Sequence record: OK272487.1
From: Escherichia phage JLBYU09
Strand: one strand, 5' to 3'
Length of the DNA: 48,988 nt
Both the position numbers and the translations under genes were made by a program. The notes beneath the pieces are model-generated. The model had not been told where the DNA came from. It ran no database searches and saw only the letters and a list, made by a program, of their open reading frames with translations. Shown here one piece after another: positions 1 to 48,988 of the stretch (positions within the stretch are counted from its first letter, which is position 1; the number at the start of each line of letters is the position of its first letter).

Positions 1-1
1 G

Positions 2-712
2 CTATTTTGCGTTTGCTTCGAAGACTGCGCGAGCAAAACCGCGCGGAGTGAGGGAGCGGATCATCTTTGTGCGAGATGATTTTCCGCCAGTTTTGGCCCA
101 GCCTGGATTATCTTTGTCATTCTCTTTCGGCAGGATTAAAGCGCGCTGAGGAATAACAAATCCGTTTCCAGTCCAAAGGCATGTTTTCTTAAAGTAGCGA
201 TCCCGCGCCGGAATAATATCAGGAAAGTCGGGATGTTTATCATCTTCCGGAAGATAGCCAGCATAATCGCACGGATGGAACGTATAATCAGGCTTGCGCC
301 ATAACGTTGACAGCTTGCCTACAGGATTCTCTATCATGTACGGAACGCCGAAATAATCAGCAATTTGCGCCGCTATTTTGCAAGTGTCGGCGGCCTCATC
401 CTGGAAAGAGGGATTCTCAAGGCGTTTTTTGGACCAATGGCGAGATCCGCTATTTGCAAGGTCAGTGCACGGCGGAAATGCCATAATGAAATCAGGCTTG
501 CCCCAATTTTCAAGTTTTGCGGTATATTTGAATAGCTCATCAATCCACACATTAACGTAAAAAATATTATCATGGATTATGCGCACTGATTGGTAATCTC
601 CATGATCTGCATCATCGTAATTAAAGCAAATGCATTTATATCCAGCATCAGCCCAATCTTTAACGGCTTTACCAGATCCATCAAACAAAGAGAATATTAA
701 ACCTTTATACAT
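2..712 (-). CDS. DNA cytosine-5 methyltransferase
   Basis: 236 aa; AdoMet motif I FSLFDGSG, catalytic motif IV AFPPC, motif VI ENP; RBS GAGGTG before the ATG at 712; stop TAG at 2-4 lies inside the conserved box that wraps the window ends. Confidence 0.75.
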   Translation of the reverse strand: MYKGLIFSLFDGSGKAVKDWADAGYKCICFNYDDADHGDYQSVRIIHDNIFYVNVWIDELFKYTAKLENWGKPDFIMAFPPCTDLANSGSRHWSKKRLENPSFQDEAADTCKIAAQIADYFGVPYMIENPVGKLSTLWRKPDYTFHPCDYAGYLPEDDKHPDFPDIIPARDRYFKKTCLWTGNGFVIPQRALILPKENDKDNPGWAKTGGKSSRTKMIRSLTPRGFARAVFEANAK

Positions 713-721
713 TTCATCACC

Positions 722-946
722 TCAAAACGGAAAGCATCTAGGGCAGTTCGGATCAAAATTGCAACCACAATCATTAACAATCATGGTTGGATCTGCAAAT
801 GCAGCGCCGCATTCATGGTCCATATCCATTTCACCCAACGCATCATCAAGCGTCCTGATTTTATATGCGACCTCAAGCGCGGCCTCTTTATTCAGTCCGG
901 CATCTTCTGCTTTTTGCAGTCGCTCAAAAAAACCGTCTTGACTCAT
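722..946 (-). CDS. hypothetical protein, Cys-rich C-terminus
   Basis: 74 aa ORF; C-terminal CGCNFDPNCPRC; ATGA start/stop overlap with the upstream small ORF. Confidence 0.5.
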   Translation of the reverse strand: MSQDGFFERLQKAEDAGLNKEAALEVAYKIRTLDDALGEMDMDHECGAAFADPTMIVNDCGCNFDPNCPRCFPF

Positions 947-1056
947 TTAATAAACTCCTTAACAACAGCAAGAATAATCACAAGCCCAGCAGTAAAAACA
1001 AGCAAACCGACAAGGCCAATCATAACACCAAATAAAATATCAAGCGCCTTAATCAT
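943..1056 (-). CDS. small hydrophobic membrane peptide (37 aa)
   Basis: Hand-translated MIKALDILFGVMIGLVGLLVFTAGLVIILAVVKEFIK; below the track size cut-off; ATGA overlap with the next gene. Confidence 0.35.
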   Translation of the reverse strand: MIKALDILFGVMIGLVGLLVFTAGLVIILAVVKEFIK

Positions 1057-1103
1057 TTATTCACCATTGATAAAATGGGAGGCGGCAACCTCCCATTGAT
1101 TAA

Positions 1104-1331
1104 TCATACAGCCTTCCAGCTTTCAATAAACATGCTGTTTTCTTCCAGAAGTTTAATCAATTCTTCGCGCGTATATTTGCGGATTTTACTACCTGGATGT
1201 GAGCCAACAACAAACACACCTTTACCACTTGTGATGGTTAACTGGTTAATTCCGCAAGATTTATCCATTTTCACGGCGACGCGGTGATGTGCATCAACAG
1301 TGTGCATGATGTTAGTGACTTTAGCTTTCAT
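1104..1331 (-). CDS. hypothetical protein
   Basis: Track ORF 1104..1364; internal ATG at 1331 is preceded by GAGGAT RBS, so the start is moved there. Confidence 0.5.
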   Translation of the reverse strand: MKAKVTNIMHTVDAHHRVAVKMDKSCGINQLTITSGKGVFVVGSHPGSKIRKYTREELIKLLEENSMFIESWKAV

Positions 1332-1374
1332 TATGCGATCCTCATTGTACTTAGTGTAGGACATTATATTTACT

Positions 1375-1590
1375 TCAAATTCTCGATCTTGTTATTGCCA
1401 ATTGCAGAATGAACGCAACGCTCTTGCGTCTCCTTGTCGCCATGAACATCAATATAATAACCAGGTATGACAGTAAAAAANNCCAATTACCACGCCAGAA
1501 GAAATAAAGGCCATGCTTGCTTCCTTTCGCGCATTTATTAGCANATCCTNCNNNGNNNTNTGTTNNNGNGGGGCAATTGTACACCCTCAA
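1375..1590 (-). CDS. hypothetical protein, interrupted by N-run
   Basis: ORF crosses the ambiguous bases 1481-1570; frame and extent uncertain. Confidence 0.25.
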   Translation of the reverse strand: MRVYNCPXXTXXXXGXANKCAKGSKHGLYFFWRGNWXFLLSYLVIILMFMATRRRKSVAFILQLAITRSRI

Positions 1591-1619
1591 AATCCACGGT
1601 ATCGGTATAGCTGTAAAAC

Positions 1620-1772
1620 TTAGAACTCATAGTCAACAACTCCAAATTCGTTAACGATTTGCGCCTTATAGAATCCGCCATTTTTCGCAAGGTTGTAGCA
1701 GGCCGCTACAGTTTCAAATTCTCGCACTTCCGGCTGGCTGTTTTCATGTTCCCAGGTAATCAGAGTAACCAT
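1620..1772 (-). CDS. small hypothetical protein (50 aa)
   Basis: Hand-translated MVTLITWEHENSQPEVREFETVAACYNLAKNGGFYKAQIVNEFGVVDYEF; first ORF downstream of promoter-like element at 1806-1850. Confidence 0.4.
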   Translation of the reverse strand: MVTLITWEHENSQPEVREFETVAACYNLAKNGGFYKAQIVNEFGVVDYEF

Positions 1773-1805
1773 TTTCAAATCCTCGCATTCGTTGTCGATG
1801 TGTGT

Positions 1806-1850
1806 AATATATCGGATTGCGAGGATTGAGTTTTAACAAAAAGTGCTATT
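1806..1850 (-). promoter_or_regulatory. conserved-box promoter-like element (box, 19-nt spacer, TATATT)
   Basis: Minus-strand AATAGCACTTTTTGTTAAAA at 1850-1831, -10-like TATATT at 1811-1806; stop TAA of gene 1850..2116 abuts the box. Confidence 0.5.
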
Positions 1851-2116
1851 TAGTCCAGGAATTCGATTTCGCGCTCGCCAGTTAACGGATCTTTAATCCA
1901 GAATCCGAGCGCCTCACCGTAAATACCGCCATAGAATCCAAGCGCCGACAGATCCTCACCTTTAACAAATACCAGATCCCCGCTACGGCTTACGTGAGAT
2001 ACGTTAACGATAACCGGAAAGGTGCGATCCTTAAATGCAGGCCGCAGGGCGTAACATCCGTTATTGAGCAAACGTGCTTTGCGCTTAACTGGAATAGGTG
2101 CATTGATTCGCGCCAT
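1850..2116 (-). CDS. hypothetical protein
   Basis: 88 aa; AAGGAG RBS before the ATG at 2116. Confidence 0.55.
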   Translation of the reverse strand: MARINAPIPVKRKARLLNNGCYALRPAFKDRTFPVIVNVSHVSRSGDLVFVKGEDLSALGFYGGIYGEALGFWIKDPLTGEREIEFLD

Positions 2117-2129
2117 CTTTATTTCTCCT

Positions 2130-2375
2130 TCATTGTTGATCGTGTTTAACGGCCATCAGAACATCACAGGACTCGTTAATGAATTTAGCCATGCGTTTAT
2201 CATCACCAACAGGTATTAGCGCGTTAAACTCGCGTTTGCTACTGAATACCGTCACTTTATGAAACGATGCGAACGGCATCGACGGGAACTCGACTGTTTG
2301 CGTCAAGATTCGCAATCCCATCTTTTTGGCCCTTATCTGGGCCTCAGCGAGTTCAAAATCCACTTCACTAATCAT
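2130..2375 (-). CDS. hypothetical protein
   Basis: 81 aa; GAGGAG RBS; ATGA overlap with upstream gene. Confidence 0.55.
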   Translation of the reverse strand: MISEVDFELAEAQIRAKKMGLRILTQTVEFPSMPFASFHKVTVFSSKREFNALIPVGDDKRMAKFINESCDVLMAVKHDQQ

Positions 2376-2644
2376 TTCTTGATCTCCTCAGCAATAAACT
2401 TCAGGACTTTGCGCAAAAACACTTCATTATTGATGGTCGCTGGCAATTCTTCTTTTACTTCTTGCGGCAGGTAAACGTTGCCATGCCAGGTTAAGCAATC
2501 GTAGTTGATACGATAAGAGCAAAGCCACTCGCAATCGTTATCCGCTTCCCAAATGCAGAGTTGCAGAACATCACCGAAATCCTCAACAGTCAGATCCAGA
2601 CCGTGACGCTTTGCAAAGTTGAAAGTGGTTTTGCTGATGTTCAT
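2372..2644 (-). CDS. hypothetical protein
   Basis: 90 aa; AGGAGA RBS; first gene after promoter-like element at 2683-2727. Confidence 0.55.
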   Translation of the reverse strand: MNISKTTFNFAKRHGLDLTVEDFGDVLQLCIWEADNDCEWLCSYRINYDCLTWHGNVYLPQEVKEELPATINNEVFLRKVLKFIAEEIKK

Positions 2645-2682
2645 TTGCTTTCTCCTGATGGGTATCTCGTTTCGATGTGTGC

Positions 2683-2727
2683 ATTATGCCGAATCCAGTC
2701 AGGCACGTTTTAACAAAAAGTGCTATT
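2683..2727 (-). promoter_or_regulatory. conserved-box promoter-like element (box, 19-nt spacer, CATAAT)
   Basis: Minus-strand AATAGCACTTTTTGTTAAAA at 2727-2708; CATAAT at 2688-2683. Confidence 0.5.
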
Positions 2728-3316
2728 TGCTTACTGGTCATTATTCCATCTATTCCATTAATCAGGAATAACAGGAATAACTCATTCGCGATCACCTGGA
2801 TTGGGAGACTTTGAGTTTGGTCAATTTTAATCAAGTGATTAACTTTTTGTGTGGAGGGGATAGAGAAACGCTGCCCTCTTGCATCCTTTCCGACAATCCT
2901 GGCGCGCGCATCTGTTATTTCTGTTCCCCATGTTATCTCAAATAAGCCTCCGCACTTTTAGATAACAGAATCGGCGTTCATCAACAAAAAGAACAAAATA
3001 AAANTNANATATNNACNNANNANATCAATAAGTTAGTTATATATGTATTTATATTTGTTATTTACTGTTGAGCTTGTTCTATGGGTATATGGTGGAGTGG
3101 TATTGTTTGTGGTGATATGTATGTGTGATTGTATATTTTTTAATCAATGGTGATATGTGGTGATTTTTGTATGTATATATATAGGTATGGAGCAATCCTC
3201 CGTCAACCAAGTCAACAAGGTCATTTTTAAAAGAAAAACCAATGACTTAACTGAAGCATTTTGTTATCTTTAAACGCGCCACATGCCAAAAATTGTTATT
3301 AAAACACAAAAATACA

Positions 3317-3345
3317 TTGACACGTATGAAAGGCAAGGCAATAAT
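3317..3345 (+). promoter_or_regulatory. sigma70-like promoter (TTGACA, 17 nt, AATAAT)
   Basis: TTGACA at 3317-3322, AATAAT at 3340-3345; at the right end of AT-rich region A, before the first rightward gene. Confidence 0.5.
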
Positions 3346-3381
3346 GCATCCAGTTTAAACGCAACAAAAGGAGTAGACGCC

Positions 3382-3903
3382 ATGAGCGAAGAAAATATTA
3401 GCACCATGTCGCGTAGTGAGTTCTGCGATATGCTTCGCAGCCTGGGCGCGGCAATTGGTAGCGGTGAGCGTAATGATGTATTCATGCCAGCACTTTTTTT
3501 GTGCGCTAACGTGGAGAACGGCGAAGCAATTACGGCATCGTACATGCGCCAAGTGGTCAACCGTGTGCCAGAAGTAAAGCAAAAAGGCGTGATCAGCATT
3601 AAGCGAAAGGTGACTGATGAGGGTGATGGCTTTGTGTTTACGCTCACTGAAGCCAAAAGCAAGCCTCGCGTTCTGACTGGTGAAGAAATCGACGAGATCG
3701 CAGAAAAGCGCGCAGAGAAGGCGGTAAGCAAAATTCTTAATCACCTGGTAAACGTAATGCCAAATATCACAGACCTGGAAGGCGACAAACTTGCTGGGGC
3801 GTGTGAGGCTATCGGGCGCTACCAGGATATGATTCGTAAACTCGCTGGAGGAAAAGAGGATGAATANNNNATNNNNNNNNNTNTTNAAACTCGAAAACGA
3901 TAA
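3382..3903 (+). CDS. hypothetical protein (C-terminus crosses N-run)
   Basis: Track ORF 3283..3903; start moved to ATG 3382 after AAAGGAG RBS; N-run 3867-3893. Confidence 0.5.
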   Translation: MSEENISTMSRSEFCDMLRSLGAAIGSGERNDVFMPALFLCANVENGEAITASYMRQVVNRVPEVKQKGVISIKRKVTDEGDGFVFTLTEAKSKPRVLTGEEIDEIAEKRAEKAVSKILNHLVNVMPNITDLEGDKLAGACEAIGRYQDMIRKLAGGKEDEXXXXXXXXTRKR

Positions 3904-3969
3904 CCAGGCATAATAAATCACATAGGGCGGCACGGCGTCGCACAGTTAAACCAATCAGGAGAAAGCACC

Positions 3970-4863
3970 ATGTTAAAACTTGCTGACATTAAATTCCCGA
4001 TCACCTTCGAATCTCGCGGCATTGGTCATTACATTTTTACCGATGAAAAAACATGCCATAAGGTTGATATGAATAGCGACAAACTAACCCCATCAACAAT
4101 GGAGATTGAACACTTTATTGATGCACACAATACGCACTACAACGCACTTAAAGACTATGGCTATGCAATGCCAGGCTACACATGTTTGCACTACAAGCCA
4201 TATAAGGGCCAGGTGTTACCAGTGCGCTCACCGGAACGCGCAGAGATTCCGATGGTCAATATGAAAACCTGCGACTACAAAAAGCTGTGGTGCTTAAGTC
4301 TGGACAATATCAAGTATCCGATCACGTTCCACACGACTGGTAAGTCAACGATTCGCTACACATCGCGCGACAATGGCGTTTATAGCGATGGTACGAAATC
4401 AGGGTTGAAAGTTGATTTCTTTGTCAATGGTCACAACAAGTTCAATCCGCACAATGAAAAGGATAAGGTGTACTACGTGGAAGATATTACAAAACACTTG
4501 TTTGGAGAAACACCATTCGGCGGCGGTAAGACGTCAATTCAACAAATCATTGGCGAGGAGATCCACAAGGCAGCCGTTGAAATGAAAGCGCCTGGAGGAT
4601 GGCGTATTGATAAGAGCGCAATTGTCTATCAAGAAATAGTAACGCAGGGCGCAATTGAAGACATGCCACTTGCCGCCACGCTAAAAGGCGTCCAAATTGC
4701 GGATGGCACATGGTTTGAATTAACGGCAAAACCAAAGACTATCGAGATTCATGATGATGTTGTTATTCTTCTGCTTCATTACGGTAGCGCAAAAAACCGT
4801 ACCGTTGCGGGTGAGATTAGCATCAAGCGCGGAACGATGGTTAAGTGGAATGTCAAAGTGTAA
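3970..4863 (+). CDS. hypothetical protein with internal duplication
   Basis: 297 aa; AGGAGA RBS; two related modules (IKFPITFESRG and IKYPITFHTTG); stop TAA abuts the conserved box. Confidence 0.6.
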   Translation: MLKLADIKFPITFESRGIGHYIFTDEKTCHKVDMNSDKLTPSTMEIEHFIDAHNTHYNALKDYGYAMPGYTCLHYKPYKGQVLPVRSPERAEIPMVNMKTCDYKKLWCLSLDNIKYPITFHTTGKSTIRYTSRDNGVYSDGTKSGLKVDFFVNGHNKFNPHNEKDKVYYVEDITKHLFGETPFGGGKTSIQQIIGEEIHKAAVEMKAPGGWRIDKSAIVYQEIVTQGAIEDMPLAATLKGVQIADGTWFELTAKPKTIEIHDDVVILLLHYGSAKNRTVAGEISIKRGTMVKWNVKV

Positions 4864-4906
4864 ATAGCACGAATTGTTAAAACTCAAATGTGGGGCCAGG
4901 TATAAT
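4863..4906 (+). promoter_or_regulatory. conserved-box promoter-like element (box, 18-nt spacer, TATAAT)
   Basis: AATAGCACGAATTGTTAAAA at 4863-4882; TATAAT at 4901-4906 sits in the loop of GGCC...GGCC. Confidence 0.5.
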
Positions 4907-4936
4907 GGCCTCACTTTCAACGAAGGAGATAAAACG

Positions 4937-5374
4937 ATGTACATTAGCAAGAAGATGAAATGCGTTTCCGTTAATTATGGTTGTGCTGGAATGTTCAAGC
5001 CTGGCGAAATCTATACGGCGCAAAAACTGAAATCATCAACCGGATCCTTTTACGTGAGCAATAGTAAAGGGCATCGCATGTTCCTGAACGGTGGCGAAGG
5101 CACTAAGGTTATGGCGCACGCTATGGTGATTGCTGAATTTGAGGAAGTGAAAGATGGAACAAATAAGCGCGTTAAGCACAAGTTTATTGATAATCATGGC
5201 GATGCACTTGAGGTATATAAGTTCGGCGATCGCGTGTTTATTGATGGCACATTTGAAGGTGGACGCAGGCCGGATTTTAGATCGATACTCACCATTGACC
5301 AGGTGCGCAAGCTGGCGGATAAGTTAAATGATCTGGCAGATGAAATCGAATACAAGCAAATTCATTTTAATTGA
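4937..5374 (+). CDS. hypothetical protein
   Basis: Track ORF 4874..5374; start moved to ATG 4937 after GAAGGAGA RBS. Confidence 0.55.
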   Translation: MYISKKMKCVSVNYGCAGMFKPGEIYTAQKLKSSTGSFYVSNSKGHRMFLNGGEGTKVMAHAMVIAEFEEVKDGTNKRVKHKFIDNHGDALEVYKFGDRVFIDGTFEGGRRPDFRSILTIDQVRKLADKLNDLADEIEYKQIHFN

Positions 5375-5385
5375 TAGGTTTGATA

Positions 5386-5925
5386 ATGAAAAAATACGAA
5401 TTTGAACTTTGGGGCAGCAAATACCATTTTTCCACGAGCAAGCCGATTGTTATCGTTGACCTGGACGGAACGTTATCAGACGGAACGCATCGCTTACACC
5501 TGCTTCCGACAGAAGATTTGCACCTTACAGAAAGCTGGTCTGAGTTCAATAAGGCGGCTGTTGGCGATTCGCCGATTAAGAGCACGGTTGCAGTGGTTAA
5601 CGGTTTGTGGATGTCAGGATTTGCCATCGTTATCCTGACCGGACGTAGCGATGAAGTGATGGAGGACACCTGCAAATGGATTAACGAAAACGGCATCAAG
5701 TACGATGCGTTAATCATGCGCCGCAAGGAAGACAACCGCAAAGACACAATCATTAAAGAAGAAGTCTTGCGCGCTATCGGCCTAGAAAACATCGTGTGCG
5801 CTTTTGATGATTCGCCGAACGTGGTTAAGCACTTCCGCAGCCTGGGAATCACAACCTATCAGGTCACGGAATACGACAAGCCACATAATCATATCCAATC
5901 GCATGGCGTGGAGGAATTGAAATGA
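5386..5925 (+). CDS. HAD-superfamily phosphatase (polynucleotide 3-phosphatase / nucleotidase-like)
   Basis: HAD motif I VIVDLDGTL, downstream LTGR and FDDS motifs; start taken at ATG 5386. Confidence 0.6.
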   Translation: MKKYEFELWGSKYHFSTSKPIVIVDLDGTLSDGTHRLHLLPTEDLHLTESWSEFNKAAVGDSPIKSTVAVVNGLWMSGFAIVILTGRSDEVMEDTCKWINENGIKYDALIMRRKEDNRKDTIIKEEVLRAIGLENIVCAFDDSPNVVKHFRSLGITTYQVTEYDKPHNHIQSHGVEELK

Positions 5926-6135
5926 TCTGGTTACTTTTAATCTTTGTCACAAGTTACAATTCCGCCGCTATTGAATCGCAAGAGTTCCACGGCGAATCAA
6001 GATGCCAGGAAGCACGANNACNNGNNNNNCNNNANNTCNACGGNCGAATCAAGATGCCAGGAAGCACGAAAACAAGTTGTTCTCCACATGTCAGATAGTG
6101 GGAAAGATGTAACAGCGCTATGCGTTCGTAAATAG
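5922..6135 (+). CDS. small membrane protein (MIWLL family), interrupted by N-run and tandem duplicate
   Basis: ATG 5922 overlaps the upstream stop, GGAGGA RBS; N-terminus MIWLLLIFVTSYNS; frame ambiguous across Ns 6018-6043. Confidence 0.3.
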
Positions 6136-6175
6136 CACTTTTTGCAAAAACACATTATCGGGCTTGCGGTATAGT
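6131..6175 (+). promoter_or_regulatory. conserved-box promoter-like element (box variant TTTTTGCAAAAA, 19-nt spacer, TATAGT)
   Basis: AATAGCACTTTTTGCAAAAA at 6131-6150; TATAGT at 6170-6175 in the loop of GGGCTT...AAGCCC. Confidence 0.5.
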
Positions 6176-6246
6176 AAGCCCATCGACAACAAGCGAGGAT
6201 TAAATCATGGTTAATAAAGTTGAGTTTTTCAAAGCGGTAGACAAGA

Positions 6247-6471
6247 TTGACGGCGCGCCAAGTTTCTTTGCTATCCATTCCATTGACGGCGAAAGACGTT
6301 GCATACAACGTGATTAGTCGAGACGGTATATCAAAACTTAGTGACCTGGTGGGTTATATTGTGGCAAACGGGAAATGTGCATGGCCCGATTCGCCACGAG
6401 AGCCGCGCCGCCGCGACATGCAAAATCCAGTCCTGCTTTACACGCTGGTAATTGAAGGAGTCAACAAATGA
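6247..6471 (+). CDS. hypothetical protein (5-prime end uncertain, possible frameshift)
   Basis: Track ORF with TTG start; an RBS-preceded ATG at 6207 opens a 36-aa ORF in another frame; 3-prime end is coupled (ATGA) to the next gene. Confidence 0.35.
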   Translation: MTARQVSLLSIPLTAKDVAYNVISRDGISKLSDLVGYIVANGKCAWPDSPREPRRRDMQNPVLLYTLVIEGVNK

Positions 6472-6653
6472 TTTGGTTACTTGTATTTTTGGTGGTTTTC
6501 TTTTATATTTCAGGCTTATTCATCTTCCGTGCGCTGGTGAAAACATGCGATTGCACGGATAAAGATCATCCTCTTGTTCTGATGTTCTGGTTTGTGTGGT
6601 TTTGGGTTGCGCTTTATCAGATTGTACGGGATAAAAGCGGATTCAAGTGGTGA
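6468..6653 (+). CDS. small membrane protein (MIWLL family)
   Basis: 61 aa; N-terminus MIWLLVFLVVFFYISGLFIF; GAAGGAG RBS; paralog of the 5922 gene. Confidence 0.55.
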   Translation: MIWLLVFLVVFFYISGLFIFRALVKTCDCTDKDHPLVLMFWFVWFWVALYQIVRDKSGFKW

Positions 6654-6847
6654 TTCTTACTATAGCGCATTCACGCAGTGCGCTATGTTGAGATAACAAC
6701 ATGAGATCATGAAGATGCGAAACTTCGAAAAAATCGTATCCAAAAAGAAGCGATACAGCTACCACGAGCACCAAGAGATGAATCAACGCTATCGCAATAA
6801 GCGCCAGCGCAAAGGTAAACATTCCGGTAAACATGGAGAAAATCAAT

Positions 6848-7438
6848 ATGAAACGCGACATTATCATTCTTAACGGACCGCCAGGAGTTGGCAAAGATAC
6901 GCTTGCGGCATACTTAACGGGTCATCGTTACGCAGCGGTTAAAGCGTCATTTAAACAGCCTATGTTCGATATTGCATTCTCCATGCTTGGCGTTTACCGA
7001 TATGACGAGTTCATTGATCTGTATAACGACCGTGAGCAGAAAGAAAAGCCTCAAGCAATCTTGCAAGGTAAGTCTCCGCGACAATTCATGATCTGGATTA
7101 GCGAAGAAGTCATGAAGCCAGCTTTTGGCGAGCAATATTTTGGGAATCGCATGGTTGAGCAAGTACACGAGATGTACAGAGATTTAGCTGTTGTAATTAG
7201 TGATGGCGGATTCCCTGAAGAAATCAAGCCGCTCGTTAAGGCAGGCCATGAAGTTCACATTTGCCGACTGCATCGCGAAGGATTCACGTTTGATGGCGAT
7301 TCACGAAACTATATTGACCTGAGCGGATACCATCACCGAGTCAAGCATTACGACTTCACAATGATTGATGGCGAGCCAGAAAAGACTGTTGACGAGATCA
7401 TCAAAGCGGTGCAGTGGAAACACACAAAGATTGAATAG
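6848..7438 (+). CDS. P-loop nucleotide kinase (dNMP-kinase-like)
   Basis: Walker A LNGPPGVGKDT with GKDT and a GKSP motif, recalled as resembling T4 gp1 dNMP kinase; start moved to ATG 6848 after GGAG RBS; stop TAG inside the conserved box. Confidence 0.55.
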   Translation: MKRDIIILNGPPGVGKDTLAAYLTGHRYAAVKASFKQPMFDIAFSMLGVYRYDEFIDLYNDREQKEKPQAILQGKSPRQFMIWISEEVMKPAFGEQYFGNRMVEQVHEMYRDLAVVISDGGFPEEIKPLVKAGHEVHICRLHREGFTFDGDSRNYIDLSGYHHRVKHYDFTMIDGEPEKTVDEIIKAVQWKHTKIE

Positions 7439-7478
7439 CACGAATTGCTAAAAGCGGGGCGCAATGCCTCGCTATAAT
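7434..7478 (+). promoter_or_regulatory. conserved-box promoter-like element (box, 19-nt spacer, TATAAT)
   Basis: AATAGCACGAATTGCTAAAA at 7434-7453; TATAAT at 7473-7478. Confidence 0.5.
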
Positions 7479-7508
7479 GCAAACACCAATCAACGAGAGG
7501 AAATCATC

Positions 7509-7910
7509 ATGGTAGAGTTAAACGACATTCGCGTTGGAACAAAATTTCGCGTAACCTGGGCAGATGAATATTGCGGCGTTAGCAAGGGCCAGGTTGTTAC
7601 TGTGGATAGTATTTATCGCGGATGCAGCAAAGACTTTCGCCGCCCACGCATCAAGAATGGCTATATCATTACTCGCCGTTTTGGATTTGATCATTATTGC
7701 GTAGTGGCGACTCAAGGAGTTTTGATTGAGCTTAAGCGAATCAGCGATCATCGCGGCTGTCATGTTAAGACAATGAAGACACCATCTCAGCGATCGCGAT
7801 ACGATGCGCGCAGGATGCGCAGGCTTGCACGAAACGCGATCAAGTTCAAAAAGCCTGGTGGTAACTTTTACCGAATGTACAAAGGGATTGCGCGAAATGC
7901 TGGAAAATAA
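7509..7910 (+). CDS. hypothetical protein, basic C-terminus
   Basis: Track ORF 7464..7910; start moved to ATG 7509 after GAGAGGAAA RBS. Confidence 0.5.
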   Translation: MVELNDIRVGTKFRVTWADEYCGVSKGQVVTVDSIYRGCSKDFRRPRIKNGYIITRRFGFDHYCVVATQGVLIELKRISDHRGCHVKTMKTPSQRSRYDARRMRRLARNAIKFKKPGGNFYRMYKGIARNAGK

Positions 7911-8028
7911 CAACAACGCAACCAATCCAAAGCCGCCATTTGATTTTCATGAAATCATGATTGTGTTATTCTTGATTCTCTTAGTTATTTATTCAGTGAG
8001 GGCCGCACTATGGTTTTTAACGCACTAA
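7897..8028 (+). CDS. small membrane protein (43 aa)
   Basis: Internal ATG of track ORF 7804..8028 overlapping the upstream stop; hydrophobic IMIVLFLILLVIYSV. Confidence 0.35.
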   Translation: MLENNNNATNPKPPFDFHEIMIVLFLILLVIYSVRAALWFLTH

Positions 8029-8273
8029 AACGAATCTTTAAACCTGAATACCGGATCGTTGCTTGCACAGAATGCAAGATTTATTACCTGCAACGCCGCC
8101 GCGTTATTAGTGGGGATTGGGAATATCTGACGGATGATGCTTTCGGATTTTGGGCTATGGAGTTCAATAGCTACAGCGAAGCGCGTGAATACGCTAAAAA
8201 GTTGCACAAGTTCAGACCTTACAAGCTGCGTTTGCTGGTTGTCAAAAAATGCGATGTGTTGGATCACGAATGA
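8010..8273 (+). CDS. hypothetical protein
   Basis: 87 aa ORF in the co-directional early block. Confidence 0.5.
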   Translation: MVFNALKRIFKPEYRIVACTECKIYYLQRRRVISGDWEYLTDDAFGFWAMEFNSYSEAREYAKKLHKFRPYKLRLLVVKKCDVLDHE

Positions 8274-8449
8274 AAAGAGTAATTATCATTTTTATTACCA
8301 TTATCGCTGGTTGCTACCTGGCTTATAATTATAGCGGCATTGTTGAGTCAATCGGCGGGTTGATTATCTTCATGGCTGGCGGGTATGCTGGCTATTGTGA
8401 TGGATTCGAAAACGGAAAGCGTTACATGCTGACCGGAAAAAAGAAGTAA
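8270..8449 (+). CDS. small membrane protein
   Basis: ATGA overlap with upstream gene; two hydrophobic segments (VIIIFITIIAGCYLAY, GGLIIFMAGGYAGY). Confidence 0.5.
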   Translation: MKRVIIIFITIIAGCYLAYNYSGIVESIGGLIIFMAGGYAGYCDGFENGKRYMLTGKKK

Positions 8450-8491
8450 TGTTAACCGCGCCGCTCCGGTGGCGCTAAAAGGAGGAAGCAA

Positions 8492-8749
8492 ATGGCTAAA
8501 AGCAATCGTAAAATGTTGATTAACGCATTCGAAAAGGCAGCGCTTGAGCGTGGCTGGAATGACTCATTTCACACAGCAAACTGTATCCGCCGTTACGGAT
8601 TCAAGAATTGCCGCTCCTGGGCGCGTCAAATGGCTTCATGGTATGATCTTGATGCGCATTACCTTGATATGGATTGCGCCCTTGTTGAAATGATTGAGCA
8701 GGCCGCATTAGAGGATNGANCANNNNCGCANTNNNNNNTNGACCATTAA
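8492..8749 (+). CDS. hypothetical protein (3-prime end crosses N-run)
   Basis: AAAGGAGGAAGC RBS; Ns 8717-8738; true stop may be 8800-8802. Confidence 0.5.
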   Translation: MAKSNRKMLINAFEKAALERGWNDSFHTANCIRRYGFKNCRSWARQMASWYDLDAHYLDMDCALVEMIEQAALEDXXXXXXXXDH

Positions 8750-8800
8750 CGCAATCTGATTTTGACGATTTTGTGCGCGATGAAATTTATTATATGAGCT

Positions 8801-8845
8801 AATAGCACTTTTTGTTAAAACTTCCGCGAGGGCATTTGTTAAAGT
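8801..8845 (+). promoter_or_regulatory. conserved-box promoter-like element (box, 19-nt spacer, TAAAGT)
   Basis: AATAGCACTTTTTGTTAAAA at 8801-8820; TAAAGT at 8840-8845; stops TAA/TAG abut the box. Confidence 0.45.
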
Positions 8846-8877
8846 GTCCTCATTGAAGCGAAATAGAGGAAAGCGCA

Positions 8878-9096
8878 ATGAAAATCAAGATTATAGACGT
8901 GAACAATGCCATTAGTGGTGACGAACTTACACTTGAGGAGTGCGGGATTGAGGTTGGCGATGTGTTCGAAGTTACCGGACAATATCGCGATGGAACTTTG
9001 AGCATTCAAGCGCCACGAGATACCGATGATGGTTGCATCAAGGCTGGCGATGAATTGAGCGTTAACGAAGGTGAATATGAGGTTGTAGAAGAATGA
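8878..9096 (+). CDS. hypothetical acidic protein
   Basis: 72 aa; AGAGGAAAG RBS. Confidence 0.55.
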   Translation: MKIKIIDVNNAISGDELTLEECGIEVGDVFEVTGQYRDGTLSIQAPRDTDDGCIKAGDELSVNEGEYEVVEE

Positions 9097-9328
9097 TCAC
9101 GATTAACCTGTCAGAGCAGCANGCGNGNATNATGNNNGNNNNCAGGCAACGGTTAAAATCCCTGATACGGTAGCGCGTGAAGTTTTTAACCAGCTTGAAC
9201 ACGCATTTGTTCCTGTTGGCACTGATCAGGCAGAAACAGCGGCTTGGTTCGGAGAGAACGGATACAGAGATCAGCAAGTCGAAAACTGGAAGCGCAAAAA
9301 CGAGACTGCGGAGGAGGCCGGATTATGA
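9093..9328 (+). CDS. hypothetical protein (interrupted by N-run)
   Basis: ATG 9093 overlaps the upstream stop; Ns 9121-9143 shift the apparent frame; ends TGA 9326-9328, overlapping the next ATG. Confidence 0.3.
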
Positions 9329-9639
9329 TTTACATTCACTACTACCAGATCGGGACAAACGAAAACAAGCAGGAGCGCAGAGCAATTTGTGACACGCTCG
9401 ACGATGCGAAAGCACAGCAACGCGTTTTGGGTGGTGTAATTCAGGCTTTTGAGCCAGTGGAAGATATAGAGCACCGAGAGCATTTGAAAGAGATTGTTGT
9501 TGATGAAATTTCATCACTAATCGACGACATGACAAATCACGGGCCTGGTTCTCCGTGGGAAGAAGCCGGATCGACGGAGTGGGATTGTGCTAAAGTTGCA
9601 ACGCTTAACGAATTTCGTGAGTTGCTAGACGATTTTTAA
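9325..9639 (+). CDS. hypothetical protein
   Basis: Start taken at ATG 9325 (MIYIHYYQ) within track ORF 9244..9639, coupled to the upstream stop. Confidence 0.5.
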   Translation: MIYIHYYQIGTNENKQERRAICDTLDDAKAQQRVLGGVIQAFEPVEDIEHREHLKEIVVDEISSLIDDMTNHGPGSPWEEAGSTEWDCAKVATLNEFRELLDDF

Positions 9640-9709
9640 TTAAAATTGAATGCCTCATACAGCGAACAGGACGCATTTTGACGAGGTATTTTTTATGTAA
9701 GGTGATTCA

Positions 9710-9838
9710 ATGGGTAGCTATATAAAACCGTCGCAATGGTGCGCACAGAAGCAAGAGGAAGCATTAGAGCGCGGCAACAATGAAACAGCAATGCACTATT
9801 TCGAAATGTACAACTTGTGGAAGGGTAGAGGTCTGTAA
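9710..9838 (+). CDS. small hypothetical protein (42 aa)
   Basis: Hand-translated; AAGGTGA RBS; stop TAA overlaps the next ATG (TAATG). Confidence 0.35.
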   Translation: MGSYIKPSQWCAQKQEEALERGNNETAMHYFEMYNLWKGRGL

Positions 9839-10068
9839 TGTTTGGAATGAACGAGGCACAATTCAACGCTGCAAAACGCCAGGCTAAGAAGTGCGGCGAG
9901 GCAATGAAGGCGGATGTTGAAAAGCGCGGGAAGTATGTTGATGAAGTCATGAAGGGCATTATTGCCGAACATTATCAGCCAGTTGCGCCAATGCTGACAA
10001 TTACCCAATTCATCTGGTTGTGTGGTTATCTTCGTGGGAGATGGGGAAACGCATTTGACCGCGAATGA
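9838..10068 (+). CDS. hypothetical protein
   Basis: 76 aa track ORF. Confidence 0.5.
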   Translation: MFGMNEAQFNAAKRQAKKCGEAMKADVEKRGKYVDEVMKGIIAEHYQPVAPMLTITQFIWLCGYLRGRWGNAFDRE

Positions 10069-10232
10069 TTGACAACGATTTCCTGATTGGTTAGCATATT
10101 CAGCGTTTACATAAGAGCGGCATTAGTGCCGAACGGGTGGCGCGGTTGCCACGCAACAATGGCGATGTGCTGGAGGTTATTGCGATGCAATATAATCCGT
10201 AAGACGTATCGCCTTTTTTTATAGGTGAATAT

Positions 10233-10466
10233 ATGGAAAAGTACAAATTAACTTTCATGTTTAATAGCATGGTGATGAATCCCTTAAATGGTTACGCTTG
10301 CAATAGCTTTTCTGTTACCGTTAATGAGGATGAAATTGATGATGATGGAAAATTCATTCGAATTGGTGAATACTTGTACCCAGTGCACAATATCAATTGC
10401 ATCAAACGCGAGATCGTAAAAGATGAAGTACAAGGTAAGGTTGACGATCAGGCGAATGGGGCGTAA
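10233..10466 (+). CDS. hypothetical protein
   Basis: 77 aa; AGGTGA RBS. Confidence 0.5.
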   Translation: MEKYKLTFMFNSMVMNPLNGYACNSFSVTVNEDEIDDDGKFIRIGEYLYPVHNINCIKREIVKDEVQGKVDDQANGA

Positions 10467-10608
10467 TTGCTCGTCATGTAGACAAAGTTTTGAATGTGAT
10501 GTTGAAGCGCGCGGAGAGCTTGAGGCAGCAGCAAGAGCAAAAGAGTTGTCCGGCGCTAATCAAGACACTCACCAGTTTTCAATAGATCTTGTAAGGAAAA
10601 TGTCATGA
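10423..10608 (+). CDS. small Cys-containing hypothetical protein
   Basis: Overlaps upstream gene; start may be the internal ATG at 10456; CSSCRQSFEC; 3-prime ATGA coupling. Confidence 0.35.
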   Translation: MKYKVRLTIRRMGRNCSSCRQSFECDVEARGELEAAARAKELSGANQDTHQFSIDLVRKMS

Positions 10609-10844
10609 GTTCTGTAATTATTGGTTTGGTTGCTTTAATCATTGGTGTTCTAATCGGCTTTGTTGCTGTATCTTTCGTGGTGGCTGTTGGTGTTCGCTAT
10701 AAGTCAAAAAAAGGTGAATTTGCTTTAGCGTTTTGGGATGAAGATCAGAAAGTTTGGCAGGTTCGCGGTCACTACTTATCAATCGGTGGCAGGATTCACA
10801 GCACTATGAAGACAAATCCAGAAAAAGTAAAATACAAGTATTGA
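10605..10844 (+). CDS. membrane protein
   Basis: 79 aa; N-terminal hydrophobic segment VIIGLVALIIGVLIGFVAVSFVVAV. Confidence 0.5.
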   Translation: MSSVIIGLVALIIGVLIGFVAVSFVVAVGVRYKSKKGEFALAFWDEDQKVWQVRGHYLSIGGRIHSTMKTNPEKVKYKY

Positions 10845-10851
10845 ACAACTA

Positions 10852-10875
10852 CCCGCCAAATGGCGGGTTTTTTAT
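10852..10875 (+). terminator. rho-independent terminator
   Basis: Hairpin CCCGCC-aaat-GGCGGG followed by a T-run; separates the early block from the packaging genes. Confidence 0.6.
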
Positions 10876-10924
10876 TGCCTGCAATTTGTCTATAATGATG
10901 CTTTGTTATAAAGGAGGGCGCATT

Positions 10925-11446
10925 ATGGCTAAAAACGTTGAGCCAGCAGTAAAGGCTTGCAATTTTAAAAAACTATATAATAAGCAATATGGCGATATAG
11001 CAAAAATGACAAAGGCGCACAAGTACACGCCGGAGCAGGTATTTGATCTGGCTGTTCGTTACTTTACGTGGGCTGAGGAAAACCATATACAGGCTGCGGA
11101 AACGGCATCCTTTCAGGGTGACGTATACGAAAGTAAGATTCACAAGCCGCGCGTGTTCACCTTAAATGGATTCCGCTTATTCGCTGGCCTTTCTGCCTCC
11201 GTACTTGAAAAATGGCGACGTGAGCCAGGATTCAGCGATGTTATGGACTTTATCGACGGCGTTGTTTACGAGCAAAAATTCCAGCTTGCCGCAAACAATA
11301 TTGTTAACGCTGGATTCATTGGCAAAGAGATCGGCATTGAAAAGCCAGCTACCGTTACCATTGAGAATAACACAAGCGCCAGCGTTGACGCTGTAACGGC
11401 GGAGGAAGTAAAAGAGGCGGTAATTGACATTCTGGAGAAGATATAA
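10925..11446 (+). CDS. terS: terminase small subunit (putative)
   Basis: Called from position directly upstream of the large terminase and stop/start overlap at 11446; start moved to ATG 10925 after AAAGGAGGG RBS. Confidence 0.5.
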   Translation: MAKNVEPAVKACNFKKLYNKQYGDIAKMTKAHKYTPEQVFDLAVRYFTWAEENHIQAAETASFQGDVYESKIHKPRVFTLNGFRLFAGLSASVLEKWRREPGFSDVMDFIDGVVYEQKFQLAANNIVNAGFIGKEIGIEKPATVTIENNTSASVDAVTAEEVKEAVIDILEKI

Positions 11447-13014
11447 TGCTGATTTGGGAAGACTTAACAGCGGCGCAAAAACGCGCCGTTAAGGAAATGA
11501 GCGAATATTCATTCGAAAAGATGATCCGCATTTGGTTTCAACTTCTCCAGGGGCAAAGGTTTTTAGGAAACTGGCATTTCAGTTACCTATGCAGCGAAGT
11601 TGAAAAAATCATCAAAGGCGAGTCACAGAATGTAATTTTCAACATAACGCCAGGCAGTGGTAAAACAGAGATATTCTCGATCCACATGTCACCTTATGCG
11701 TCATTGAAAAGTAAGAAGGTGAGAAATCTTAATTTGTCGTTTAGTGATGGCCTTGTCCAGCAGAATAGCAACCGCATCAAAGAGATTATTGGTTCTCCAG
11801 AATGGCAGGAGCTATGGCCTGGAAAGTTGGCAAAGGCGAGCGCAAAGGATTTGATTGTAACTGATGGCGGCAAGGTTAAATTACAAGTTAACTCGCGTTC
11901 TATCGGAGGTCAGGTTACTGGTCTGCGTGGTGGCTACATGGACGATGGTTTTACTGGTATGTTGGTTCTTGATGATCCAGACAAGCCGGATGACATGCTT
12001 TCTAAGGTGAAGCGCGAAGCCGGACACATGCGCCTAAAGAACACGGTGCGATCGCGTCGAATGAAGGACACCACGCCAATTGTGATGGTTCAGCAACGTC
12101 TACACGTCAATGATTCAACATGGTTCATGACAAACGGCGGCATGGGCGGCATCAAGTTTAAGGTGGTTAGTATTCCGGCGCTCGTTACTAAGGAATATCG
12201 CGAAACGCTTCCTGATTGGTTAAAGCCTGAGTTTGATCGCGATGTTTTGTCCAGTAAGCCAGTGATGATTGATGGCGTTGCTCATTATTCATTCTGGCCT
12301 GCTAAGGAAAGCGCGGATGAATTGCTTGCGCTTCGCAATGCCGATCCGTACACGTTCGCTAGTCAGTATCAGCAACAGCCTGTTGCGCTTGGCGGTAACG
12401 TGTTTAAAACAGAGTGGTTTCAGTATTACGGAAGCAGCGAGAAATGCACGCTACCAAAACCGGATCGCTTTGAATATACATTTATCACGGTTGATACCGC
12501 GCAGAAAACAGGGGAGCTTAACGACTATTCCGTGATCTGTTATTGGGGGATGTATAAAGATCGTGTCTACTTCATTGATGGCGTTCGCGGGAAATGGGAA
12601 GCACCGGACCTTGAGACGAATTTTGTTGCATTCGTTAATCAGTGCTGGAAGCGCAATAAAGAATGCGGAACGTTGCGAAGGATTCATGTTGAAGATAAAT
12701 CGTCTGGCACTGGATTGATTCAGAGTGCGGCGAAAAAAATCATGATCAAGATCAATCCCGTTCAGCGCGATAAAGACAAGGTTACTCGTGCAATGGACGC
12801 AGCACCAGTAATGCGCGCCGGACGCGTGGCACTTCCAGAATCTCATTCTATGCTGGCTGAGATACTCGCTGAAGTTGCGGCGTTCACATTCGATGATTCG
12901 CATCCTCATGATGATATTGTTGATAACATCATTGATGCGGTTAACATTGAAATGAACATGGCAGATGATCCGGTTGGAAGAATGAAAAAATTGGCAGGTT
13001 TGCGGAACAAATAG
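11446..13014 (+). CDS. terL: terminase large subunit
   Basis: 522 aa; P-loop ITPGSGKTE near the N-terminus; size and position typical of TerL. Confidence 0.8.
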   Translation: MLIWEDLTAAQKRAVKEMSEYSFEKMIRIWFQLLQGQRFLGNWHFSYLCSEVEKIIKGESQNVIFNITPGSGKTEIFSIHMSPYASLKSKKVRNLNLSFSDGLVQQNSNRIKEIIGSPEWQELWPGKLAKASAKDLIVTDGGKVKLQVNSRSIGGQVTGLRGGYMDDGFTGMLVLDDPDKPDDMLSKVKREAGHMRLKNTVRSRRMKDTTPIVMVQQRLHVNDSTWFMTNGGMGGIKFKVVSIPALVTKEYRETLPDWLKPEFDRDVLSSKPVMIDGVAHYSFWPAKESADELLALRNADPYTFASQYQQQPVALGGNVFKTEWFQYYGSSEKCTLPKPDRFEYTFITVDTAQKTGELNDYSVICYWGMYKDRVYFIDGVRGKWEAPDLETNFVAFVNQCWKRNKECGTLRRIHVEDKSSGTGLIQSAAKKIMIKINPVQRDKDKVTRAMDAAPVMRAGRVALPESHSMLAEILAEVAAFTFDDSHPHDDIVDNIIDAVNIEMNMADDPVGRMKKLAGLRNK

Positions 13015-13044
13015 CACGAATCGACAAACCAATATATAATCAAA

Positions 13045-13070
13045 GGCTGGTAAATCCAGCCTTTTTTATT
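13045..13070 (+). terminator. rho-independent terminator
   Basis: Hairpin GGCTGG-taaat-CCAGCC followed by TTTTTTATT, after a partial conserved box (AATAGCACGAA). Confidence 0.55.
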
Positions 13071-13082
13071 GGAGGAAAGATA

Positions 13083-14363
13083 ATGAGTAAATCACGAATC
13101 GTTAAGGCTGATGGCTATAACGAGATCTTTAAAGGCGAGAATTGCAAATCGCGAGTAGAGCAACCATTCTACATGCAATCAATGCCATACAAGACACTTG
13201 CTGACTTTTACGAAAAAGACGGCCTGGCAAAAAGGGTTATTGACGTAGTACCAGAGGAAATGGTTTCCCCTGGCTTCACGGTTGACGGCGTGGCAGACGA
13301 GGCAGCATTCCGTTCTTTGTGGGATGAGAAGCGATTGAATGCAAAAATTATTGATGCGCTTTGCTGGTCGCGTTTGTTTGGTGGATCTGCAATCATTGCT
13401 CTTGTTCAGGATGGGCGAGCGCTCAAATCACCTGTAAAGCCTGGTGCCATGTTGGAGGATGTGCGAGTTTACGATCGCTATCAGATTCGCGTTGAAGCGC
13501 GCGAAACTAATCCCCGCAAGGTTCGCTATGGTGAGCCAGTGCTTTACACTGTAACGCCAGGCGGAGACTTGCCGGAATACCAGGTACACTACACGCGCGT
13601 TTGCATTATCGACGGTGAGCGGATACCTAACGCAAAGCGACGCAGCAATGATGGCTGGGGTGAGTCAGTTCTTAACAAGCGACTTGTTGAGGCTATTGTT
13701 GATTATAACTATTGTGAAACATTGGCAACGCAATTATTGCGGCGTAAGCAACAGGCGGTATGGAAGGCTAAAGGACTCGCTGACTTGTGCGATGATGAGG
13801 AAGGTGTTAGCGCGGCACGCCTGAGACTTGCGCAGGTTGACGATGAGGGCGGCGTAGGCAAGGCCATTGGTATTGATGCTGAGGATGAGGAATATGATGT
13901 TCTTAACTCTGACATTAGCGGAGTTGATTCTTTTCTGGAAAAGAAAATGGATCGCATAGTTTCCCTTTCAGGTATTCATGAAATCATCCTGAAAAATAAA
14001 AACGTTGGCGGCGTTAGCGCAAGCCAAAACACGGCGCTTGAAACATTCTATAAACTTATTGAGCGAAAACGCGTTGAGGATTACAAACCTATCCTTGAAT
14101 TTCTATTGCCGTTCATCATTAGTGAGCAGGAGTGGAGCATTGAGTTTTCACCTTTGAGCGTGCCTAGCGATAAAGATCAGGCTGAAATTCTGAATAAGAA
14201 TATCGACTCAATCAGCAAGGCTATTGATGGTCAGTTCCTTGATGTTGAAGAAGCGCGAGACACGTTGCGAGCAATCGCCCCAAGCGTTAAACTAAAGGAC
14301 ACTAATAAAATCAAGCTGCCGGAGCCATCGGAGCCGGAGCCAGGCACGCAGGGGAATGAGTAA
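13083..14363 (+). CDS. portal protein
   Basis: 426 aa directly after the terminase; acidic C-terminus; GGAGGAAAG RBS. Confidence 0.75.
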   Translation: MSKSRIVKADGYNEIFKGENCKSRVEQPFYMQSMPYKTLADFYEKDGLAKRVIDVVPEEMVSPGFTVDGVADEAAFRSLWDEKRLNAKIIDALCWSRLFGGSAIIALVQDGRALKSPVKPGAMLEDVRVYDRYQIRVEARETNPRKVRYGEPVLYTVTPGGDLPEYQVHYTRVCIIDGERIPNAKRRSNDGWGESVLNKRLVEAIVDYNYCETLATQLLRRKQQAVWKAKGLADLCDDEEGVSAARLRLAQVDDEGGVGKAIGIDAEDEEYDVLNSDISGVDSFLEKKMDRIVSLSGIHEIILKNKNVGGVSASQNTALETFYKLIERKRVEDYKPILEFLLPFIISEQEWSIEFSPLSVPSDKDQAEILNKNIDSISKAIDGQFLDVEEARDTLRAIAPSVKLKDTNKIKLPEPSEPEPGTQGNE

Positions 14364-15127
14364 TGAAAGTGAATGGCGTCGTTAAACAATGGCGCTTTCC
14401 TGAAGCAAGCGAGCGGCAATTTAGCCGCTCAATTCAGGAGGCAATTAGAGATCTTGTGGTTCTCATGCGCAAGCGTACAAAAGCGATGAAGTTTGACGCA
14501 ACAGATAATGAGATCAACAGCGCAGAAGATGAAATTAACAACTTGGCAACTGACCTTATAGCTGGCATTGTTTCCACTCTTCCTGCAATAGCGTTGACCA
14601 TCTATAAATTCAATGCGAAGCAGTTCATAAATGTTGCCAAGTCAACTGGCGGAAAGGATAACACGGCGGTAATTGTTTTGATCGCGGTTGGCGCTAACGC
14701 TAACGAGGAGTGGTATCAGACGCTTTACGGTCAATGGCACGGCCTTACAGAATCATCGCTAAGAAAGTTATTCACAAATATTGTGTCTGACTGGTCAACA
14801 AACATTCGCAATGCAAACTTTCGCGGAAGCAATGATAAACAGGTTAATGATCTTGCAGAAAAGAGATTTGCTGTTTATAGCTCCTGGGGTAAAACGAGAT
14901 CAGAAAACATTATCGGCGCGTGGAATAGTCGCCTGATGCGCCAGCGCCTTTATGATGCTAAGGTGACTCATTATTTCTGGCATGGAATGTTAGATGATAG
15001 AGAGCGCTTGCAGCATGTGTTATGGGAAGGTAAAAGAATAGCGCTTGATGCAATTCATGATTTCCCTGGTGAGCCGTGGGGTTGCCGTTGCTGGGCGATT
15101 CCAGATTGGAATAGTAAAGGAGAATAA
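14363..15127 (+). CDS. head morphogenesis / minor capsid protein (SPP1 gp7 or Mu F-like)
   Basis: Position after portal; C-terminal GEPWGCRCW motif. Confidence 0.55.
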   Translation: MKVNGVVKQWRFPEASERQFSRSIQEAIRDLVVLMRKRTKAMKFDATDNEINSAEDEINNLATDLIAGIVSTLPAIALTIYKFNAKQFINVAKSTGGKDNTAVIVLIAVGANANEEWYQTLYGQWHGLTESSLRKLFTNIVSDWSTNIRNANFRGSNDKQVNDLAEKRFAVYSSWGKTRSENIIGAWNSRLMRQRLYDAKVTHYFWHGMLDDRERLQHVLWEGKRIALDAIHDFPGEPWGCRCWAIPDWNSKGE

Positions 15128-15130
15128 TTA

Positions 15131-16243
15131 ATGAAGGCAAAACAAAGATTTGATAGCGTCCAGGTTAAGGCGCATTTTGATGATAATGGCTTTTTAGTGG
15201 ATCGCCCAATTGTGGCGCGAATTGGCTTGCAGGAGTACCGCACACCGTATGGAATCAGACGAGAGTTCCGTCCAGCGTCCGAGGTGTTCAAGGCTGATTC
15301 GCTTGCTACGTTCGCAGGCAAGCCGATCACTATCGGTCACGTCACAGTGACGCCAGATAATGCGGATCAGGTTGTTGTTGGTTCATGCGCTGGCGCTGGT
15401 GTTCCAAATGGGATTGGCGTTGAAGTTCCGTTAAGCATTTACTCAAAGCGAGCAATTGAGAGCGCAAAAAAGAAAGACACGGCGGAAATTTCAGTTGGTT
15501 ACACATCGGTTGATATTGATAAGCCAGGGTGGGGTAATAATAAAACTGGTGATTACTTGTTTGAGGAAGACCTTAAGGAAGACTGGAAGCCTGATTCTCC
15601 TGATTGGGTTAAATTTGACGCCATTCAGACGAATATTCGTGTTAATCACATTGCGCTCGTCTTTCGTGGTCGTGCTGGAATTGCCAAATTAAATCTTGAT
15701 AGCGAACAGGATTTTCCGTATAGTGACGAGGTTTCAAATGACAAAGGAGATGAGGAAATGACAGTAAAAATCAAACTTGATGGCGCGGTAGAATTTGATG
15801 TTCCAAAGGCCGTTGCTGATCATATTGAGGCGTTAAAGGCAGATGCAAAAGCTGCAACCGAAAAAGCTGATGGCCTTGAGGCCGAGCGTGACGCCCTGAA
15901 AACTAAAGTCGATGGCATTCCGGCGCAGATTGCAGAAGCTGTTAAGAAGGCAAAGACTGACGCAGAAGAACACGCCAAGCTGGTTGCAGATGCAACTGAA
16001 ATTGGCATCAAGTGTGACGGATTGGACGCTAAAGCGATCAAGGTTGCTTACGTCAAAGAAGTCACTGGCGCTGATATTTCAGAAAAAGCAGATGCATATA
16101 TTGAAACAGCTTTTGACCTTGCGAAGCAGTCTGATAAAATGGCGGCGCAGCGTAAATCTGTTAAGGGCGATTCTTTCGAATCTGGCAAGAGTGAAAAAAC
16201 CGACTCCCTTGATCCGACTGCGCGTTTGAAAAAACTTAAATAA
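15131..16243 (+). CDS. putative scaffolding / prohead maturation protein
   Basis: 370 aa; globular N-terminal half and Ala/Lys/Glu-rich helical C-terminal half. Confidence 0.45.
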   Translation: MKAKQRFDSVQVKAHFDDNGFLVDRPIVARIGLQEYRTPYGIRREFRPASEVFKADSLATFAGKPITIGHVTVTPDNADQVVVGSCAGAGVPNGIGVEVPLSIYSKRAIESAKKKDTAEISVGYTSVDIDKPGWGNNKTGDYLFEEDLKEDWKPDSPDWVKFDAIQTNIRVNHIALVFRGRAGIAKLNLDSEQDFPYSDEVSNDKGDEEMTVKIKLDGAVEFDVPKAVADHIEALKADAKAATEKADGLEAERDALKTKVDGIPAQIAEAVKKAKTDAEEHAKLVADATEIGIKCDGLDAKAIKVAYVKEVTGADISEKADAYIETAFDLAKQSDKMAAQRKSVKGDSFESGKSEKTDSLDPTARLKKLK

Positions 16244-16255
16244 GGAGAAATAAAC

Positions 16256-16768
16256 ATGGCTACAATTGGAGCAAGTTATTTTGCTGTAATGTCTCGTGCG
16301 TTACCTGGTCAGGTTTCTGACACTTCAGCTTATAATATTGATGGCGCTTGTGTTCTTGAGAATGCGGCAGGCAATCAGAATCAGTCTGTTTTTGTTGGTG
16401 TGGCGGTCCAGCATGGCGGCGTTGATGCTATGGGCAATAAGCTAATTAAGCCGATGGCGGCAAGCGGCAAGGCTTACGGCGTTGCAATTCGATCTCACTT
16501 TCAGACAACTTCGTCTGACGGTCGAATGATTTATGAATCTGGCGGCGGAATCAACGTAATGACTGAGGGGCGTGTTTGGATGTTGGCTAAAGACGCTTCC
16601 GCTCCAGCGTTCGGCGCTACAATCAAACTTTCTGATGATGGTCAGGTTGATACCGCGTCTGGCACTATCGAAACAAACTGGATCGCGACTGGTGATTTCA
16701 CCGAGTTTCAAGGCTTGAAGCTGGTAGAGGTTCAGGTGCAAAAAGTTCCGGCAGTTTCAGCAGGTTAA
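16256..16768 (+). CDS. capsid-associated protein (paralog 1)
   Basis: 170 aa; AAGGAGAAA RBS; followed by a strong terminator; paralogous to the next gene. Confidence 0.45.
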   Translation: MATIGASYFAVMSRALPGQVSDTSAYNIDGACVLENAAGNQNQSVFVGVAVQHGGVDAMGNKLIKPMAASGKAYGVAIRSHFQTTSSDGRMIYESGGGINVMTEGRVWMLAKDASAPAFGATIKLSDDGQVDTASGTIETNWIATGDFTEFQGLKLVEVQVQKVPAVSAG

Positions 16769-16775
16769 TAAATAT

Positions 16776-16799
16776 GGCGCTCACTGAGCGCCTTTTTTA
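16776..16799 (+). terminator. rho-independent terminator
   Basis: Hairpin GGCGCTC-act-GAGCGCC followed by TTTTTTAT. Confidence 0.6.
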
Positions 16800-16813
16800 T
16801 ATTTGGGGTTATC

Positions 16814-17248
16814 ATGAGTGATTATTCAGTCATTGTTGGCGCTGAGTCGCCAGGGTGCATGGTCGATTCTTCAATAATGGTGATTAACGGATCTTTCGTG
16901 TGCGGAGATGAATTTATTGCGCCAGGTAAGATTGTGCGACTATCACATATAATAAATGGATACAAAATAGCAAGTGTTCATGGGGATCTTGTTATTGGCG
17001 TGGTAGTAAGGCCGCCGGACTCGTGCATATATGAGGAGGGTGATCCCGTTAATGTGGTTAGTAGAGGTAGTGTGTGGTGCTTAACTTCTGAGAGCGAAGC
17101 GCCAGAATATGGAGATAAAGTATTTGTAACGCAAGATGGAGATGCGGCATACAGTGAAGGCGACTTGCTGAGCGGTTGGATCTTTACTGGCGAACATGTA
17201 AAGGTTGATCATGATTCATATATTGTCGGGGTAAGCATTAGCGCATAA
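16814..17248 (+). CDS. capsid-associated protein (paralog 2)
   Basis: 144 aa; shares the core GSVWCL...APEYGDKV with GRVWML...APAFGATI of paralog 1. Confidence 0.45.
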   Translation: MSDYSVIVGAESPGCMVDSSIMVINGSFVCGDEFIAPGKIVRLSHIINGYKIASVHGDLVIGVVVRPPDSCIYEEGDPVNVVSRGSVWCLTSESEAPEYGDKVFVTQDGDAAYSEGDLLSGWIFTGEHVKVDHDSYIVGVSISA

Positions 17249-17331
17249 CACAAAATTATGTTGCACGTTTAACAAAAAATGCTATCATTGTGGCGTTACA
17301 TACTAACAGCCTTTATATATGGAGGAAGAAA

Positions 17332-18306
17332 ATGGAAAAAGAAAAATTTGATCAGCTAGATGCGGATATTGTTTCTAGCTATCTGGCTACTCGCGGCGTT
17401 AAGGGTGATGCTTCTGATATGGGTATCTGGACGGCGCAAGAGCTTCACAAGATCCGCTCAACTGCTTACGAGAAAGAATATCCGGCAGGTTCAGCGCTTC
17501 GTGTATTCCCTGTAACTAATGAGCTTTCTGATACTGATAAGACTTTTGAATATCAGATGTTTGACAAGGTTGGTTACGCAAAAATTATCGCTGATTACAC
17601 CGACGATCTGCCGACCGTTGACGCGCTGATGTCCAGCGAATTTGGTAAAGTGTTCCGCTTGGGTAACGCGTTCTTGATCTCCATTGACGAAATCAAGGCT
17701 GGTCAGCGCACTGGTAAGAGCCTTTCCACTCGCAAGGCAAACGCAGCGCAAAACGCTCATGATCAGGAAGTTAACCGCCTGGTGTTTAAGGGTTCAAAGC
17801 CGCATAAGATTCTTTCGGTGTTTGAGCACCCTAACCTGACAAAGATCGTGTCAACTGGCTGGTTAAGTGCTGATGAAAACACTAAGTTCCCGCAGGCGGC
17901 ATCTGATGAACTGGAAAAGGCTATTGAAACAATTCAGACCATCACCAATGGTCAGCACCGAGCAACCAACATCCTGATTCCGCCGTCTATGCGCAAGGTT
18001 CTTTCCGTTCGAATGGAAAACACCACTGAAAGTTATCTGGAATACTTCCAGAAACAAAACAGCGGAATCACCATTGACTCAATCGCAGAGCTTGAGGATA
18101 TTGATGGCACAGGAACGAAAGGTTGCCTGGTATATGAGAAAGACCCGATGAACATGTCGATCGAAATTCCAGAAGCATTTAACATGCTTCCTGCGCAACC
18201 AAAAGATCTGCATTTCAAAGTTCCATGTACTTCAAAATGTACTGGCCTGACGATTTACCGTCCGTTTACGCTAGTACTTATTACTGGCTTGAAAAAATCA
18301 GGTTAA
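17332..18306 (+). CDS. major capsid protein (putative)
   Basis: Start moved to ATG 17332 after GGAGGAAGAAA RBS; 324 aa; flanked by strong terminators in the head block. Confidence 0.6.
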   Translation: MEKEKFDQLDADIVSSYLATRGVKGDASDMGIWTAQELHKIRSTAYEKEYPAGSALRVFPVTNELSDTDKTFEYQMFDKVGYAKIIADYTDDLPTVDALMSSEFGKVFRLGNAFLISIDEIKAGQRTGKSLSTRKANAAQNAHDQEVNRLVFKGSKPHKILSVFEHPNLTKIVSTGWLSADENTKFPQAASDELEKAIETIQTITNGQHRATNILIPPSMRKVLSVRMENTTESYLEYFQKQNSGITIDSIAELEDIDGTGTKGCLVYEKDPMNMSIEIPEAFNMLPAQPKDLHFKVPCTSKCTGLTIYRPFTLVLITGLKKSG

Positions 18307-18318
18307 TCGTATAACATT

Positions 18319-18348
18319 GGGGAATCCTTAACTGGATTCCCTTTTTTA
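18319..18348 (+). terminator. rho-independent terminator
   Basis: Hairpin GGGGAATCC-ttaact-GGATTCCC followed by TTTTTTATT. Confidence 0.65.
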
Positions 18349-18362
18349 TTGGAGGTTATGAA

Positions 18363-18635
18363 ATGGCTAAAGAAAAAACTGTAACGCTAAAGGTTTCCGG
18401 CGTGTGCCTTATCATTGTTGATGGTGAGCATTATCATCCAGGCAAAGAGTTTGACGTAGAAGAATCAAAATTGAAAACAAGCGCGTTTGAATATCTAATT
18501 GCAAAAGGCGATCTGGAGGTTAAAGACAACTCCGCATTGAATGAAGAAATCAAACAGAGCGCAGCAAGCAAACGTAAAAAAGACCCGCGAGAGGGCAAGA
18601 GCAAAGCCGAACTTGAAGACGGCGGCATCTATTAA
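18363..18635 (+). CDS. hypothetical structural protein
   Basis: 90 aa; GGAGG RBS; monocistronic between two terminators. Confidence 0.45.
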   Translation: MAKEKTVTLKVSGVCLIIVDGEHYHPGKEFDVEESKLKTSAFEYLIAKGDLEVKDNSALNEEIKQSAASKRKKDPREGKSKAELEDGGIY

Positions 18636-18682
18636 TAAAGAGGGCGCTATAAGCGCCCTTTGTCATATCTGGAGGAAACACA

Positions 18683-19099
18683 ATGGTTGATGAATTTTTC
18701 ACTGACGCAGAAATCACGCAGCAAATCGTGAAATTAGCTCCACCGATGAAACAGATTGATCCAGATTTAATGGTGACATGGATTGATCTGGCAAAGGAAT
18801 TTGTTTGCAAGAAGCGGTTTAAAGAATCATATCCAAAAGCGGTTGCTCTTTATACGTTGCACCTTATGACGCTTGATGGAGCCATGAAGCAAGAAGGGGA
18901 AAGCGTAGAAAGTTACTCGCGGCGAGTTGCGTCATTTTCCCTGACTGGTGAATTTAGCCAGACTTTTGATCGAGTGTCAGGCGACTCTGGCGGAAAAGAG
19001 ATTAGACAAACTCCCTGGGGGAAAATGTACGAAACGCTAAATCGTAAGAAAGGCGGTGGATTTGGCCTTGTGACTGGATTTCGGAGGCGCTGCAAATGA
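18683..19099 (+). CDS. head-tail connector / adaptor (putative)
   Basis: 138 aa; position between capsid and tail genes; GGAGGAAA RBS. Confidence 0.4.
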
Positions 19100-19467
19100 A
19101 CTATAACGAGATCGCAAGAATGGCAACCGAAGGAATTAACTTCTTTAGTGATAGCAACGGTGAGTTTAAGTGCATAACGCAGCGTGGAAGCGTTGAAATC
19201 ATTGGAGGCGAAGAAGTAGAAAAGCCAGAGATTAGTGTAATGATTAATGGTTTAATTCGATCCCCAAAAGTCCGAGAGGTTGACGGCGAGACAATACGAG
19301 TAACAGATAAGTTGGGAGTTTTTAACAATAAAGTTGAAATTAAGAACGGGTATCATATTGATGTTGATGGTGAATTATATGTTGTAGTTGAAGCAAGACC
19401 AATCAGGCAAACCAATGTCACTGTTGCTTATCGGCCTATTTTGAGAAGGATTTCTGTACATGGCTAA
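19096..19467 (+). CDS. head closure / neck protein (putative)
   Basis: 123 aa; ATGA coupling; position. Confidence 0.4.
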
Positions 19468-19903
19468 AAACTACACGATAAGGGAATTTCACGGCAACAT
19501 TGATGCGTGGATAAAAGCCGTTGATAGTGGACTAAAAGATTGCGTGGAGTTGTTCGCCGAAAAAGTACACACAGATTTGGTTAAGCGTTCTCCGGTAGAT
19601 ACTGGTCGTTACCGTGGAAACTGGCAGGTGACAGCAAATAAGCCGCCATTGTATGCGCTTAATCAGTACGATAAGCACGGAGACAAAACGATCGCGGAAG
19701 GAAAACGTGCCATATACGCAATATTACGAGGTGGCGGCGCAGTAAGAGCTATTTATTTTTCTAACATGCTTATTTATGCTAACGCGCTTGAGTACGGTCA
19801 TTCAAAACAAGCGCCAGCGGGTGTGCTTGGTATTGTTGCCGTGAAATTGCGTTCATATATGGCTGAGGCAATAAAAGAGTCGAGGGCAAAAAATGCACTA
19901 TGA
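19460..19903 (+). CDS. neck / tail completion protein (putative)
   Basis: 147 aa; overlapping start; position. Confidence 0.4.
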   Translation: MAKNYTIREFHGNIDAWIKAVDSGLKDCVELFAEKVHTDLVKRSPVDTGRYRGNWQVTANKPPLYALNQYDKHGDKTIAEGKRAIYAILRGGGAVRAIYFSNMLIYANALEYGHSKQAPAGVLGIVAVKLRSYMAEAIKESRAKNAL

Positions 19904-20291
19904 ATTAATGCTATCGGCGCGTAAGGCGCTGGCGACTGAATACGAAAGCAGATTCATGATCGCTTATGAAAACGTAGAGTTTACGCCACCTGGTGACGGT
20001 TCGCCGTGGTTGAAGTTTGACTATGCCGAAGTTAACACAGAATACTTGTCATTGGATCGAAAATGCGTTTCTTATATCGGAATGATTCAGGTTGGCATTG
20101 TGTTTCCACCAGGTTACGGAACTGACAGGCCGCGCGTTCTCGCTAAAGAGATTGCGCAATTCTTTTACGATGGTAAAATGCTGGAGCATGGTTATATATA
20201 TGAGGGTGCAAGAGTTCACAAACCGCTCAAGAGTGAAAGCGGATGGCTTCTCCCTATAAGGTTTTATGTTCGAATTGAAACAAAGGAGTAA
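19893..20291 (+). CDS. tail terminator (putative)
   Basis: 132 aa; immediately upstream of the major tail protein. Confidence 0.4.
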   Translation: MHYELMLSARKALATEYESRFMIAYENVEFTPPGDGSPWLKFDYAEVNTEYLSLDRKCVSYIGMIQVGIVFPPGYGTDRPRVLAKEIAQFFYDGKMLEHGYIYEGARVHKPLKSESGWLLPIRFYVRIETKE

Positions 20292-20296
20292 AAATT

Positions 20297-20959
20297 ATGC
20301 ATTTACCAAATGGATCGCAAATTTTCGTTGAGAGCAATCGCGGAAGCGAAATCCAAGCAACAGCAGTGTCAAACGCCAAAGATCCTGTTTTCACTGTTGC
20401 ATCTGGCGGCACTGCGTACAAGAAAGGTGATTATGTGATCATCACTGCGTCTTCTTGGGGTAAGCTGATTGATCGTGTTATGCGTGTAAAGGCTAACGGT
20501 GAAGAAACAAGCGTGACTCTTGAAGGTGTAGATACTACTGATCAGAACGTTTTCCCGACTGGCGGTACTGCATCTTTTGCCAAAATTGATGCATGGACTG
20601 AGATCCCTTGCGTTCAAGATTTGTCGCAGGACGGCGGCGAACAGCAATACTACACTTATCAGTGTTTGGCAGACGATCAGGAACAGCAGTTACCTACCTA
20701 TAAGAGCGCCGTTTCTCTTACCTACACTTTTGCGCACGAATACGATAACGCGATCTATCCGCTATTGCGTTCAGCAGATGAATCAGGCGAAGTAACCGCG
20801 CTTCGCATGTATGTACCAAAAGCAAAAGAGATGCGTTGCTGGGCTGGTGTCCTTTCGTTTAACGAAATCCCGAAGACCACAGTTAACGAAATGGAAACCG
20901 TTTCCCTATCTGTATCCCTGAAAGGTCGATTCACCTTCCTACCTTCTCAAGTAGCATAA
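20297..20959 (+). CDS. major tail protein
   Basis: 220 aa; AAGGAG RBS; followed by a strong terminator and the chaperone/tape-measure genes. Confidence 0.6.
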   Translation: MHLPNGSQIFVESNRGSEIQATAVSNAKDPVFTVASGGTAYKKGDYVIITASSWGKLIDRVMRVKANGEETSVTLEGVDTTDQNVFPTGGTASFAKIDAWTEIPCVQDLSQDGGEQQYYTYQCLADDQEQQLPTYKSAVSLTYTFAHEYDNAIYPLLRSADESGEVTALRMYVPKAKEMRCWAGVLSFNEIPKTTVNEMETVSLSVSLKGRFTFLPSQVA

Positions 20960-20965
20960 TCACAA

Positions 20966-20988
20966 GGGGCGTTGCGCCCCTTTTTTTG
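20966..20988 (+). terminator. rho-independent terminator
   Basis: Hairpin GGGGCG-ttgc-GCCCC followed by TTTTTTT. Confidence 0.7.
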
Positions 20989-21058
20989 TTACTGTACAAT
21001 CATGCTACACGATTCATAATCAATTCTTTTAACAAAAAGTGCTATCAAGGAGAAAGAA

Positions 21059-21376
21059 ATGTCAAAAATGAAATTGACGATTGGGCCGCTTCCTGACTTT
21101 AAATTACCAGTGAAATTTGCAATGCCTAACGGAGAAGATCAAACAATTATCTTCACAGTTCGCCACCGCAAAACAAGTGAGATTCACGATCGCTACACGT
21201 CAGATACTCCAATGAGCGATGTTGAAATGATCACCTTCCTTGCTTCCGGTTGGAATCTTGATGATGAATTTAACGAAGAAAATATTAAACAGCTTCTTGA
21301 TTACTACCCAGCAACAGCAATCGGATTAACTAGCGCATACATGAAAGCGCTTGCGGGGCAGCGAGTAAAAAACTAA
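21059..21376 (+). CDS. tail assembly chaperone (lambda G-like)
   Basis: 105 aa; AAGGAGAAAG RBS; ends at a slippery site just before the tape measure gene. Confidence 0.65.
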   Translation: MSKMKLTIGPLPDFKLPVKFAMPNGEDQTIIFTVRHRKTSEIHDRYTSDTPMSDVEMITFLASGWNLDDEFNEENIKQLLDYYPATAIGLTSAYMKALAGQRVKN

Positions 21377-21687
21377 AAAGGGCGGTTTACCTGTTTTATC
21401 AGAAACCGCCGACAGATGCAGAGCTTGAGGCTGTTGGCCTTACAAGGGCAGACTATGAAGGAGAAGATCCGCCAGAGGTTATATTTGATGAAAGCATGAT
21501 GCAATCATGGGATATATTTTGCGCAATGCAAACGCAATGGAGATGTTCTGGCGGTGGCGCTTACGGATTTGATTATAATGTCTTGCCTATGCTTTTTGAG
21601 ATTTACAAGGTTGAGGATCGCGAGATGGCGCTAAACGACTTGCGAATCATGGAGCAAAAAGCACTTGAAATGATGCATTCAAAATAA
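21059..21687 (+). CDS. tail assembly chaperone frameshift product (G-T-like, -1 frameshift near 21367-21373)
   Basis: Slippery heptamer A AAA AAC at 21367-21373 before the G stop; the -1 frame is open from there to 21687 and includes track ORF 21496..21687. Confidence 0.55.
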
Positions 21688-21709
21688 GCGCCTACGGGCG
21701 CTTTTTTAT
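21687..21709 (+). terminator. rho-independent terminator
   Basis: Hairpin AGCGCC-tacg-GGCGCT followed by TTTTTTATT. Confidence 0.6.
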
Positions 21710-21726
21710 TACCTGGAGGATTAATA

Positions 21727-24399
21727 ATGTCAGAACAATACGCAGGCTTGACGCTTGGGGTTGACGTTTCTCAACTCAACAATGCTGTAAAGTCTTTGCA
21801 GCAATTCAAGAAGGCAAACGACGACGCAAAGGGAAGCATTGAGAGTTTTGTTGATTCAGAGGTTGTTGCAAGACAAAGAGCCAAACAACTGGCTGAGGAA
21901 TTGGCAAAGCAGAAGCAAGAATTTAAAGCAATTCAGTCGGCAATAGATCCGACAGCAAGCAAAATGGATAAGTTGCGCCAGGCTGCGACACAGCTTGATG
22001 CGCTTTGGAAAAAAGGAATTGTTCCGGATGATACATTCTTTGAGTTAGGATCAATTCTTGAGACGCAGCAAAACAAACTGATCGCAACTAAAAAGGCGCT
22101 AACTGAAGAAGGCCGCGCGGCGCTTGAGGAAGCAAAAAACAAGGCAAGGGCAGAGGCTGAGGCAAGAAAGTTCATTGCGGCATTGCAGGCGCAAGCTGAC
22201 GCAGCGGAAAAAACAAAATCAGAGCTTGTCGAAATGAGAGCCGCACAACTTGGAGTTAGTGCAGAGGCAGCGCCATTTATTGCAAAAATGAAGGAGCAGG
22301 AAAAACAAGCCTCAAAACTTGGCGTTTCTATGGGGCAGTACAAGCAAGCAATGGCGCAATTGCCAATGCAGATCACTGACGTTGTTACTTCTCTTGCTTC
22401 AGGTATGCCAGTATGGATGATCGCAATCCAGCAGGGGGGGCAAATCAAGGACTCATTCGGCGGTGTTGCTAATACGTTTAAAGCGCTAATGACATTTGTC
22501 ACGCCGCTAAGTGTTGGCATGACGGCGCTGACTGGTGCGCTTGGTTATGCTGCATATAATGCATACAAAGCAAATGCGCAACTAAAGGAGATCACAAAAA
22601 CCGTTCAGGAGGCAACTGGTCTTTCTGGTGATTTTGCGGAGCGTATTGCAACTGGAATCCAGGCGCTATCTGACAAGACAGGAGAGAGCGCAGACAATAT
22701 CGCAAAGGCTTACATAAGCACGAAGGATGGAGCAAGCGAGGCTATACAAAAACTCGTCGATGTTGGTTTTACCTATGATGAAGCAAAGGCTAAGGTAAAC
22801 GAATACAAAAACGCATCAAGTTTTGTAAGTCTTAACAATGAAATTGCTGATCACAAAAACAAAGTTCTTGAGCTTGGTGATTCATGGTATGCGGTCTTAA
22901 AAGCAAAACGTGATTATGCTTCACCGTCCGGCGGGCTGTTGGGGAAAGAGCTTGGTTATGTGAATCCAATGCTGCAATTTGCGAAGAACACCTATGAGGA
23001 TATAGGAAAGATCGTAAAAGATGCGAATAAGGATATGGCGGAACGAGCAGCACGCATCGACAGAGAAAACCTTTCATTAAACAGAGTTCGAGCGGCGCAA
23101 GAGGCTTTAAACAAAGCCATAGAGGATCAGAAGAACGTAGCAAGGACAGCAGACGAAGAGTTGAAAAAGCGCGCGGCTGAGAACGTGGAGTTCAGGCGAA
23201 AAGAGCTTGAAGAGGCGAAGAAGGCGCAGCAGCAAAAGGAGAAAGTTGGTGGAGTTGTAAAAGCACCAACAGAGCAGCTTGATAAGGAGCTATATGTTCT
23301 CAAGGCGCAACTTGAAACGCTGAAAGAGCACCGAACTGTAAATGATGTTATTTCACGCCAGAGGCAATCTTTGTGGAGCATTGAAAAGCAGATCCAGATC
23401 CTTGAGGAAGCGCAAAGTAAACGCAAGCTGACAAAAGCGGAACAGGCGTTACTAAACGAGCAAAAAGCAGTTATTGCTATGGCAAAAGAAAAGGCAGAGA
23501 TAGGCGATCAGATTGTTTTGCAACAGAGAAAGAACAAGCAATACCAGGAAGGGCTTAAATTCATTCAGCAAACATCAGATGCTATTGACGCTATGAACTT
23601 GCGACAGTCTGGAGCTACAGATCTGCAAATCCAGCGAGAGCTTGAGTTGAAGAAGTTGCGAACTGATTATGTTGCTGGCGGCGGTAGTATCGACGATGAA
23701 ATTTATCAGCAGATGGAAGCAAAGCTGAAGGAGTATTACGCCACTGAGGATCAGCTTAGAAATAACTGGATTGCAGGAGCAAAAAACGCATGGGAGGTTT
23801 ACGGACAAGATGCAATGGATATGTACGGCAACGTGCAAGATATTGCAAGCGAGGCGCTCAACGGTCTAACCAACCAAATGGCTACATTCCTTGCAACAGG
23901 AAAGGCAAACTTTAAGAGCTTCGCAACGTCAATCATCCAAATGATTATCCAGATGATCACAAAGATGGTTATCTTTAATGCCATATCCGGTGCGATTGGC
24001 GGTGACACTTGGACGATTGGAAGCCTTCTTAAAAATGTTGGATTTGCAACTGGTGGATACACTGGCGACGGCGGGAAGTATGAGCCAGCAGGTGTTGTTC
24101 ATAAAGGCGAGTTTGTCATGACGAAGGAGGCCACGAAGCGGATCGGAGTTGGAAATCTTTACAAAATGATGCGCGGTTATGCAAATGGCGGCGTTGTTGG
24201 CGGCACTTCATACACTGGCGGCGGAGTTTCATCTGGAGCAACAAATCTTAATATTGGCGGGATCAGCGTTGATATTAACAACGGAAGCGATCCGAAAGGG
24301 TTGGAGACTGGCGTAAAAATGATTTTCACTGATATGATTAAGCGTTCCTGTACGCAGGGTGGGGAAGTTTACGAATTTGTTATGTCTAAGCGGGGGTGA
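21727..24399 (+). CDS. tail tape measure protein
   Basis: 890 aa; Ala/Gln/Lys-rich coiled-coil N-terminal two thirds, Gly-rich C-terminal region; position after the chaperone. Confidence 0.85.
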
Positions 24400-24752
24400 T
24401 AGTGAAACTTGAGCAATTCAAATGGTGCACGCAAACGCAAGGAGGCGGCGGCACTATGACCACATCAAATAACGACAGGGAAATCTCATTTGGTAATGGT
24501 TACACGCAGGTTGCGTCAGGAGGGTTTAACACGGTACGCAGGGAGTTTTCCATTGTCTATGTTGGCAAGGATTACAGAGACGTTGTTGACTTCCTGAATG
24601 GACACAGGCTGAAGCCGTTTTTATGGTTTATGCCTGACGGTCAACCTGGTCTATTCAGGGTAAAATCTGGTAGCGTTGGATTAACTCCAATATCAGCAAC
24701 CGTTCAGGAAGTGAAAGCAACATTTACTGAGCAATTTACATCAATGCAATAA
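24396..24752 (+). CDS. minor tail protein (lambda M-like)
   Basis: 118 aa; FGNGYTQ and FKW motifs resemble recalled lambda gpM (FGDGYSQ, FRWK); GTG start overlapping the tape-measure stop. Confidence 0.5.
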
Positions 24753-24813
24753 TTCAAGCCGCCTTTGTGCGGCTTTTTTATTGATGATACAATGCACGAA
24801 AGGAGGTGCAATC

Positions 24814-25575
24814 ATGGCTAATGAAACAACAGGTCGCGCGGATCTTGAAAATTGTCTGCAAAGCCTTTACCCTGGCGAGATTATCACGCTAATTGAGATT
24901 GACGGCACAAAGTTTGGCGCAAACATTTACCGCATACACAATGAGAACATCTCATACACTGCGGAAGAATTATTGCAGGCGCGAGAAACTGGAGTTCTTC
25001 CGCCGAAAGAGATTACATTCCGTGGCGAGGTTTACGGCGCGCGACCGTTTGGAATATCTGGAATCAACTTCACAAGCAACGGAAAGGCTGATAAGCCACA
25101 ATTGATACTATCAAACCTTGATAGCCAGGTGAGCGCGATGATTCGCAACTTTAACGGCATGATGCAAGCTAAGGTTACAATCTGGATCACGCCAGCGGAA
25201 TTAATGGGGAAAGATGGCAGCATTAAAGATGGAGCCTCAAGAAAGCTGGTTTACTACATTGAGCGCCCAAGCCATTACAATAGAATGATGGCGAAATTTG
25301 ACCTGACATCGCCTTATGATATGGATGGAATAATGATTCCTCCGCGAATAACTCAAAGCGTTTGTTATTGGGCGCAGCGTGGATGGTATAGAAGCGGAAA
25401 AGGTTGCGGATACAATGGATCGCGAATGTTTGACAAAGACAACAATCCTATAACCGATCCATCTCAAGACTTTTGCGCCGGAACTGTAACGGCGTGCAAA
25501 CTTCGTTTTGGTGCAGATAAGCAGCTTGATTTTGGCGGTGCACCAGTAGCAAGCCTGTTAAGGAGAAATCAGTGA
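24814..25575 (+). CDS. minor tail protein (lambda L-like)
   Basis: Start moved to ATG 24814 after GAAAGGAGG RBS; C-terminal cysteines (CYW..., GKGCGY, FCAGTVTAC). Confidence 0.55.
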   Translation: MANETTGRADLENCLQSLYPGEIITLIEIDGTKFGANIYRIHNENISYTAEELLQARETGVLPPKEITFRGEVYGARPFGISGINFTSNGKADKPQLILSNLDSQVSAMIRNFNGMMQAKVTIWITPAELMGKDGSIKDGASRKLVYYIERPSHYNRMMAKFDLTSPYDMDGIMIPPRITQSVCYWAQRGWYRSGKGCGYNGSRMFDKDNNPITDPSQDFCAGTVTACKLRFGADKQLDFGGAPVASLLRRNQ

Positions 25576-26306
25576 TGATTAGTGCAAAAATAAAACTTGA
25601 AATAATGCAGCACGTAAAAGATGAATACCCGCGCGAGGCGTGCGGGGTTATCACTCAAAAATCACGCGTGCAAAAATACCACCGCATAACCAACGTGCAT
25701 GATGATCCTGAAAATCATTTTGAGATGAACGCAATTGAATACGTTGAGGCGTGTGAAAGTGGCGAGCTTATTGCTGTTGTGCATAGCCACACTGGAGACG
25801 GTGCAAGTACAATTCCAAGCGCCCATGATACATGCATGTGTGATGAGATGGGTGTTTCATGGGTTATTGTGTCATGGCCAGAAGGTGATATGAGAATAAT
25901 TGAGCCTGAATCTCGTCCTCTGATTGGTCGCCCGTGGTCGCTTGGGGCGTATGATTGCTGGGGGCTTATTATGGCATGGCACAAGCAACATGGCGTTATC
26001 CTGAATGATTTCAGGAAACCATATGAATGGTGGAAGCCTGAGCACGGCGAAAATCTTTACCAGGAAAATTATCTGAAAGAGGGTTTTGTTGAAACAGGAG
26101 AGACGCCAAAACCTGGTGATATGGTTATCTTTCAGCTTTCCGCGCCAGTGTGGAATCATGCAGGCATTTATCTTGGCAACAATCAATTGCTTCATCATGC
26201 CTTTGGCAAGTTGTCAAGGGTTGATTTGTATTCTGGATGGTATCAGGAACATGCAAAAATGGTTTGTAGACACAAGGATCTGAAATATGACTTTGAAGGT
26301 AATTAA
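25572..26306 (+). CDS. tail tip assembly protein (lambda K-like; JAB/MPN plus NlpC/P60)
   Basis: JAMM motif VVHSHTGDGASTIPSAHD; NlpC/P60-type Cys and His (DCWGL, NHAGIY). Confidence 0.7.
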   Translation: MMISAKIKLEIMQHVKDEYPREACGVITQKSRVQKYHRITNVHDDPENHFEMNAIEYVEACESGELIAVVHSHTGDGASTIPSAHDTCMCDEMGVSWVIVSWPEGDMRIIEPESRPLIGRPWSLGAYDCWGLIMAWHKQHGVILNDFRKPYEWWKPEHGENLYQENYLKEGFVETGETPKPGDMVIFQLSAPVWNHAGIYLGNNQLLHHAFGKLSRVDLYSGWYQEHAKMVCRHKDLKYDFEGN

Positions 26307-26883
26307 ATTATCTGGATCTTTAGGCCGAAGATTTGGAGTATTTCATAAGCTGGCTGTTGATTCATACCCCGAAGCAATACGCGCACTATCTTCGCAGGTG
26401 GAAGGATTCAAGGACTACATGCAAAGCGAAGTAGGATCGCGAATGCGTTACGCTGTATTTGTTGACGGTAAGAATGTAGGACAGCACGATGAAAAAGCGT
26501 GGCAATGTGCAAAGGAAGTGAGGATTATTCCAATTCCAACAGGTTCAAAGTCTGGCGGGTTGTTTCAGGTTGTTCTTGGCGCGGTTATTATGGCGACTGC
26601 ATTTTTCACTGGCGGCTCTTCACTTGCTTTGATGGGCGCTTTTGCATCTTCTGCTTTCATGATGGGTGGTGCTATGGTGCTTGGCGGAGTAATGCAAATG
26701 ATTTCACCGCAGCAAGGCGGATCAAGATTGTCATCGCAGTCAGCAGAAAACAAACCGTCTTATGCTTTCGGTGGCGCTGTTAACACAACGGCAGCAGGAT
26801 ACCCAATACCATTGCCATACGGTCAAAGGACAGTCGGCGGAGCTATCTGGTCGGCTGGCAGCTATGCAGAGGACAAGGCTTAA
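26287..26883 (+). CDS. tail tip assembly protein (lambda I-like)
   Basis: 198 aa; hydrophobic Gly/Ala-rich C-terminal half; position between K-like and J-like genes. Confidence 0.55.
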   Translation: MTLKVIKLSGSLGRRFGVFHKLAVDSYPEAIRALSSQVEGFKDYMQSEVGSRMRYAVFVDGKNVGQHDEKAWQCAKEVRIIPIPTGSKSGGLFQVVLGAVIMATAFFTGGSSLALMGAFASSAFMMGGAMVLGGVMQMISPQQGGSRLSSQSAENKPSYAFGGAVNTTAAGYPIPLPYGQRTVGGAIWSAGSYAEDKA

Positions 26884-26890
26884 TATAAAA

Positions 26891-26920
26891 GAGTCGCGCG
26901 TTGCGCGGCTTTTTTTTTGC
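26891..26920 (+). terminator. rho-independent terminator
   Basis: GC hairpin (CGCG-ttg-CGCG) followed by nine T; TATAAT at 26924-26929 and a partial box AATAGCAC at 26941-26948 follow. Confidence 0.6.
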
Positions 26921-26963
26921 CCGTATAATTCAACAAATCAAATAGCACAAAAGGTGAAAAAGC

Positions 26964-29900
26964 ATGGCTGAAAATATGATAACGGGAAGTAAGGGCGGAT
27001 CATCAAAACCTTATGTTCCGAAAGAGATGGAAGATAACCTGATCTCAATCAACAAAATCAAAATTCTTCTTGCCGTTTCCGATGGCGAGTGCGATCCAGA
27101 TTTTACACTTCGCGATCTGTATCTTGATGATGTTCCGGTAATTGCAGGCGACGGAACTGTTAACTACCAGGGTGTGAAAGCTGAATTTCGACCTGGAACG
27201 CAGACGCAAGATTACATCCAGGGGTTTACTGACACATCAAGCGAAGTGACGCTGGCGCGTGACATTACGACAACAAATCCTTATGTAATTTCCGTAACCA
27301 ACAAAACATTATCGGCTATCAGAATCAAAATGCTAATGCCAACAGGCATTAAGCAAGAGGATAACGGCGATCTTGTTGGCGTTAAGGTTACTTATGCTGT
27401 TGATATGGCTGTTGACGGAGACTCTTACAAAGAAGTATTGCGAGACACTATCGAAGGTAAAACGCGATCAGGTTACGACAGAAGCAGAAGGATTGACCTT
27501 CCGGCATTTAATGATCGCGTATTACTTAGGGTTAGAAGGGTTACGGCAGACAGCACATCTTCTCGTGTTACTGATCTGATTAAACTACAAAGTTACGCTG
27601 AGGTTATTGATGCAAAATTCCGTTACCCTCTGACTGGTCTTGTATACGTTGAATTTGACAGTGAGTTGTTCCCTAACCAGATCCCTAACATTTCAATCAA
27701 GAAGAAATGGAAGTTGATTAATGTTCCGAGCAATTACGATCCGGTAATGCGAGAGTATCACGGTTCATGGGATGGTACGTTCAAAAAAGCGTGGTCGAAC
27801 AATCCGGCGTGGGTACTTTATGACATTATCACAAACCAGCGATACGGATTAGATCAGAGAGAGCTTGGTGTGCAGGTTGACAAATGGAGTCTTTACGAAG
27901 CGGCGCAATACTGCGATCAGAAAGTGCCGGACGGAAAAGGCGGTACAGAGCCGCGTTATCTATGCGACGTTGTGATTCAAAGCCAGATTGAGGCTTATCA
28001 GCTTATTCGTGATATTTGCTCAATCTTCCGAGGAATGAGCTTTTGGAATGGAGAGAGCTTGTCAATCGTCATTGATAAGCCGCGCGATCCGTCGTACATC
28101 TTCACCAATGACAACGTTGTTGATGGTGATTTTCAGTACACAACAGCAAGCGAAAAGAGCATGTACACGCAGTGCAACGTGACGTTCGACGACGAACAAA
28201 ACATGTATCAACAGGACGTAGAGGGCGTATTCGACACCGAGGCTGCATTGCGCTTTGGATACAATCCGACAAGCATAACAGCGATCGGATGTACACGCAG
28301 GAGTGAGGCTAATCGGCGCGGTCGATGGATACTAAAAACCAACTTGCGCAGCACTACGGTAAACTTTGCTACTGGACTGGAAGGAATGATCCCATCAATA
28401 GGTGATGTGATTGCTATTGCTGACAACTTTCACAGCAGCAACCTTAAATTAAACCTATCAGGGCGCGTGATGGAAGTTTCCGGCTTGCAGGTGTTCGTTC
28501 CGTTTAAGATTGACGCGCGACCAGGTGATTTCATTATCATCAACAAACCGGACGGAAAGCCAGTTAAGCGCACAATCTCAAAAGTAAGCGGCGACGGAAA
28601 AACCATTGAACTAAACATTGGGTTTGGGTTTGAAGTTAAACCGGATACAGTTTTTGCAATCGACCGCACTGATATTGCATTGCAGCAATACGTTGTAACG
28701 AGTATCGGCAAAGGTGATGATGATGATGAATTTACATACTCCATCACGGCTGTTGAATATGACCCGAACAAATACGACGAGATTGATTACGGAGTAAACA
28801 TTGACGACAGGCCAACTTCAATTGTCCAGCCTGACACAATGGCAGCACCGGAAAACGTGCAAATATCCTCATACTCGCGAATTGTCCAGGGTGCAAGCGT
28901 TGAAACAATGGTTGTGTCGTGGGATAAAGTACCTTACGCATCGCTGTATGAAATGCAATGGCGAAAAGGTGATGGAAACTGGCTGAATACACCACAGACC
29001 GCAAACAAAGAAATTGAGGTTGAAGGTATTTATTCAGGAAACTACCAGGTAAGGGTTAGATCTGTTTCCGCTTCAGGTTCTACTTCTCCGTGGTCCAGAA
29101 TTGTGACAGCATCACTGACTGGTAAGGTAGGAGAGCCAGGCGCGCCAGTTAACTTAACAGCATCCGACAATGAAGTGTTTGGCATTCGTGTTAAGTGGGG
29201 GATGCCAGAAGGGAGCGGGGACACGGCATACATTGAGCTTCATCAGTCGCCGGATGGAACGGCTGAAAACTCAAGCCTGCTAACGCTGATCCCGTATCCA
29301 CAATATGAATACTGGCACGGTACGCTTCCGGCTGGTCATGTTGTATGGTATCGGATCAGGAGCGTGGACAGGATCGGCAACGTTTCCGGTTGGACTGATT
29401 TTGTTAGAGGTATGGCTTCAGATGATGTGGAGGCTGTTTTAGGAGATATTCTTGATAAGATTTTTGATACTGAAGCAGGTCAGGATCTTAAAGAGAACGC
29501 CATTGACAGTGCAAACAAGATAAAGGACCAGGCGCAAGCAATCATCCAGAATGCTCTTGCTAATGATGCTGATATTAAGTGGACGCGAGTACAAAACGGA
29601 AAGAGAAAGGCTGAATATGGTCACGCTCTTGAGCTTATCGCCACAGAGACTGAGGCGCGAGTTACGCAGATTGAAGAATTGAGGGCGTCAATCGACGAGG
29701 ATATTGTTTCAAGCATAAAGACAGTGCAGGAGGCTATCGCCACAGAATCTGAAACGCGAGCAACTCAAATAAACGCTTTGGATTCAAAATTCACAACTGA
29801 AATTGACGGCGTAAAACGCAATACAGCAGCAAGCATTAATCAGGTGAATCAAACAATTGCCAATGAATCAGAGGCGCGAGCGCAGGCCGTTAACGCGCTT

Positions 29901-30542
29901 GATGCGAAGTTCACAAAGGAGATCGAAGATTTAAACGGAGTCATTAAGACTGAGGTTGAGGCTAACATCTCTGAAGTGAAACAGGCTATCGCTAATGAGA
30001 CAGAAGCAAGGGTGCAGGCTGACCAGGCTTTAACAGCTAAATTCGGAGACGTTGAATCTGCATTAGCTCAAAAACTTGATTCGTGGGCTGGCGTGTCATC
30101 TGTTGGTGCTAAATACTCAATGAAATTGGGGTTAACATACAATGGGCAGAAGTACAGCGCAGGAATGGTAATGCAGCTTTCGCAGAGTTCATCCGGCCTT
30201 GTCTCGCAAATCTTGTTTGACGCGAACAGGTTCGCGATCATGACAAGTTCGACTGGCGGGGTGTATACATTGCCTTTCGTGGTGGAAAATAACCAGGTAT
30301 TCATTAACAGCCTGTTAGTTAAAAACGGTTCAATTACAAATGCCATGATCGGTAATTATATTCAGTCGAATAACTTTGTTGCCAATCAGCAGGGTTGGAG
30401 GCTGGATAAAAACGGCAGATTTGAGAACTACGGTTCTACGTCTGGAGAGGGGGCCATGAAGTTGACCAATGAAACGATAAGTGTACGAGATGCAAACGGG
30501 CGCTTGCGTGTTCAGATTGGTAGGCTTACTGGTACGTGGTAA
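26964..30542 (+). CDS. central tail fibre / host specificity protein (lambda J-like)
   Basis: 1192 aa; AAGGTGAAAAAG RBS; follows K/I-like genes; C-terminal repeats (ANESEARAQAVNALDAKFT). Confidence 0.8.
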   Translation: MAENMITGSKGGSSKPYVPKEMEDNLISINKIKILLAVSDGECDPDFTLRDLYLDDVPVIAGDGTVNYQGVKAEFRPGTQTQDYIQGFTDTSSEVTLARDITTTNPYVISVTNKTLSAIRIKMLMPTGIKQEDNGDLVGVKVTYAVDMAVDGDSYKEVLRDTIEGKTRSGYDRSRRIDLPAFNDRVLLRVRRVTADSTSSRVTDLIKLQSYAEVIDAKFRYPLTGLVYVEFDSELFPNQIPNISIKKKWKLINVPSNYDPVMREYHGSWDGTFKKAWSNNPAWVLYDIITNQRYGLDQRELGVQVDKWSLYEAAQYCDQKVPDGKGGTEPRYLCDVVIQSQIEAYQLIRDICSIFRGMSFWNGESLSIVIDKPRDPSYIFTNDNVVDGDFQYTTASEKSMYTQCNVTFDDEQNMYQQDVEGVFDTEAALRFGYNPTSITAIGCTRRSEANRRGRWILKTNLRSTTVNFATGLEGMIPSIGDVIAIADNFHSSNLKLNLSGRVMEVSGLQVFVPFKIDARPGDFIIINKPDGKPVKRTISKVSGDGKTIELNIGFGFEVKPDTVFAIDRTDIALQQYVVTSIGKGDDDDEFTYSITAVEYDPNKYDEIDYGVNIDDRPTSIVQPDTMAAPENVQISSYSRIVQGASVETMVVSWDKVPYASLYEMQWRKGDGNWLNTPQTANKEIEVEGIYSGNYQVRVRSVSASGSTSPWSRIVTASLTGKVGEPGAPVNLTASDNEVFGIRVKWGMPEGSGDTAYIELHQSPDGTAENSSLLTLIPYPQYEYWHGTLPAGHVVWYRIRSVDRIGNVSGWTDFVRGMASDDVEAVLGDILDKIFDTEAGQDLKENAIDSANKIKDQAQAIIQNALANDADIKWTRVQNGKRKAEYGHALELIATETEARVTQIEELRASIDEDIVSSIKTVQEAIATESETRATQINALDSKFTTEIDGVKRNTAASINQVNQTIANESEARAQAVNALDAKFTKEIEDLNGVIKTEVEANISEVKQAIANETEARVQADQALTAKFGDVESALAQKLDSWAGVSSVGAKYSMKLGLTYNGQKYSAGMVMQLSQSSSGLVSQILFDANRFAIMTSSTGGVYTLPFVVENNQVFINSLLVKNGSITNAMIGNYIQSNNFVANQQGWRLDKNGRFENYGSTSGEGAMKLTNETISVRDANGRLRVQIGRLTGTW

Positions 30543-30549
30543 AATCAAA

Positions 30550-30573
30550 GCGGGGCGTTTGCCCCGCATTTAT
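30550..30573 (+). terminator. terminator / attenuator hairpin
   Basis: GCGGGGC-gttt-GCCCCGC followed by ATTTAT, then the RBS of the next gene; weak U-run. Confidence 0.4.
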
Positions 30574-30585
30574 GGAGGTTTAATA

Positions 30586-30891
30586 ATGGCTGAATATGGG
30601 ATCTCAACTTGGGATGCAAACGGGAAGTATAACAACTACGGAATCAAGCCAGTTTCCGTTGTTGGTGTCATTAGCCTTGCCGCTGGTCAGACAAGCGGAT
30701 CGTGGAGCTTTAGCATTCCAAGTGGTTTTAAGGTTGGGTATGTTGTTTCACTTGATGAAGGTGCCAGGGGAGTTGGAAGGGAAATAGTAGCATCTGGAAA
30801 CACAATAAGAATTAGTCCTACATCGTCGGTTGGTGCAAATAGATATTCTTCTTCAAAGTGCGAGTTAGTTGTTTTTCTTGAGAGGGTTTAA
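30586..30891 (+). CDS. putative tail fibre accessory / receptor-binding protein (MAEYG family, short)
   Basis: Start moved to ATG 30586 (MAEYGISTWDANGK) after GGAGG RBS; paralogous to the next gene. Confidence 0.45.
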   Translation: MAEYGISTWDANGKYNNYGIKPVSVVGVISLAAGQTSGSWSFSIPSGFKVGYVVSLDEGARGVGREIVASGNTIRISPTSSVGANRYSSSKCELVVFLERV

Positions 30892-30892
30892 A

Positions 30893-31531
30893 ATGGCTGA
30901 GTATGGAGCAATGTTATCTTTATCAAATGGGAATCCATTTGTCACACCAAAATCAACGCCATTTTGCTTATATGGCAAGTACACTTATTCATCTTCAGGT
31001 ACTTCTGCCTATCATAGTGCAAGCGCAAATATACCAGTAAACCAATCTTATCCATGCATGGCATTTATAAAAACAACAAACACACAGCAGCCAACTGCAT
31101 TAATAGCTTACAGGAATGGTGGCAACATTTATGTAAACGGAGGAAATCCATATGGTCAATCATTTACAATGACTGTTTATATATTTGCCATATTCCCTCA
31201 AACTCTACCCAAATATGGTATGGCTATATGGGATGCAAGCGGCAAGTTGGTTTTAACTAATGAAAGCAGGGTGCTAACAGATCTTGTTACAATTGGTACT
31301 CCTGGTTCTTCAGGTGGAACGAATATAGATCAAACGTTATCTGGTTCTTATGCCGTTTGCCCTTCAAGGCTTGGTGCGGTTATAGGTATGGGCGCTTCTG
31401 ATATATATACATCATGCAGGTATAATGGTTCAAGCACAAGGATAGGTGCAGCAAGGACAACGCCAGGAACAGGTTCTATAACAAATAACGGAAATTCAAT
31501 AATTGCAATAAAGACTGATATTTACGACTAA
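30893..31531 (+). CDS. putative receptor-binding protein (MAEYG family, long)
   Basis: Start moved to ATG 30893 (MAEYGAMLSLSNG); internal repeat KYGMAIWDASGK; last rightward structural gene, convergent with the Cor-like gene. Confidence 0.45.
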   Translation: MAEYGAMLSLSNGNPFVTPKSTPFCLYGKYTYSSSGTSAYHSASANIPVNQSYPCMAFIKTTNTQQPTALIAYRNGGNIYVNGGNPYGQSFTMTVYIFAIFPQTLPKYGMAIWDASGKLVLTNESRVLTDLVTIGTPGSSGGTNIDQTLSGSYAVCPSRLGAVIGMGASDIYTSCRYNGSSTRIGAARTTPGTGSITNNGNSIIAIKTDIYD

Positions 31532-31534
31532 TGA

Positions 31535-31560
31535 AAAGGGGCTTTCGCCCCTTTATTTTT
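31535..31560. terminator. bidirectional rho-independent terminator
   Basis: AAAGGGGC-tttc-GCCCCTTT flanked by A-run and T-run, between convergent genes. Confidence 0.6.
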
Positions 31561-31562
31561 AT

Positions 31563-31790
31563 TCACAGACTGCAATCAGCGTTTTTAAAGTTATCAATAC
31601 TTACCCACTGAAAATTAAACGGATAGCCAGCCTTAACAAGAGTGCGGTCGCCAACTCGTTTCACTCCGAAAATAGCAACTGAATACTGCATTCCGCTATT
31701 TTCATAAATAGCCGTGCATTCACGTTTAGGCATATTTGCACATCCAGTCAGTGCAACGGCTGCAATCAAAACGGCGATTAACTTTTTCAT
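31563..31790 (-). CDS. cor: Cor-like superinfection-exclusion lipoprotein
   Basis: 75 aa; signal peptide plus lipobox LTGC; convergent with the receptor-binding gene, as recalled for T1 and phi80 cor; AAGGAGA RBS. Confidence 0.55.
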   Translation of the reverse strand: MKKLIAVLIAAVALTGCANMPKRECTAIYENSGMQYSVAIFGVKRVGDRTLVKAGYPFNFQWVSIDNFKNADCSL

Positions 31791-31820
31791 TTTGTGTCTC
31801 CTTAGTTGTTATTGGTTGCA

Positions 31821-31864
31821 ACTATACACGATCTTGCGGTGGGCGTTTAGCAAAAAGTGCTATT
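31821..31864 (-). promoter_or_regulatory. conserved-box promoter-like element (box variant, 19-nt spacer, TATAGT)
   Basis: Minus-strand AATAGCACTTTTTGCTAAA at 31864-31846; TATAGT at 31826-31821; upstream of the Cor-like gene. Confidence 0.5.
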
Positions 31865-32231
31865 CTTGTTCTTTTTGTTATCCGGTGTTCTCAAATCTGC
31901 GGAGTCTTAAATTTAGCTCAAAAAGTGAACAACAATAGAGCGCAATACATACAGATAAATATATACATACATATAAATCAATAAGTTAGTAGTATATATA
32001 TTCATGTTTGTTCTTTATTGTTATCTATGTTTTGTGTGATTTTGTGCGTCTGGTGATTTTTCTGTGATTATGCATGTGTCAGTGGTTATGTGTGTCTATA
32101 TATCTATATCCGGCGCAAATGAGGGAACAAGAGAACAAAAAGACAACAAAGGTATTTATCAATCACTTACATGTGAATTTTGTTATCCAATTCTCCTAGA
32201 ACGTTGTTAGAACAGAAAAAACAAAATAACT

Positions 32232-32259
32232 GTTGACTAAACGCATTAAATAGCTAAAA
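32232..32259 (+). promoter_or_regulatory. sigma70-like promoter (TTGACT, 16 nt, TAAAAT)
   Basis: At the right end of AT-rich region B, upstream of the exonuclease/Erf/SSB operon. Confidence 0.5.
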
Positions 32260-32289
32260 TGCAGGCATACCAACCAACGAGGGCAAATC

Positions 32290-33351
32290 ATGAATAAGTT
32301 TATGGCGTACACCAGCGAAGAAATGAGTAACGAGCTTTATCACGATCCAGAAGCGTGGACGGCTGATTATGTTAGCGGTTCAAGCCTGGCAGAGATTTAC
32401 AGCACATGCCCGGCAGCGTGGAAGTTCAAGCCGCGTGATGACAAGAGCAAGGCGCTAGTTTTCGGTACGCAGTCGCATACCAACTTTGAAAGCAAGGAGC
32501 TTTTCGAAAAAACCTATCGCCGTGCGCCAGCACCAGAAGAATTTAAGGATCTGATAACCAGCCAAACGGCGCTTGCTGCAAAGCTGAAATCATTTGGACT
32601 GAAAGGTACAACCGGAAAGACTTATCCCGAACTTATAAAAATGATGGTTGACTGCGGAGAAGACCTTAACGTCATGTGGTTAATCGACATGATCGCAGAA
32701 AGTCAGGCCAGGGCCGATGGGGTTCAGTTAATCGAGGCTAAAGATTACGATTCTTGCGTGGCAATGCGCCAGGTTCTGGAATCAATACCGGAACATAACG
32801 CATGTATGAATAGCAAGACGGCACAACGTGAATTATCGTTGTTCGGTGAAATTAACGGCGTAAAAGTCAAAGTGCGATGCGATCACGTTGACGTAACAAA
32901 GAACGTCACCGCAACGCTTATTGATGGTTACGATGAAAAAGGTCAGCCAATTTGCCGCGATATTATTTATCCAGAGGCCATTGTGATCACAGACTACAAA
33001 ACCACAATGAGCGCGAATCCGGCTGAGTTTATGCGCCTGGCTTACAATCACGGCTATTATTTGAAAATGGCGTTGCAATGTGATTTATTCAGAAAAGCGT
33101 ATCCAGAAGAAAAGCGACCTATAGTTGTTCGACTGTTAGCGCAAGAGAAGAAAGAGCCTTATTTGCCGTTGGCTTTCCGCATGAACAGCGAGCAATTGAA
33201 GATCGGGCGCATTCAGTACATGAGCGTAATTAACCAGTTTGCCATGTGCCAGCAACATGACGTTTGGCCTTCGTATTCAAACGGCGAGCCGGAGGTTTGC
33301 CTTGATACTCCTGATTGGGTGCGACGCCAGTTTAAGCAATATCTTATTTAA
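32290..33351 (+). CDS. recombination exonuclease (PD-(D/E)xK family, putative)
   Basis: 353 aa; D...D-Y-K signature (CDHVD, ITDYKTT); first gene of an operon with Erf and SSB. Confidence 0.55.
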   Translation: MNKFMAYTSEEMSNELYHDPEAWTADYVSGSSLAEIYSTCPAAWKFKPRDDKSKALVFGTQSHTNFESKELFEKTYRRAPAPEEFKDLITSQTALAAKLKSFGLKGTTGKTYPELIKMMVDCGEDLNVMWLIDMIAESQARADGVQLIEAKDYDSCVAMRQVLESIPEHNACMNSKTAQRELSLFGEINGVKVKVRCDHVDVTKNVTATLIDGYDEKGQPICRDIIYPEAIVITDYKTTMSANPAEFMRLAYNHGYYLKMALQCDLFRKAYPEEKRPIVVRLLAQEKKEPYLPLAFRMNSEQLKIGRIQYMSVINQFAMCQQHDVWPSYSNGEPEVCLDTPDWVRRQFKQYLI

Positions 33352-33432
33352 ACAGCACAAATAGCTAAACAAATGAAAAATGCGGTGTTATAATTCACCG
33401 CATAAGTTAACAACAAGAGTAAGGAAATAAAC

Positions 33433-33711
33433 ATGGAAAACAAACAAGTGTCAGAGGTAGCAGTTCATATCAATAATTTTGCAACTGGCATGGCTATGTT
33501 GCTTCGTGATTTTGTTGCGCCGCTTGATCCAACGGCAGGCGCAGAAGAAATGGAGTACATCAGAAAAGTAATGGATGCAGTCGATAACGTCGTACTTGTT
33601 GCAACAATGAGCGAAGACAACGAGGAAGCAATCAAGGCGGTAAAAGAAAGCTCTGATCGCATGATGGAAAGTCTGATTAAATTACACACCAAAGAAGAAA
33701 CAAAACATTAA
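33433..33711 (+). CDS. hypothetical protein
   Basis: 92 aa; AAGGAAATAAAC RBS. Confidence 0.5.
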   Translation: MENKQVSEVAVHINNFATGMAMLLRDFVAPLDPTAGAEEMEYIRKVMDAVDNVVLVATMSEDNEEAIKAVKESSDRMMESLIKLHTKEETKH

Positions 33712-33756
33712 CAGCAATAAGGCGGCGAAAGCCGCCATTAATTACGGGAATTAATC

Positions 33757-34413
33757 ATGAAACTATCAGAGCAATTCGACAAGGTTTTACCAGCACTGCA
33801 TAAGGCGCGTAGTTTGTTTGTAAAGGTGAAGAAGGATAAGCAAAATACGCACCTTAAAAACCGTTACGCAACGCTTGATGCCGTACTTGATGCAATCACT
33901 CCAGCATTGAATGATAACGAGCTAATGTTGATGCAGGACATGATTGAAAGCGAACAACCAAACAGAATCAAGGTTGAGACAACAGTTCTTCATGTTTCCG
34001 GTCAGTGGGTGAAATTTTACGCAGAACTACCAATCGTTAAAAACGATCCTCAAGGTGTCGGATCCGCATTCACATACGCTCGTCGTTATGCAGCCGCAGC
34101 TGCATTTGGCTTAAGCCAGGCAGACGATGACGCGCAGATTGCCGTTAAATCTGCAAACGACTGGAAGCGTGACATTGAGAAATGCGAAAGCGTAAACGAA
34201 TTACAAGAAGTGCTCAAATCAGCATGGAAGGCAAGCGATCCGGCAAGCAAGCAGGTAATTAAAGAGCATTACGAAAAACGAAAAGCAGAGCTTGAGATCG
34301 GAAAAGCACGAGGATTTAATCCAGCGCAACCAAAACAAAATCTTGCCGCTCAAGACGTTGACACAAAAAACGACGAGCAAGTAAAATCACAAAGTATCAC
34401 TGATTTTGAATAA
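33757..34413 (+). CDS. erf: ERF-family single-strand annealing protein
   Basis: 218 aa; [13 protein letters not shown] core typical of the Erf family; adjacent to exonuclease and SSB. Confidence 0.65.
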
Positions 34414-34420
34414 TTGACAT

Positions 34421-34442
34421 GGGGCGCTTGCGCCCCTTTCTT
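34421..34442 (+). terminator. terminator-like hairpin
   Basis: GGGGCGC-ttg-CGCCCC followed by TTTCTTA. Confidence 0.4.
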
Positions 34443-34457
34443 ACAGGAGTATAAAAC

Positions 34458-34910
34458 ATGCATATTATTACTGGTGAGATCCGAAAAGAGCCGCGGGTAA
34501 AGCAAATGCCTAACGGCAGCACGCTTTATGTGGTTGAACTTTCAGAGCGATACAAAGATAAAGATGGAAACTGGCAATATACAAACTACAGTTTCTTTTT
34601 TAATGCTAAAACAGAAGGTCTTAAGGGTTGGTATGATGAGGCATTCCAGGTTGGCAAGGTTATTTCTGTATCTTGCGACACGCTGCGCATTGAAACGCGT
34701 GAATATAACGGAAAGATGTATTCAAGTTTAATGCCAGGAGGATTTGCAAATCTTATCTTCAGTCAGCGCGGGGAAAGCCAGCAACAATATCAGCAGCGAA
34801 CGCAAGGAGGATGGGGCCAACCACAACAACAGAATCAACCGCAACAACCGCAACAGCCAAGACAAAGCAATCAGCCTCCTATGGACTTTGACGACGACAT
34901 TCCTTTCTGA
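34458..34910 (+). CDS. ssb: single-stranded DNA-binding protein
   Basis: 150 aa; OB-fold-like N-terminus, Gln/Pro-rich linker, acidic tail DFDDDIPF typical of SSB. Confidence 0.8.
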   Translation: MHIITGEIRKEPRVKQMPNGSTLYVVELSERYKDKDGNWQYTNYSFFFNAKTEGLKGWYDEAFQVGKVISVSCDTLRIETREYNGKMYSSLMPGGFANLIFSQRGESQQQYQQRTQGGWGQPQQQNQPQQPQQPRQSNQPPMDFDDDIPF

Positions 34911-34915
34911 TCAAC

Positions 34916-34940
34916 AAAGGGGCACTACGCCCCTTTTTCA
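34916..34940. terminator. bidirectional rho-independent terminator
   Basis: AAAGGGGC-acta-CGCCCCTTTTT between convergent ssb and the minus-strand gene; overlaps the C-terminal codons of the latter. Confidence 0.55.
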
Positions 34941-35182
34941 CTTTCAGCCATCCCAAGCACGGCAATCACCTTAACAGCAATTCTCTTTGCAAGTTCAGTT
35001 TGATGAGCGTTAAGTTTTCCAGTGGTCATTATTGACAACATTCCGCTCATACTTCCAAGACCGTTAAAATCTGACATTGCCGATTTCATTATTGATATTG
35101 GCGAATGACCTTCATCAGCTATTGTGTGCGCTCTCTCTGACAGGTCTTTAACTACCTGATCAATTCCTTCACTTTTCGTCAT
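34925..35182 (-). CDS. hypothetical protein
   Basis: 85 aa; AAGGAAAAG RBS. Confidence 0.5.
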   Translation of the reverse strand: MTKSEGIDQVVKDLSERAHTIADEGHSPISIMKSAMSDFNGLGSMSGMLSIMTTGKLNAHQTELAKRIAVKVIAVLGMAESEKGA

Positions 35183-35660
35183 TTGCTTTTCCTTCAGGAG
35201 TTGATTGCTGTTCTGGCATTACAGGCCACGGGCTAATTGATTCCCTTTCTGCTACTGGCTTTTCAGGCTCAATTCCTAAAAACTTTCCTACAAACTCACC
35301 AACAAAATTTGAGCTATCGCTTACATAAACATGCATCCTGTCTAGATCTGCAACCGTAACGCTATTTGGTGCGATCATGATCCTCTGTTGGTGAAAACCG
35401 ATATACATCACATTAGCCGGACGCTCAAGAGTCCCCATATTTGGCGCAATTACGCCCATTATCCAACAATAATGAATGTTGCCATCAAGCGGCTCACATC
35501 CAGCGTTAAGCCAGTTTACTTTCTGGTGAGGAAACGCCATCGATGAATCAGTAGCATCACGCCGTAACGACCATTTAACGCCGCCAATCTCAATGATTTG
35601 TTTCGGCCTCATCCCGTTGAATTGAGTCACGCCAGCGCCATTTTGATTAATGTTTTGCAT
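35169..35660 (-). CDS. hypothetical protein
   Basis: 163 aa; AAAAGG RBS. Confidence 0.5.
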   Translation of the reverse strand: MQNINQNGAGVTQFNGMRPKQIIEIGGVKWSLRRDATDSSMAFPHQKVNWLNAGCEPLDGNIHYCWIMGVIAPNMGTLERPANVMYIGFHQQRIMIAPNSVTVADLDRMHVYVSDSSNFVGEFVGKFLGIEPEKPVAERESISPWPVMPEQQSTPEGKANDEK

Positions 35661-35674
35661 ATCGGTTAACCTTT

Positions 35675-35998
35675 TTACATTGATTTCATTTTACGCAATG
35701 CGCAGATACAAGCGGCAGCAAGATCGGTTAATTCTTTCTCAATGCCATGATGCGAGCCGTCTGCCTTTTCGGTCATTAGCTCTTTGTATTCCATTTCTAC
35801 AATCGACATTAAGCCGCCTGGCTTGTCAATGTGCGCGTCCCAGGTTTTAGGATGGTGCTTAGTTCTTTCAATAACACTTCCCATAACTGAATCATGTTCA
35901 TGATCTCGATCATAATCTCCATCATTGTCCTTTCCTCCAATTACTACTCGCGGCAAATGCACGCGAGGTAAATGATAGCCAGCGACACGAATTTTCAT
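35675..35998 (-). CDS. hypothetical protein, His/Asp-rich
   Basis: 107 aa; GDYDRDHEHD segment. Confidence 0.45.
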   Translation of the reverse strand: MKIRVAGYHLPRVHLPRVVIGGKDNDGDYDRDHEHDSVMGSVIERTKHHPKTWDAHIDKPGGLMSIVEMEYKELMTEKADGSHHGIEKELTDLAAACICALRKMKSM

Positions 35999-36010
35999 GA
36001 GTATATCCCC

Positions 36011-36038
36011 TTATAAAAAAGCGCCCCGAAAGGCGCTT
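36011..36038 (-). terminator. rho-independent terminator (minus strand)
   Basis: Minus-strand AAGCGCC-tttcg-GGGCGCTT followed by TTTTTTAT, right after the stop of the Gly-rich gene. Confidence 0.6.
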
Positions 36039-36044
36039 GATTTA

Positions 36045-45440: not shown

Positions 45441-45839
45441 ATGAGAAAGTTATCAATAATCGCAATCGCTGTTATTTTGTCTGGATGTTCAAGCGTTATG
45501 CCACTGACCGGATTAATCGGTAGTAAGCCGGAAATCACAGCACAGGCAGGAGCGGAGAACGTAAAGCAGACCGTTGGCGTTACCGCAAAGCAGGACACCA
45601 GCACAAAACAGGAAACTACAATAAATGAATCTGCGGTTGATAAGGTGGACAATTCCAGCAAGAAGGATTTTACTACGTCAACCATTCAGGCTAACACCAT
45701 CAAGGCTGATAAAATCCAGGTCGTGCAAGGTGGGCAAAGGAAGTGGTACGATCCTATAATCTATTGCGCGGCAATTTTTAGTGGTCTTTTGTCAATGCTT
45801 TACTTTTCCTACCGCAAAGGCAACAAAAAGGAGGCTTAA
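45441..45839 (+). CDS. unimolecular spanin (lipoprotein with C-terminal TMD)
   Basis: 132 aa; lipobox LSGC and C-terminal TMD IIYCAAIFSGLLSMLYFSY; matches the recalled T1 gp11 architecture. Confidence 0.65.
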   Translation: MRKLSIIAIAVILSGCSSVMPLTGLIGSKPEITAQAGAENVKQTVGVTAKQDTSTKQETTINESAVDKVDNSSKKDFTTSTIQANTIKADKIQVVQGGQRKWYDPIIYCAAIFSGLLSMLYFSYRKGNKKEA

Positions 45840-45855
45840 CGCCTCCTTTGTTTTA
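45830..45855. terminator. bidirectional rho-independent terminator
   Basis: GGAGGC-ttaac-GCCTCC followed by TTTGTTTTA between convergent blocks; the spanin stop lies in the loop. Confidence 0.55.
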
Positions 45856-45866
45856 TAGTGAATCCA

Positions 45867-46073
45867 TCAAATCTTGAAAGCTGTTTCCGCTATAATCATT
45901 CTCGACAAGAATGTAAGNACNTNTCTTCNTNNNATCNNNNANNNNNNNNTNTNNTCNTAACGATTTATTTCAAACGTGCTACCATCTTCTCTTGTCGCAG
46001 TTCCTTTGTCGTTGAAAACATCAAAAGTTACATTGATGATTTTTGTTTCTTTCTTTGTTACTTTGATAGCCAT
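45867..46073 (-). CDS. hypothetical protein (interrupted by N-run)
   Basis: Track ORF 45867..46088; start moved to ATG 46073 after GAGGA RBS; Ns 45918-45958. Confidence 0.4.
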   Translation of the reverse strand: MAIKVTKKETKIINVTFDVFNDKGTATREDGSTFEINRXXXXXXXXXXXRXXLTFLSRMIIAETAFKI

Positions 46074-46106
46074 TTTTAAAATCCTCATATTCGCTTCGAT
46101 GAAACA

Positions 46107-46151
46107 AATATACCCGATACGAGATCAGGTGTTTTAACAAAAAGTGCTATT
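46107..46151 (-). promoter_or_regulatory. conserved-box promoter-like element (box, 19-nt spacer, TATATT)
   Basis: Minus-strand AATAGCACTTTTTGTTAAAA at 46151-46132; TATATT at 46112-46107. Confidence 0.5.
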
Positions 46152-46260
46152 CAATACGCTTTACAGTAACCAACAAAACTCCGTCCTCATCACACAAATT
46201 ATGCTCTGATATATCAAACGCTCGCATGTCAGAATGAATGAGCGTTAACATTGCGTGCAT
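46147..46260 (-). CDS. small hypothetical protein
   Basis: Internal start of track ORF 46147..46341, chosen to avoid overlap with the upstream gene; stop TAG inside the conserved box. Confidence 0.35.
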   Translation of the reverse strand: MHAMLTLIHSDMRAFDISEHNLCDEDGVLLVTVKRIE

Positions 46261-46267
46261 GAAGTCG

Positions 46268-46660
46268 TCATGTGAGATTGAACTTACGGCGCAGAACTTC
46301 AATATTTTGTCTATTAGCATTTGACGTAAACAATTCTTCATCGCTCATTTCTCCGATCCGTAAAGCATCTCTTACCCATTCGTTTTGCATACCTTCCAGG
46401 CTGTAAAGTTCAAACGAGAAAGGGCGATTTGCTGATCCTTTCTTACACCAGAACTTTCCACCAACTCCATCAAGATAACCAGCGGTCATCATTCTTGCGC
46501 AAAATTCTTTTGAAACGGCACTTGCAAACATCCTCGGAGTAAATCCTGCGGCCCTTGCGAGCCGCTCACATTCTCTGTGCTGAAAGATAAATTTTGCTAT
46601 ATGTTGACGTGTAAACCATTCGAATGACTCACACCATCGATACAGATCCAGAAGAAACAT
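46268..46660 (-). CDS. hypothetical protein
   Basis: 130 aa; co-directional and tightly packed with the large P-loop gene. Confidence 0.5.
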   Translation of the reverse strand: MFLLDLYRWCESFEWFTRQHIAKFIFQHRECERLARAAGFTPRMFASAVSKEFCARMMTAGYLDGVGGKFWCKKGSANRPFSFELYSLEGMQNEWVRDALRIGEMSDEELFTSNANRQNIEVLRRKFNLT

Positions 46661-46662
46661 AA

Positions 46663-48246
46663 TTACCCCAGCAATGTTGGATTTACAAAAACAACGCCAT
46701 TAATCACACAAATATAATTTCTTTCTTCAAGCATCGGCAGCAGTTGCGTTTCCATACGCTTCATTACGCCAGCCTGGCCAACAAACGGCTTAACTTTTCG
46801 TGCAGCCTCATATATGGCGCGCACATTCAAGATCCCCTTGTTAGCCTTACCGTGTCGAGTGATGATCTCGATTAGTTTACCCATTTCAGCATCATCACCA
46901 GCATAGCCAGAAGCGTTGGCGGCGCTAATGTATGTTTTGCTCAACTCGCTAAACATCAGCAGTGCTTCCTGAACGGTTTCAACCTCAATCTCTTTCGACT
47001 TTTGAGGGTATCCGCCAGGATTAAACCAATTGCGGATAGTGTGCAAAACCGAAGCAATCCTGATCACCTGCTTATCCATTTTGCCAAGCGCACCGCGCAG
47101 CATTGTATGCGAATACTTTCCGCCATCGGCAAGGTGCGGTTCCATCTCCTGACGAGCCATGTTAAGAACTCGCATTGCGGATTTGCTGATCTTAAGCTGG
47201 ATGTTCGATTCACTCATGATGTTATGGATCAGCTTGAAATATTGGCTTTTCAGTTCTCCATCAACAGGTTCATAAGTAGAATCACCGTTATCATCAACAA
47301 ACTTTCTACGGCCTAAAAATGATTCCTCACGCACAAGCAAATAACGCTCACTTACACCGATACCGCGCGATCCTGCATCCATGATGGCATTGATTGTTTC
47401 ATCCTGGGCAATTACCGCCATACAGCCAAGAGCTTTAAAACTCATATTGTTGTCAGCGTTTGCGCGAGCTATAGAAACATGACCGTGATCCCATGCTTTT
47501 AATACAAGTTCGCTGTTGGTTTTACGTTCGCTATTGGCATATGTCAGACCTAAAAGGCTGTTAATACTTGTTGCCTCGTCTGAAATCACAGCAAAGTTAC
47601 CCTGGCGATTGTTGATTCTTGCAAGTCCTTCCGGCGTTGTGTCGGACACAGGGAAAACGATGTCACACATCTTTTCCAGTTTTTCTTCCAGATCTTCTTT
47701 CTCCTGGTACAGAGATTCCATATCAGCGCCGGAGCGCTCGCTTTTCATCTCTTTTGCAAGACCTGCCAACTTTGCCTGAATCTTTTTTCTTTCCTTCTTT
47801 CGCTGTTCATTAATTCTTTCCACTTCAGCAACCATAGGAGCAAGTGCCAGGCTGTTAACGGCAGATTTACCAGTTGATGGAGGCTGGCTTGTGACAACGT
47901 AAAGAGCGGTTGGTTGATCCGTTCCGTGATACTCAACCGTGAAGCGTCCAAGCATTGCAGCAGACACGCAGCCGATAAAATGCATATATGCCGATGATTC
48001 AGGGAACTGAACTGATCGAGCAATGTTGCGCGCCAACTTACCAACAACATCAATATCATTGCCAAGAGAAATTACAGGGTAGCGATCGTTTCCGTTATTA
48101 ACATCATTAACCTCACCCCAAAAGCTGGACGATTGACGGTATCCGTTTGCCTGAATGGACACGCGCACAGGAGACAATCCTTGTGCATCAGCTAATTCGA
48201 TAATTTGTTTTGGTGTTAGTTTATTGGTTTCAAACGAAAAATTCAT
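46663..48246 (-). CDS. large P-loop-containing protein (putative replication-associated NTPase)
   Basis: Track ORF 46663..48300; start moved to ATG 48246 (MNFSFETNK) after AAAGGAG RBS; Walker-A-like QPPSTGKSAV; family not identifiable without a search. Confidence 0.45.
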   Translation of the reverse strand: MNFSFETNKLTPKQIIELADAQGLSPVRVSIQANGYRQSSSFWGEVNDVNNGNDRYPVISLGNDIDVVGKLARNIARSVQFPESSAYMHFIGCVSAAMLGRFTVEYHGTDQPTALYVVTSQPPSTGKSAVNSLALAPMVAEVERINEQRKKERKKIQAKLAGLAKEMKSERSGADMESLYQEKEDLEEKLEKMCDIVFPVSDTTPEGLARINNRQGNFAVISDEATSINSLLGLTYANSERKTNSELVLKAWDHGHVSIARANADNNMSFKALGCMAVIAQDETINAIMDAGSRGIGVSERYLLVREESFLGRRKFVDDNGDSTYEPVDGELKSQYFKLIHNIMSESNIQLKISKSAMRVLNMARQEMEPHLADGGKYSHTMLRGALGKMDKQVIRIASVLHTIRNWFNPGGYPQKSKEIEVETVQEALLMFSELSKTYISAANASGYAGDDAEMGKLIEIITRHGKANKGILNVRAIYEAARKVKPFVGQAGVMKRMETQLLPMLEERNYICVINGVVFVNPTLLG

Positions 48247-48273
48247 TGGTGATAACTCCTTTTTGATGCGGCA

Positions 48274-48318
48274 ATAATACCGCACCAATGCTACCCGCAT
48301 TTAACAAAAAATGCTATT
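48274..48318 (-). promoter_or_regulatory. conserved-box promoter-like element (box variant, 19-nt spacer, TATTAT)
   Basis: Minus-strand AATAGCATTTTTTGTTAAAT at 48318-48299; TATTAT at 48279-48274 in the loop of GCGG...CCGC. Confidence 0.5.
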
Positions 48319-48535
48319 TGATCCGCTCTATGCTAACTAAGATTTTTTCTGGTTCCTTTGCACTATGGCAATGCGCGGTTACAGAATCAACAAAATCAAA
48401 GTAAAGTGATTTGTGATATGAGAATCCAATCAGCCACCCAACCATCGTTTTCTTTATTGGCCTGACTATATCGCCAGGCTTAAAGGTTTTTGTTGCCGAA
48501 TAAGTCACCTTATAGCGATATTCAGTCTTGATCAC
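48314..48535 (-). CDS. hypothetical protein
   Basis: 73 aa; overlapping start with the upstream gene. Confidence 0.45.
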   Translation of the reverse strand: MIKTEYRYKVTYSATKTFKPGDIVRPIKKTMVGWLIGFSYHKSLYFDFVDSVTAHCHSAKEPEKILVSIERIK

Positions 48536-48918
48536 TTATACATAGCCTCAAACAAATGACAGCCACCAGCGGAAAATCCTACTTCTTCGCGGTATAGCGT
48601 CCAGCGGTCGCCAGCTTCATCAAAAACATAACCAGCAACAGCACCAAGAGCGCGACCTTGCTCAATCTGGTAACGCTTTCCTTCTTTGAAATGTTTTTTG
48701 CACGGGATCTTGTGATCTACAAAGGTGCATTTAATTGTTTTTGTCTTGATATGACGATAGTCAGACTCAACAGCGTTTTGCCACTTGCTACCCTTTGTAA
48801 TGCTCTTTACCTGGAATTGCTCCAACTCGATCACATCATCGCTACCAGCAATTTTTTCGTATACAACTTTATAACGACCGTTCATCAAAACGTTGGTTTT
48901 ATTGCAGATAACTTTCAT
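48532..48918 (-). CDS. hypothetical protein
   Basis: 128 aa; AAAGGAG RBS; first gene downstream of the box that wraps the window ends. Confidence 0.5.
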   Translation of the reverse strand: MKVICNKTNVLMNGRYKVVYEKIAGSDDVIELEQFQVKSITKGSKWQNAVESDYRHIKTKTIKCTFVDHKIPCKKHFKEGKRYQIEQGRALGAVAGYVFDEAGDRWTLYREEVGFSAGGCHLFEAMYK

Positions 48919-48949
48919 CTTTTATTTCTCCTTTCGTTTCGGTGAAGTG

Positions 48950-48988
48950 ATTATGCCAGGCTTTTACACCTGGCTTTTAACAAAAAGT
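48950..48988 (-). promoter_or_regulatory. conserved-box promoter-like element split across the window ends
   Basis: Minus-strand box AATAGCACTTTTTGTTAAAA spans 6..1 and 48988..48975; spacer is the 6-bp-stem hairpin GCCAGG...CCTGGC; CATAAT at 48955-48950. Confidence 0.5.

What the first reader, a model, noticed from the sequence alone, without database searches (positions are those of the whole stretch)
21367..21687. Programmed -1 frameshift site (A AAA AAC) in the tail assembly chaperone gene gives a G-T-like fusion
The chaperone ORF ends GTA AAA AAC TAA; the heptamer A AAA AAC at 21367-21373 is a canonical slippery sequence, and the -1 frame is open from that point to 21687, covering the 63-aa track ORF 21496-21687. 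This is the conserved chaperone frameshift arrangement found upstream of the tape measure gene in lambda-like tail modules.
Basis: partly seen in the sequence, partly recalled or inferred. Interest (0 to 1): 0.55.

Follow-up and report, generated by a model that had tools for sequence, protein, structure and literature searches.

The report
Tail chaperone G/GT programmed −1 frameshift
This T1-like coliphage makes a short and a long tail-assembly chaperone from one gene by letting a few ribosomes slip back one base at A-AAA-AAC just before the stop codon; this is a well-known phage trick, already annotated in sister phages, so it is real but ordinary.

Summary

**What is in the sequence**
- The window is a Drexlerviridae (Hanrivervirus) phage. 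It is 100% identical to Escherichia phage JLBYU41 over the tail region.
- The 105-codon chaperone gene (21059-21376, Pfam Phage_TAC_4) ends GTA AAA AAC TAA.
- The in-phase heptamer A_AAA_AAC lies at 21367-21373.
- The −1 frame is open from 21334 to 21687 and adds 104 codons (Pfam DUF1799), giving a 209-aa fusion.

**Comparative support**
- The heptamer plus an adjacent stop is kept in 15 of 16 GenBank relatives and 62 of 69 IMG/VR relatives.
- Prophage relatives at 31-35% identity carry U_UUA_AAC or G_GGA_AAC at the same place.
- The peptide across the junction is the best-conserved block of the fusion.
- The 99 nt after the heptamer evolve with codon periodicity in the −1 frame.
- The annotated ATG at 21496 has no Shine-Dalgarno sequence and is not a conserved start.

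**A possible stimulator**
A hairpin lies 7 nt downstream (21381-21410). It is more stable than synonymous recodings of the same peptide, but it is clade-specific and unproven.

**Verdict**
The kind is already known. Sister phages Sazh and Solomon annotate the joined product, and a genome announcement mentions it for T1-like phages. Hanrivervirus records simply miss it. Interest is low.

The parts
20297..20959 (+). Major tail (tube) protein gene, the upstream neighbour of the chaperone cassette
   Evidence: Pfam Phage_tail_3 E=1.5e-64; phrog_584 major tail protein.
20964..20990 (+). Terminator-like hairpin plus T-run between the tube gene and the chaperone gene
   Evidence: Consensus scan. The equivalent site is annotated as a rho-independent terminator in T1 and Sazh.
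21047..21052 (+). Shine-Dalgarno sequence AAGGAG for the chaperone gene, 6 nt before the ATG
   Evidence: Read. The anti-SD duplex is -8.5 kcal/mol.
21059..21376 (+). G-like tail assembly chaperone ORF (105 aa), the zero-frame product
   Evidence: ORF list; Pfam Phage_TAC_4 PF08748 E=2.9e-31 over residues 1-105.
21367..21373 (+). Slippery heptamer A_AAA_AAC, formed by the last base of GTA plus the last two sense codons of G
   Evidence: Read. It is the only in-phase heptamer in the 43-nt overlap. It is conserved in 15/16 and 62/69 relatives. Distant relatives carry U_UUA_AAC or G_GGA_AAC instead.
21374..21376 (+). Zero-frame stop TAA directly after the heptamer, a possible 'shifty stop' contributor
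   Evidence: A stop at this exact position is present in all intact relatives: TAA, or TGA when the overlapping Leu codon is CTG.
21381..21410 (+). Candidate stimulatory hairpin: an 8-bp stem GGCGGUUU/AAACCGCC plus 3 inner pairs, 7 nt after the heptamer
   Evidence: Present in the MFE and centroid folds; the centroid, which contains only this hairpin, is -15.1 kcal/mol. The native sequence is more stable than 300 synonymous recodings (z=-3.4, 0/300). Covariation is not better than the slid controls. It is absent in some relatives.
21373..21687 (+). T-like extension in the -1 frame: 104 codons plus stop. C21373 is read twice. Product junction is ...QRVKN|LKRAVYLFYQKPPTD...
   Evidence: Pfam DUF1799 PF08809 E=6.8e-13 over residues 22-101, and phrog_17368 over positions 109-211 of a 213-position fused profile. 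Codon-position entropy in the -1 frame is 0.51/0.37/1.32.
21496..21687 (+). The 63-aa ORF called in GenBank/RefSeq records. It is the C-terminal part of the T extension and most likely not an independent gene
   Evidence: There is no SD (-2.7 kcal/mol against -8.5 and -9.3 for neighbouring genes). Homology and conservation extend 41 codons upstream of this ATG. The first in-frame start codon varies among relatives, at codon 8, 18, 23, 42 or 44.
21686..21709 (+). Terminator-like hairpin plus T-run overlapping the T stop, before the tape measure gene
   Evidence: Consensus scan. It is annotated as a terminator in T1, Sazh and Solomon.
21727..24399 (+). Tape measure protein gene (890 aa), the downstream neighbour and presumed client of the chaperones
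   Evidence: Pfam TMP_2 E=2.3e-35 and Tape_meas_lam_C E=6.5e-22.

Best explanation
**What is made.** Gene 21059-21376 encodes a 105-aa tail assembly chaperone, the analogue of lambda gpG. Most ribosomes terminate at TAA 21374-21376. A minority slip back one base on A_AAA_AAC (21367-21373): the Lys-tRNA re-pairs AAA to AAA and the Asn-tRNA re-pairs AAC to AAA. Those ribosomes then read CTA AAA AGG GCG... in the -1 frame to the stop at 21685-21687. The result is a 209-aa G-T fusion with junction ...RVKN-LKRAVYL....

**What may raise the slip rate (inferred).** The adjacent stop codon and a hairpin 7 nt downstream (21381-21410) probably increase slipping on a heptamer that is only moderately shifty in E. 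coli.

**What the products do (by analogy with lambda, not tested here).** G and the G part of GT coat the tape measure protein. The T part recruits the tail tube protein. The fixed low GT:G ratio set by the frameshift is needed for correct tail assembly. Neither protein ends up in the virion.
For: **Shown from the sequence**
- Heptamer phase, adjacent stop and open -1 frame.
- Position between the tube gene and the tape measure gene.
- G matches PF08748 Phage_TAC_4 and T matches PF08809. A PHROG of fused proteins (phrog_17368, 213 positions) is matched by G at positions 1-107 and by the extension at 109-211.

**Comparative**
- A_AAA_AAC plus a stop at the same codons is present in 15/16 GenBank Drexlerviridae from about 10 genera, and in 62/69 IMG/VR loci.
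- The codon before the heptamer varies (GTA, GCA, ACA), but its third base is always A.
- When the overlapping Leu codon changes from CTA to CTG, the stop becomes TGA and is not lost.
- Prophage relatives at 31-35% identity carry A_AAA_AAC, U_UUA_AAC or G_GGA_AAC followed by TGA at the same position.
- The junction block G-x-R-x-K-N-L-K-R-A-V-x-L is (nearly) invariant and is the most conserved part of the fusion.
- Conservation in the -1 frame begins exactly at the heptamer.
- The 99 nt after the heptamer show third-position variation in the -1 frame only.
- There is no SD and no conserved start for an independent T.

**Hairpin**
- Window z=-3.4 against synonymous recodings.
- Unrelated hairpins occur at the same spacing in L090 and L091 (z about -2.9).

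**Precedent**
- Joined CDS annotated in Sazh and Solomon.
- A G/GT-like frameshift is stated for the T1-like phage Skenny (PMC6763657).
- AAAAAAC adjacent to the chaperone stop is described in phage Loki (PMC5313236).
- A_AAA_AAC is a proven -1 site in E. coli IS1 (PMC4066793).
- Lambda G/GT biology (PMC5009743).
Against: - No protein-level evidence exists here for this phage or, as far as I found, for any T1-like phage.
- A_AAA_AAC is much less shift-prone in E. coli than A_AAA_AAG (PMC5009743), so the efficiency is unknown.
- The hairpin is absent in several relatives that keep the heptamer: L022/L023 at 91% protein identity, and the Braunvirinae and Rogunavirinae types.
- The hairpin shows no covariation beyond the slid controls. 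Its arms also encode the conserved residues RAV and KPP.
- G and T are not detectably homologous to lambda G and T, so their functional roles are inferred from position and family names only.
- Structure prediction of G alone failed (pLDDT 43).
Confidence: 0.9

Rival explanations
1. Transcriptional slippage. RNA polymerase occasionally adds one extra A on the A6 run (21367-21372). A subset of mRNAs would then encode an in-frame G-T fusion with junction ...VKK-LKR..., without any ribosomal slipping.
For: A run of six A is present and conserved. One inserted A would give the correct downstream frame (my reading). Slippage on A/T runs is used by some bacterial and IS genes (PMC5009743).
Against: - Six A is short for efficient polymerase slippage (established knowledge; productive cases use longer runs).
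- Relatives with GCA AAG GTC TAA, U_UUA_AAC or G_GGA_AAC have runs of only 3-4 identical bases, yet keep the same two-frame architecture. This fits tRNA re-pairing rules, not homopolymer length.
- The same A6C motif in IS1 is listed as a proven frameshifting case (PMC4066793).
- A hairpin at the spacing typical of ribosomal stimulators is present.
Confidence: 0.05
2. Two separate genes, as deposited in the Hanrivervirus GenBank/RefSeq records. Under this reading, the 105-aa chaperone and a 63-aa protein initiated at ATG 21496 are translated independently, and the heptamer is incidental.
For: An ATG-initiated 63-aa ORF exists. It is annotated as a CDS in JLBYU41, Henu8, JakobBernoulli and others. 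AAAAAAC alone is no more frequent than chance in the window.
Against: - There is no Shine-Dalgarno sequence before 21496 (-2.7 kcal/mol).
- Pfam and PHROG homology begins 20-33 codons upstream of that ATG.
- The 41 codons between the G stop and the ATG are under purifying selection in the -1 frame, and they include the most conserved block of the whole protein.
- The first in-frame start differs among relatives.
- Heptamer and stop are conserved with synonymous-site constraint.
Confidence: 0.03
3. Assembly or sequencing artefact. Under this reading, G and T are really one continuous ORF, and the A6 run is a miscalled homopolymer.
For: Two database relatives (L021, L049) differ in the length of this A run: A5 instead of A6.
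Against: - More than 75 independently sequenced relatives have exactly A6 followed by C and a stop.
- The two A5 records also carry other single-base indels in the same 630 nt and are still not in-frame fusions.
- Distant relatives without a long homopolymer keep the two-frame layout.
Confidence: 0.01

Closest known systems
Phage lambda G/GT tail assembly chaperones (-1 frameshift at G_GGA_AAG)
   Same: Both have two overlapping frames between the major tail protein gene and the tape measure gene. Both have an in-phase slippery heptamer near the end of the first ORF. In both, the -1 extension lacks its own start and is about as long as the first ORF. The presumed role is the same: G coats the tape measure protein and T recruits tube subunits (lambda facts from PMC5009743; lambda layout).
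   Different: - The heptamer here is A_AAA_AAC, not G_GGA_AAG.
- Here the heptamer is the last two sense codons, directly followed by the stop. In lambda five further codons precede the stop.
- The proteins belong to other Pfam families: PF08748/PF08809 here against PF06894/PF06223 in lambda. BLASTP between them is not significant.
- A candidate downstream hairpin exists here.
Annotated 'tape measure chaperone frameshift product' of other T1-like phages (Citrobacter phage Sazh, Klebsiella phage Solomon; text statement for Klebsiella phage Skenny)
   Same: These are orthologous genes of the same virus family. They have the same A_AAA_AAC TAA site at the same codons and the same LKRAVYL junction.
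   Different: Only the annotation differs. Hanrivervirus, T1 and most other records list two separate CDS. Solomon lacks the window's hairpin sequence but has another predicted structure (z=-2.0).
IS1 insA/insB' -1 frameshift at A_AAA_AAC in E. coli
   Same: The heptamer is identical, the host translation apparatus is the same, and a low-level -1 shift fuses an upstream ORF to an overlapping -1 ORF (PMC4066793).
   Different: The genes and function are unrelated (a transposase). IS1 has no established stimulator. Here an adjacent stop and a candidate hairpin are present.
Acinetobacter phage Loki gp12/gp13 (AAAAAAC adjacent to the chaperone stop codon)
   Same: The motif is the same, and it is placed immediately before the stop of a tail assembly chaperone gene (PMC5313236).
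   Different: It is a different phage group and host. Homology to the window's proteins was not tested. The Loki frameshift is also only predicted.

Membership tests
Conserved tail-assembly-chaperone frameshift arrangement of long-tailed phages (lambda G/GT type) | Two overlapping ORFs lie between the major tail protein gene and the tape measure gene, on the same strand | tested here: met
   Tube gene 20297-20959, G 21059-21376, -1 frame 21334-21687, tape measure gene 21727-24399.
Conserved tail-assembly-chaperone frameshift arrangement of long-tailed phages (lambda G/GT type) | [quoted passage not shown] | tested here: met
   A_AAA_AAC at 21367-21373 is the only X_XXY_YYZ in the 43-nt overlap. 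It is conserved, or replaced by other slippery motifs, in relatives.
Conserved tail-assembly-chaperone frameshift arrangement of long-tailed phages (lambda G/GT type) | The second frame has no initiation signal of its own and is conserved as protein from the shift site onward | tested here: met
   There is no start codon in the -1 frame between 21334 and 21496 and no SD. Conservation begins at the junction.
Conserved tail-assembly-chaperone frameshift arrangement of long-tailed phages (lambda G/GT type) | A fusion protein is actually produced, at a low fixed ratio to the short product | not testable with these tools
   This needs a western blot or mass spectrometry of infected cells, or a reporter assay.
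Conserved tail-assembly-chaperone frameshift arrangement of long-tailed phages (lambda G/GT type) | The G part binds the tape measure protein and the T part binds the tube protein; both are absent from virions | not testable with these tools
   Inferred from lambda only (PMC5009743).
Lambda gpG / gpT protein families (Pfam PF06894 Phage_TAC_2, PF06223 Phage_tail_T) | Sequence match to the family profiles or to lambda G/T | tested here: not met
   The window's G hits PF08748 and its T hits PF08809, not the lambda families. Lambda G and T hit PF06894 and PF06223. BLASTP gives E=2.0 and 0.52.
Pfam Phage_TAC_4 (PF08748) / DUF1799 (PF08809) chaperone pair of T1-like phages | A match above the curated Pfam threshold for both parts | tested here: met
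   108.7 bits against a cut-off of 21.1, and 49.1 bits against a cut-off of 26. The fused PHROG profile phrog_17368 is matched by both parts.
Tail assembly chaperone fold ('spiral' TAC fold) | A predicted or solved structure resembles known chaperone structures | tested here: inconclusive
   The single-sequence AlphaFold2 model of G had mean pLDDT 43, so no fold search was run. There was no PDB sequence relative.
Stimulated -1 frameshift signals (heptamer + spacer + downstream RNA structure, as in dnaX or IS3-family elements) | A stable downstream structure at 5-9 nt spacing, supported by conservation or covariation | tested here: inconclusive
   The hairpin 21381-21410 has a 7-nt spacer and a fold of -15.1 kcal/mol. 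It is more stable than synonymous recodings (z=-3.4), and analogous hairpins occur in L090 and L091. However, covariation is not above the slid controls, the hairpin is missing in several relatives, and there is no Rfam match.

The most novel reading that the evidence does not exclude
The frameshift signal may be composite and evolutionarily plastic. Under this reading, a heptamer that is only moderately shifty in E. coli (A_AAA_AAC) is boosted by two things: the stop codon that always follows it, and a hairpin 7 nt downstream that is maintained by synonymous codon choice in the Tempevirinae and Tunavirinae. Three observations fit this:
- Hairpins of unrelated sequence recur at the same spacing in distant prophage relatives.
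- Other lineages have dropped the hairpin.
- Some lineages have swapped the heptamer for a bare A_AAG tetramer while keeping the same junction.

If true, the family would be a natural series for studying how GT:G ratios are tuned.
Probability: 0.35. Interest if true: 0.3.

Novelty: already known. Interest (0 to 1): 0.15.

Why it matters
**Practical value.** This is mainly an annotation matter.
- GenBank and RefSeq records of Hanrivervirus phages (JLBYU41, Henu8, JakobBernoulli and others), and of T1 itself, list a 105-aa protein and a spurious 56-63-aa protein. The joined roughly 209-aa frameshift product is missing.
- RefSeq labels both ORFs 'tail length tape measure protein', which is misleading.
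- Correct models matter for phage engineering. They also matter for studies in which bacterial immune sensors recognise tail assembly chaperones (PMC13581612).

**Biological value.** The finding adds no new principle. The only mildly interesting point is the family-wide view of how the slip site and its possible stimulators vary.

Tried and rejected
1. **Rfam scan of 20900-21800.** Only sub-threshold chance hits appeared, and no known frameshift element.
2. **PDB sequence search with the fusion.** Nothing relevant was found.
3. **Structure prediction.**
   - G alone, folded without an alignment, gave pLDDT 43, so I ran no fold search.
4. **The search for homologous proteins with the fusion.** It returned only three T-frame ORFs, too few for a useful alignment. 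They do show that conservation starts at the heptamer.
5. **Covariation test of the hairpin on 60 unique relatives.** 79% of cells are paired, but the covariation score is not above the slid controls. I do not claim the hairpin as proven.
6. **An upstream Shine-Dalgarno-like stimulator, as in dnaX.** GGGG at 21354-21357 lies in a Gly codon that varies freely among relatives (GGG, GGT, GGC, GGA). I rejected it.
7. **Termination-reinitiation.** There is no ATG, GTG or TTG in the -1 frame between 21334 and 21496. Reinitiation would also skip the conserved LKRAV block. I rejected it.
8. **Homology to lambda G/T.** Tested and not found.
9. **Literature.** I could not read Xu, Hendrix and Duda 2004 or the T1 genome paper in the held library. 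I therefore cannot say whether T1 was listed there. One paper search failed on a too-short term.

Full report
**Observation**

Reading the window shows the zero frame ...CAG CGA GTA AAA AAC TAA. TAA lies at 21374-21376, so A_AAA_AAC occupies 21367-21373 in the canonical X_XXY_YYZ phase.

The ORF list gives the 105-aa ORF 21059-21376 and the 63-aa ORF 21496-21687, which is in the -1 frame. A script shows three things:
- The -1 frame is open from 21334 to the stop ending at 21687.
- The overlap with the first ORF is 43 nt.
- A_AAA_AAC is the only in-phase slippery heptamer in that overlap.

Slipping there adds 104 codons and gives a 209-aa protein. The coordinates and description in the finding are therefore correct.

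The heptamer alone is not remarkable. AAAAAAC occurs 20 times in the window against 21.3 expected. Only the copy at 21367 combines a long upstream zero-frame ORF, an immediate stop and a 104-codon -1 extension.

**Identity of the locus**

- The tail region 20297-24399 is 100% identical to Escherichia phage JLBYU41. It is 97-98% identical to Henu8, pSf-1 and other Hanrivervirus phages (Drexlerviridae, the T1-like phages).
- The upstream gene is the tail tube protein (Pfam Phage_tail_3).
- The downstream gene is the tape measure protein (TMP_2 and Tape_meas_lam_C).
- The 105-aa protein matches Pfam Phage_TAC_4 end to end (E=3e-31).
- The -1 extension matches DUF1799 from its residue 22, and phrog_680 from residue 9. 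Both are far upstream of the annotated Met at residue 42.
- A PHROG built from fused proteins (phrog_17368, 213 positions) is matched by G at positions 1-107 and by the extension at 109-211.

**Comparative evidence for the frameshift**

I collected 16 GenBank loci from about ten Drexlerviridae genera, 69 IMG/VR loci and five genome or MAG loci. The IMG/VR loci were found through a peptide pattern in the N-terminal part of G, so they were not selected for the heptamer.

*The heptamer and the stop*
- A_AAA_AAC followed directly by a stop is present in 15 of 16 GenBank loci.
- It is present in 62 of 69 IMG/VR loci: 59 with TAA, 2 with TGA, plus L069.
- The codon before the heptamer encodes Val, Ala or Thr (GTA, GCA, ACA), but its third base is always A.
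- Neighbouring third positions vary freely: CGA/CGC/CGG/CGT, GGG/GGT/GGC/GGA.
- Where the overlapping Leu codon is CTG instead of CTA, the zero-frame stop becomes TGA rather than disappearing.

*Distant relatives and exceptions*
- Prophage-like relatives at only 31-35% identity keep the layout with A_AAA_AAC, U_UUA_AAC or G_GGA_AAC followed by TGA at the same codons. These come from a Gammaproteobacteria MAG, Pseudomonas luteola and Pseudoxanthomonas. The slippery property is conserved while the bases change.
- Five IMG/VR loci, plus Opt-719 and L088, have GCA AAG GTC (or CCC) TAA instead. That sequence contains the A_AAG tetramer, the most shift-prone tetramer in E. coli (PMC4066793). These loci retain the same LKRAV continuation.
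- Two records (L021, L049) have A5. They also carry other single-base indels in the same 630 nt, so they look like homopolymer sequencing errors.

**Evidence that the region after the stop is translated in the -1 frame from the junction**

- In an alignment of 12 fused sequences, the block G-x-R-x-K-N-L-K-R-A-V-x-L across the junction is (nearly) invariant. It is the most conserved stretch of the protein.
- Across 64 unique sequences, the 99 nt after the heptamer have mean column entropy 0.51, 0.37 and 1.32 at -1-frame codon positions 1, 2 and 3. This is the signature of purifying selection on that frame.
- Database gene callers that extended the T frame upstream produced N-terminal tails that are unrelated to each other. 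The sequences become alike exactly at KK-LKRAVYL, that is, at the heptamer.
- The ATG at 21496 has no Shine-Dalgarno sequence. Its best anti-SD duplex is -2.7 kcal/mol, against -8.5 for G and -9.3 for the tape measure gene.
- The first in-frame start codon in the extension differs among relatives: codon 8, 18, 23, 42 or 44.

Independent translation of a 63-aa protein, as the Hanrivervirus and T1 records annotate it, is therefore very unlikely to be the main route.

**Mechanism**

The best-supported mechanism is tandem -1 re-pairing of the Lys and Asn tRNAs on A_AAA_AAC. This gives the junction ...RVKN-LKRAV....

A_AAA_AAC is a proven -1 site in E. coli in IS1 (PMC4066793). It is much less shifty there than A_AAA_AAG (PMC5009743). 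Two features could compensate.

*The adjacent stop.* A stop codon follows the heptamer in every intact relative.

*A downstream hairpin.* It spans 21381-21410: an 8-bp stem GGCGGUUU/AAACCGCC plus three inner pairs, 7 nt after the heptamer. The centroid fold, which contains only this hairpin, is -15.1 kcal/mol.
- For: the native sequence folds more stably than any of 300 synonymous recodings of the same T peptide (z=-3.4). The same holds across the Tempevirinae and Tunavirinae (z from -3 to -5). Hairpins of different sequence sit at the same spacing in L090 and L091 (z about -2.9).
- Against: the arms encode the conserved residues RAV and KPP. The related sequences are not independent observations. 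Covariation is no better than the slid controls. Close relatives L022 and L023, and the Braunvirinae and Rogunavirinae types, lack the hairpin yet keep the slip site. No Rfam family matches.

I therefore treat the hairpin as a plausible, clade-specific, unproven stimulator.

Transcriptional slippage on A6 would give the same frame, with junction VKK-LKR. It fits poorly with relatives whose runs are only 3-4 bases long.

**Comparison with the known**

The arrangement is the classic lambda G/GT one. In lambda, a low fixed GT:G ratio of about 1:30 is needed for tail assembly, G binds the tape measure protein, T binds the tube protein, and neither is in the virion (PMC5009743).

Membership in the arrangement is met on every sequence-level criterion. 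Membership in lambda's own protein families is not met:
- Lambda G is PF06894 and lambda T is PF06223.
- BLASTP between the lambda proteins and the window's proteins is not significant.

The site is already recognised within the T1-like family:
- The Sazh and Solomon records carry a joined 'tape measure chaperone frameshift product'.
- The Skenny genome announcement states that T1-like chaperones have a lambda G/GT-like frameshift (PMC6763657).
- AAAAAAC adjacent to the chaperone stop has been described in Acinetobacter phage Loki (PMC5313236).

**Verdict**

Novelty is 'already known'. What is missing is only the annotation in Hanrivervirus and T1 records, and any protein-level proof. Interest is low (0.15). 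The one lead worth a small experiment is whether the adjacent stop and the codon-choice-maintained hairpin tune the shift efficiency.

Noticed in passing
L014:801-880 (Opt-719), L074, L077-L080; L088:968-1016: A subset of relatives (Rogunavirinae type) lacks the heptamer. They end G with GCA AAG GTC TAA, or GCA AAG CCC TAA in L088, yet keep the same LKRAV continuation in the -1 frame. They presumably shift on the A_AAG tetramer one codon earlier, giving junction K-G-L or K-A-L instead of K-N-L.
   Followed up: partly
L089:1001-1009, L090:1010-1018, L091:998-1006: [quoted passage not shown] These come from a Gammaproteobacteria MAG, Pseudomonas luteola and Pseudoxanthomonas. L090 and L091 have strong downstream hairpins of unrelated sequence (z about -2.9 against synonymous recodings).
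   Followed up: partly
window 20964-20990, 20993-21020 and 21686-21709: Terminator-like hairpins with T-runs flank the chaperone cassette, after the tube gene and overlapping the T stop. A promoter-like site (TGTACA-16-CATAAT) follows the first one. The terminators are annotated at the same places in T1, Sazh and Solomon. They may set expression levels of tube protein, chaperones and tape measure protein.
   Followed up: no
L021:1005-1020 and L049:1000-1015: Two IMG/VR genomes have A5 instead of A6 at the slip site. They also have several other single-base indels within the same 630 nt, which most likely reflects homopolymer sequencing errors.
   Followed up: partly
window 21059-21376 and 21496-21687 (RefSeq NC_049853 gp36/gp37; NC_005833 ST40/ST39): RefSeq names both chaperone ORFs 'tail length tape measure protein', a label apparently inherited from the PHROG category. 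It is misleading: the real tape measure gene is the next one, at 21727-24399.
   Followed up: no
window 19096-19467: The 123-aa ORF in the head-tail connector block is labelled 'putative ribonucleoside-triphosphate reductase' in JLBYU41 (JLBYU41_45). This looks like a misannotation, given its size and position among neck and tail genes.
   Followed up: no
window 24396-24752: The start of the gene after the tape measure gene (gpM-like minor tail protein) is placed differently in different records. The earliest start in the ORF list is GTG 24396. JLBYU41 uses the equivalent of 24402. Henu8 and JakobBernoulli use ATG 24456.
   Followed up: no
P0001-P0003 (alignment A3): The large protein database returned only three relatives for the fused query, all of them T-frame ORFs with upstream extensions. 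Their N-terminal tails are unrelated to each other until the residues encoded by the heptamer (KK-LKRAVYL).
   Followed up: yes

Follow-up and report, generated by a model that had tools for sequence, protein, structure and literature searches.

T1 is the phage behind the name tonA (fhuA). The gene cassette treated below was reportedly noted in T1, HK022, N15, ES18 and phi80 by Wietzorrek et al. in 2006. For small siphoviruses, it has been described as the FhuA allele of their 'bona fide RBP loci' (RBP, receptor-binding protein; Maffei et al. 2021, BASEL, PMC8594841), an assignment that was made computationally. A 2026 preprint (10.64898/2026.04.02.716166) made use of AlphaFold3 docking, called the receptor-specific families 'unrelated' and reported swaps in T-even phages only. 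The KanT1 paper (PMC13164509, 2026) gave no Foldseek or HHpred matches for the two proteins of the locus and assumed an exclusion role, and in the cryo-EM structure of T1, distal gp33 and any RBP are unresolved (PMC11945409). Papers variously assign FhuA binding to the gpJ-like fibre protein, call the two downstream proteins membrane or exclusion proteins, or predict them to be RBPs. Literature searches retrieved no virion proteomics or genetic tests of these two proteins and no tests of FhuA binding. The locus type is already known, the phage is published and the biology is outlined in the literature; the additions made here are modest and all computational, and concern the paralogy and three-arm architecture of the two proteins, a link to the LptD-type RBPs, independence from cor, and the contrast between phages JLBYU41 and JLBYU07.

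The window analysed was the whole stretch of 48,988 nucleotides from Escherichia phage JLBYU09 (OK272487.1). Its positions 30400-31900 match JLBYU41 at 100% identity, an Escherichia phage (OK272479; Drexlerviridae, Tempevirinae, Hanrivervirus) that is a FhuA-dependent isolate (PMC10373560). For Henu8, aaroes, grams and others, the identity over these positions is 93-97%. In the following, the gpJ-like gene is designated J and the two genes behind it A and B. The locus comprises:

26964..30542, + strand: J, gpJ-like central tail fibre or tail tip protein, 1192 aa (Pfam FNIII-A_GpJ, Phage-tail_3, Phage_Tail_Tip)
30550..30567, + strand: GC-rich hairpin in the J/A intergenic region (-16.5 kcal/mol, z -2.5)
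30586..30891, + strand: gene A, 101 aa, phrog_557, start MAEYGISTWDANGK
30592..30627, + strand: arm motif copy 1, A residues 3-14, EYGISTWDANGK
30893..31531, + strand: gene B, 212 aa, phrog_425, two predicted beta-sandwich domains, start MAEYGAMLSLSNGN
30899..30934, + strand: arm motif copy 2, B residues 3-14, EYGAMLSLSNGN
31205..31258, + strand: inter-domain linker and arm motif copy 3, B residues 105-122, LPKYGMAIWDASGKLVLT
31535..31554, both strands: terminator hairpin common to the convergent A-B and cor transcripts
31563..31790, - strand: cor, 75-aa superinfection-exclusion lipoprotein with lipobox LTGC (NCBIfam NF047972)

Translation confirmed that both genes start with MAEYG (A 101 aa, B 212 aa), as had been read in an earlier note on this DNA. 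Gene A was assigned to phrog_557 with an E-value of 2.9e-30 and B to phrog_425 with an E-value of 7.6e-69. In GenBank, A is listed as 'hypothetical' and B as 'putative membrane associated protein', and the RefSeq and PHROG names for the pair are 'outer membrane protein', 'membrane associated protein' and 'moron'. The neighbour that had been called Cor-like is indeed Cor, scoring 70.3 bits against NCBIfam NF047972 (cut-off 31) and matching phrog_1119 (E 5e-29); downstream of cor lies a recombination module (exoVIII, Erf, SSB). With two genes directly after a gpJ homologue, both protein families and an adjacent Cor, the locus has the make-up of a FhuA-type RBP locus. The terminator hairpin has a folding energy of -13.5 kcal/mol on the + strand and -13.9 kcal/mol on the - strand. 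Located 3' of the J/A hairpin are a weak U tract and then the ribosome-binding site of A (GGAGG, 30574-30578), and a terminator scan found this hairpin terminator-like on the minus strand only. Both hairpins described earlier are thus real, but the attenuator role proposed for the one after J is not general: the hairpin is confined to Hanrivervirus-type loci, the J-A spacer measuring 43-45 nt in 7 of 78 IMG/VR loci and -1/+1 nt in the other 71.

According to the earlier note, A and B are paralogues and B carries an internal copy of the N-terminal module around residue 107. Residues 105-118 of B read LPKYGMAIWDASGK, and residues 107-118 (KYGMAIWDASGK; residue 107 corresponds to nt 31211) are situated at the exact start of the second predicted domain. 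By BLASTP, A1-14 matched B105-118 with 7 of 14 residues identical and 12 of 14 positive (E 5e-4), and B1-14 with an E-value of 0.21. Homologues were subsequently gathered for both families (109 for A and 112 for B), the N-termini of which follow the pattern M-x(0-2)-[YWF]-G. Comparison of the family profiles aligned A3-14 to B107-118 with an E-value of 3e-5, improving to 1e-6 with 91% probability (hhalign) when more diverse profiles were used; the score of 33.3 compares with 12.6 +/- 2.7 after shuffling, and none of 150 column shuffles scored as high. Similarly, the N-termini of A and B scored 22.9, with shuffled values of 11.6 +/- 2.4 (0/150 as high). Once divergent members had joined the profiles, a full-domain alignment was obtained, in which A matched the entire N-terminal domain of B over 83 columns (score 38.5, E 7e-7 with the diverse profiles; null 10.3 +/- 2.1, maximum 17.4). 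Following removal of both arms, this match still scored 25.0 (E 8e-5; null 8.6 +/- 1.6, maximum 12.2). Because the full-domain match at 7e-7 survives removal of the arms, A is, as judged from the profiles, a genuine paralogue of the N-domain of B, and the proposed paralogy is borne out.

Of the internal copy in B, only part could be upheld. The arm at residue 107 is supported by an E-value of 1e-6, but the body of the C-terminal domain displayed no sequence similarity to A or to the N-domain of B in profile comparison (E 0.3-0.4); in this domain the arm alone is, by sequence, demonstrably a repeat. Full-length homology between A and the N-domain of B, together with a third copy of the arm, makes modular duplication the simplest history. 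At each module start, the arm follows the consensus [YW]G-x-x-x-[WY]-[DN]-x-x-G and takes the form of a hairpin. Copy 2 runs on into the invariant NGNPFVTPxSTPFCLY. Conservation across the family peaks at the motif inside B (LPx[YW]G[MLI]A[IV]WDAxGKLVLTNESRVL), in which P106, G109 and W113 are invariant; over residues 91-130, the entropy is 0.27-0.84. Within alleles, the arm of A resembles the internal arm of B (TWDANG/IWDASG, IYDEQG/FYNANG and IYNRNN/MYNPDG).

In the structure prediction, B was modelled as two all-beta domains (pLDDT 93.5, pTM 0.90), with the domain boundary at the linker IFPQTLPKYG and the internal motif folding into the hairpin with which domain 2 opens (strands 111-113 and 119-122). 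The model of A (pLDDT 88.5) is a six-stranded sandwich, the strands of which (25-31, 38-41, 48-55, 65-70, 73-78 and 92-100) nearly coincide in position with those of the N-domain of B (25-33, 41-48, 55-62, 69-75, 78-85 and 92-99). The N-terminal 20-30 residues show the best conservation of their families and the lowest pLDDT (A 60-85, B 72-80). High conservation combined with low pLDDT is typical of segments folding on a partner. Since the arms are best conserved yet least confidently modelled in isolation, we infer that they may fold onto a partner, be it the J tip, A or the adjoining module, and in this way chain J, A and B. The variable stretches of B are residues 31-50, 61-90 and 161-200. 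Longer forms of B, with 224-230 aa, also exist and differ from the 212-aa form by ~11 residues in the C-domain; in published work, FhuA use depends on loop L4, on L8 or on no single loop. A Foldseek search with A against BFVD returned weak matches to small beta-sandwiches only, with no link to B or DUF6453, and PDB sequence searches with the A and B family profiles returned chance matches only.

Comparison with the RBPs of T1-like and T5-like phages had also been proposed. A and B have no sequence or fold similarity to pb5, the RBP of T5, and B matched phrog_1265, the family of Rtp44. Phage Rtp was taken to represent the LptD-type locus, and its Rtp44 is a member of phrog_1265 (E 9e-99). The match of B to this family has an E-value of 2e-5 and places B38-194 on profile positions 154-303 of 332. 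By hhalign, B56-128 aligned to Rtp44 156-229 (E 1-2e-3). A linker is visibly common to B and Rtp44 (YIFAIFPQTLPKYGMAIWDASGKLVLTNESRVL and LIIFQQVAPTPGPGINIFNSNNQCTFSTLTRPLV, respectively), and the segment holding arm copy 3 of B is also found in Rtp44 residues 193-229. When B, or a concatenate of A and B, was aligned to Rtp44 using hhalign, two registers with similar scores were obtained; B was placed on the C-terminal two thirds of Rtp44 because the PHROG match and the local best match favour that register. About 115 N-terminal residues of the single-chain RBP, about the size of A, are left unmatched by B, and A and B together amount to 101 + 212 = 313 aa, against 309-311 aa for the single-chain RBP. 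Direct comparison of A with the N-terminal third of the LptD-type RBP yielded weak scores (E 0.02-0.05), and no match to Pfam DUF6453 (PF20051) was found in A or B at E <= 1. B shares its predicted fold with the LptD-binding RBPs of DUF6453 and phrog_1265, and an LptD-type RBP related to B has been seen bound to its receptor by cryo-EM (PDB 9rpt). From the sequence matches, B is distantly homologous to Rtp44 and RBP_Oeko over their C-terminal two thirds, the links being modest (E 1e-3 to 2e-5), and the FhuA-type RBP is likely a 'split' form of the single-chain LptD-type RBP.

Phage records were searched using tblastn, resulting in matches to B in 351, to A in 345 and to Cor in 242. Taxon counts for A and B match (Escherichia 179 B/177 A, Klebsiella 111/111), and Cor was matched in only 2 of the 111 Klebsiella phage records with A and B. 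In Klebsiella phage Sushi, J, A and B are followed by a terminator and a convergent tail-fibre gene, and no cor is present at the locus; in the lambdoid HK225, the order is J-A-B-cor, all on one strand. The J-A-B order was found in all 80 related IMG/VR loci, A preceding B with a spacer of -1, 0 or +1 nt. An exhaustive HMMER search with the A profile gave stand-alone proteins of ~100 aa only, plus low-complexity giants, and no A-B or J-A fusions. A candidate J-A fusion, P0219, was rejected, being a 139-aa frameshifted fragment of a degraded prophage. The A/B pair does not depend on the presence of cor; what consistently accompanies it is the J-type fibre tip. In Warwickvirus and Rtp, the genes homologous to A and B are co-transcribed with an exclusion lipoprotein and not with J, so operon context is not decisive; the argument that A and B are structural because they share an operon with tail genes was dropped in view of this inverted, cor-linked arrangement.

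The last ~50 residues of J (...NGRLRVQIGRLTGTW), which are the proposed docking site of A and B, track the locus type. Their sequence is common to HK225 and Sushi, both with A/B-type loci, and divergent in Rtp, with an LptD-type locus; the same correspondence is given in the preprint 10.64898/2026.04.02.716166 (Fig. S12). Warwickvirus JLBYU07 provides a closer comparison, as its J is equal in length to that of the window and 90% identical without gaps, with only 77% identity between JLBYU41 and JLBYU07 over the last 52 residues. JLBYU07 was reported not to be FhuA-dependent, which puzzled its authors because J was taken as the RBP. Its locus is inverted, with a Cor-like lipoprotein, A' and B' in one operon. 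A' (92 aa, start MAEYGYAIYDEQGRNV, phrog_557) is 33% identical to A, and B' (204 aa, start MYGMSIKKPDGS, internal HGIAFYNANGEMV, C-terminal HYD, phrog_425) is 25% identical to B. In this one phage pair, whose genomes may differ otherwise, the A/B allele and not J is associated with FhuA dependence. Relatives of the JLBYU07-type allele occur in the BtuB-dependent PTXU06 (57%) and in many Stx2-converting phages (about 46%). The Stx phage TL-2011c encodes a 422-aa tail fibre, of which the C-terminal half aligns to distal J and which ends in NGRLAVRIGRLR; this fibre, with the same tip as J, precedes an A-like ORF that lacks annotation, after which comes a B-like gene. The two-gene, three-arm architecture is kept across receptor types. 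A resemblance of A residues 9-19 to the J tip (LDKNGRFENYG) was rejected, its E-value of 0.026 being within the shuffle range.

We consider it probable that A and B together constitute a FhuA-specific receptor-binding module, held non-covalently on the tip of the gpJ-like fibre. The receptor-binding or fibre-tip role that the earlier note had suggested from the position of the genes is supported by the match to the Rtp44 family, by the J-A-B synteny (80/80 loci) and by the contrast with JLBYU07, and it accords at the level of the locus with the assignments of Maffei et al. and of the 2026 preprint. A and B would dock on the distal end of trimeric J through their conserved arms. B, with two predicted beta-sandwich domains that may resemble H-type lectins (SLL-2, HPA, discoidin), would be the receptor-binding protein proper and would contact FhuA, its three variable stretches (31-50, 61-90 and 161-200) being the candidate contact regions. 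A would act as an adaptor or accessory subunit in place of the tail-proximal N-terminal third of the single-chain RBPs, and Cor, from the convergent gene, would block FhuA in infected cells. Here we infer virion incorporation, the identity of the FhuA-touching protein, the J-A-B docking order and the stoichiometry.

Other roles have been assigned to these proteins or can be envisaged. The database names, the adjacency of cor in most E. coli phages and the single operon of A, B and lipoprotein genes in Warwickvirus would fit membrane proteins that aid Cor in superinfection exclusion, as is assumed in the KanT1 paper (PMC13164509). Such a role is scarcely credible, given that neither protein has a signal peptide, a lipobox or a hydrophobic or transmembrane segment, which leaves the 'membrane protein' names unsupported. 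Both N-termini are hydrophilic, and the 19-residue hydropathy (KD19) peaks at 1.05 in A and at 0.93 in B, against 1.69 at the N-terminus of Cor. Searches of Pfam, NCBIfam and PADLOC returned no family for A or B, and hence no PADLOC match to set beside an exclusion function. Moreover, ~110 Klebsiella phages carry both genes with no detectable cor, the invariant neighbour is a J-type fibre gene and not cor, and the predicted fold of B matches that of a proven virion RBP. A division of labour in which A serves in assembly, as a non-structural chaperone of B or the J tip, with only B, or B and J, present in the virion and binding FhuA, is also unlikely, even though A is a small protein of 101 aa that is always stand-alone and is obligately paired with B, to which it is translationally coupled, and such neighbours are termed 'accessory proteins' in the 2026 preprint (10.64898/2026.04.02.716166). 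Against it stand the full-length paralogy of A to a structural domain of B, including the same conserved arm, the presence of an N-terminal region of the same size inside the mature single-chain LptD-type RBPs, and the position of A upstream of its putative client, Tfa-type chaperones usually being encoded downstream.

It could also be that the C-terminal domain of gpJ itself binds FhuA, with A and B either modulating host range or acting after binding (for example in triggering, in a TonB-dependent irreversible step or in penetration of the outer membrane). In lambda, J makes direct contact with LamB, relatives specific for TolC, LamB or NupG rely on the C-terminal domain of J, and J is modelled as the RBP in two papers on T1 and JLBYU41, one of which is PMC10373560. 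We nevertheless regard this as very unlikely: J is 90% identical in the FhuA-dependent phage and in the one that is not, with A and B replaced; in unrelated phages, FhuA use goes with the A/B/cor cassette; and a homologue of B has been seen receptor-bound by cryo-EM. The receptor-binding module of A and B is therefore retained as the preferred reading. An extension of it, which we hold to be rather doubtful, is that each of the three arms contacts one chain of the trimeric J tip, or that the arms chain the modules head-to-tail, so that a pseudo-threefold A/B heterodimer would cap the threefold fibre, breaking its symmetry in order to bind a single, monomeric FhuA barrel. Proteins of the FhuA, BtuB, Stx-phage and LptD types would then all belong to one ancient RBP superfamily, freely swappable and existing both split and fused.

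With the receptor-binding module as outlined, the annotation of about 350 phage genomes could be corrected, and receptor prediction from sequence would gain a firmer basis. The compact cassette of J tip, A, B and cor could serve to retarget small siphoviruses. JLBYU41 and JLBYU07 represent a natural swap pair, with J 90% identical and A, B and cor different.

Among the known systems, the published FhuA RBP locus has the same composition as the one described here, with two small genes downstream of a gpJ homologue plus the Cor lipoprotein in a FhuA-dependent phage; prior work on it consists of locus-receptor association and AlphaFold3 docking only. The Warwickvirus (BtuB-associated) and Stx-phage alleles likewise encode a small protein starting with MAEYG or MEYG, followed by a protein of ~204 aa that has a YG arm at the N-terminus, an arm of the form [HY]GIA[FM]YN..G in its interior and YD at the C-terminus. 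These proteins fall into phrog_557 and phrog_425 as do A and B, yet are only 25-33% identical to them. The Warwickvirus pair is inverted and co-transcribed with the lipoprotein, unlike A and B, and the Stx-phage pair lies after the short 422-aa fibre and before lom. The LptD-type RBPs are single chains of ~310 aa, whereas two chains of 101 and 212 aa are present here; identity is 14%, their receptor is LptDE instead of FhuA, and in Rtp the RBP is encoded on the other strand from J, whereas A and B share the strand of J. In T5, a dedicated monomeric RBP, pb5, targets FhuA and is attached non-covalently to the central fibre tip, as is proposed here for A and B, and Llp, like Cor, is a small lipoprotein that blocks FhuA from the periplasmic side.

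Between J, the gpJ-like tail fibre/tail tip gene, and the gene for A, the 101-aa first member of the proposed FhuA receptor-binding pair, lies a GC hairpin that is confined to Hanrivervirus-type loci. Of 78 related loci, 71 have J and A just -1 or +1 nt apart. The corresponding features, and that of the 212-aa two-domain paralogue B, are situated in the window as follows.

30402-30434, J residues 1147-1157, LDKNGRFENYG, near the fibre tip
30550-30567, GC hairpin between J and A; terminator score on the minus strand only in the scan
30610-30642, A residues 9-19, WDANGKYNNYG
31205-31528, B C-domain, with the length difference around residue 167

The A and J segments were compared using hhalign, resulting in an E-value of 0.026; because this value falls inside the range of the shuffled controls, the likeness may just be a common hairpin signature. 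J and A sequences also meet in P0219, a 139-aa protein encoded on a 1.37-Mb ENA contig. Its gene call comprises the J C-terminus (…RVQVGRLTG), three residues and an A-like sequence (MAYGIQTWDASG...), after which the reading frameshifts. A prophage in decay is the most likely explanation, and a natural fusion of J to A is less so.

B of the JLBYU41 type has the same length as that of HK022 (212 aa) and is without ∼11 residues that occur in the 224-230-aa forms of Dhillonvirus and T1-type phages. For these phage groups, the FhuA loop required is reported to differ (L8, L4, or no single loop).

The locus of the Warwickvirus JLBYU07 is inverted, its operon being convergent with its J, which is 90% identical to J of the window.

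OK272485 (JLBYU07) 4259-5422, minus strand, single operon: Cor-like lipoprotein, followed by A' (92 aa) and B' (204 aa)

According to published work, it is puzzling that FhuA is not used by such phages, given that their 'RBP' is JLBYU41-like. The puzzle is resolved if specificity is set by A/B and not by J.

The JLBYU41 and Henu8 annotations give the name 'tail length tape-measure protein' to the 92-aa ORF at 33433-33711 (+), although it is flanked by exonuclease VIII and Erf-like recombinase genes; this looks like an annotation error. Eighteen GenBank records labelled Campylobacter jejuni phages (within MG065636-MG065688) match the E. coli T1-like locus of the window, the closest (e.g. A16a, A15b and A14a/b) with 96-97% nucleotide identity; these are probably mislabelled or contaminant coliphages.

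The J-tip/A/B order recurs in Stx phage TL-2011c, and B' was matched at ∼46% by about 100 Stx phage records.

NC_019442 1934-3202, tail fibre gp61, ending in NGRLAVRIGRLR
NC_019442 3217-3495, plus strand, unannotated A-like ORF (92 aa, TTG start, MEYGFAIYNRNN...)
NC_019442 3501-4118, B-like gp62

The distal part of J aligns with the C-terminal half of gp61, and the A-like ORF lies between gp61 and gp62. Together, these three elements show that short-tailed Stx-converting phages also carry the J-tip/A/B cassette.

What the first reader, a model, noticed from the sequence alone, without database searches (positions are those of the whole stretch)
31563..31790. Cor-like lipoprotein gene convergent with the receptor-binding genes, suggesting FhuA-type receptor use
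The 75-aa lipoprotein (lipobox LTGC) has its own box promoter and is placed tail-to-tail with the last structural gene. In T1, phi80 and N15 the similarly placed Cor lipoprotein blocks the FhuA receptor to exclude superinfection, so this gene points to the likely receptor and a lytic-conversion function.
Basis: partly seen in the sequence, partly recalled or inferred. Interest (0 to 1): 0.5.

Follow-up and report, generated by a model that had tools for sequence, protein, structure and literature searches.

The report
Cor exclusion lipoprotein of a T1-like phage

Summary
Observation confirmed. Window 31563-31790 (-) is a 75-aa ORF with a Shine-Dalgarno site, a lipobox (LTG|C17) and its own "box" promoter-like element. 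It lies tail-to-tail with the last tail-tip gene, across a shared terminator.

It is a true Cor:
- NCBIfam NF047972 scores 70.3 bits against a cutoff of 31, and PHROG 1119 gives E 5e-29.
- It is 56% identical to T1 Cor and 33-37% to phi80 and N15 Cor.

Window 26001-33400 is base-for-base identical to Escherichia phage JLBYU41 (Hanrivervirus). That phage was shown by fhuA knockout and complementation to need FhuA, and its GenBank record already calls this gene a superinfection exclusion protein.

In 13 BASEL Drexlerviridae with measured receptors, a profile of the mature Cor domain hits 6 of 6 FhuA users and 0 of 7 others.

In BtuB-dependent Bas06 even the signal peptide is identical. Only the mature-domain sequence and the two upstream genes indicate FhuA.

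No exclusion assay exists for this allele. Verdict: correct, already known, low interest.

The parts
26964..30542 (+). J-like central tail-tip protein (1192 aa). It is the scaffold on which the locus-encoded receptor-binding protein is thought to sit. The last ~70 residues (nt ~30336-30542) are of the FhuA-associated type.
   Evidence: It is 100% identical to JLBYU41 J and 98.5% identical to the J of BtuB-dependent Bas06. Of the 18 differences from Bas06, 11 lie in residues 1125-1191. FhuA-dependent Bas05 J has only 3 differences in the last 80 residues, against 125 overall.
30586..30891 (+). gp22-like small protein (101 aa), first gene of the FhuA-type receptor cassette. It is annotated elsewhere as 'outer membrane protein'.
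   Evidence: PHROG 557, E 7.6e-30. It is 72% identical to phi80 gp22, 67% to N15 gp22 and 61% to the T1 homologue.
30893..31531 (+). gp23-like protein (212 aa), the probable FhuA receptor-binding protein. It is annotated elsewhere as 'membrane associated protein'.
31535..31554 (.). GC-rich hairpin AAAGGGGC-TTTC-GCCCCTTT between the convergent genes; a shared, probably bidirectional, terminator.
   Evidence: Detected as a terminator on the + strand. On the - strand the core stem GGGGC/GCCCC is followed by TTTTCATT (read).
31563..31790 (-). cor: a 75-aa prolipoprotein. The signal peptide with lipobox Cys17 is encoded by 31740-31790 and the mature 59-aa domain by 31566-31739.
30572..31739 (.). 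Exchangeable receptor cassette: gp22-like, gp23-like, the terminator and the mature part of cor. It is replaced as one block in the BtuB-dependent congener Bas06.
   Evidence: Window versus Bas06 is ~95% identical up to 30571 and again from 31740, with no similarity between. The right-hand junction falls right after the lipobox Cys codon, and both proteins begin MKKLIAVLIAAVALTGC.
31798..31803 (-). Shine-Dalgarno sequence AAGGAG, 7 nt upstream of the cor ATG.
   Evidence: Read directly from the sequence. Conserved in relatives.
31821..31863 (-). Box promoter-like element of cor: box ATAGCACTTTTTGCTAAA (31846-31863), a 19-nt spacer, then the -10-like TATAGT (31821-31826).
   Evidence: Conserved upstream of the lipoprotein gene in FhuA-, BtuB- and LptD-type relatives. 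It is the same repeat as the 21-nt element described in phage TLS (PMC11447400).

Best explanation
The gene encodes a Cor-family lipoprotein. It is transcribed on its own from a box-type promoter of the kind that precedes the phage's non-structural genes.

The likely pathway is as follows.
- The prolipoprotein is exported, lipidated and cleaved at LTG|C17. [quoted passage not shown]
- The 59-residue mature domain is a small beta-barrel, probably clamped by a C25-C73 disulphide.
- Like T5 Llp, it binds the periplasmic face of the TonB-dependent transporter FhuA and makes its outer surface unusable for phage binding.

FhuA is the terminal receptor of this phage. It is recognised by the product(s) of the two genes just upstream, most probably the 212-aa gp23-like protein, mounted on the J tail tip.

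The pay-off in a virulent phage is twofold. It excludes later-arriving FhuA-dependent phages, and it protects progeny from being wasted on FhuA in the debris of the lysed cell (lytic conversion).

What is shown and what is inferred:
- Shown here: family membership, anatomy, Llp-like fold, identity of the locus to that of a phage with proven FhuA dependence, and co-variation of the mature domain with receptor type.
- Inferred: expression timing, outer-membrane localisation, the disulphide, direct FhuA binding and the exclusion phenotype.
For: - Family: NF047972 70.3 bits versus cutoff 31; PHROG 1119 E 5.3e-29; 93% identical to Bas05 Cor, 56% to T1, 37% to phi80, 33% to N15.
- Conserved features: lipobox Cys, C25, C73 and the AGYPF motif in 94 homologues.
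- Receptor: window 26001-33400 has 0 mismatches to JLBYU41, which is FhuA-dependent by knockout and complementation (PMC10373560).
- Association: the mature-Cor profile hits 6/6 FhuA-dependent and 0/7 LptD-, BtuB-, TolC- or YncD-dependent BASEL Drexlerviridae.
- Co-variation: the mature domain is swapped together with the RBP genes in BtuB-dependent Bas06, while promoter and signal peptide stay the same.
- Literature: Cor proteins functionally inactivate FhuA and share the Llp fold (10.64898/2026.03.26.714494; PMC9586334). An AF3 model docks a T1-type Cor on the periplasmic side of FhuA with ipTM 0.84 (PMC13164509).
Against: - No exclusion, localisation or binding experiment exists for this allele or for any Tempevirinae Cor that I could find.
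- The 2026 Llp preprint states that the molecular mechanism of Cor exclusion is still not elucidated.
- A 2018 paper (title cited) reports that Cor interacts with other outer membrane proteins, so direct and exclusive FhuA binding is not certain.
- Sequence similarity to Llp is marginal (E about 0.04).
- No canonical sigma-70 promoter is detected on the cor strand, and the function of the box is unproven.
Confidence: 0.85

Rival explanations
1. Cor excludes FhuA-dependent phages indirectly. [quoted passage not shown]
For: [quoted passage not shown]
- The mechanism is described as not yet elucidated.
- Sequence similarity to Llp is only marginal.
Against: - The mature domain co-varies strictly with the receptor.
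- A published AF3 model docks a T1-type Cor on periplasmic FhuA with ipTM 0.84.
Confidence: 0.1
2. The lipoprotein targets a receptor other than FhuA, for example BtuB or LptD. The equally placed lipoproteins of related phages do, so it would say nothing about FhuA.
For: - Bas06 and Bas04 (BtuB) and Bas01 and Bas02 (LptD) carry a small lipoprotein gene at the same position with the same box upstream. Bas06 has the identical 17-residue signal peptide.
- Rtp45 at this position is a proven LptD exclusion protein (PMC12685063).
Against: - The mature domain passes the Cor equivalog cutoff, whereas the Bas06 lipoprotein scores 19.5 against a cutoff of 31.
- A mature-only Cor profile hits none of the 7 non-FhuA phages even at E<=10.
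- The identical locus sits in a phage that needs FhuA.
Confidence: 0.03
3. The ORF is a chance reading frame or a decayed remnant with no function.
For: The ORF is short (75 codons) and no Pfam family reaches its cutoff.
Against: - It has a strong SD, an intact lipobox and invariant Cys residues.
- Family E-values are 1e-19 to 5e-29.
- It is conserved at 93-100% protein identity in dozens of phages whose flanks have diverged.
Confidence: 0.02

Closest known systems
Cor of coliphage T1 and other FhuA-dependent Drexlerviridae and Dhillonvirus (e.g. BASEL Bas05, Bas07, Bas09, Bas12, Bas13)
   Same: - Same family by HMM: 56% identity to T1 Cor and 93% to Bas05 Cor.
- Same length (75 aa), same lipobox and the same two Cys.
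- Same arrangement: J, gp22-like, gp23-like, then cor convergent across a terminator.
- The host phages use FhuA.
   Different: - The two upstream genes of the window are closer to those of the temperate phages phi80 and HK022 (61-72%) than to T1 or Bas05 (51-61%), while cor is closer to the Drexlerviridae type. The cassette is therefore itself mosaic.
- T1 and Bas13 lack the box upstream of cor.
Cor of temperate phages phi80, N15, HK022 and mEp167 (the experimentally studied FhuA-inactivating lysogenic-conversion proteins)
   Same: Homologous (33-37% identity) with the same conserved Cys and AGYPF motif. It follows the same gp22/gp23 gene pair downstream of J.
   Different: - In phi80 and N15, cor is co-directional with J and expressed from a prophage. 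Here it is convergent, has a box promoter and sits in a virulent-type phage, so it would act during lytic growth.
- These homologues carry a 2-3 residue insertion before the first mature Cys.
Llp, the lytic conversion lipoprotein of phage T5 (PDB 8A60, 7QJF)
   Same: - Small outer-membrane lipoprotein encoded next to the receptor-binding protein gene of an FhuA-dependent virulent siphophage.
- The disulphide Cys residues align.
   Different: About 18-20% identity, with sequence E-values only about 0.04. Llp belongs to a different curated family, and its partner RBP (pb5) is unrelated to gp23-like.
Receptor-locus lipoproteins of BtuB- and LptD-dependent small siphophages (Bas06/Bas04 89-aa lipoprotein; Rtp45 of phage Rtp)
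   Same: Same genomic slot, the same box about 74-84 nt upstream, and the same role expected (receptor-matched exclusion). Bas06 shares the identical signal peptide.
   Different: The mature domains differ and fail the Cor cutoff. They are matched to other receptors.

Membership tests
Cor phage exclusion lipoprotein (NCBIfam NF047972 / PHROG 1119) | Scores above the curated family threshold | tested here: met
   NF047972 equivalog: 70.3 bits against a cutoff of 31, E 1e-19, covering residues 1-73. PHROG 1119: E 5.3e-29 over residues 1-74.
Cor phage exclusion lipoprotein (NCBIfam NF047972 / PHROG 1119) | Lipoprotein signal peptide with lipobox Cys; short mature domain with two conserved Cys and the AGYPF motif | tested here: met
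   LTG|C17. C17, C25, C73, G55 and P57 are invariant, and A54, Y56 and F58 nearly invariant, in 94 homologues.
Cor phage exclusion lipoprotein (NCBIfam NF047972 / PHROG 1119) | Encoded immediately after the gp22-like/gp23-like pair downstream of the J tail-tip gene | tested here: met
   Order J 26964-30542, 30586-30891, 30893-31531, cor 31563-31790. The same order is found in T1, phi80, N15, Bas05 and others.
Cor phage exclusion lipoprotein (NCBIfam NF047972 / PHROG 1119) | Carried by phages whose terminal receptor is FhuA | tested here: met
   The locus is identical to that of FhuA-dependent JLBYU41. The mature-Cor profile hits 6/6 FhuA users and 0/7 non-FhuA users among BASEL Drexlerviridae (with receptors).
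Cor phage exclusion lipoprotein (NCBIfam NF047972 / PHROG 1119) | Expression blocks FhuA functions (FhuA-dependent phages, colicin M, ferrichrome uptake) | not testable with these tools
   This needs a wet-lab assay. It is reported for phi80- and mEp167-type Cor in the literature cited, not for this allele.
Cor phage exclusion lipoprotein (NCBIfam NF047972 / PHROG 1119) | Outer-membrane, periplasm-facing localisation | not testable with these tools
   Only the sorting rule can be read: residue +2 is Ala, not Asp. This is inference from the established Lol sorting rule.
Llp-type lytic conversion lipoprotein (T5) | Significant sequence similarity to Llp | tested here: inconclusive
   Llp (8a60_B) is the best PDB sequence hit, but at E 0.044 for the single sequence and 0.04 for the profile.
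Llp-type lytic conversion lipoprotein (T5) | Same three-dimensional fold as Llp | tested here: met
Receptor-specificity cassette of small siphoviruses (RBP locus downstream of gpJ, BASEL definition) | Lies directly downstream of gpJ and is replaced as a block between close relatives that use different receptors | tested here: met
   Window 30572-31739 has no counterpart in BtuB-dependent Bas06, while the flanks are ~95% identical.
Receptor-specificity cassette of small siphoviruses (RBP locus downstream of gpJ, BASEL definition) | Encodes a protein related to a proven locus-encoded RBP | tested here: met

The most novel reading that the evidence does not exclude
The receptor cassette may be a plug-in unit with fixed adapters.
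- On the left, the adapter would be the last ~70 codons of J.
- On the right, it would be the lipobox Cys codon of the lipoprotein gene.
- A constant box promoter, 5' leader and signal peptide would then drive whichever mature exclusion domain arrives together with its matching receptor-binding genes.

Probability: 0.5. Interest if true: 0.35.

Novelty: already known. Interest (0 to 1): 0.15.

Why it matters
For this genome it gives a sound annotation. It names the terminal receptor (FhuA) and identifies a receptor-masking gene that would affect phage cocktail design, because cells infected by this phage should become refractory to T1, T5, phi80 and other FhuA users. All of this is already in the literature and in the GenBank record of a phage with an identical locus. 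The practical lesson is methodological: a small lipoprotein gene in this slot marks a receptor-exclusion gene in general, and only its mature-domain family, together with the neighbouring gp22/gp23-like genes, tells which receptor is used.

Tried and rejected
- Pfam has no Cor model. Only LPAM_1 (19.6 bits against a cutoff of 20) and weak lipoprotein families appeared.
- The strict sigma-70 scan found nothing on the cor strand. The promoter claim therefore rests on the repeated box plus a -10-like hexamer.
- Rfam found nothing in the whole window.
- The first word-based homologue search returned only 6 close relatives. A second search with a five-sequence alignment was needed.
- Sequence comparison with Llp stayed marginal, so fold comparison was used instead.
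- The Wietzorrek 2006 Rtp paper is not held.
- I considered that J itself determines FhuA use, as assumed in the JLBYU41 paper. This is unlikely for most of J, because the window's J is 98.5% identical to that of a BtuB-dependent phage. Only its last ~70 residues track the receptor.
- I considered that the window is JLBYU41 itself. It is a very close variant (99.0-99.97% in blocks, with indels and N-masked junctions), but the locus studied is identical.

Full report
**The object.** Window 31563-31790 on the minus strand is an ATG-initiated ORF of 75 codons. The product begins MKKLIAVLIAAVALTG|C, a textbook lipoprotein signal peptide: a basic n-region, a ten-residue hydrophobic core and a lipobox L-T-G-C. 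Residue +2 of the mature protein is Ala, which by the established Lol sorting rule sends the protein to the outer membrane. AAGGAG lies 7 nt before the ATG (31798-31803). The gene is convergent with the 212-codon gene ending at 31531. The 31-bp gap holds the hairpin AAAGGGGC-TTTC-GCCCCTTT, scored as a terminator on the plus strand. Its core stem is followed by TTTTCATT on the minus strand, so it probably serves both genes.

**The "box promoter".** Upstream of cor lies a 499-bp non-coding spacer reaching to the exonuclease VIII gene at 32290.
- A strict sigma-70 scan finds no promoter on the cor strand.
- The 18-mer ATAGCACTTTTTGCTAAA sits at 31846-31863 (-), 73 nt before the ATG, with TATAGT 19 nt further on.
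- The degenerate box ATAGCAYTTTTTGYTAAA occurs 12 times in the window against none in 100 shuffles.
- Every copy has a TATAAT-like hexamer 19-20 nt downstream, and 10 of the 12 copies lie 62-82 nt upstream of a same-strand start codon.
- This is the repeat aaATAGCACnnnTTGnTAAAA described in phage TLS. Its authors could not decide between a promoter, UP-like or operator role (PMC11447400).

Cor must be transcribed on its own, since it is the only minus-strand gene between two plus-strand blocks. That the box is the promoter remains an inference.

**What the protein is.**
- PHROG 1119 ("Cor superinfection exclusion protein") matches at E 5.3e-29.
- The NCBIfam equivalog model NF047972 ("phage exclusion lipoprotein Cor") gives 70.3 bits against a curated cutoff of 31. 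Pfam has no model for the family.
- By tblastn the protein is 100% identical to the JLBYU41 product, 93% to BASEL phage PeterMerian (Bas05), 56% to T1, 37% to phi80 and 33-34% to N15 and HK022 Cor.
- In an alignment of 94 homologues the lipobox Cys, two further Cys (C25, C73), G55 and P57 are invariant, and the AGYPF motif is nearly so.
- An AlphaFold2 model built on that alignment is confident (pLDDT 87.6) and is a small beta-barrel.
- Foldseek also ranks 8a60_B first, as does phmmer at E 0.044 with both disulphide cysteines aligned.

This agrees with published statements that Cor and Llp share a fold and probably a mechanism (PMC9586334; 10.64898/2026.03.26.714494; PMC13164509).

**Whose genome this is, and its receptor.**
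- The window is a T1-like phage of the genus Hanrivervirus (Tempevirinae, Drexlerviridae).
- It aligns with Escherichia phage JLBYU41 (OK272479) in blocks of 99.0-99.97% identity, separated by indels.
- Window 26001-33400 covers J, the two downstream genes, cor, the spacer and the exonuclease gene. It has zero mismatches to JLBYU41.
- JLBYU41 was isolated as an FhuA-dependent phage. It does not infect MG1655 delta-fhuA::kan and infects again when fhuA is supplied on a plasmid (PMC10373560).
- Its GenBank record already annotates this ORF as "putative super-infection exclusion protein".

The receptor inference is therefore correct, and it is already published.

**How good a predictor is Cor?** I fetched the J-to-exonuclease locus of all 13 BASEL Drexlerviridae. 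Their terminal receptors were determined experimentally (FhuA x6, BtuB x2, LptD x2, YncD x2, TolC x1). I searched their ORFs with a profile of the mature Cor domain only. All six FhuA users, plus T1 and the window, scored E<=1e-21. None of the seven others scored even at E<=10. A profile of the gp23-like protein gave the same partition, apart from a weak hit (E 2e-9) to the BtuB-type protein of Bas04. This reproduces the association reported for the BASEL collection (PMC8594841; PMC13164509; 10.64898/2026.04.02.716166).

Position, lipobox and box are not diagnostic of FhuA.
- BtuB-dependent Bas06 and Bas04 and LptD-dependent Bas01 and Bas02 also carry a small lipoprotein gene in this slot, with the box 74-84 nt upstream.
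- Bas06 belongs to the same genus, and its J protein is 98.5% identical to the window's.
- At the DNA level the two genomes are ~95% identical up to window 30571, 29 bp past the J stop, and again from 31740. They share nothing in between.
- The right-hand junction falls exactly after codon 17 of the lipoprotein. Both proteins therefore begin MKKLIAVLIAAVALTGC and then diverge completely.
- The Bas06 lipoprotein scores 19.5 bits on the Cor model, below the cutoff.

The unit that travels with receptor specificity is thus gp22-like, gp23-like, the terminator and the mature exclusion domain (30572-31739). The promoter, leader and signal peptide stay constant; they are conserved in 138 phage records. 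On the left, the last ~70 residues of J also track the receptor. Eleven of the 18 differences from Bas06 J lie there, whereas FhuA-dependent Bas05 J, with 125 differences overall, has three in its last 80 residues. That the mature domain is exchanged together with the receptor-binding genes is itself good evidence that it is receptor-specific.

**Mechanism, with shown and inferred steps.**
- Shown: the anatomy, family membership, the Llp-like fold, identity of the locus to that of a phage that needs FhuA, and co-variation of the mature domain with receptor type.
- The main uncertainty is mechanistic. The way Cor works is called unresolved in 2026, and one study implicates other outer membrane proteins.

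**Verdict.** The feature is a typical, already annotated member of a known family in a phage whose receptor is published. Interest is low. The modestly new points are the junction at the lipobox codon and the fold link between the FhuA-type and LptD-type receptor-binding proteins.

Noticed in passing
window 1832-1849(-), 2709-2726(-), 6132-6149(+), 8802-8819(+), 17268-17285(-), 21028-21045(-), 31846-31863(-), 39328-39345(+), 41846-41863(+), 42887-42904(+), 46133-46150(-), 48300-48317(-): There are twelve copies of the box ATAGCAYTTTTTGYTAAA (0 expected). Each has a TATAAT-like hexamer 19-20 nt downstream, and most lie 62-82 nt before a same-strand start codon. The TTGYTA-to-hexamer spacing is 21-22 nt, too long for a normal -35/-10 pair. 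Two copies (17268, 21028) point antisense inside the plus-strand structural module, one of them directly into a terminator hairpin. It is the same repeat as in phage TLS, and its function is unknown.
   Followed up: partly
window 37122-37199 (and N clusters at 1481-1569, 3004-3023, 3867-3886, 6018-6044, 8717-8740, 9122-9142, 45918-45957): The window contains 126 N in eight clusters, most of which coincide with indel junctions relative to JLBYU41. At 37158-37172 it lacks about 1.58 kb of the JLBYU41 lateral tail fibre gene (JLBYU41 37946-39529), out of frame and within an AKTSETN-repeat region. This is either a real lateral-fibre deletion or a collapsed or masked assembly.
   Followed up: partly
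window 30586-30630, 30893-30940, 31205-31246 and J C-terminus ~30480-30530: A short motif recurs at four places: the N-termini of both cassette proteins (MAEYGISTWDANGK and MAEYGAML..NGNPF), residues 105-118 of the 212-aa protein (LPKYGMAIWDASGK), and near the J C-terminus (ISVRDANGRLRVQIG). It also occurs in BtuB- and YncD-type cassette proteins, and may be a docking or strand-exchange motif.
   Followed up: no
window 30893-31531: The gp23-like family occurs in 351 phage records, including 111 Klebsiella phages at ~32% identity. Cor is found in only 242 records, of which 2 are Klebsiella. Many Klebsiella T1-like phages therefore carry the RBP-like gene without a detectable Cor.
   Followed up: no
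window 31791-32289: This is a 499-bp AT-rich non-coding spacer between cor and the exonuclease VIII gene, with many short direct and inverted repeats built on TGTTC/GAACA and ATACATA units. It is ~95% conserved in Bas06 and matches no Rfam family. It could hold divergent regulatory sites or an origin.
   Followed up: partly
window 30400-32400 versus GenBank MG0656xx records: Eighteen records named 'Campylobacter phage' (host C. jejuni) are 96-97% identical to this E. coli phage locus. They are most likely coliphage sequences mislabelled or carried along in those preparations.
   Followed up: no
L019 6168-6473(-) and L020 5860-6159(-) (YncD-type loci of Bas10 and Bas11): In YncD-type cassettes the gene next to the spacer is not a lipoprotein and has no box upstream. 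The candidate exclusion gene there, if any, must be another ORF of the locus.
   Followed up: no

Follow-up and report, generated by a model that had tools for sequence, protein, structure and literature searches.

Region B is a non-coding gap of 499 nt (31791-32289 of the window, that is, the whole stretch of 48,988 nt that was analysed) located between a cor-like gene and the exonuclease VIII (exoVIII) gene of a T1-like coliphage, which belongs to the genus Hanrivervirus of the Tempevirinae (Drexlerviridae). The gap is flanked by the leftward promoter of cor on one side, and by the rightward sigma-70 promoter of the exonuclease/Erf/SSB operon on the other. A related gap, region A (about 2690-3381), has a leftward set of small genes on one side and a rightward set on the other. 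When compared with Escherichia phage JLBYU41 (OK272479.1), region B of the window is 100% identical and region A 98.7% identical, the latter value being lower because of N-masked bases. Positions in the window and in OK272479.1 differ by 588 at region A and by 787 at region B, so the latter record has ~199 nt extra between the two regions. The window contains 126 N's in nine scattered patches of interspersed single bases with no solid blocks (among them 1481-1569, 3004-3023, 3867-3886, 6018-6044, 8717-8740, 9122-9142, 37122-37199 and 45918-45957), one of which falls in the core of region A.

Some annotations around the two regions deserve a comment. In related records, the 92-aa ORF between exoVIII and erf (33433..33711, plus strand) is named 'tail length tape-measure protein', and a 163-aa ORF (35169..35660, minus strand) 'putative TerL'. 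Neither name finds support in Pfam, and both labels look as if they had been transferred by name only. For the first rightward gene of region A, the ATG annotated in JLBYU41 (about 3283) precedes the TTGACA-17-AATAAT promoter (3317-3345), to which a later in-frame ATG, at 3382 and with a good AAAGGAG ribosome-binding site, is a better fit; the Henu8 annotation gives yet another start. The tail-fibre gene (26964..30542) carries about three imperfect copies of a ~30-40-nt repeat at 29624-30005, spaced by 99-252 nt, and these probably give rise to a series of coiled-coil segments in the protein.

Region B has a paralogue in region A, and both are non-coding control regions. A preliminary description of this DNA had taken it for a diverged second copy of region A upstream of the recombination operon, and formal alignment, shuffles and an independent profile agree with that view. 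Once the masked bases of region A are restored from the source record, where they read AAAATTTATATATATACCCATAAAATCAATAAGTTAG, both regions align with a Smith-Waterman score of 89, as compared to 23.0 +/- 2.5 (maximum 34) in 300 dinucleotide shuffles. The best block spans 134 columns with 76% identity (A 2998-3126, B 31955-32079), and is accompanied by two collinear flanks, which bears out the proposal of the same blocks in the same order: the 21-nt element described below (A 2709-2727 with B 31846-31864) and a CAATsACTTA..ATTTTGTTATC block (A 3240-3268 with B 32160-32187), followed in each region by its sigma-70 promoter. Since shuffles can overrate the similarity of two AT-rich islands, cross-lineage comparisons and a B-only profile were added as controls. 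Comparisons of AT-rich islands across lineages score 20-57, typically 28-45. An nhmmer profile made from the B copies of five other phages matches region A of the window on the same strand (E=1.8e-16), and this B-only profile reveals no third core site in the 49-kb genome. A sequence-only covariance model (cmsearch), built without phage pSf-1, detects two sites and no more in that phage. Region A is no simple copy of B, as it has ~180 nt extra (~2730-2910). Part of region A had also been described as N-masked from 3001 to 3025, opposite a given string of region B. The masking exists as 10 N bases scattered over 3004-3023 and not as a solid block, and the unmasked A sequence aligns with B at ~31955-31990, which overlaps just the 3' part of that string.

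Table 1. Coordinates of the features of region B, of its flanking genes and of related elements in the window
Feature	Position	Strand	Remarks
cor-like gene	31563..31790	minus	PHROG Cor; superinfection-exclusion type
-10 hexamer TATAGT of the cor promoter	31821..31826	-	37 nt from the start of the 21-nt element
21-nt direct-repeat element ATAGCACTTTTTGCTAAACGC	31843..31863	-	leftward towards cor; 73 nt upstream of the cor start codon
Left cluster of TTGTTC / TTGTTATC / GTGTTC short repeats	31866..31893	+	TTGTT[AC]T enrichment
Conserved core common to region A	31922..32115	+	nhmmer E=1e-49; cmsearch 31923-32078
Predicted IHF match AATCAATAAGTTA (core consensus WATCAANNNNTTR)	31976..31988	+	A/T-rich tract before it
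Most conserved core block TTTGTTCTTTATTGTTATCTATGTT	32007..32031	+	aligned A and B copies
T/G-rich, C-poor segment	32032..32095	+	GTGAT-type repeats at 32036, 32053 and 32064
A-rich GAACAA / GACAACAA cluster	32120..32150	+	inverted version of the left TTGTT cluster
Second predicted IHF match TATCAATCACTTA, then ATTTTGTTATCC	32157..32188	+	collinear with A 3240-3268
Sigma-70 promoter TTGACT-16-TAAAAT of the exoVIII/Erf/SSB operon	32233..32260	+	A-rich tract 32209-32231 just upstream
Exonuclease VIII gene	32290..33351	plus	followed by the 92-aa ORF, Erf and SSB
Paralogous core, region A	2981..3134	+	nhmmer E=1.8e-16; cmsearch E=3.6e-22
Region A promoter TTGACA-17-AATAAT	3317-3345	+	downstream of the A core
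DUF3987 'DNA helicase'	46663..48246	-	AlphaFold pLDDT 89
21-nt element, starts of the window copies	1849, 2726, 4864, 6132, 7435, 8802, 13011, 17285, 21045, 31863, 33352, 38857, 39328, 41846, 42887, 46150, 48317	either

The module reads, from left to right, as a leftward promoter of the 21-nt class, TTGTT-type repeats, an A-rich, (TA)n and T/G-rich core, an inverted A-rich cluster and a rightward sigma-70 promoter (Table 1). Inside the core, an A-rich alternating purine/pyrimidine tract ending in AATCAATAAGTTA is followed by a (TA)n run, TTTGTTCTTTATTGTTATCTATGTT, the GTGAT stretch and TATATATCTATAT. The repeated TGTTATC motifs of the preliminary description were recovered as three copies (31876, 32019 and 32181), with 0.10 expected from dinucleotide shuffles, none of which reached three copies in 2000 trials; TTGTT[AC]T has six copies for 0.24 expected. 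The alternating purine/pyrimidine runs noticed before are likewise in place (ACATACATATA at 31965 and TATATATCTATAT at 32097), the longest one covering 31959-31975 and another 32097-32109. The TTGACT-N16-TAAAAT promoter is also present, one base to the right of the 32232-32259 first given. Fourier analysis of the positions of TG, TGT and GTGAT gave no clear period that would reveal a regular periodicity or helical phasing. The left cluster and 32120-32143 are imperfect inverted partners (24 nt, 75% complementary), and inverted repeats are many and non-concentric throughout region B, because A-rich and T-rich segments alternate in it.

Several of these motifs are conserved. Of ten aligned A/B copies from four genera, all or nearly all keep TATTTGTT..TT..TGTT and the tGTGTT that follows, and nine keep TGGTGAT, whereas the full TGTTATC of the 32007-32031 block is kept in most B copies and is absent from the A copies. 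GAACAAGAGAAC in the A-rich GAACAA cluster is kept across genera, and ACTATACACGATC at the -10 of cor in three of them, and the GenBank record of phage haarsle annotates a 34-nt repeat_region over the T/G-rich GTGAT segment. The 13-mer AATCAATAAGTTA is identical at the homologous, unmasked position of region A (3023-3035), and is kept in Hanrivervirus and PeterMerian and lost in PaulSarasin and MatMar. Predicted IHF-consensus matches amount to two in B and two in A, none of them kept in all genera. These are four of the nine matches in the genome, within 2.4% of its sequence, and an involvement of IHF is predicted from the consensus match only.

In a nearest-neighbour scan with windows of 60, 100 and 150 bp, no duplex segment of the genome is less stable than the cores of A and B. 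Their instability reaches z values of 4.2-5.0, as compared to 3.4 for the third-ranked segment. The least stable 60-bp duplex of the genome is found in the A core (2995-3054), and the B windows 31945-32004 and 31944-32043 rank second and first, respectively. With a GC content of 0.17-0.19 over 60-100 bp (z 4.7-4.8), the B core has the composition of the AT-rich unwinding element of an iteron-type origin. The third segment (44529-44751; z ~3.4, GC 0.20-0.27) lies just upstream of a putative holin ORF (44735..44950) and includes an IHF-consensus match at 44694-44706; the core profile gave no significant detection in it (E=5).

The B core is under purifying selection and evolves more slowly than the neighbouring synonymous sites. 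Its identity with phage haarsle is 95.9%, whereas exoVIII, the 92-aa ORF, erf and ssb reach 77-91% at their third codon positions; with PaulSarasin, the whole gap is 61.7% identical and the third positions 47-57%. Region B aligns from end to end in the genera Hanrivervirus, Changchunvirus and Warwickvirus, which keep its length of ~500 nt and its block order. Some 18 to 20 'Campylobacter phage' records (host Campylobacter jejuni) are 92-97% identical to the coliphage sequence of regions A/B, and their host labels seem doubtful, as the records look like Hanriverviruses. No counterpart of region B was found in 5,426 E. coli genomes or in the plasmids of PLSDB, and satellite copies or origin mimicry in bacteria or plasmids were therefore rejected. 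An exact 15-mer scan of IMG/VR with AATCAATAAGTTAGT gave matches that, from the names and lengths of the contigs, nearly all look like chance, only two contigs being as long as known Hanriverviruses.

This conservation could in principle reflect a hidden gene, either for a small protein or for a structured small RNA. Mechanical ORFs of 41-48 aa do exist (32064..32210 and 32074..32199), and a few GenBank records call hypothetical proteins in region B. However, none of the ORFs is conserved by start, frame or length among seven phages of three genera, the relatives show single-base indels within them, and the region is thus not coding in related phages, so a small protein was rejected. At the RNA level, the whole window has no match to the Rfam covariance models, and segment 31866-32232, folded as single-stranded DNA on both strands, gives z values of 0.30 and 0.67 with respect to shuffles. 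A structured RNA or a single-stranded DNA hairpin was consequently discarded as well, the folding being no better than that of shuffles and Rfam being empty, and the core has no promoter-like site inside. A hidden gene is hardly credible after these results.

Both regions stand out for their promoters too. The sigma-70 promoter of region B ends 30 nt before the start codon of exoVIII, and is kept in three Tempevirinae genera and in T1. Strong canonical intergenic sigma-70 promoters are few in the window, with two rightward ones (A and B) and perhaps a third at 15696, in agreement with the three strong promoters of this kind reported for phage TLS (PMC11447400). UP-like A-rich tracts adjoin the -35 hexamers of both promoters, and the CAATsACTTA..ATTTTGTTATC block ends 44 nt (B) and 47-48 nt (A) upstream of these hexamers, with the end of the core at 118 nt in B and 183 nt in A. 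In Shigella phage 2019SD1 (NC_049820.1 19267-20813; Hanrivervirus), region B breaks off just after the GTGAT repeats: the sigma-70 promoter and the rest of the right half have been lost or substituted, and the annotated exoVIII extends further at its 5' end, so the left half and the core persist in this phage without the usual promoter.

The leftward promoter belongs to another class. A 21-nt repeat has been described in TLS, T1 and Rtp, with the consensus aaATAGCACnnnTTGnTAAAA oriented with transcription and located about 76 nt upstream of start codons, and its function was listed among the open questions (PMC11447400). ATAGCACTTTTTGCTAAACGC, running from 31863 to 31843 on the minus strand, is such a repeat, and occupies the left edge of region B only. 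The corresponding element ATAGCACnnnTTGnTAAA has 17 copies in the window, most of which show a -10-like hexamer (TATAAT, TATAGT, CATAAT or similar) 37-38 nt from the start of the element, and then a ribosome-binding site and a start codon. The copies at 13011, 17285 and 21045 have no clear -10 or gene start, and the last two point against the surrounding late genes. TTGnTA stands 21-22 nt upstream of the -10 and is therefore too far for a normal -35, and the whole arrangement suggests a factor-dependent promoter class, or an UP-like element. The element at the left edge of region B is typical of the family of direct repeats in the TLS paper. The repeat described there corresponds to the flanking promoter element only, whereas the AT-rich core is separate from it and goes unmentioned in that work (PMC11447400).

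Paired regions of this kind recur in more distant members of the family. The equivalents in T1 are the gap from cor to exoVIII (29851-30377) and the region that spans the ends of the record. In a comparison confined to intergenic sequences, their AT-rich centres score 66 with each other, as compared to 24.7 +/- 3.2 in shuffles, and they are accompanied by short repeats of their own (GTGTAACA/GTTACA and GATTAAC/GATTACG). The Klebsiella Weberviruses Sushi and MezzoGao carry TAAGAT/ATCTTA in 10-11 copies in the gap upstream of exoVIII, distributed around an AT-rich centre. In MezzoGao, a second copy of this centre is found in the divergent early gap (88% identity over ~137 nt), and the two copies rank once more as the least stable pair of segments in the genome (z 6.1 and 5.5). 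Both copies are mutually inverted together with the exo operon, so that the core keeps its orientation with respect to the operon downstream. The same orientation of core to operon is found in Hanrivervirus, T1 and Webervirus. With the Tempevirinae model, matches are weak in T1, where the equivalent of region A alone is detected, and in MezzoGao, and all coincide exactly with the corresponding sites. No long gap was found upstream of exoVIII in Rogunavirus AHP42. The core sequence and the short repeats beside it are particular to each of the three lineages, and such lineage-specific repeats (TTGTTATC here, others in T1 and Webervirus) follow the pattern expected if they were co-evolving with a phage-encoded binder.

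Within the Tempevirinae, the A core of pSf-1 scores 55-74 with the B cores of Warwickvirus and Changchunvirus and 35 with its own B core, and the A core of the window is as close to the B cores of other genera as to its own. Concerted evolution within the same genome was rejected for this subfamily, as the A and B cores of pSf-1 resemble each other at background score only, and these comparisons suggest that the cores behave as exchangeable variants with no within-genome concert. The exchange of core variants between positions and genera would also fit an AT-rich spacer of no specific function, kept as a module junction and occasionally homogenised by recombination between phages. A mere spacer, however, would not be expected to be better conserved than nearby synonymous sites, nor to keep its ~500 nt and its block order in three genera, nor to persist as a paired layout across subfamilies, and we consider it improbable.

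A role in packaging, with region B as a second pac-like or terminase-assembly site, looks very improbable. IHF-type bends are common at cos and pac sites. In addition, the T1 record begins inside the region-A equivalent, where a 2.8-kb terminal repeat is annotated, and several Hanrivervirus records start or stop within region A, to whose equivalent untranslated region the pac of phage SU57 was assigned (PMC7718038). Nevertheless, the record ends map to the A-specific segment of ~180 nt (about 2730-2910), which is missing from B, and therefore the common core is not the part linked to the ends. None of the records examined begins or ends in B; their ends were located at about window 2850-2955, inside the A-specific insert, and, for T1, in the equivalent of region A. 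The A-only segment (~2730-2910) is itself highly conserved in Hanrivervirus, contains the beginnings or ends of the GenBank records of haarsle, G29-2 and BEK1-23, as well as the place equivalent to coordinate 1 of T1, and is a likely pac or terminus region.

The reading that we tentatively prefer, as a possibility somewhat short of probable, is that the core would be an origin-type site of unwinding and assembly coupled to divergent transcription. It is favoured by the combination of paired, meltable non-coding modules, divergent promoters and lineage-specific repeats in a phage whose genome provides a Zn-ribbon primase, a Cro/YdaS-like HTH protein (38841..39314) and helicases, and no polymerase. 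The primase belongs to Pfam PF08273, matches only the first half of the 667-position profile of PHROG 510, and is likened to alpha-type proteins in the T1 record itself. The model of the DUF3987 helicase has its best PDB matches in MCM2-7 subunits and in archaeal Orc1/Cdc6 (AAA+), and ends in a C-terminal winged helix (residues ~451-521), which also matches the stand-alone phrog_7327. The true start of this helicase is probably 18 codons inside the longest ORF, as its homologues have 527 aa. At the sequence level, neither helicase nor primase gave a meaningful match to PDB chains. The two papers on T1-like phages that deal with an origin state that they found none, and recent genome papers on T1 relatives list the regulatory repeats as open (PMC11447400, PMC7718038); together with the MCM/Orc1-like winged-helix model of the helicase, this gap also favours an origin.

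In mechanistic terms, divergent transcription from the two flanking promoters would introduce negative supercoiling in the AT-rich core and lead to its opening. A bend by IHF or a substitute and the short repeats would position a phage DNA-binding protein, for which there would be two candidates, the winged helix at the end of the MCM-like helicase and the Cro-like HTH protein whose gene lies beside that of the primase. Finally, the phage primase and helicase would start replication with the host DNA polymerase III. Protein binding, unwinding in vivo and replication initiation at the core are steps that we infer from these features.

Several observations weigh against an origin. The repeats of region B are of 7-8 nt (TGTTATC and GTGAT, three copies each) with irregular spacing. 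A regular array of 17-22-bp iterons was accordingly discarded, as only short irregular motifs are present, and so was a DnaA-dependent origin, since neither A nor B has DnaA boxes with at most one mismatch. Cumulative GC skew tracks gene orientation and gives no independent origin signal. The IHF consensus is lost in some genera, ihf proved dispensable for a TLS-like phage in a Keio screen (PMC7229145), and AHP42 has no long exoVIII gap. Moreover, the fixed orientation of core and operon, and the position upstream of the two clearest promoters, would fit a transcriptional role equally well.

That role is the main rival, which we rank below the origin reading and regard as possible, if rather doubtful: the core would be a purely transcriptional element that activates or organises the early promoters from upstream, with no part in replication. 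Curved AT-rich DNA, an IHF-type bend and regulator sites would then set the strength and timing of both flanking promoters. Early promoters stimulated by IHF are well known in phages (lambda pL, Mu Pe). Both cores lie upstream of the two clearest canonical intergenic sigma-70 promoters of the window, and their orientation to the operon is constant in Hanrivervirus, T1 and Webervirus, even with the operon inverted in the latter, a fixed orientation and a placement that together favour this alternative. The UP-like tracts beside both -35 hexamers and the CAATsACTTA..ATTTTGTTATC block at a similar distance from them point in the same direction. Its weakness comes from the long and unequal distances between core and -35 hexamer in the two copies. 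In addition, the TAAGAT sites of Webervirus do not overlap core promoter elements, a Keio screen found no ihf requirement in a TLS-like phage (PMC7229145), and a promoter element would leave unexplained why, in two distant lineages, no other segment of the genome melts as easily as these two.

If the origin reading is extended to both regions, a two-site control of replication can be envisaged in Drexlerviridae, with A near pac and B upstream of the recombination operon. Both would be promoter-flanked unwinding modules, recognised through lineage-specific repeats. A split P4-alpha-like / MCM-like primase-helicase set would act on them, and they could be dual origins, in the manner of SPP1 oriL/oriR, or an origin with a cis enhancer, like P4 ori/crr. 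Such a complete scheme is rather unlikely as it stands. In any case, a link of region B to early expression and replication is plausible, and the duplicated module with the two most meltable segments provides two precise candidate sites of about 150 bp each for initiation and for the control of immediate-early promoters. T1 is a classical T phage, notorious as a contaminant of laboratories. In the T1-like phage literature searched, this pair of AT-rich regions is not described. Were the two-site replication reading true, these would be the first mapped origins for Drexlerviridae, and if the module is a promoter element only, it still defines the architecture of two early transcription units family-wide. 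The module also offers a practical handle for engineering, for example through origin-trap plasmids or the exchange of cores.

Elements of these kinds (AT-rich unwinding origins, divergent-promoter control regions and two-site systems) are already known, and region B resembles several of them in part. Like lambda pL and the Pe/Pc operator region of Mu, it has early promoters, divergent or strong, with AT-rich DNA and an IHF site (here a predicted one) upstream. However, in lambda and Mu the IHF site lies within about 100 bp and in a fixed phase, whereas the distances here are 118 and 183 nt and unequal between copies. The control regions of polyomaviruses and papillomaviruses offer an analogy of layout, as they are also compact and non-coding, with an AT-rich core, short repeats and divergent promoters. 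Their origin lies between divergent early and late promoters and is used by an initiator-helicase of the AAA+ type that has a DNA-binding domain. Viruses and hosts are unrelated in this case, and the analogy is restricted to the layout. In the origins of pSC101, R6K gamma and lambda, an AT-rich unwinding segment, an internal IHF-consensus site and adjoining short repeats also occur together, whereas region B has neither regular 17-22-bp iterons nor DnaA boxes, and its initiator is a candidate only.

Two-site systems offer the closest parallels in organisation. Bacillus phage SPP1 is a pac-type siphovirus with two origin copies, oriL and oriR, which are bound by G38P at biochemically defined boxes. 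Its genome is of similar size to the one described here, with two related cis sites tens of kb apart and repeats beside an AT-rich segment. On the other hand, the repeats of region B are short and irregular, there is no sequence similarity between both systems, and SPP1 alone has a defined binder. Satellite phage P4 has two separated cis regions, ori and crr, with common short repeats (TGTTCACC), and its alpha protein unites a Zn-ribbon primase, a helicase and a C-terminal winged-helix domain for origin binding. Unlike in P4, the genes are split in the T1-like phages, and the helicase model matches AAA+ proteins of the MCM/Orc1 type and not a solved structure of P4 alpha. In spite of these differences, the T1-like phages have the same kinds of parts as P4 alpha, a Zn-ribbon primase and, as a separate protein, a helicase that ends in a winged helix.

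Follow-up and report, generated by a model that had tools for sequence, protein, structure and literature searches.

A DUF3987 (MCM-like AAA+) helicase gene in a box-headed leftward gene block of Escherichia phage JLBYU09

Layout of the gene block

The DNA analysed here (the window, 48,988 nucleotides of Escherichia phage JLBYU09, sequence record OK272487.1) covers the whole genome, in circularly permuted form, of a T1-like coliphage (Drexlerviridae, Hanrivervirus) that shares 99% identity with phage JLBYU41. T1-like phages are frequent laboratory contaminants and therapy candidates, and to our knowledge nobody has yet dissected the machinery by which they replicate. On the minus strand, between 45853 and 48918, six co-directional ORFs are found, in agreement with an earlier note on this DNA, which had described six leftward genes around a large 527-aa ORF containing QPPSTGKSAV. 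Read leftwards, the features are as follows.

48976..48988 joined to 1..5 (across the junction), minus strand: box upstream of g1, 18-nt core ATAGCACTTTTTGTTAAA
48532..48918, minus strand: g1, 128 aa, PHROG 2684
48314..48535, minus strand: g2, 73 aa, GTG start, PHROG 12725, overlapping the g1 stop
48300..48317, minus strand: box of the helicase unit, ATAGCATTTTTTGTTAAA
48263..48288, minus strand: stem-loop (dyad) of about -16.5 kcal/mol, with the -10-like hexamer of the helicase promoter inside it
46663..48246, minus strand: DUF3987 / MCM-like AAA+ helicase, 527 aa (Pfam, PHROG)
47857..47886, minus strand: Walker A motif (P-loop) QPPSTGKSAV, residues 121-130, from conservation
47671..47868, minus strand: charged helical hairpin running on from the Walker A helix, helices 127-167 and 173-192, from DSSP of the model
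47572..47595, minus strand: Walker B strand FAVISDEA, residues 218-225, from conservation
47341..47355, minus strand: VSERY, residues 298-302, resembling the MCM SRFD motif, with R301 as candidate arginine finger
46666..46899, minus strand: C-terminal helical linker and winged-helix domain, residues about 450-527
46268..46660, minus strand: g4, 130 aa, winged-helix protein, starting 2 nt past the helicase stop
46147..46341, minus strand: g5, 64 aa or less, PHROG 9539 (E 3e-23), overlapping the end of g4
46133..46150, minus strand: box upstream of g6
45853..46073, minus strand: g6, about 73 aa in relatives, PHROG 10679, partly N-masked in the window
45827..45849, no strand assigned: bidirectional intrinsic terminator, serving both the leftward block and the lysis cassette, which is read rightwards

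The small flanking genes have coupled or overlapping starts, as had been noted: g1 and g2 overlap by GTGA, 2 nt separate the helicase stop from the g4 start, and g4 and g5 overlap. The 527-aa gene likewise lies apart from the primase (37852..38847) and an SF2 helicase (39338..41443), at a distance of 5-8 kb. What does not hold is the description of the block as a single operon. Two box promoters had been recognised in this range, and both are present; a third box, however, is located a short way upstream of g1, which makes the block three units, each with a promoter at its head. These units, moreover, close a longer leftward arm at its downstream end; the arm runs across the window ends, which are contiguous, since the stop codon of a methylase gene (2..712) falls within the box upstream of g1. 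Past the junction, the arm carries this methylase and more boxes at 1832 and 2709. At the other end of the block, a terminator is annotated in phage G29-2 at the place equivalent to 45827..45849. The last gene, formerly placed at 45867..46088, is a frame artefact, because in this region, within an N-masked stretch, the window lacks 1 nt that its relatives have; the protein of the relatives (MAIKVTKKE...DLMDSL) has its equivalent at 45853..46073.

Box promoters and associated hairpins

Seventeen matches to the box sequence ATAGCAYNNNTTGNTAAA were observed, against 1.3 expected. The box upstream of g1 is followed by a GC-rich dyad (GCCAGG/CCTGGC) and then by the -10-like hexamer CATAAT (48950..48955), that of the helicase unit has TATTAT (48274..48279) 20 nt past the core, and that upstream of g6 precedes a CCTGAT/ATCGGG dyad and then TATATT (46107..46112). 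The distance from box to -10-like hexamer is fixed at 19-20 nt, with GC-rich dyads associated. The stem at the helicase promoter is kept in 26 distinct relatives whose stem sequences differ, as judged by folding each sequence separately and not by pair counts, the MAFFT alignment of the helicase-upstream regions being out of structural register.

The box is the 21-nt direct repeat aaATAGCACnnnTTGnTAAAA of phage TLS (PMC11447400), with which it shares its consensus, its orientation with transcription and its location some 70-76 nt before start codons. Similar repeats have been reported in T1, Rtp and Rogue1 (Phage 2024, PMC11447400), and for the TLS repeat a stoperator, an enhancer site and an UP element are considered as possible functions (PMC11447400). 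New relative to that work are the fixed spacing of 19-20 nt and the GC-rich dyads. A role for the box as a -35 hexamer was rejected, since TTGnTA and the -10 are 21-22 nt apart, and a generic sigma-70 scan missed the box promoters, finding sites no more commonly than in shuffled sequence. The box-plus-hairpin promoters are an unexplained and testable transcription signal.

The small genes of the block

Conservation across 80 related loci is uneven: g4 is found in all 80, after the helicase gene, g1 in 79, g5 in 65, g2 in 31 and g6 in 5, the last count being lowered by the masked query. The homologue of g1 lies upstream of the helicase gene, and often its C-terminal half alone aligns; a weak PADLOC match to a DruM cytosine methylase (E about 0.005) was obtained for g1, which is named 'MORN repeat-containing' in one record. 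The gene g2 is a variable accessory gene. The acidic tail of g4 carries a conserved C-terminal motif, (M/L)SDEELF, at 46328..46345. Alignments of distant relatives of g5 begin at residue 7-9, and translation of g5 may begin at an internal ATG, at 46320; annotators differ on its length.

Family and motifs of the 527-aa protein

The 527-aa protein is a DUF3987 (MCM-like AAA+) helicase. A Pfam search with the product of 46663-48246, for which DUF3987 had been proposed beforehand as a candidate family, matches that model (PF13148) at E 1.1e-43 and 150.3 bits, against a gathering cut-off of 27, with residues 82-431 aligned to model positions 3-350 of 364. At E 9e-246 it also matches PHROG 2373, "DNA helicase", and its sequence equals that of the "putative helicase" of JLBYU41 (100% identity). 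The gene is present in 920 GenBank phage records, T1 and TLS among them, and is a core, family-wide gene of the T1-like phages (Drexlerviridae) rather than an orphan NTPase. The description 'unknown function' was overstated: DUF3987 is a family of predicted phage replicative helicases, and databases already give the name 'DNA helicase', as RefSeq does for the T1, TLS and Hanrivervirus orthologues. In this regard the finding is real and ordinary, mainly an annotation clean-up. A longer 545-aa start (ATG at 48300) was rejected, as it falls inside the box and homologues are 517-531 aa long.

The P-loop, whose conservation among homologues had been the point at issue for an NTPase assignment, is retained: the lysine of GK(S/T) is invariant, and the family to which the homology points is one of NTPases. 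Across 59 orthologues Q121, P122, P123, S124, G126, K127 and S128 are invariant, and K127, E224 and R301 remain so in alignments of 22, 59 and 46 sequences, the last at 21-38% identity; D223 is kept in at least 90% of aligned sequences. It had been stated that no helicase motifs were recognisable, yet three conserved ones are there: Walker B (FAVISDE), a SERF arginine motif like that of MCM, and a lid motif, LRGxxGK. R301, the putative arginine finger, directly precedes the strand 302-306 in the AF2 model. The charged coiled region that had been pointed out corresponds in the model to residues 127-192, which form a long helical hairpin, and a similar charged region appears in the consensus of distant DUF3987 members.

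Predicted fold and relation to MCM proteins

The AF2 model of the monomer is a confident one, with a pLDDT of 89.3 and a pTM of 0.87. In a Foldseek search of the whole PDB, the best 34 matches are all MCM-containing entries, and the model contains an MCM-type AAA+ core in which a pre-sensor-1 hairpin and a candidate SRF arginine finger are seen. When the PDB was searched by sequence, both the protein alone and a broad profile of its family gave coiled-coil noise only, and an NCBIfam scan of five block proteins (g1, g2, g4, g5 and the helicase) matched no models. The MCM link therefore depends on the predicted structure and on profile comparisons in the literature, in which DUF3987 proteins are assigned to SF6 as MCM-related putative phage replicative helicases with a C-terminal wHTH (Kazlauskas et al. 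2016, PMC4889955).

The protein is an MCM-clade relative and not an MCM proper, since its first 100 residues are helical and form no beta-rich domain, a Pfam scan gave no MCM match and no PDB sequence match was obtained. Its identity to archaeal and eukaryotic MCMs (SF6 AAA+) is 11-19%; unlike them it has an extra helical hairpin past Walker A and does not contain the N-terminal OB-fold/zinc-finger domain. With other DUF3987 helicases (AgaPH of Seonamhaeicola, N4 dns, E. coli YfjI-like) it shares the Pfam family, both Walker motifs, a charged helical insert past the P-loop, the small C-terminal winged-helix domain and residence in a mobile element or phage without its own replicative polymerase. 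It differs from them in standing alone, without PriCT, AEP or DnaG fusion, in the distance of its primase gene, which is not adjacent, and in its short, helical N-terminus; its helicase activity is predicted.

The same structural comparison bears on the suggestion that the block encodes a packaging, defence or anti-defence NTPase, which is highly improbable. The terminase subunits have been identified at other genome sites, replicative MCMs make up the overwhelming share of the structural neighbours, and the phages of this family, in which the gene belongs to the core set, are virulent. PADLOC gave no meaningful match, only a coiled-coil one to JetC at E 0.0046 for the helicase, and on this ground a role in defence was discarded. 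Among the functions that the earlier note had put forward, a role in replication is the best supported, with that of initiator or loader as a possible additional or alternative one, and packaging and defence find no support.

A replicative helicase as the most likely function

The best explanation of the whole is that the 527-aa protein is most likely the phage replicative helicase, assembling into a ring and unwinding DNA at the expense of ATP, and we hold this reading with reasonably good confidence. The proposed motor is of the MCM clade without the MCM N-terminal domain, with the helical hairpin running from the Walker A helix and a winged helix at its end. ATP would be hydrolysed at the subunit interfaces of the ring, with K127 of Walker A, D223/E224 of Walker B and, in trans, R301 as the proposed residues, and the ring would translocate on single-stranded DNA to unwind the phage genome. 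It would work with host DNA polymerase III, with the SSB of the phage and with the zinc-ribbon primase, itself a stand-alone protein; T1-like phages encode no polymerase (for T1 and TLS, see the TLS re-annotation paper). The C-terminal winged helix, g4 or both probably place the helicase on DNA, by recognition of an origin or structure or by recruitment of a partner, and the neighbouring small genes would be early or middle accessory genes, co-transcribed under the three copies of the Drexlerviridae box.

What the analysis establishes is the family, the fold, the conserved motifs, the synteny and the fusions in relatives, and what it infers is the ring, helicase activity of the 527-aa protein itself, its part in replication and that of g4. 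Several observations support this reading. The domain fusions of relatives comprise a DnaG zinc ribbon, PriCT-2 and the DnaB N-terminal domain, the primase fusions occurring in distant relatives only. The genome contains one other helicase, the SF2 RadD-like protein, and its primase is without a helicase domain. The N4 member of the family, dns, is essential for replication (Kazlauskas et al. 2016, PMC4889955). Unwinding of DNA with ATP has been shown, among DUF3987 members, for AgaPH only, a PriCT-DUF3987 protein that unwinds DNA 5'->3' in dependence on its Walker A and B motifs and binds its own primase-polymerase (PMC11724360). Searches of the literature returned no experiments on T1-like orthologues of the helicase, and nothing usable on T1 amber-mutant genetics, on the host dna genes needed by T1 or on defence-escape mutations in the helicase gene.

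Pointing against the replicative reading, besides the outcome of these literature searches, the empty sequence searches of the PDB and NCBIfam and the opposed polarities of MCM and AgaPH, are the primase distance, most DUF3987 systems having a primase adjacent or fused (PMC4889955), the absence of an evident origin nearby and the TLS re-annotation paper, in which the name 'the helicase' of the replication region goes to the SF2 protein and not to the DUF3987 one. An AEP or DnaG primase that is fused or encoded immediately upstream, frequent in DUF3987 systems and not obligatory, is absent here; the primase lies about 8 kb off, behind the lysis cassette. A search for iterons and tandem repeats beside the helicase gene gave short chance pairs and the terminator dyad only, and therefore no origin is proposed there.

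In a rival reading the fork helicase would be host DnaB or the SF2 RadD-like enzyme, with the 527-aa protein acting as a translocase or helicase in recombination-dependent replication, repair or host-DNA takeover. Recombination genes are indeed abundant in the genome (RecE-like exonuclease, Erf, SSB, VRR-NUC, RadD-like helicase), and MCM8/9 and ComM, recombination proteins, are among the structural neighbours of the 527-aa protein. The fusions in relatives, however, are to primase and DnaB-N modules and not to recombination modules, the helicase gene is universally conserved in the phage family and the published analysis prefers a replicative function (PMC4889955), such that a recombination role is quite improbable.

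A role mainly as an origin-binding initiator or loader, in which the AAA+ protein would remodel DNA or load host DnaB without being the fork helicase itself, finds parallels in Orc1/Cdc6 and DnaC-type AAA+ proteins; it is nonetheless distinctly unlikely. 

The replicative helicase itself is possibly self-loading. Among known systems, the self-loading initiator-helicases of mobile elements (SCCmec Cch, SaPI Rep, P4 alpha) come close to it, although they are weaker structural matches than MCM and no adjacent iteron origin was found at the 527-aa gene. MCM motors move 3'->5'. The polarity of the single tested DUF3987 member, AgaPH, is reported as the opposite, 5'->3' (PMC11724360). In its strongest form, the proposal would make the DUF3987 protein and its obligatory partner g4 a self-loading initiator-helicase that frees these phages from the need for host DnaA, DnaB and DnaC, with a 5'->3' lagging-strand motor of the MCM clade that acts like DnaB; this version is tentative and rather unlikely. 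The combination of an MCM-like motor, bacterial Pol III, a T7-type zinc-ribbon primase and a paired winged-helix protein makes for a tractable system, in which the question of how an AAA+ helicase is loaded without the MCM N-terminal domain can be addressed. If self-loading were true, the box-linked hairpins could be DNA entry sites besides being transcription signals, and the covarying stem around the -10 of the helicase promoter is one example of such a possible entry site.

Identity of the 527-aa protein

The 527-aa product of the third gene in the leftward block is of a kind already recognised and annotated, matching Pfam DUF3987 (MCM-like AAA+; E 1.1e-43, residues 82-431) and, over its full length, PHROG 2373 'DNA helicase' (E 9e-246). 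It shares 100% identity with the 'putative helicase' of Escherichia phage JLBYU41 and 58% with the 'DNA helicase' of T1; a homologue occurs in 920 phage records, and an exhaustive search of representative proteins returned 2409 clusters at E ≤ 1e-3. The earlier note, which had proposed DUF3987 among the families to test, was in its essentials right, with the Walker-A-like QPPSTGKSAV occupying residues 121-130 and a charged segment indeed present. Moreover, Q121, P122, P123, S124, G126, K127 and S128 are invariant in an alignment of 59 orthologues (36-88% identity), so that the lack of GKS conservation which, by that note, would have refuted its reading is not what is found. Also invariant in these orthologues are E224 (FAVISDE), R261, D282/E283 (VIAQDE), R301 (SERF) and R384, G385, G388, K389 and D391 (LRGxxGKxD), while P82, K127, T204, E224, R261, G297, R301 and K389 are invariant across 46 relatives of 21-38% identity. 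The AlphaFold2 model from the 59-sequence alignment (pLDDT 89.3, pTM 0.87) starts with a small N-terminal helical part. In its alpha/beta core the Walker A helix is prolonged as a long helical hairpin (residues 127-192), and a beta-hairpin separates Walker B from the next strand of the core; a lid made of helices and a C-terminal winged helix are also present.

Kazlauskas et al. (NAR 2016, PMC4889955) placed DUF3987 in SF6 as a distant relative of MCM that has a C-terminal wHTH and is often fused to, or encoded beside, an AEP or DnaG primase. In the longer relatives found here the domain is fused to a DnaG CHC2 zinc ribbon, PriCT-2 or a DnaB N-terminal domain. AgaPH, a PriCT-DUF3987 protein, is oligomeric, unwinds 5'-tailed and forked DNA in a manner requiring Walker A and B, and binds its own primase-polymerase (NAR 2025, PMC11724360). 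In the present genome, the primase (37852..38847) has a T7-type zinc ribbon as its only recognisable Pfam domain and lacks a helicase domain, and the other helicase (39338..41443), which adjoins a VRR-NUC nuclease, is SF2 RadD-like. The DUF3987 protein is therefore the sole ring-helicase candidate in the genome, which also encodes Erf, SSB and a RecE-like exonuclease. A DNA polymerase gene is absent from T1 and TLS (PMC11447400).

The 527-aa protein is probably a ring-forming AAA+ helicase, which would unwind phage DNA for host Pol III in cooperation with the primase and SSB of the phage. The analysis itself shows the fold, motifs, synteny and fusions; ring formation, activity, polarity and essentiality are inferred. 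The main rivals, the initiator or loader role put forward in the earlier note and a recombination or repair translocase, are both unlikely, the second slightly more so. The packaging or defence NTPase of that note is very improbable, since the terminase is encoded elsewhere in the genome and the PADLOC matches are weak (coiled-coil JetC for the helicase and DruM methylase for g1, the first gene of the block, each at E about 0.005).

Layout and conservation of the block

Megablast of the region hits 212 phage records in GenBank, of which JLBYU41 is nearest (99.2%) and the Hanrivervirus phages haarsle, aalborv, G29-2 and pSf-1 stand at about 96%; the close relatives are all Drexlerviridae, subfamily Tempevirinae. 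Gene order is that of G29-2. The methyltransferase found upstream of the block in G29-2 sits at 2..712 (-), and a box repeat element crosses the window junction (48976..48988 plus 1..5), from which it follows that the window is a complete T1-like genome in circularly permuted form. The block forms only the downstream end of a leftward arm that extends further. N-masked bases, 126 in all, are scattered over 45910..45960 and 56 other short runs.

Genes of the block in transcription order, with the terminator
48532..48918 (-), g1, 128 aa
48314..48535 (-), g2, 73 aa, GTG start, GTGA overlap with the g1 stop
46663..48246 (-), helicase gene, 527 aa
46268..46660 (-), g4, 130-aa winged-helix protein, start 2 nt past the helicase stop
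46147..46341 (-), g5, overlapping g4
45853..46073 (-), g6, corrected; the relatives' gene MAIKVTKKE...DLMDSL, 73 aa
45827..45849, bidirectional terminator, 3 nt beyond the g6 end

The six co-directional genes with coupled or overlapping starts described earlier are all present. The block end once placed at 45867 is an artefact, in that the masked stretch of g6 is 1 nt short relative to three close relatives, shifting the frame to give a spurious ORF at 45867..46088. No function was predicted for g1, g2, g5 or g6 by Pfam and PHROG, or for the first three by NCBIfam.

The six genes are unevenly conserved. Of 80 IMG/VR loci with a helicase of 63-100% identity, every one has g4 after the helicase gene, immediately adjoining in nearly all, and 79 have g1 before it; g5 occurs in 65, g2 in 31 and g6, for which the query was masked, in 5. 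This invariable linkage, together with the 2-nt spacing in the window, suggests that g4 is a functional partner of the helicase, perhaps an origin/DNA-binding adaptor, loader or regulator. The winged-helix domain of g4 is followed by (M/L)SDEELF (residues 106-111; 46328..46345), a conserved C-terminal motif of acidic and aromatic character that looks like a short docking peptide.

Public records disagree on both g4 (130 aa, 87 aa or unannotated) and g5 (64 aa, 37 aa or unannotated), whose overlap at the g4 3' end reaches 74 nt in a different frame. The start of g5 may be the internal ATG at 46320, since alignments of distant relatives to g5 begin only at residue 7-9.

Box elements and hairpins

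The motif ATAGCAY-NNN-TTGNTAAA occurs 17 times in the window at ≤2 mismatches, against 1.3 expected, a count reached in 0 of 100 shuffles. The repeat itself is already published, as aaATAGCACnnnTTGnTAAAA, with 21 copies in TLS and others in T1, Rtp and Rogue1, no function being assigned there (PMC11447400); what is added here is a fixed -10-like spacing and a structured 36 nt after the box.

Box cores
Plus strand (+): 4864, 6132, 7435, 8802, 13011, 39328, 41846, 42887
Minus strand (-): 1832, 2709, 17268, 21028, 31846, 46133, 48300, 48976

Of 16 copies, 14 have a -10-like hexamer that begins exactly 19-20 nt past the core, which puts the box centre near -41 and leaves no room for a -35 hexamer. 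Folding of the 36 nt after the box averages -10.2 kcal/mol, compared with -4.3 for random window 36-mers (Mann-Whitney p 1.7e-5), a GC-rich dyad usually lying between box and hexamer or around the -10. Often the upstream gene has its TAG stop codon inside the box.

Three copies serve the block, upstream of g1, the helicase gene and g6. In other words, the box promoters of the earlier note stand, three rather than two, and its single operon gives way to three units. At the helicase promoter, a stable stem-loop (48263..48288 (-)) encloses the -10-like hexamer; in most relatives it has -13 to -18 kcal/mol. Pairing of the stem persists across 26 distinct relatives despite differing sequences (for example GGTGCGG/CCGCATC, GTTGCCG/CGGCAAC, GGTTGGCC/GGCCAACC, GGTTCCGG/CCGGAACC and CGGCT/AGCCG), these variants being compensatory changes.

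Copies at 17268..17285, 21028..21045 and 31846..31863 (-) oppose the rightward late/structural genes, the first among the head genes, the next past the major tail gene and the last close to cor/recE; only some have the hexamer at the usual spacing, and they could drive antisense transcription or have another role. Adjoining the primase is a 157-aa protein (38841..39314 (-)) with sub-threshold Pfam and NCBIfam matches to a Cro/YdaS-like HTH, annotated as a transcriptional regulator in relatives; this protein and g4 are candidate box-binding factors.

Follow-up and report, generated by a model that had tools for sequence, protein, structure and literature searches.

The window, that is, the whole stretch of 48,988 nt that was analysed (record OK272487.1, Escherichia phage JLBYU09), very likely represented the circular assembly of a virulent T1-like siphophage (Drexlerviridae, Tempevirinae, Hanrivervirus) with the JLBYU41 genotype. 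In this reading, to which we assigned a probability of about 0.9, its start and end were an arbitrary linearisation point and not DNA ends. All of the observations were explained by known biology together with assembly practice, and the finding was in this sense already known and ordinary.

A conserved box divided by the ends of the window

The 3' end of the window read ...GCCAGGCTTTTACACCTGGC TTTTAACAAAAAGT, with the last piece at 48975-48988, and its 5' end (1-6) was GCTATT; the letters from 48950 to 48988 were ATTATG CCAGGCTTTTACACCTGGC TTTTAACAAAAAGT. The sequence-only reading of this DNA had proposed that the joined ends rebuild a 20-nt box. Accordingly, positions 48975-48988 and 1-6 together made TTTTAACAAAAAGTGCTATT with 0 mismatches, a copy that was seen only in a scan of the circularised sequence. 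According to our own arithmetic, which assumed uniform base use, the chance that a 6-nt start would complete the box, given the 14-nt end, was about 1/4096.

On the minus strand, which is the transcribed one here, the joined copy was AATAGCACTTTTTGTTAAAA, and the boundary cut it between positions 6 and 7. Along this strand the box (6..1, 48988..48975) was followed by a 19-nt hairpin spacer (48974..48956), CATAAT (48955..48950), AGGAG (48932..48928) and ATG (48918..48916). The corresponding letters across the join were AATAGCACTTTTTGTTAAAA, the 19 nt GCCAGGTGTAAAAGCCTGG, CATAAT, CACTTCACCGAAACGAA, AGGAG, AAATAAAAG and the ATG at 48918, and the distance from the first base of the box to this ATG was exactly 76 nt. 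The split module sat between two consecutive minus-strand genes, and its anatomy, with a conserved leader from CATAAT to the Shine-Dalgarno sequence, was identical to that of the other copies (Table 1).

It had also been read from the letters that the methyltransferase stop codon (2-4) lay inside the box and that CATAAT and the ribosome-binding site of gene 48532-48918 came after it on the minus strand. Both observations held, the stop being a minus-strand TAG within the GCTATT part and the two signals standing at the spacing typical of the family. However, the accompanying statement that a gene end was split by the boundaries was wrong: no codon or gene was divided, and the stop codon was wholly inside the window, 1 nt from the cut, so that the cut lay 1 nt beyond the first CDS. 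Only the box was split, together with the link from the methylase gene to the next gene of the same minus-strand string.

A search for terminal direct repeats of 8-400 nt gave none, and the two ends had no common sequence of 8 nt or more. The GC skew was negative on either side of 48988/1 and changed sign only near 3 kb. Since the skew had the same sign at both sides, the boundary was located within one continuous leftward gene string.

Table 1. Coordinates of the features discussed in the text (window numbering; a dot marks features without strand)
Feature	Position	Strand	Evidence or remark
DNA methyltransferase CDS, 236 aa, Dcm-like	2..712	-	phrog_757 'DNA methyltransferase', E=7.8e-86
Split box, start part	1..6	-	+ strand GCTATT, minus strand AATAGC; holds methyltransferase TAG stop (4..2)
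Split box, end part	48975..48988	-	+ strand TTTTAACAAAAAGT, minus strand ACTTTTTGTTAAAA
Hairpin GCCAGG-N8-CCTGGC, fills the 19-nt box-CATAAT spacer	48955..48974	-	centroid fold -13.7 kcal/mol
-10-like hexamer CATAAT, 19 nt downstream of box	48950..48955	-	spacing as in most copies
Shine-Dalgarno AGGAG of gene 48532-48918	48928..48932	-	sequence
CDS, 128 aa, next after methylase in the minus string	48532..48918	-	phrog_2684, E=3e-48
Box, perfect	1831..1850	-	
Box, perfect; first module of leftward string at divergent region	2708..2727	-	
Box, GAA subtype, 3 mismatches	4863..4882	+	
Box, 2 mismatches	6131..6150	+	
Box, GAA subtype, 4 mismatches	7434..7453	+	
Box, perfect	8801..8820	+	
Box, opposed to late genes, directly upstream of major capsid gene	17267..17286	-	equivalents T1 15087(-), TLS 15043(-)
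Box, opposed to late genes, 12 nt 5' of tape-measure chaperone ATG	21027..21046	-	equivalent T1 18851(-)
Box, 2 mismatches, upstream of cor-like gene 31563-31790 (-)	31845..31864	-	
Box, 2 mismatches, divergent gap between Cro-like regulator gene (-) and helicase gene (+)	39327..39346	+	
Box, perfect; TAG is stop of ORF 41430-41849	41845..41864	+	
Box, perfect	42886..42905	+	
Box, perfect; TAG is stop of ORF 46147-46341	46132..46151	-	
Box, 2 mismatches; TAG is stop of ORF 48314-48535	48299..48318	-	
Divergent non-coding region, ~640 bp, between leftward and rightward gene strings	2645..3282	.	positional homologue of T1/TLS record starts
Small terminase, P22 gp3-like	10754..11446	+	Pfam GP3_package E=6e-9; PDB 3P9A E=8.5e-15; phrog_606
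Large terminase	11446..13014	+	Pfam Terminase_6C; phrog_38 E=8e-106
N breakpoint	1544..1569	.	546 bp of JLBYU41 (1612-2157) replaced by 26 nt; 520 bp missing
N breakpoint	3867..3883	.	263 bp of JLBYU41 (4455-4717) replaced by 17 nt; 246 bp missing
N spacer within 51-nt tandem duplication, absent from JLBYU41	6018..6036	.	
N breakpoint	9135..9142	.	36 nt of JLBYU41 replaced by 8 nt; 28 bp missing
N breakpoint, lateral tail-fibre gene	37159..37171	.	1,584 bp of JLBYU41 (37946-39529) replaced by 13 nt; 1,571 bp missing

The translation of ORF 2..712 showed, by eye, the motifs LFDGSG, FPPC and ENP. The gene corresponded to JLBYU41_1 and was syntenic with the dcm gene of phage TLS, it had no Pfam match at E<=0.01 and no PDB relative, and the exact protein was matched only in JLBYU41 and in one ENA contig. 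On the other side of the join, CDS 48532..48918 corresponded to JLBYU41_86 and was a homologue of T1 ST7, and the same position was held by gp73 in TLS.

Adjacency of the two ends in related phages

To query the junction, 742 nt from each end were joined into one sequence of 1,484 nt. The joined ends were contiguous as a single piece in 82 phage records, all of them T1-like Tempevirinae and mostly Hanrivervirus (pSf-1, aaroes, herni, damhaus and others). In these records the distance between the record start and the join varied between about 3 kb and about 48 kb, indicating that such genomes have been linearised by the community at many different places. Moreover, the joined 200 nt (100 + 100) were found exactly (200/200) in an independent MEGAHIT metagenome contig of 12.8 kb (ENA ERZ27230757:k119_75922).

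The closest relative was JLBYU41 (OK272479.1; Hanrivervirus, Tempevirinae, Drexlerviridae), which differed from the window by 0 substitutions in 48,906 aligned columns and had the same gene order round the whole circle. With the first half of the window as the query, JLBYU41 was 99.8% identical over 100% of the query (the differences were Ns only), and pSf-1, the type member of the genus, was 96.0% identical over 92%. The window was rotated by 70 nt relative to the 51,277-bp JLBYU41 record: window position 1 was JLBYU41 position 71 and window position 48988 was position 70, with neither gap nor overlap. Conversely, the ends of the JLBYU41 record (51277/1) were bridged within the window at 48918/48919. 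Thus, the two records bridged each other's ends, and each linearisation closed the other.

The taxonomy lines of the matches agreed on Hanrivervirus and Drexlerviridae, and the earlier assignment of the DNA to a T1-like phage was borne out both by this genome-wide similarity and by collinear T1 homologues. The gene order was that of T1 and TLS: small early genes, the small and large terminase genes (TerS, TerL), portal, head, tail, recombination and lateral fibre genes, then primase, regulator, helicase, dam and lysis genes, and finally a leftward helicase string. At the locus of the join, TLS (NC_009540) had the same order of helicase, gp72, gp73 and dcm as the window, and it carried a perfect box at 45831(-), internal in its genome, whose TAG was the dcm stop. 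In T1 (NC_005833), ST7, ST6 and ST5 were collinear across the join, and T1 had no dcm gene at this locus.

These comparisons also bore on the possibility that the window had been taken out of a larger molecule, whether prophage, bigger phage or partial contig, so that its ends would not be neighbours. Nothing was found in favour of it. The whole 51.3-kb JLBYU41 circle was represented in order and its ends met without a gap, the close relatives were all virulent phages of 46-52 kb, and both ends were joined exactly in the independent metagenome contig. We therefore considered an excerpt extremely improbable, in agreement with the earlier view that the window was a whole replicon.

Packaging and the position of the cut

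Headful phages assemble as circles. The small terminase of the window belonged to the P22 gp3 type, with a core homologous to P22 gp3 (PDB 3P9A); its start was annotated in JLBYU41 at the equivalent of window position 10895. The large terminase had no match in the PDB search. TerS and TerL were 53% and 65% identical, respectively, to their T1 counterparts, and together with the P22 gp3 matches of TerS this placed the terminase in the headful type. Genomes of T1 and TLS have been reported to carry terminal redundancy and to be permuted only in part, 3-4 headfuls being packaged from one pac site (PMC11447400). For TLS virion DNA, restriction mapping revealed a pac fragment in submolar amount, a redundancy of about 1 kb per headful and 3-4 headfuls or permuted classes (PMC11447400). 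The JLBYU41 genome was 'circularized upon de novo assembly' according to its authors (PMC10373560), circularised assembly was likewise reported for 22 other T1-like phages, and PhageTerm found no fixed termini in KanT1.

By analogy with these relatives, a P22-gp3-type terminase would be expected to cut the virion DNA of the phage in the window out of concatemers, starting at pac and proceeding onward by headfuls. The packaged molecules would be terminally redundant and partially permuted, and assemblies of such molecules would for that reason close into a circle. The redundancy, the permutation and the pac site of this phage were thus inferred from relatives only, and the earlier term 'circular-permuted' should be qualified accordingly, since permutation in T1-like phages is partial and starts from pac. 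The amount of redundancy differed between these relatives (2.8 kb in T1 and about 1 kb in TLS).

The first packaging cut would be expected, from synteny with T1 and TLS, in the divergent region at about 2.65-3.28 kb, which is about 2.8 kb from the window boundary. The T1 record, in which a repeat_region at 1..2800 marked the 2.8-kb terminal repeat, started between ST1(-) and ST77(+), and the TLS record started between gp86(-) and gp01(+). Both of these experimentally oriented records thus began at the pac-proximal end in the divergent region, whereas in the window the equivalent point lay about 2.8 kb to the right of the start. TLS 194-315 matched window 2984-3103 (E=5e-10), and two anchors, the flanking box (2707-2727) and this conserved TLS block, put TLS position 1 near window 2790-2850; since the alignment between the anchors was weak, this placement should be taken as approximate and inferential. 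The GC skew changed sign at the same region. In T1 and TLS the pac end was located outside the terS gene. The P22-type pac sequence AAGATTTATCTG was also considered as a marker; with up to 2 mismatches it had 8 matches against 6.4 expected, none of them in terS or in the divergent region. It was not enriched and gave no guide to pac in this phage.

We also weighed the alternative that the DNA had fixed physical ends at the window boundaries, either cos ends or exact direct terminal repeats that had been trimmed off the record, and that the rebuilt box was coincidental. Nothing spoke for it directly. A few related records were cut less than 800 bp away (JLBYU41 and SFP17 at -70 nt, grams at -395 nt and Henu8 at about +766 nt), which could be read as a shared end. 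However, the cut divided a 20-nt element that was intact at this locus in every relative examined, and it interrupted a string of minus-strand genes along which the GC skew was continuous. The lack of a terminal repeat and the different cut positions of most relatives did not correspond to cos ends or direct terminal repeats. Additionally, T1 and TLS, whose ends have been mapped, were pac-headful phages with ends in another region, and a small terminase of the P22 gp3 type did not fit fixed termini. Thus, this alternative appeared very improbable. Since the homologous position was internal in T1 and TLS and their pac ends were elsewhere, the cut in the window was not a physical end.

The proposal that the linearisation point was arbitrary was therefore correct in the biological sense, but the point was probably not a random one. 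The window was cut 1 nt outside its first CDS and JLBYU41 exactly at the ATG of its last CDS, which made it probable that an annotator or a pipeline had chosen the place.

Completeness of the sequence

The window had been described as a complete genome. The circle was closed and all of JLBYU41 was represented in order, but the word 'complete' was doubtful, since 2,289 bp were missing and the lateral tail-fibre gene was broken. The window contained 126 Ns in about ten patches, and it was shorter than JLBYU41 by these 2,289 bp at five N-marked breakpoints. There were five larger structural differences from JLBYU41, each at an N patch: segments of 520, 246, 28 and 1,571 bp were lacking, and a tandem duplication of +51 nt was extra. 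A further small duplication (+24 nt) was also extra in the window. The breakpoint at 3867..3883 removed the JLBYU41 gene _13 and most of a box copy, and the one at 37159..37171 broke the reading frame of the lateral tail-fibre gene. Altogether, two of the 17 JLBYU41 box copies were lost or garbled in the window. The tail-fibre junction of the window was absent from 50,697 phage records and from IMG/VR.

The called bases within the N patches were compared with the two alternative JLBYU41 continuations. In our own reading, those of two patches were largely the positions where both continuations agreed, and those of two other patches matched neither continuation. The idea that the patches were sequence blended with a shifted copy of itself was rejected, as no shift within +/-3 kb explained them.

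It could be argued that the window was no draft, edited or mixed consensus but faithfully gave the whole genome of a JLBYU41 deletion variant, of natural or laboratory origin, from which the lateral tail fibre and small accessory genes had been lost. Relatives did vary in length at the same places; EC147 was even shorter in the tail-fibre region, and Henu8-type genomes lacked most of the 520-bp segment. However, 0 substitutions were accompanied by at least 8 structural differences, every breakpoint fell in a patch with 50-70% N, and N patches existed without an indel as well. The genes with broken frames were the tail fibre and, through the 28-nt loss, JLBYU41_28. Moreover, the junctions were unique among phage records and IMG/VR, and in two patches the called bases were largely those shared by both continuations. 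On balance, a true deletion variant seemed rather unlikely. The window seemed to be a consensus of the JLBYU41 genotype (draft, mixed or edited) more than a clean natural variant, and its content was probably not that of a faithful full-length genome.

Box copies and the module at the junction

Besides the copy at the junction, 13 further box copies (up to 3 mismatches), of which 7 were perfect, were located within the window, against 0.00 expected from 100 shuffles. Our own scans gave 15 copies in the window, 17 in JLBYU41, 16-18 in T1 and 17-20 in TLS, the T1 and TLS counts varying with the mismatch limit. Among IMG/VR contigs, the exact 20-mer was matched in at least 120 stretches; the contigs were mostly 44-53 kb long and nearly all of T1-like size.

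The box was the published 21-nt direct repeat of the Drexlerviridae and hence an already known element. German et al. 2024 described the TLS repeat with the consensus aaATAGCACnnnTTGnTAAAA and 21 copies, 18 of them intergenic (PMC11447400). The repeat was oriented along transcription, lay about 76 nt 5' of start codons and was also found in T1, Rtp and Rogue1 (PMC11447400). Its function was left open by these authors, who proposed a stoperator, an enhancer site or an UP-like element (PMC11447400). The box of the window was like the published repeat in sequence (TTT subtype, 20/20), orientation, intergenic place, spacing from the start codon (about 76 nt) and number of copies (15-21 per genome), with no essential difference, and the joined copy agreed with all specified positions of the consensus aaATAGCACnnnTTGnTAAAA. 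Four features could be added to the published description: a -10-like hexamer followed the box at a fixed distance of 19 nt, hairpins were enriched downstream, stop codons fell within the box, and conserved inverse copies stood 5' of late genes.

Upstream genes often ended in a TAG or TAA stop that belonged to the box. In most copies of the window, T1 and TLS, a hexamer of the TAnnnT type stood at the fixed distance of 19 nt. The placement of the hairpin varied by copy, either within the spacer, as at the junction, or around the hexamer. In the T1 annotation, terminators were given at the same position after several boxes.

At the junction, the 83-nt context of the hairpin had a folding z of -3.3. 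Among Hanrivervirus, Warwickvirus and Tlsvirus, the box and ATAAT were invariant at this locus, while the stems were GCCAGG/CCTGGC, GCCCGAC/GTCGGGC and GCCGGAT/ATCCGGC, such that the letters varied among genera and the pairing was retained by compensatory change. The hairpin was annotated as an ARNold terminator in phage G29-2. No U-tract followed it on the transcribed strand, where the tail was AUAAUCACUU, and a terminator scan called neither strand. As for the promoter, TTGTTA was found 22 nt upstream of CATAAT and no -35 hexamer was present at 16-18 nt, so that the junction did not have a canonical sigma-70 promoter. A scan of JLBYU41 1-3900, covering the junction and four modules, with sigma-70 and terminator consensus sequences called no promoter or terminator at any module. 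A likeness to sigma-54 promoters (TAGCAC...TTGC against TGGCAC-N5-TTGC, by eye) was discarded because the spacing was 2 nt too short. No transcription-start mapping for T1-like phages was found in the literature searched.

The box module would most likely act as a terminator-promoter boundary between transcription units. Namely, a leaky terminator hairpin would overlap a promoter, and the box would be the upstream recognition or enhancer site for that promoter. A different explanation was that the split box was not a promoter-associated DNA site but had its role in the RNA of read-through transcripts, for instance being processed there or, together with the hairpin, stabilising 3' ends. In favour of such a role, the 40 nt downstream of the boxes folded far better than random 40-mers (Mann-Whitney p=5e-5 in the window, 4e-6 in T1 and 6e-7 in TLS), and the pairing of the junction hairpin was kept across genera through changes on both sides. 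However, the TAnnnT hexamer stayed 19 nt from the box whether the hairpin came before it or around it, and copies in inverse orientation were conserved upstream of late genes. The latter fitted a DNA-binding site better than an RNA signal, and we considered the RNA role improbable, although by no means negligible.

Less probably than not, the box could be an operator or activator site of a phage-encoded DNA-binding protein and not a host UP element; the Cro-like regulator encoded at 38841-39314 would be one such candidate, and the start codon of its own gene abutted a box copy. The box, the covarying hairpin and the -10 hexamer at a fixed distance might then form a phage-specific terminator-promoter unit that has no -35 element.

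Implications

The value of the finding was mainly practical, in that the sequence should be handled as a circle. A linear scan would overlook or misinterpret the box module that the ends divide, as well as the connection from the methylase gene to the gene that follows it. Positions 1 and 48988 had no biological meaning, and the packaging start should be sought near 2.8 kb. Moreover, the sequence was not a clean reference, since it had N patches and a broken tail-fibre gene and was 2.3 kb short of a genome to which it was otherwise identical, and conclusions on gene content or completeness drawn from the window need to be checked against OK272479.1. As for the biology of the family, if the box were an operator or activator site of a phage protein, the unit would time about 15-20 transcription units across all Drexlerviridae.

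Divergent region and methyltransferase genes

The sign of the GC skew switched at the divergent non-coding region, which was rich in AT and carried short repeats, namely two copies of TGGTGATATGT (at 3110 and 3148) and a tandem repeat of CAGGAATAA (2763-2780). Part of this region aligned with the start of the TLS record, which points to it as a candidate pac and early-promoter region. The genome also had two DNA methyltransferase genes, one for a Dam homologue and the other Dcm-like. At the locus of the latter, TLS likewise had a Dcm-like gene, whereas T1 lacked one.

Coordinates of the features discussed (window positions unless a genome is named)
Feature	Position	Strand	Remark
Divergent non-coding region	2645-3282		640 bp
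Dcm-like gene	2-712	-	At window start
Dam homologue	41924-42625	+	66% identity to T1 ST20
Lateral tail-fibre gene remnant	36928-37813	-	Counterpart of JLBYU41_68 (798 aa)
N patches	1481-1482, 1544-1569, 3004-3023, 3867-3886, 6018-6044, 8717-8740, 9122-9142, 37122-37199, 45918-45957
Cro-like regulator gene	38841-39314		phrog_2856; transcribed divergently
Box copy	39327-39346 (within 39315-39403)		Adjoins RBS and start codon of Cro-like regulator gene
Box copies	17267-17286, 21027-21046	-	Opposed to late operon
Equivalent copies, T1	15068-15087, 18832-18851		Opposed to late operon
Equivalent copy, TLS	15024-15043		Opposed to late operon

Differences from JLBYU41 and related records

Only the N- and C-terminal remnants of the lateral tail-fibre gene were left in the window, fused out of frame, and 1,571 bp were absent in comparison to JLBYU41_68. 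This junction was not found in any other phage record or IMG/VR contig. The window contained 126 Ns clustered in about ten short patches, each 50-70% N and interspersed with called bases. Each indel that set the window apart from JLBYU41, to which it was otherwise identical base for base, fell at such a patch, and some patches were located at sites without an indel. The patches may have originated from a mixed-read consensus, a draft assembly or deliberate editing.

Separately, about 20 unannotated "Campylobacter phage" records among MG065636-MG065685 were 92-98% identical to the coliphage group of the window; they probably reflect either a mis-assigned host or T1-like contamination.

Box copies and their possible roles

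The 20-nt box also occurred once, without mismatch, at 10067-10086 of a viral contig (IMGVR_UViG_648019609_000001) whose size, 174,436 bp, was well outside the T1-like range. By eye, the 19-nt spacer of the modules at 1850(-) and 2727(-) was complementary to the Shine-Dalgarno region downstream (TCCTCGC/GCGAGGA and CCTGA/TCAGG). Such pairing could mask the RBS in read-through transcripts.

The box copy beside the Cro-like regulator gene could allow autoregulation. On the helicase side, the box spacing rule predicts a start at ATG 39404, rather than at TTG 39338 or at the start annotated in JLBYU41 (window 39356).

The copies opposed to the late operon sat immediately upstream of two genes, those for the major capsid protein and the tape-measure chaperone, and were kept across three genera, those of the window, T1 and TLS. 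Such conservation points to one of two things, an orientation-independent DNA-binding site or antisense promoters.
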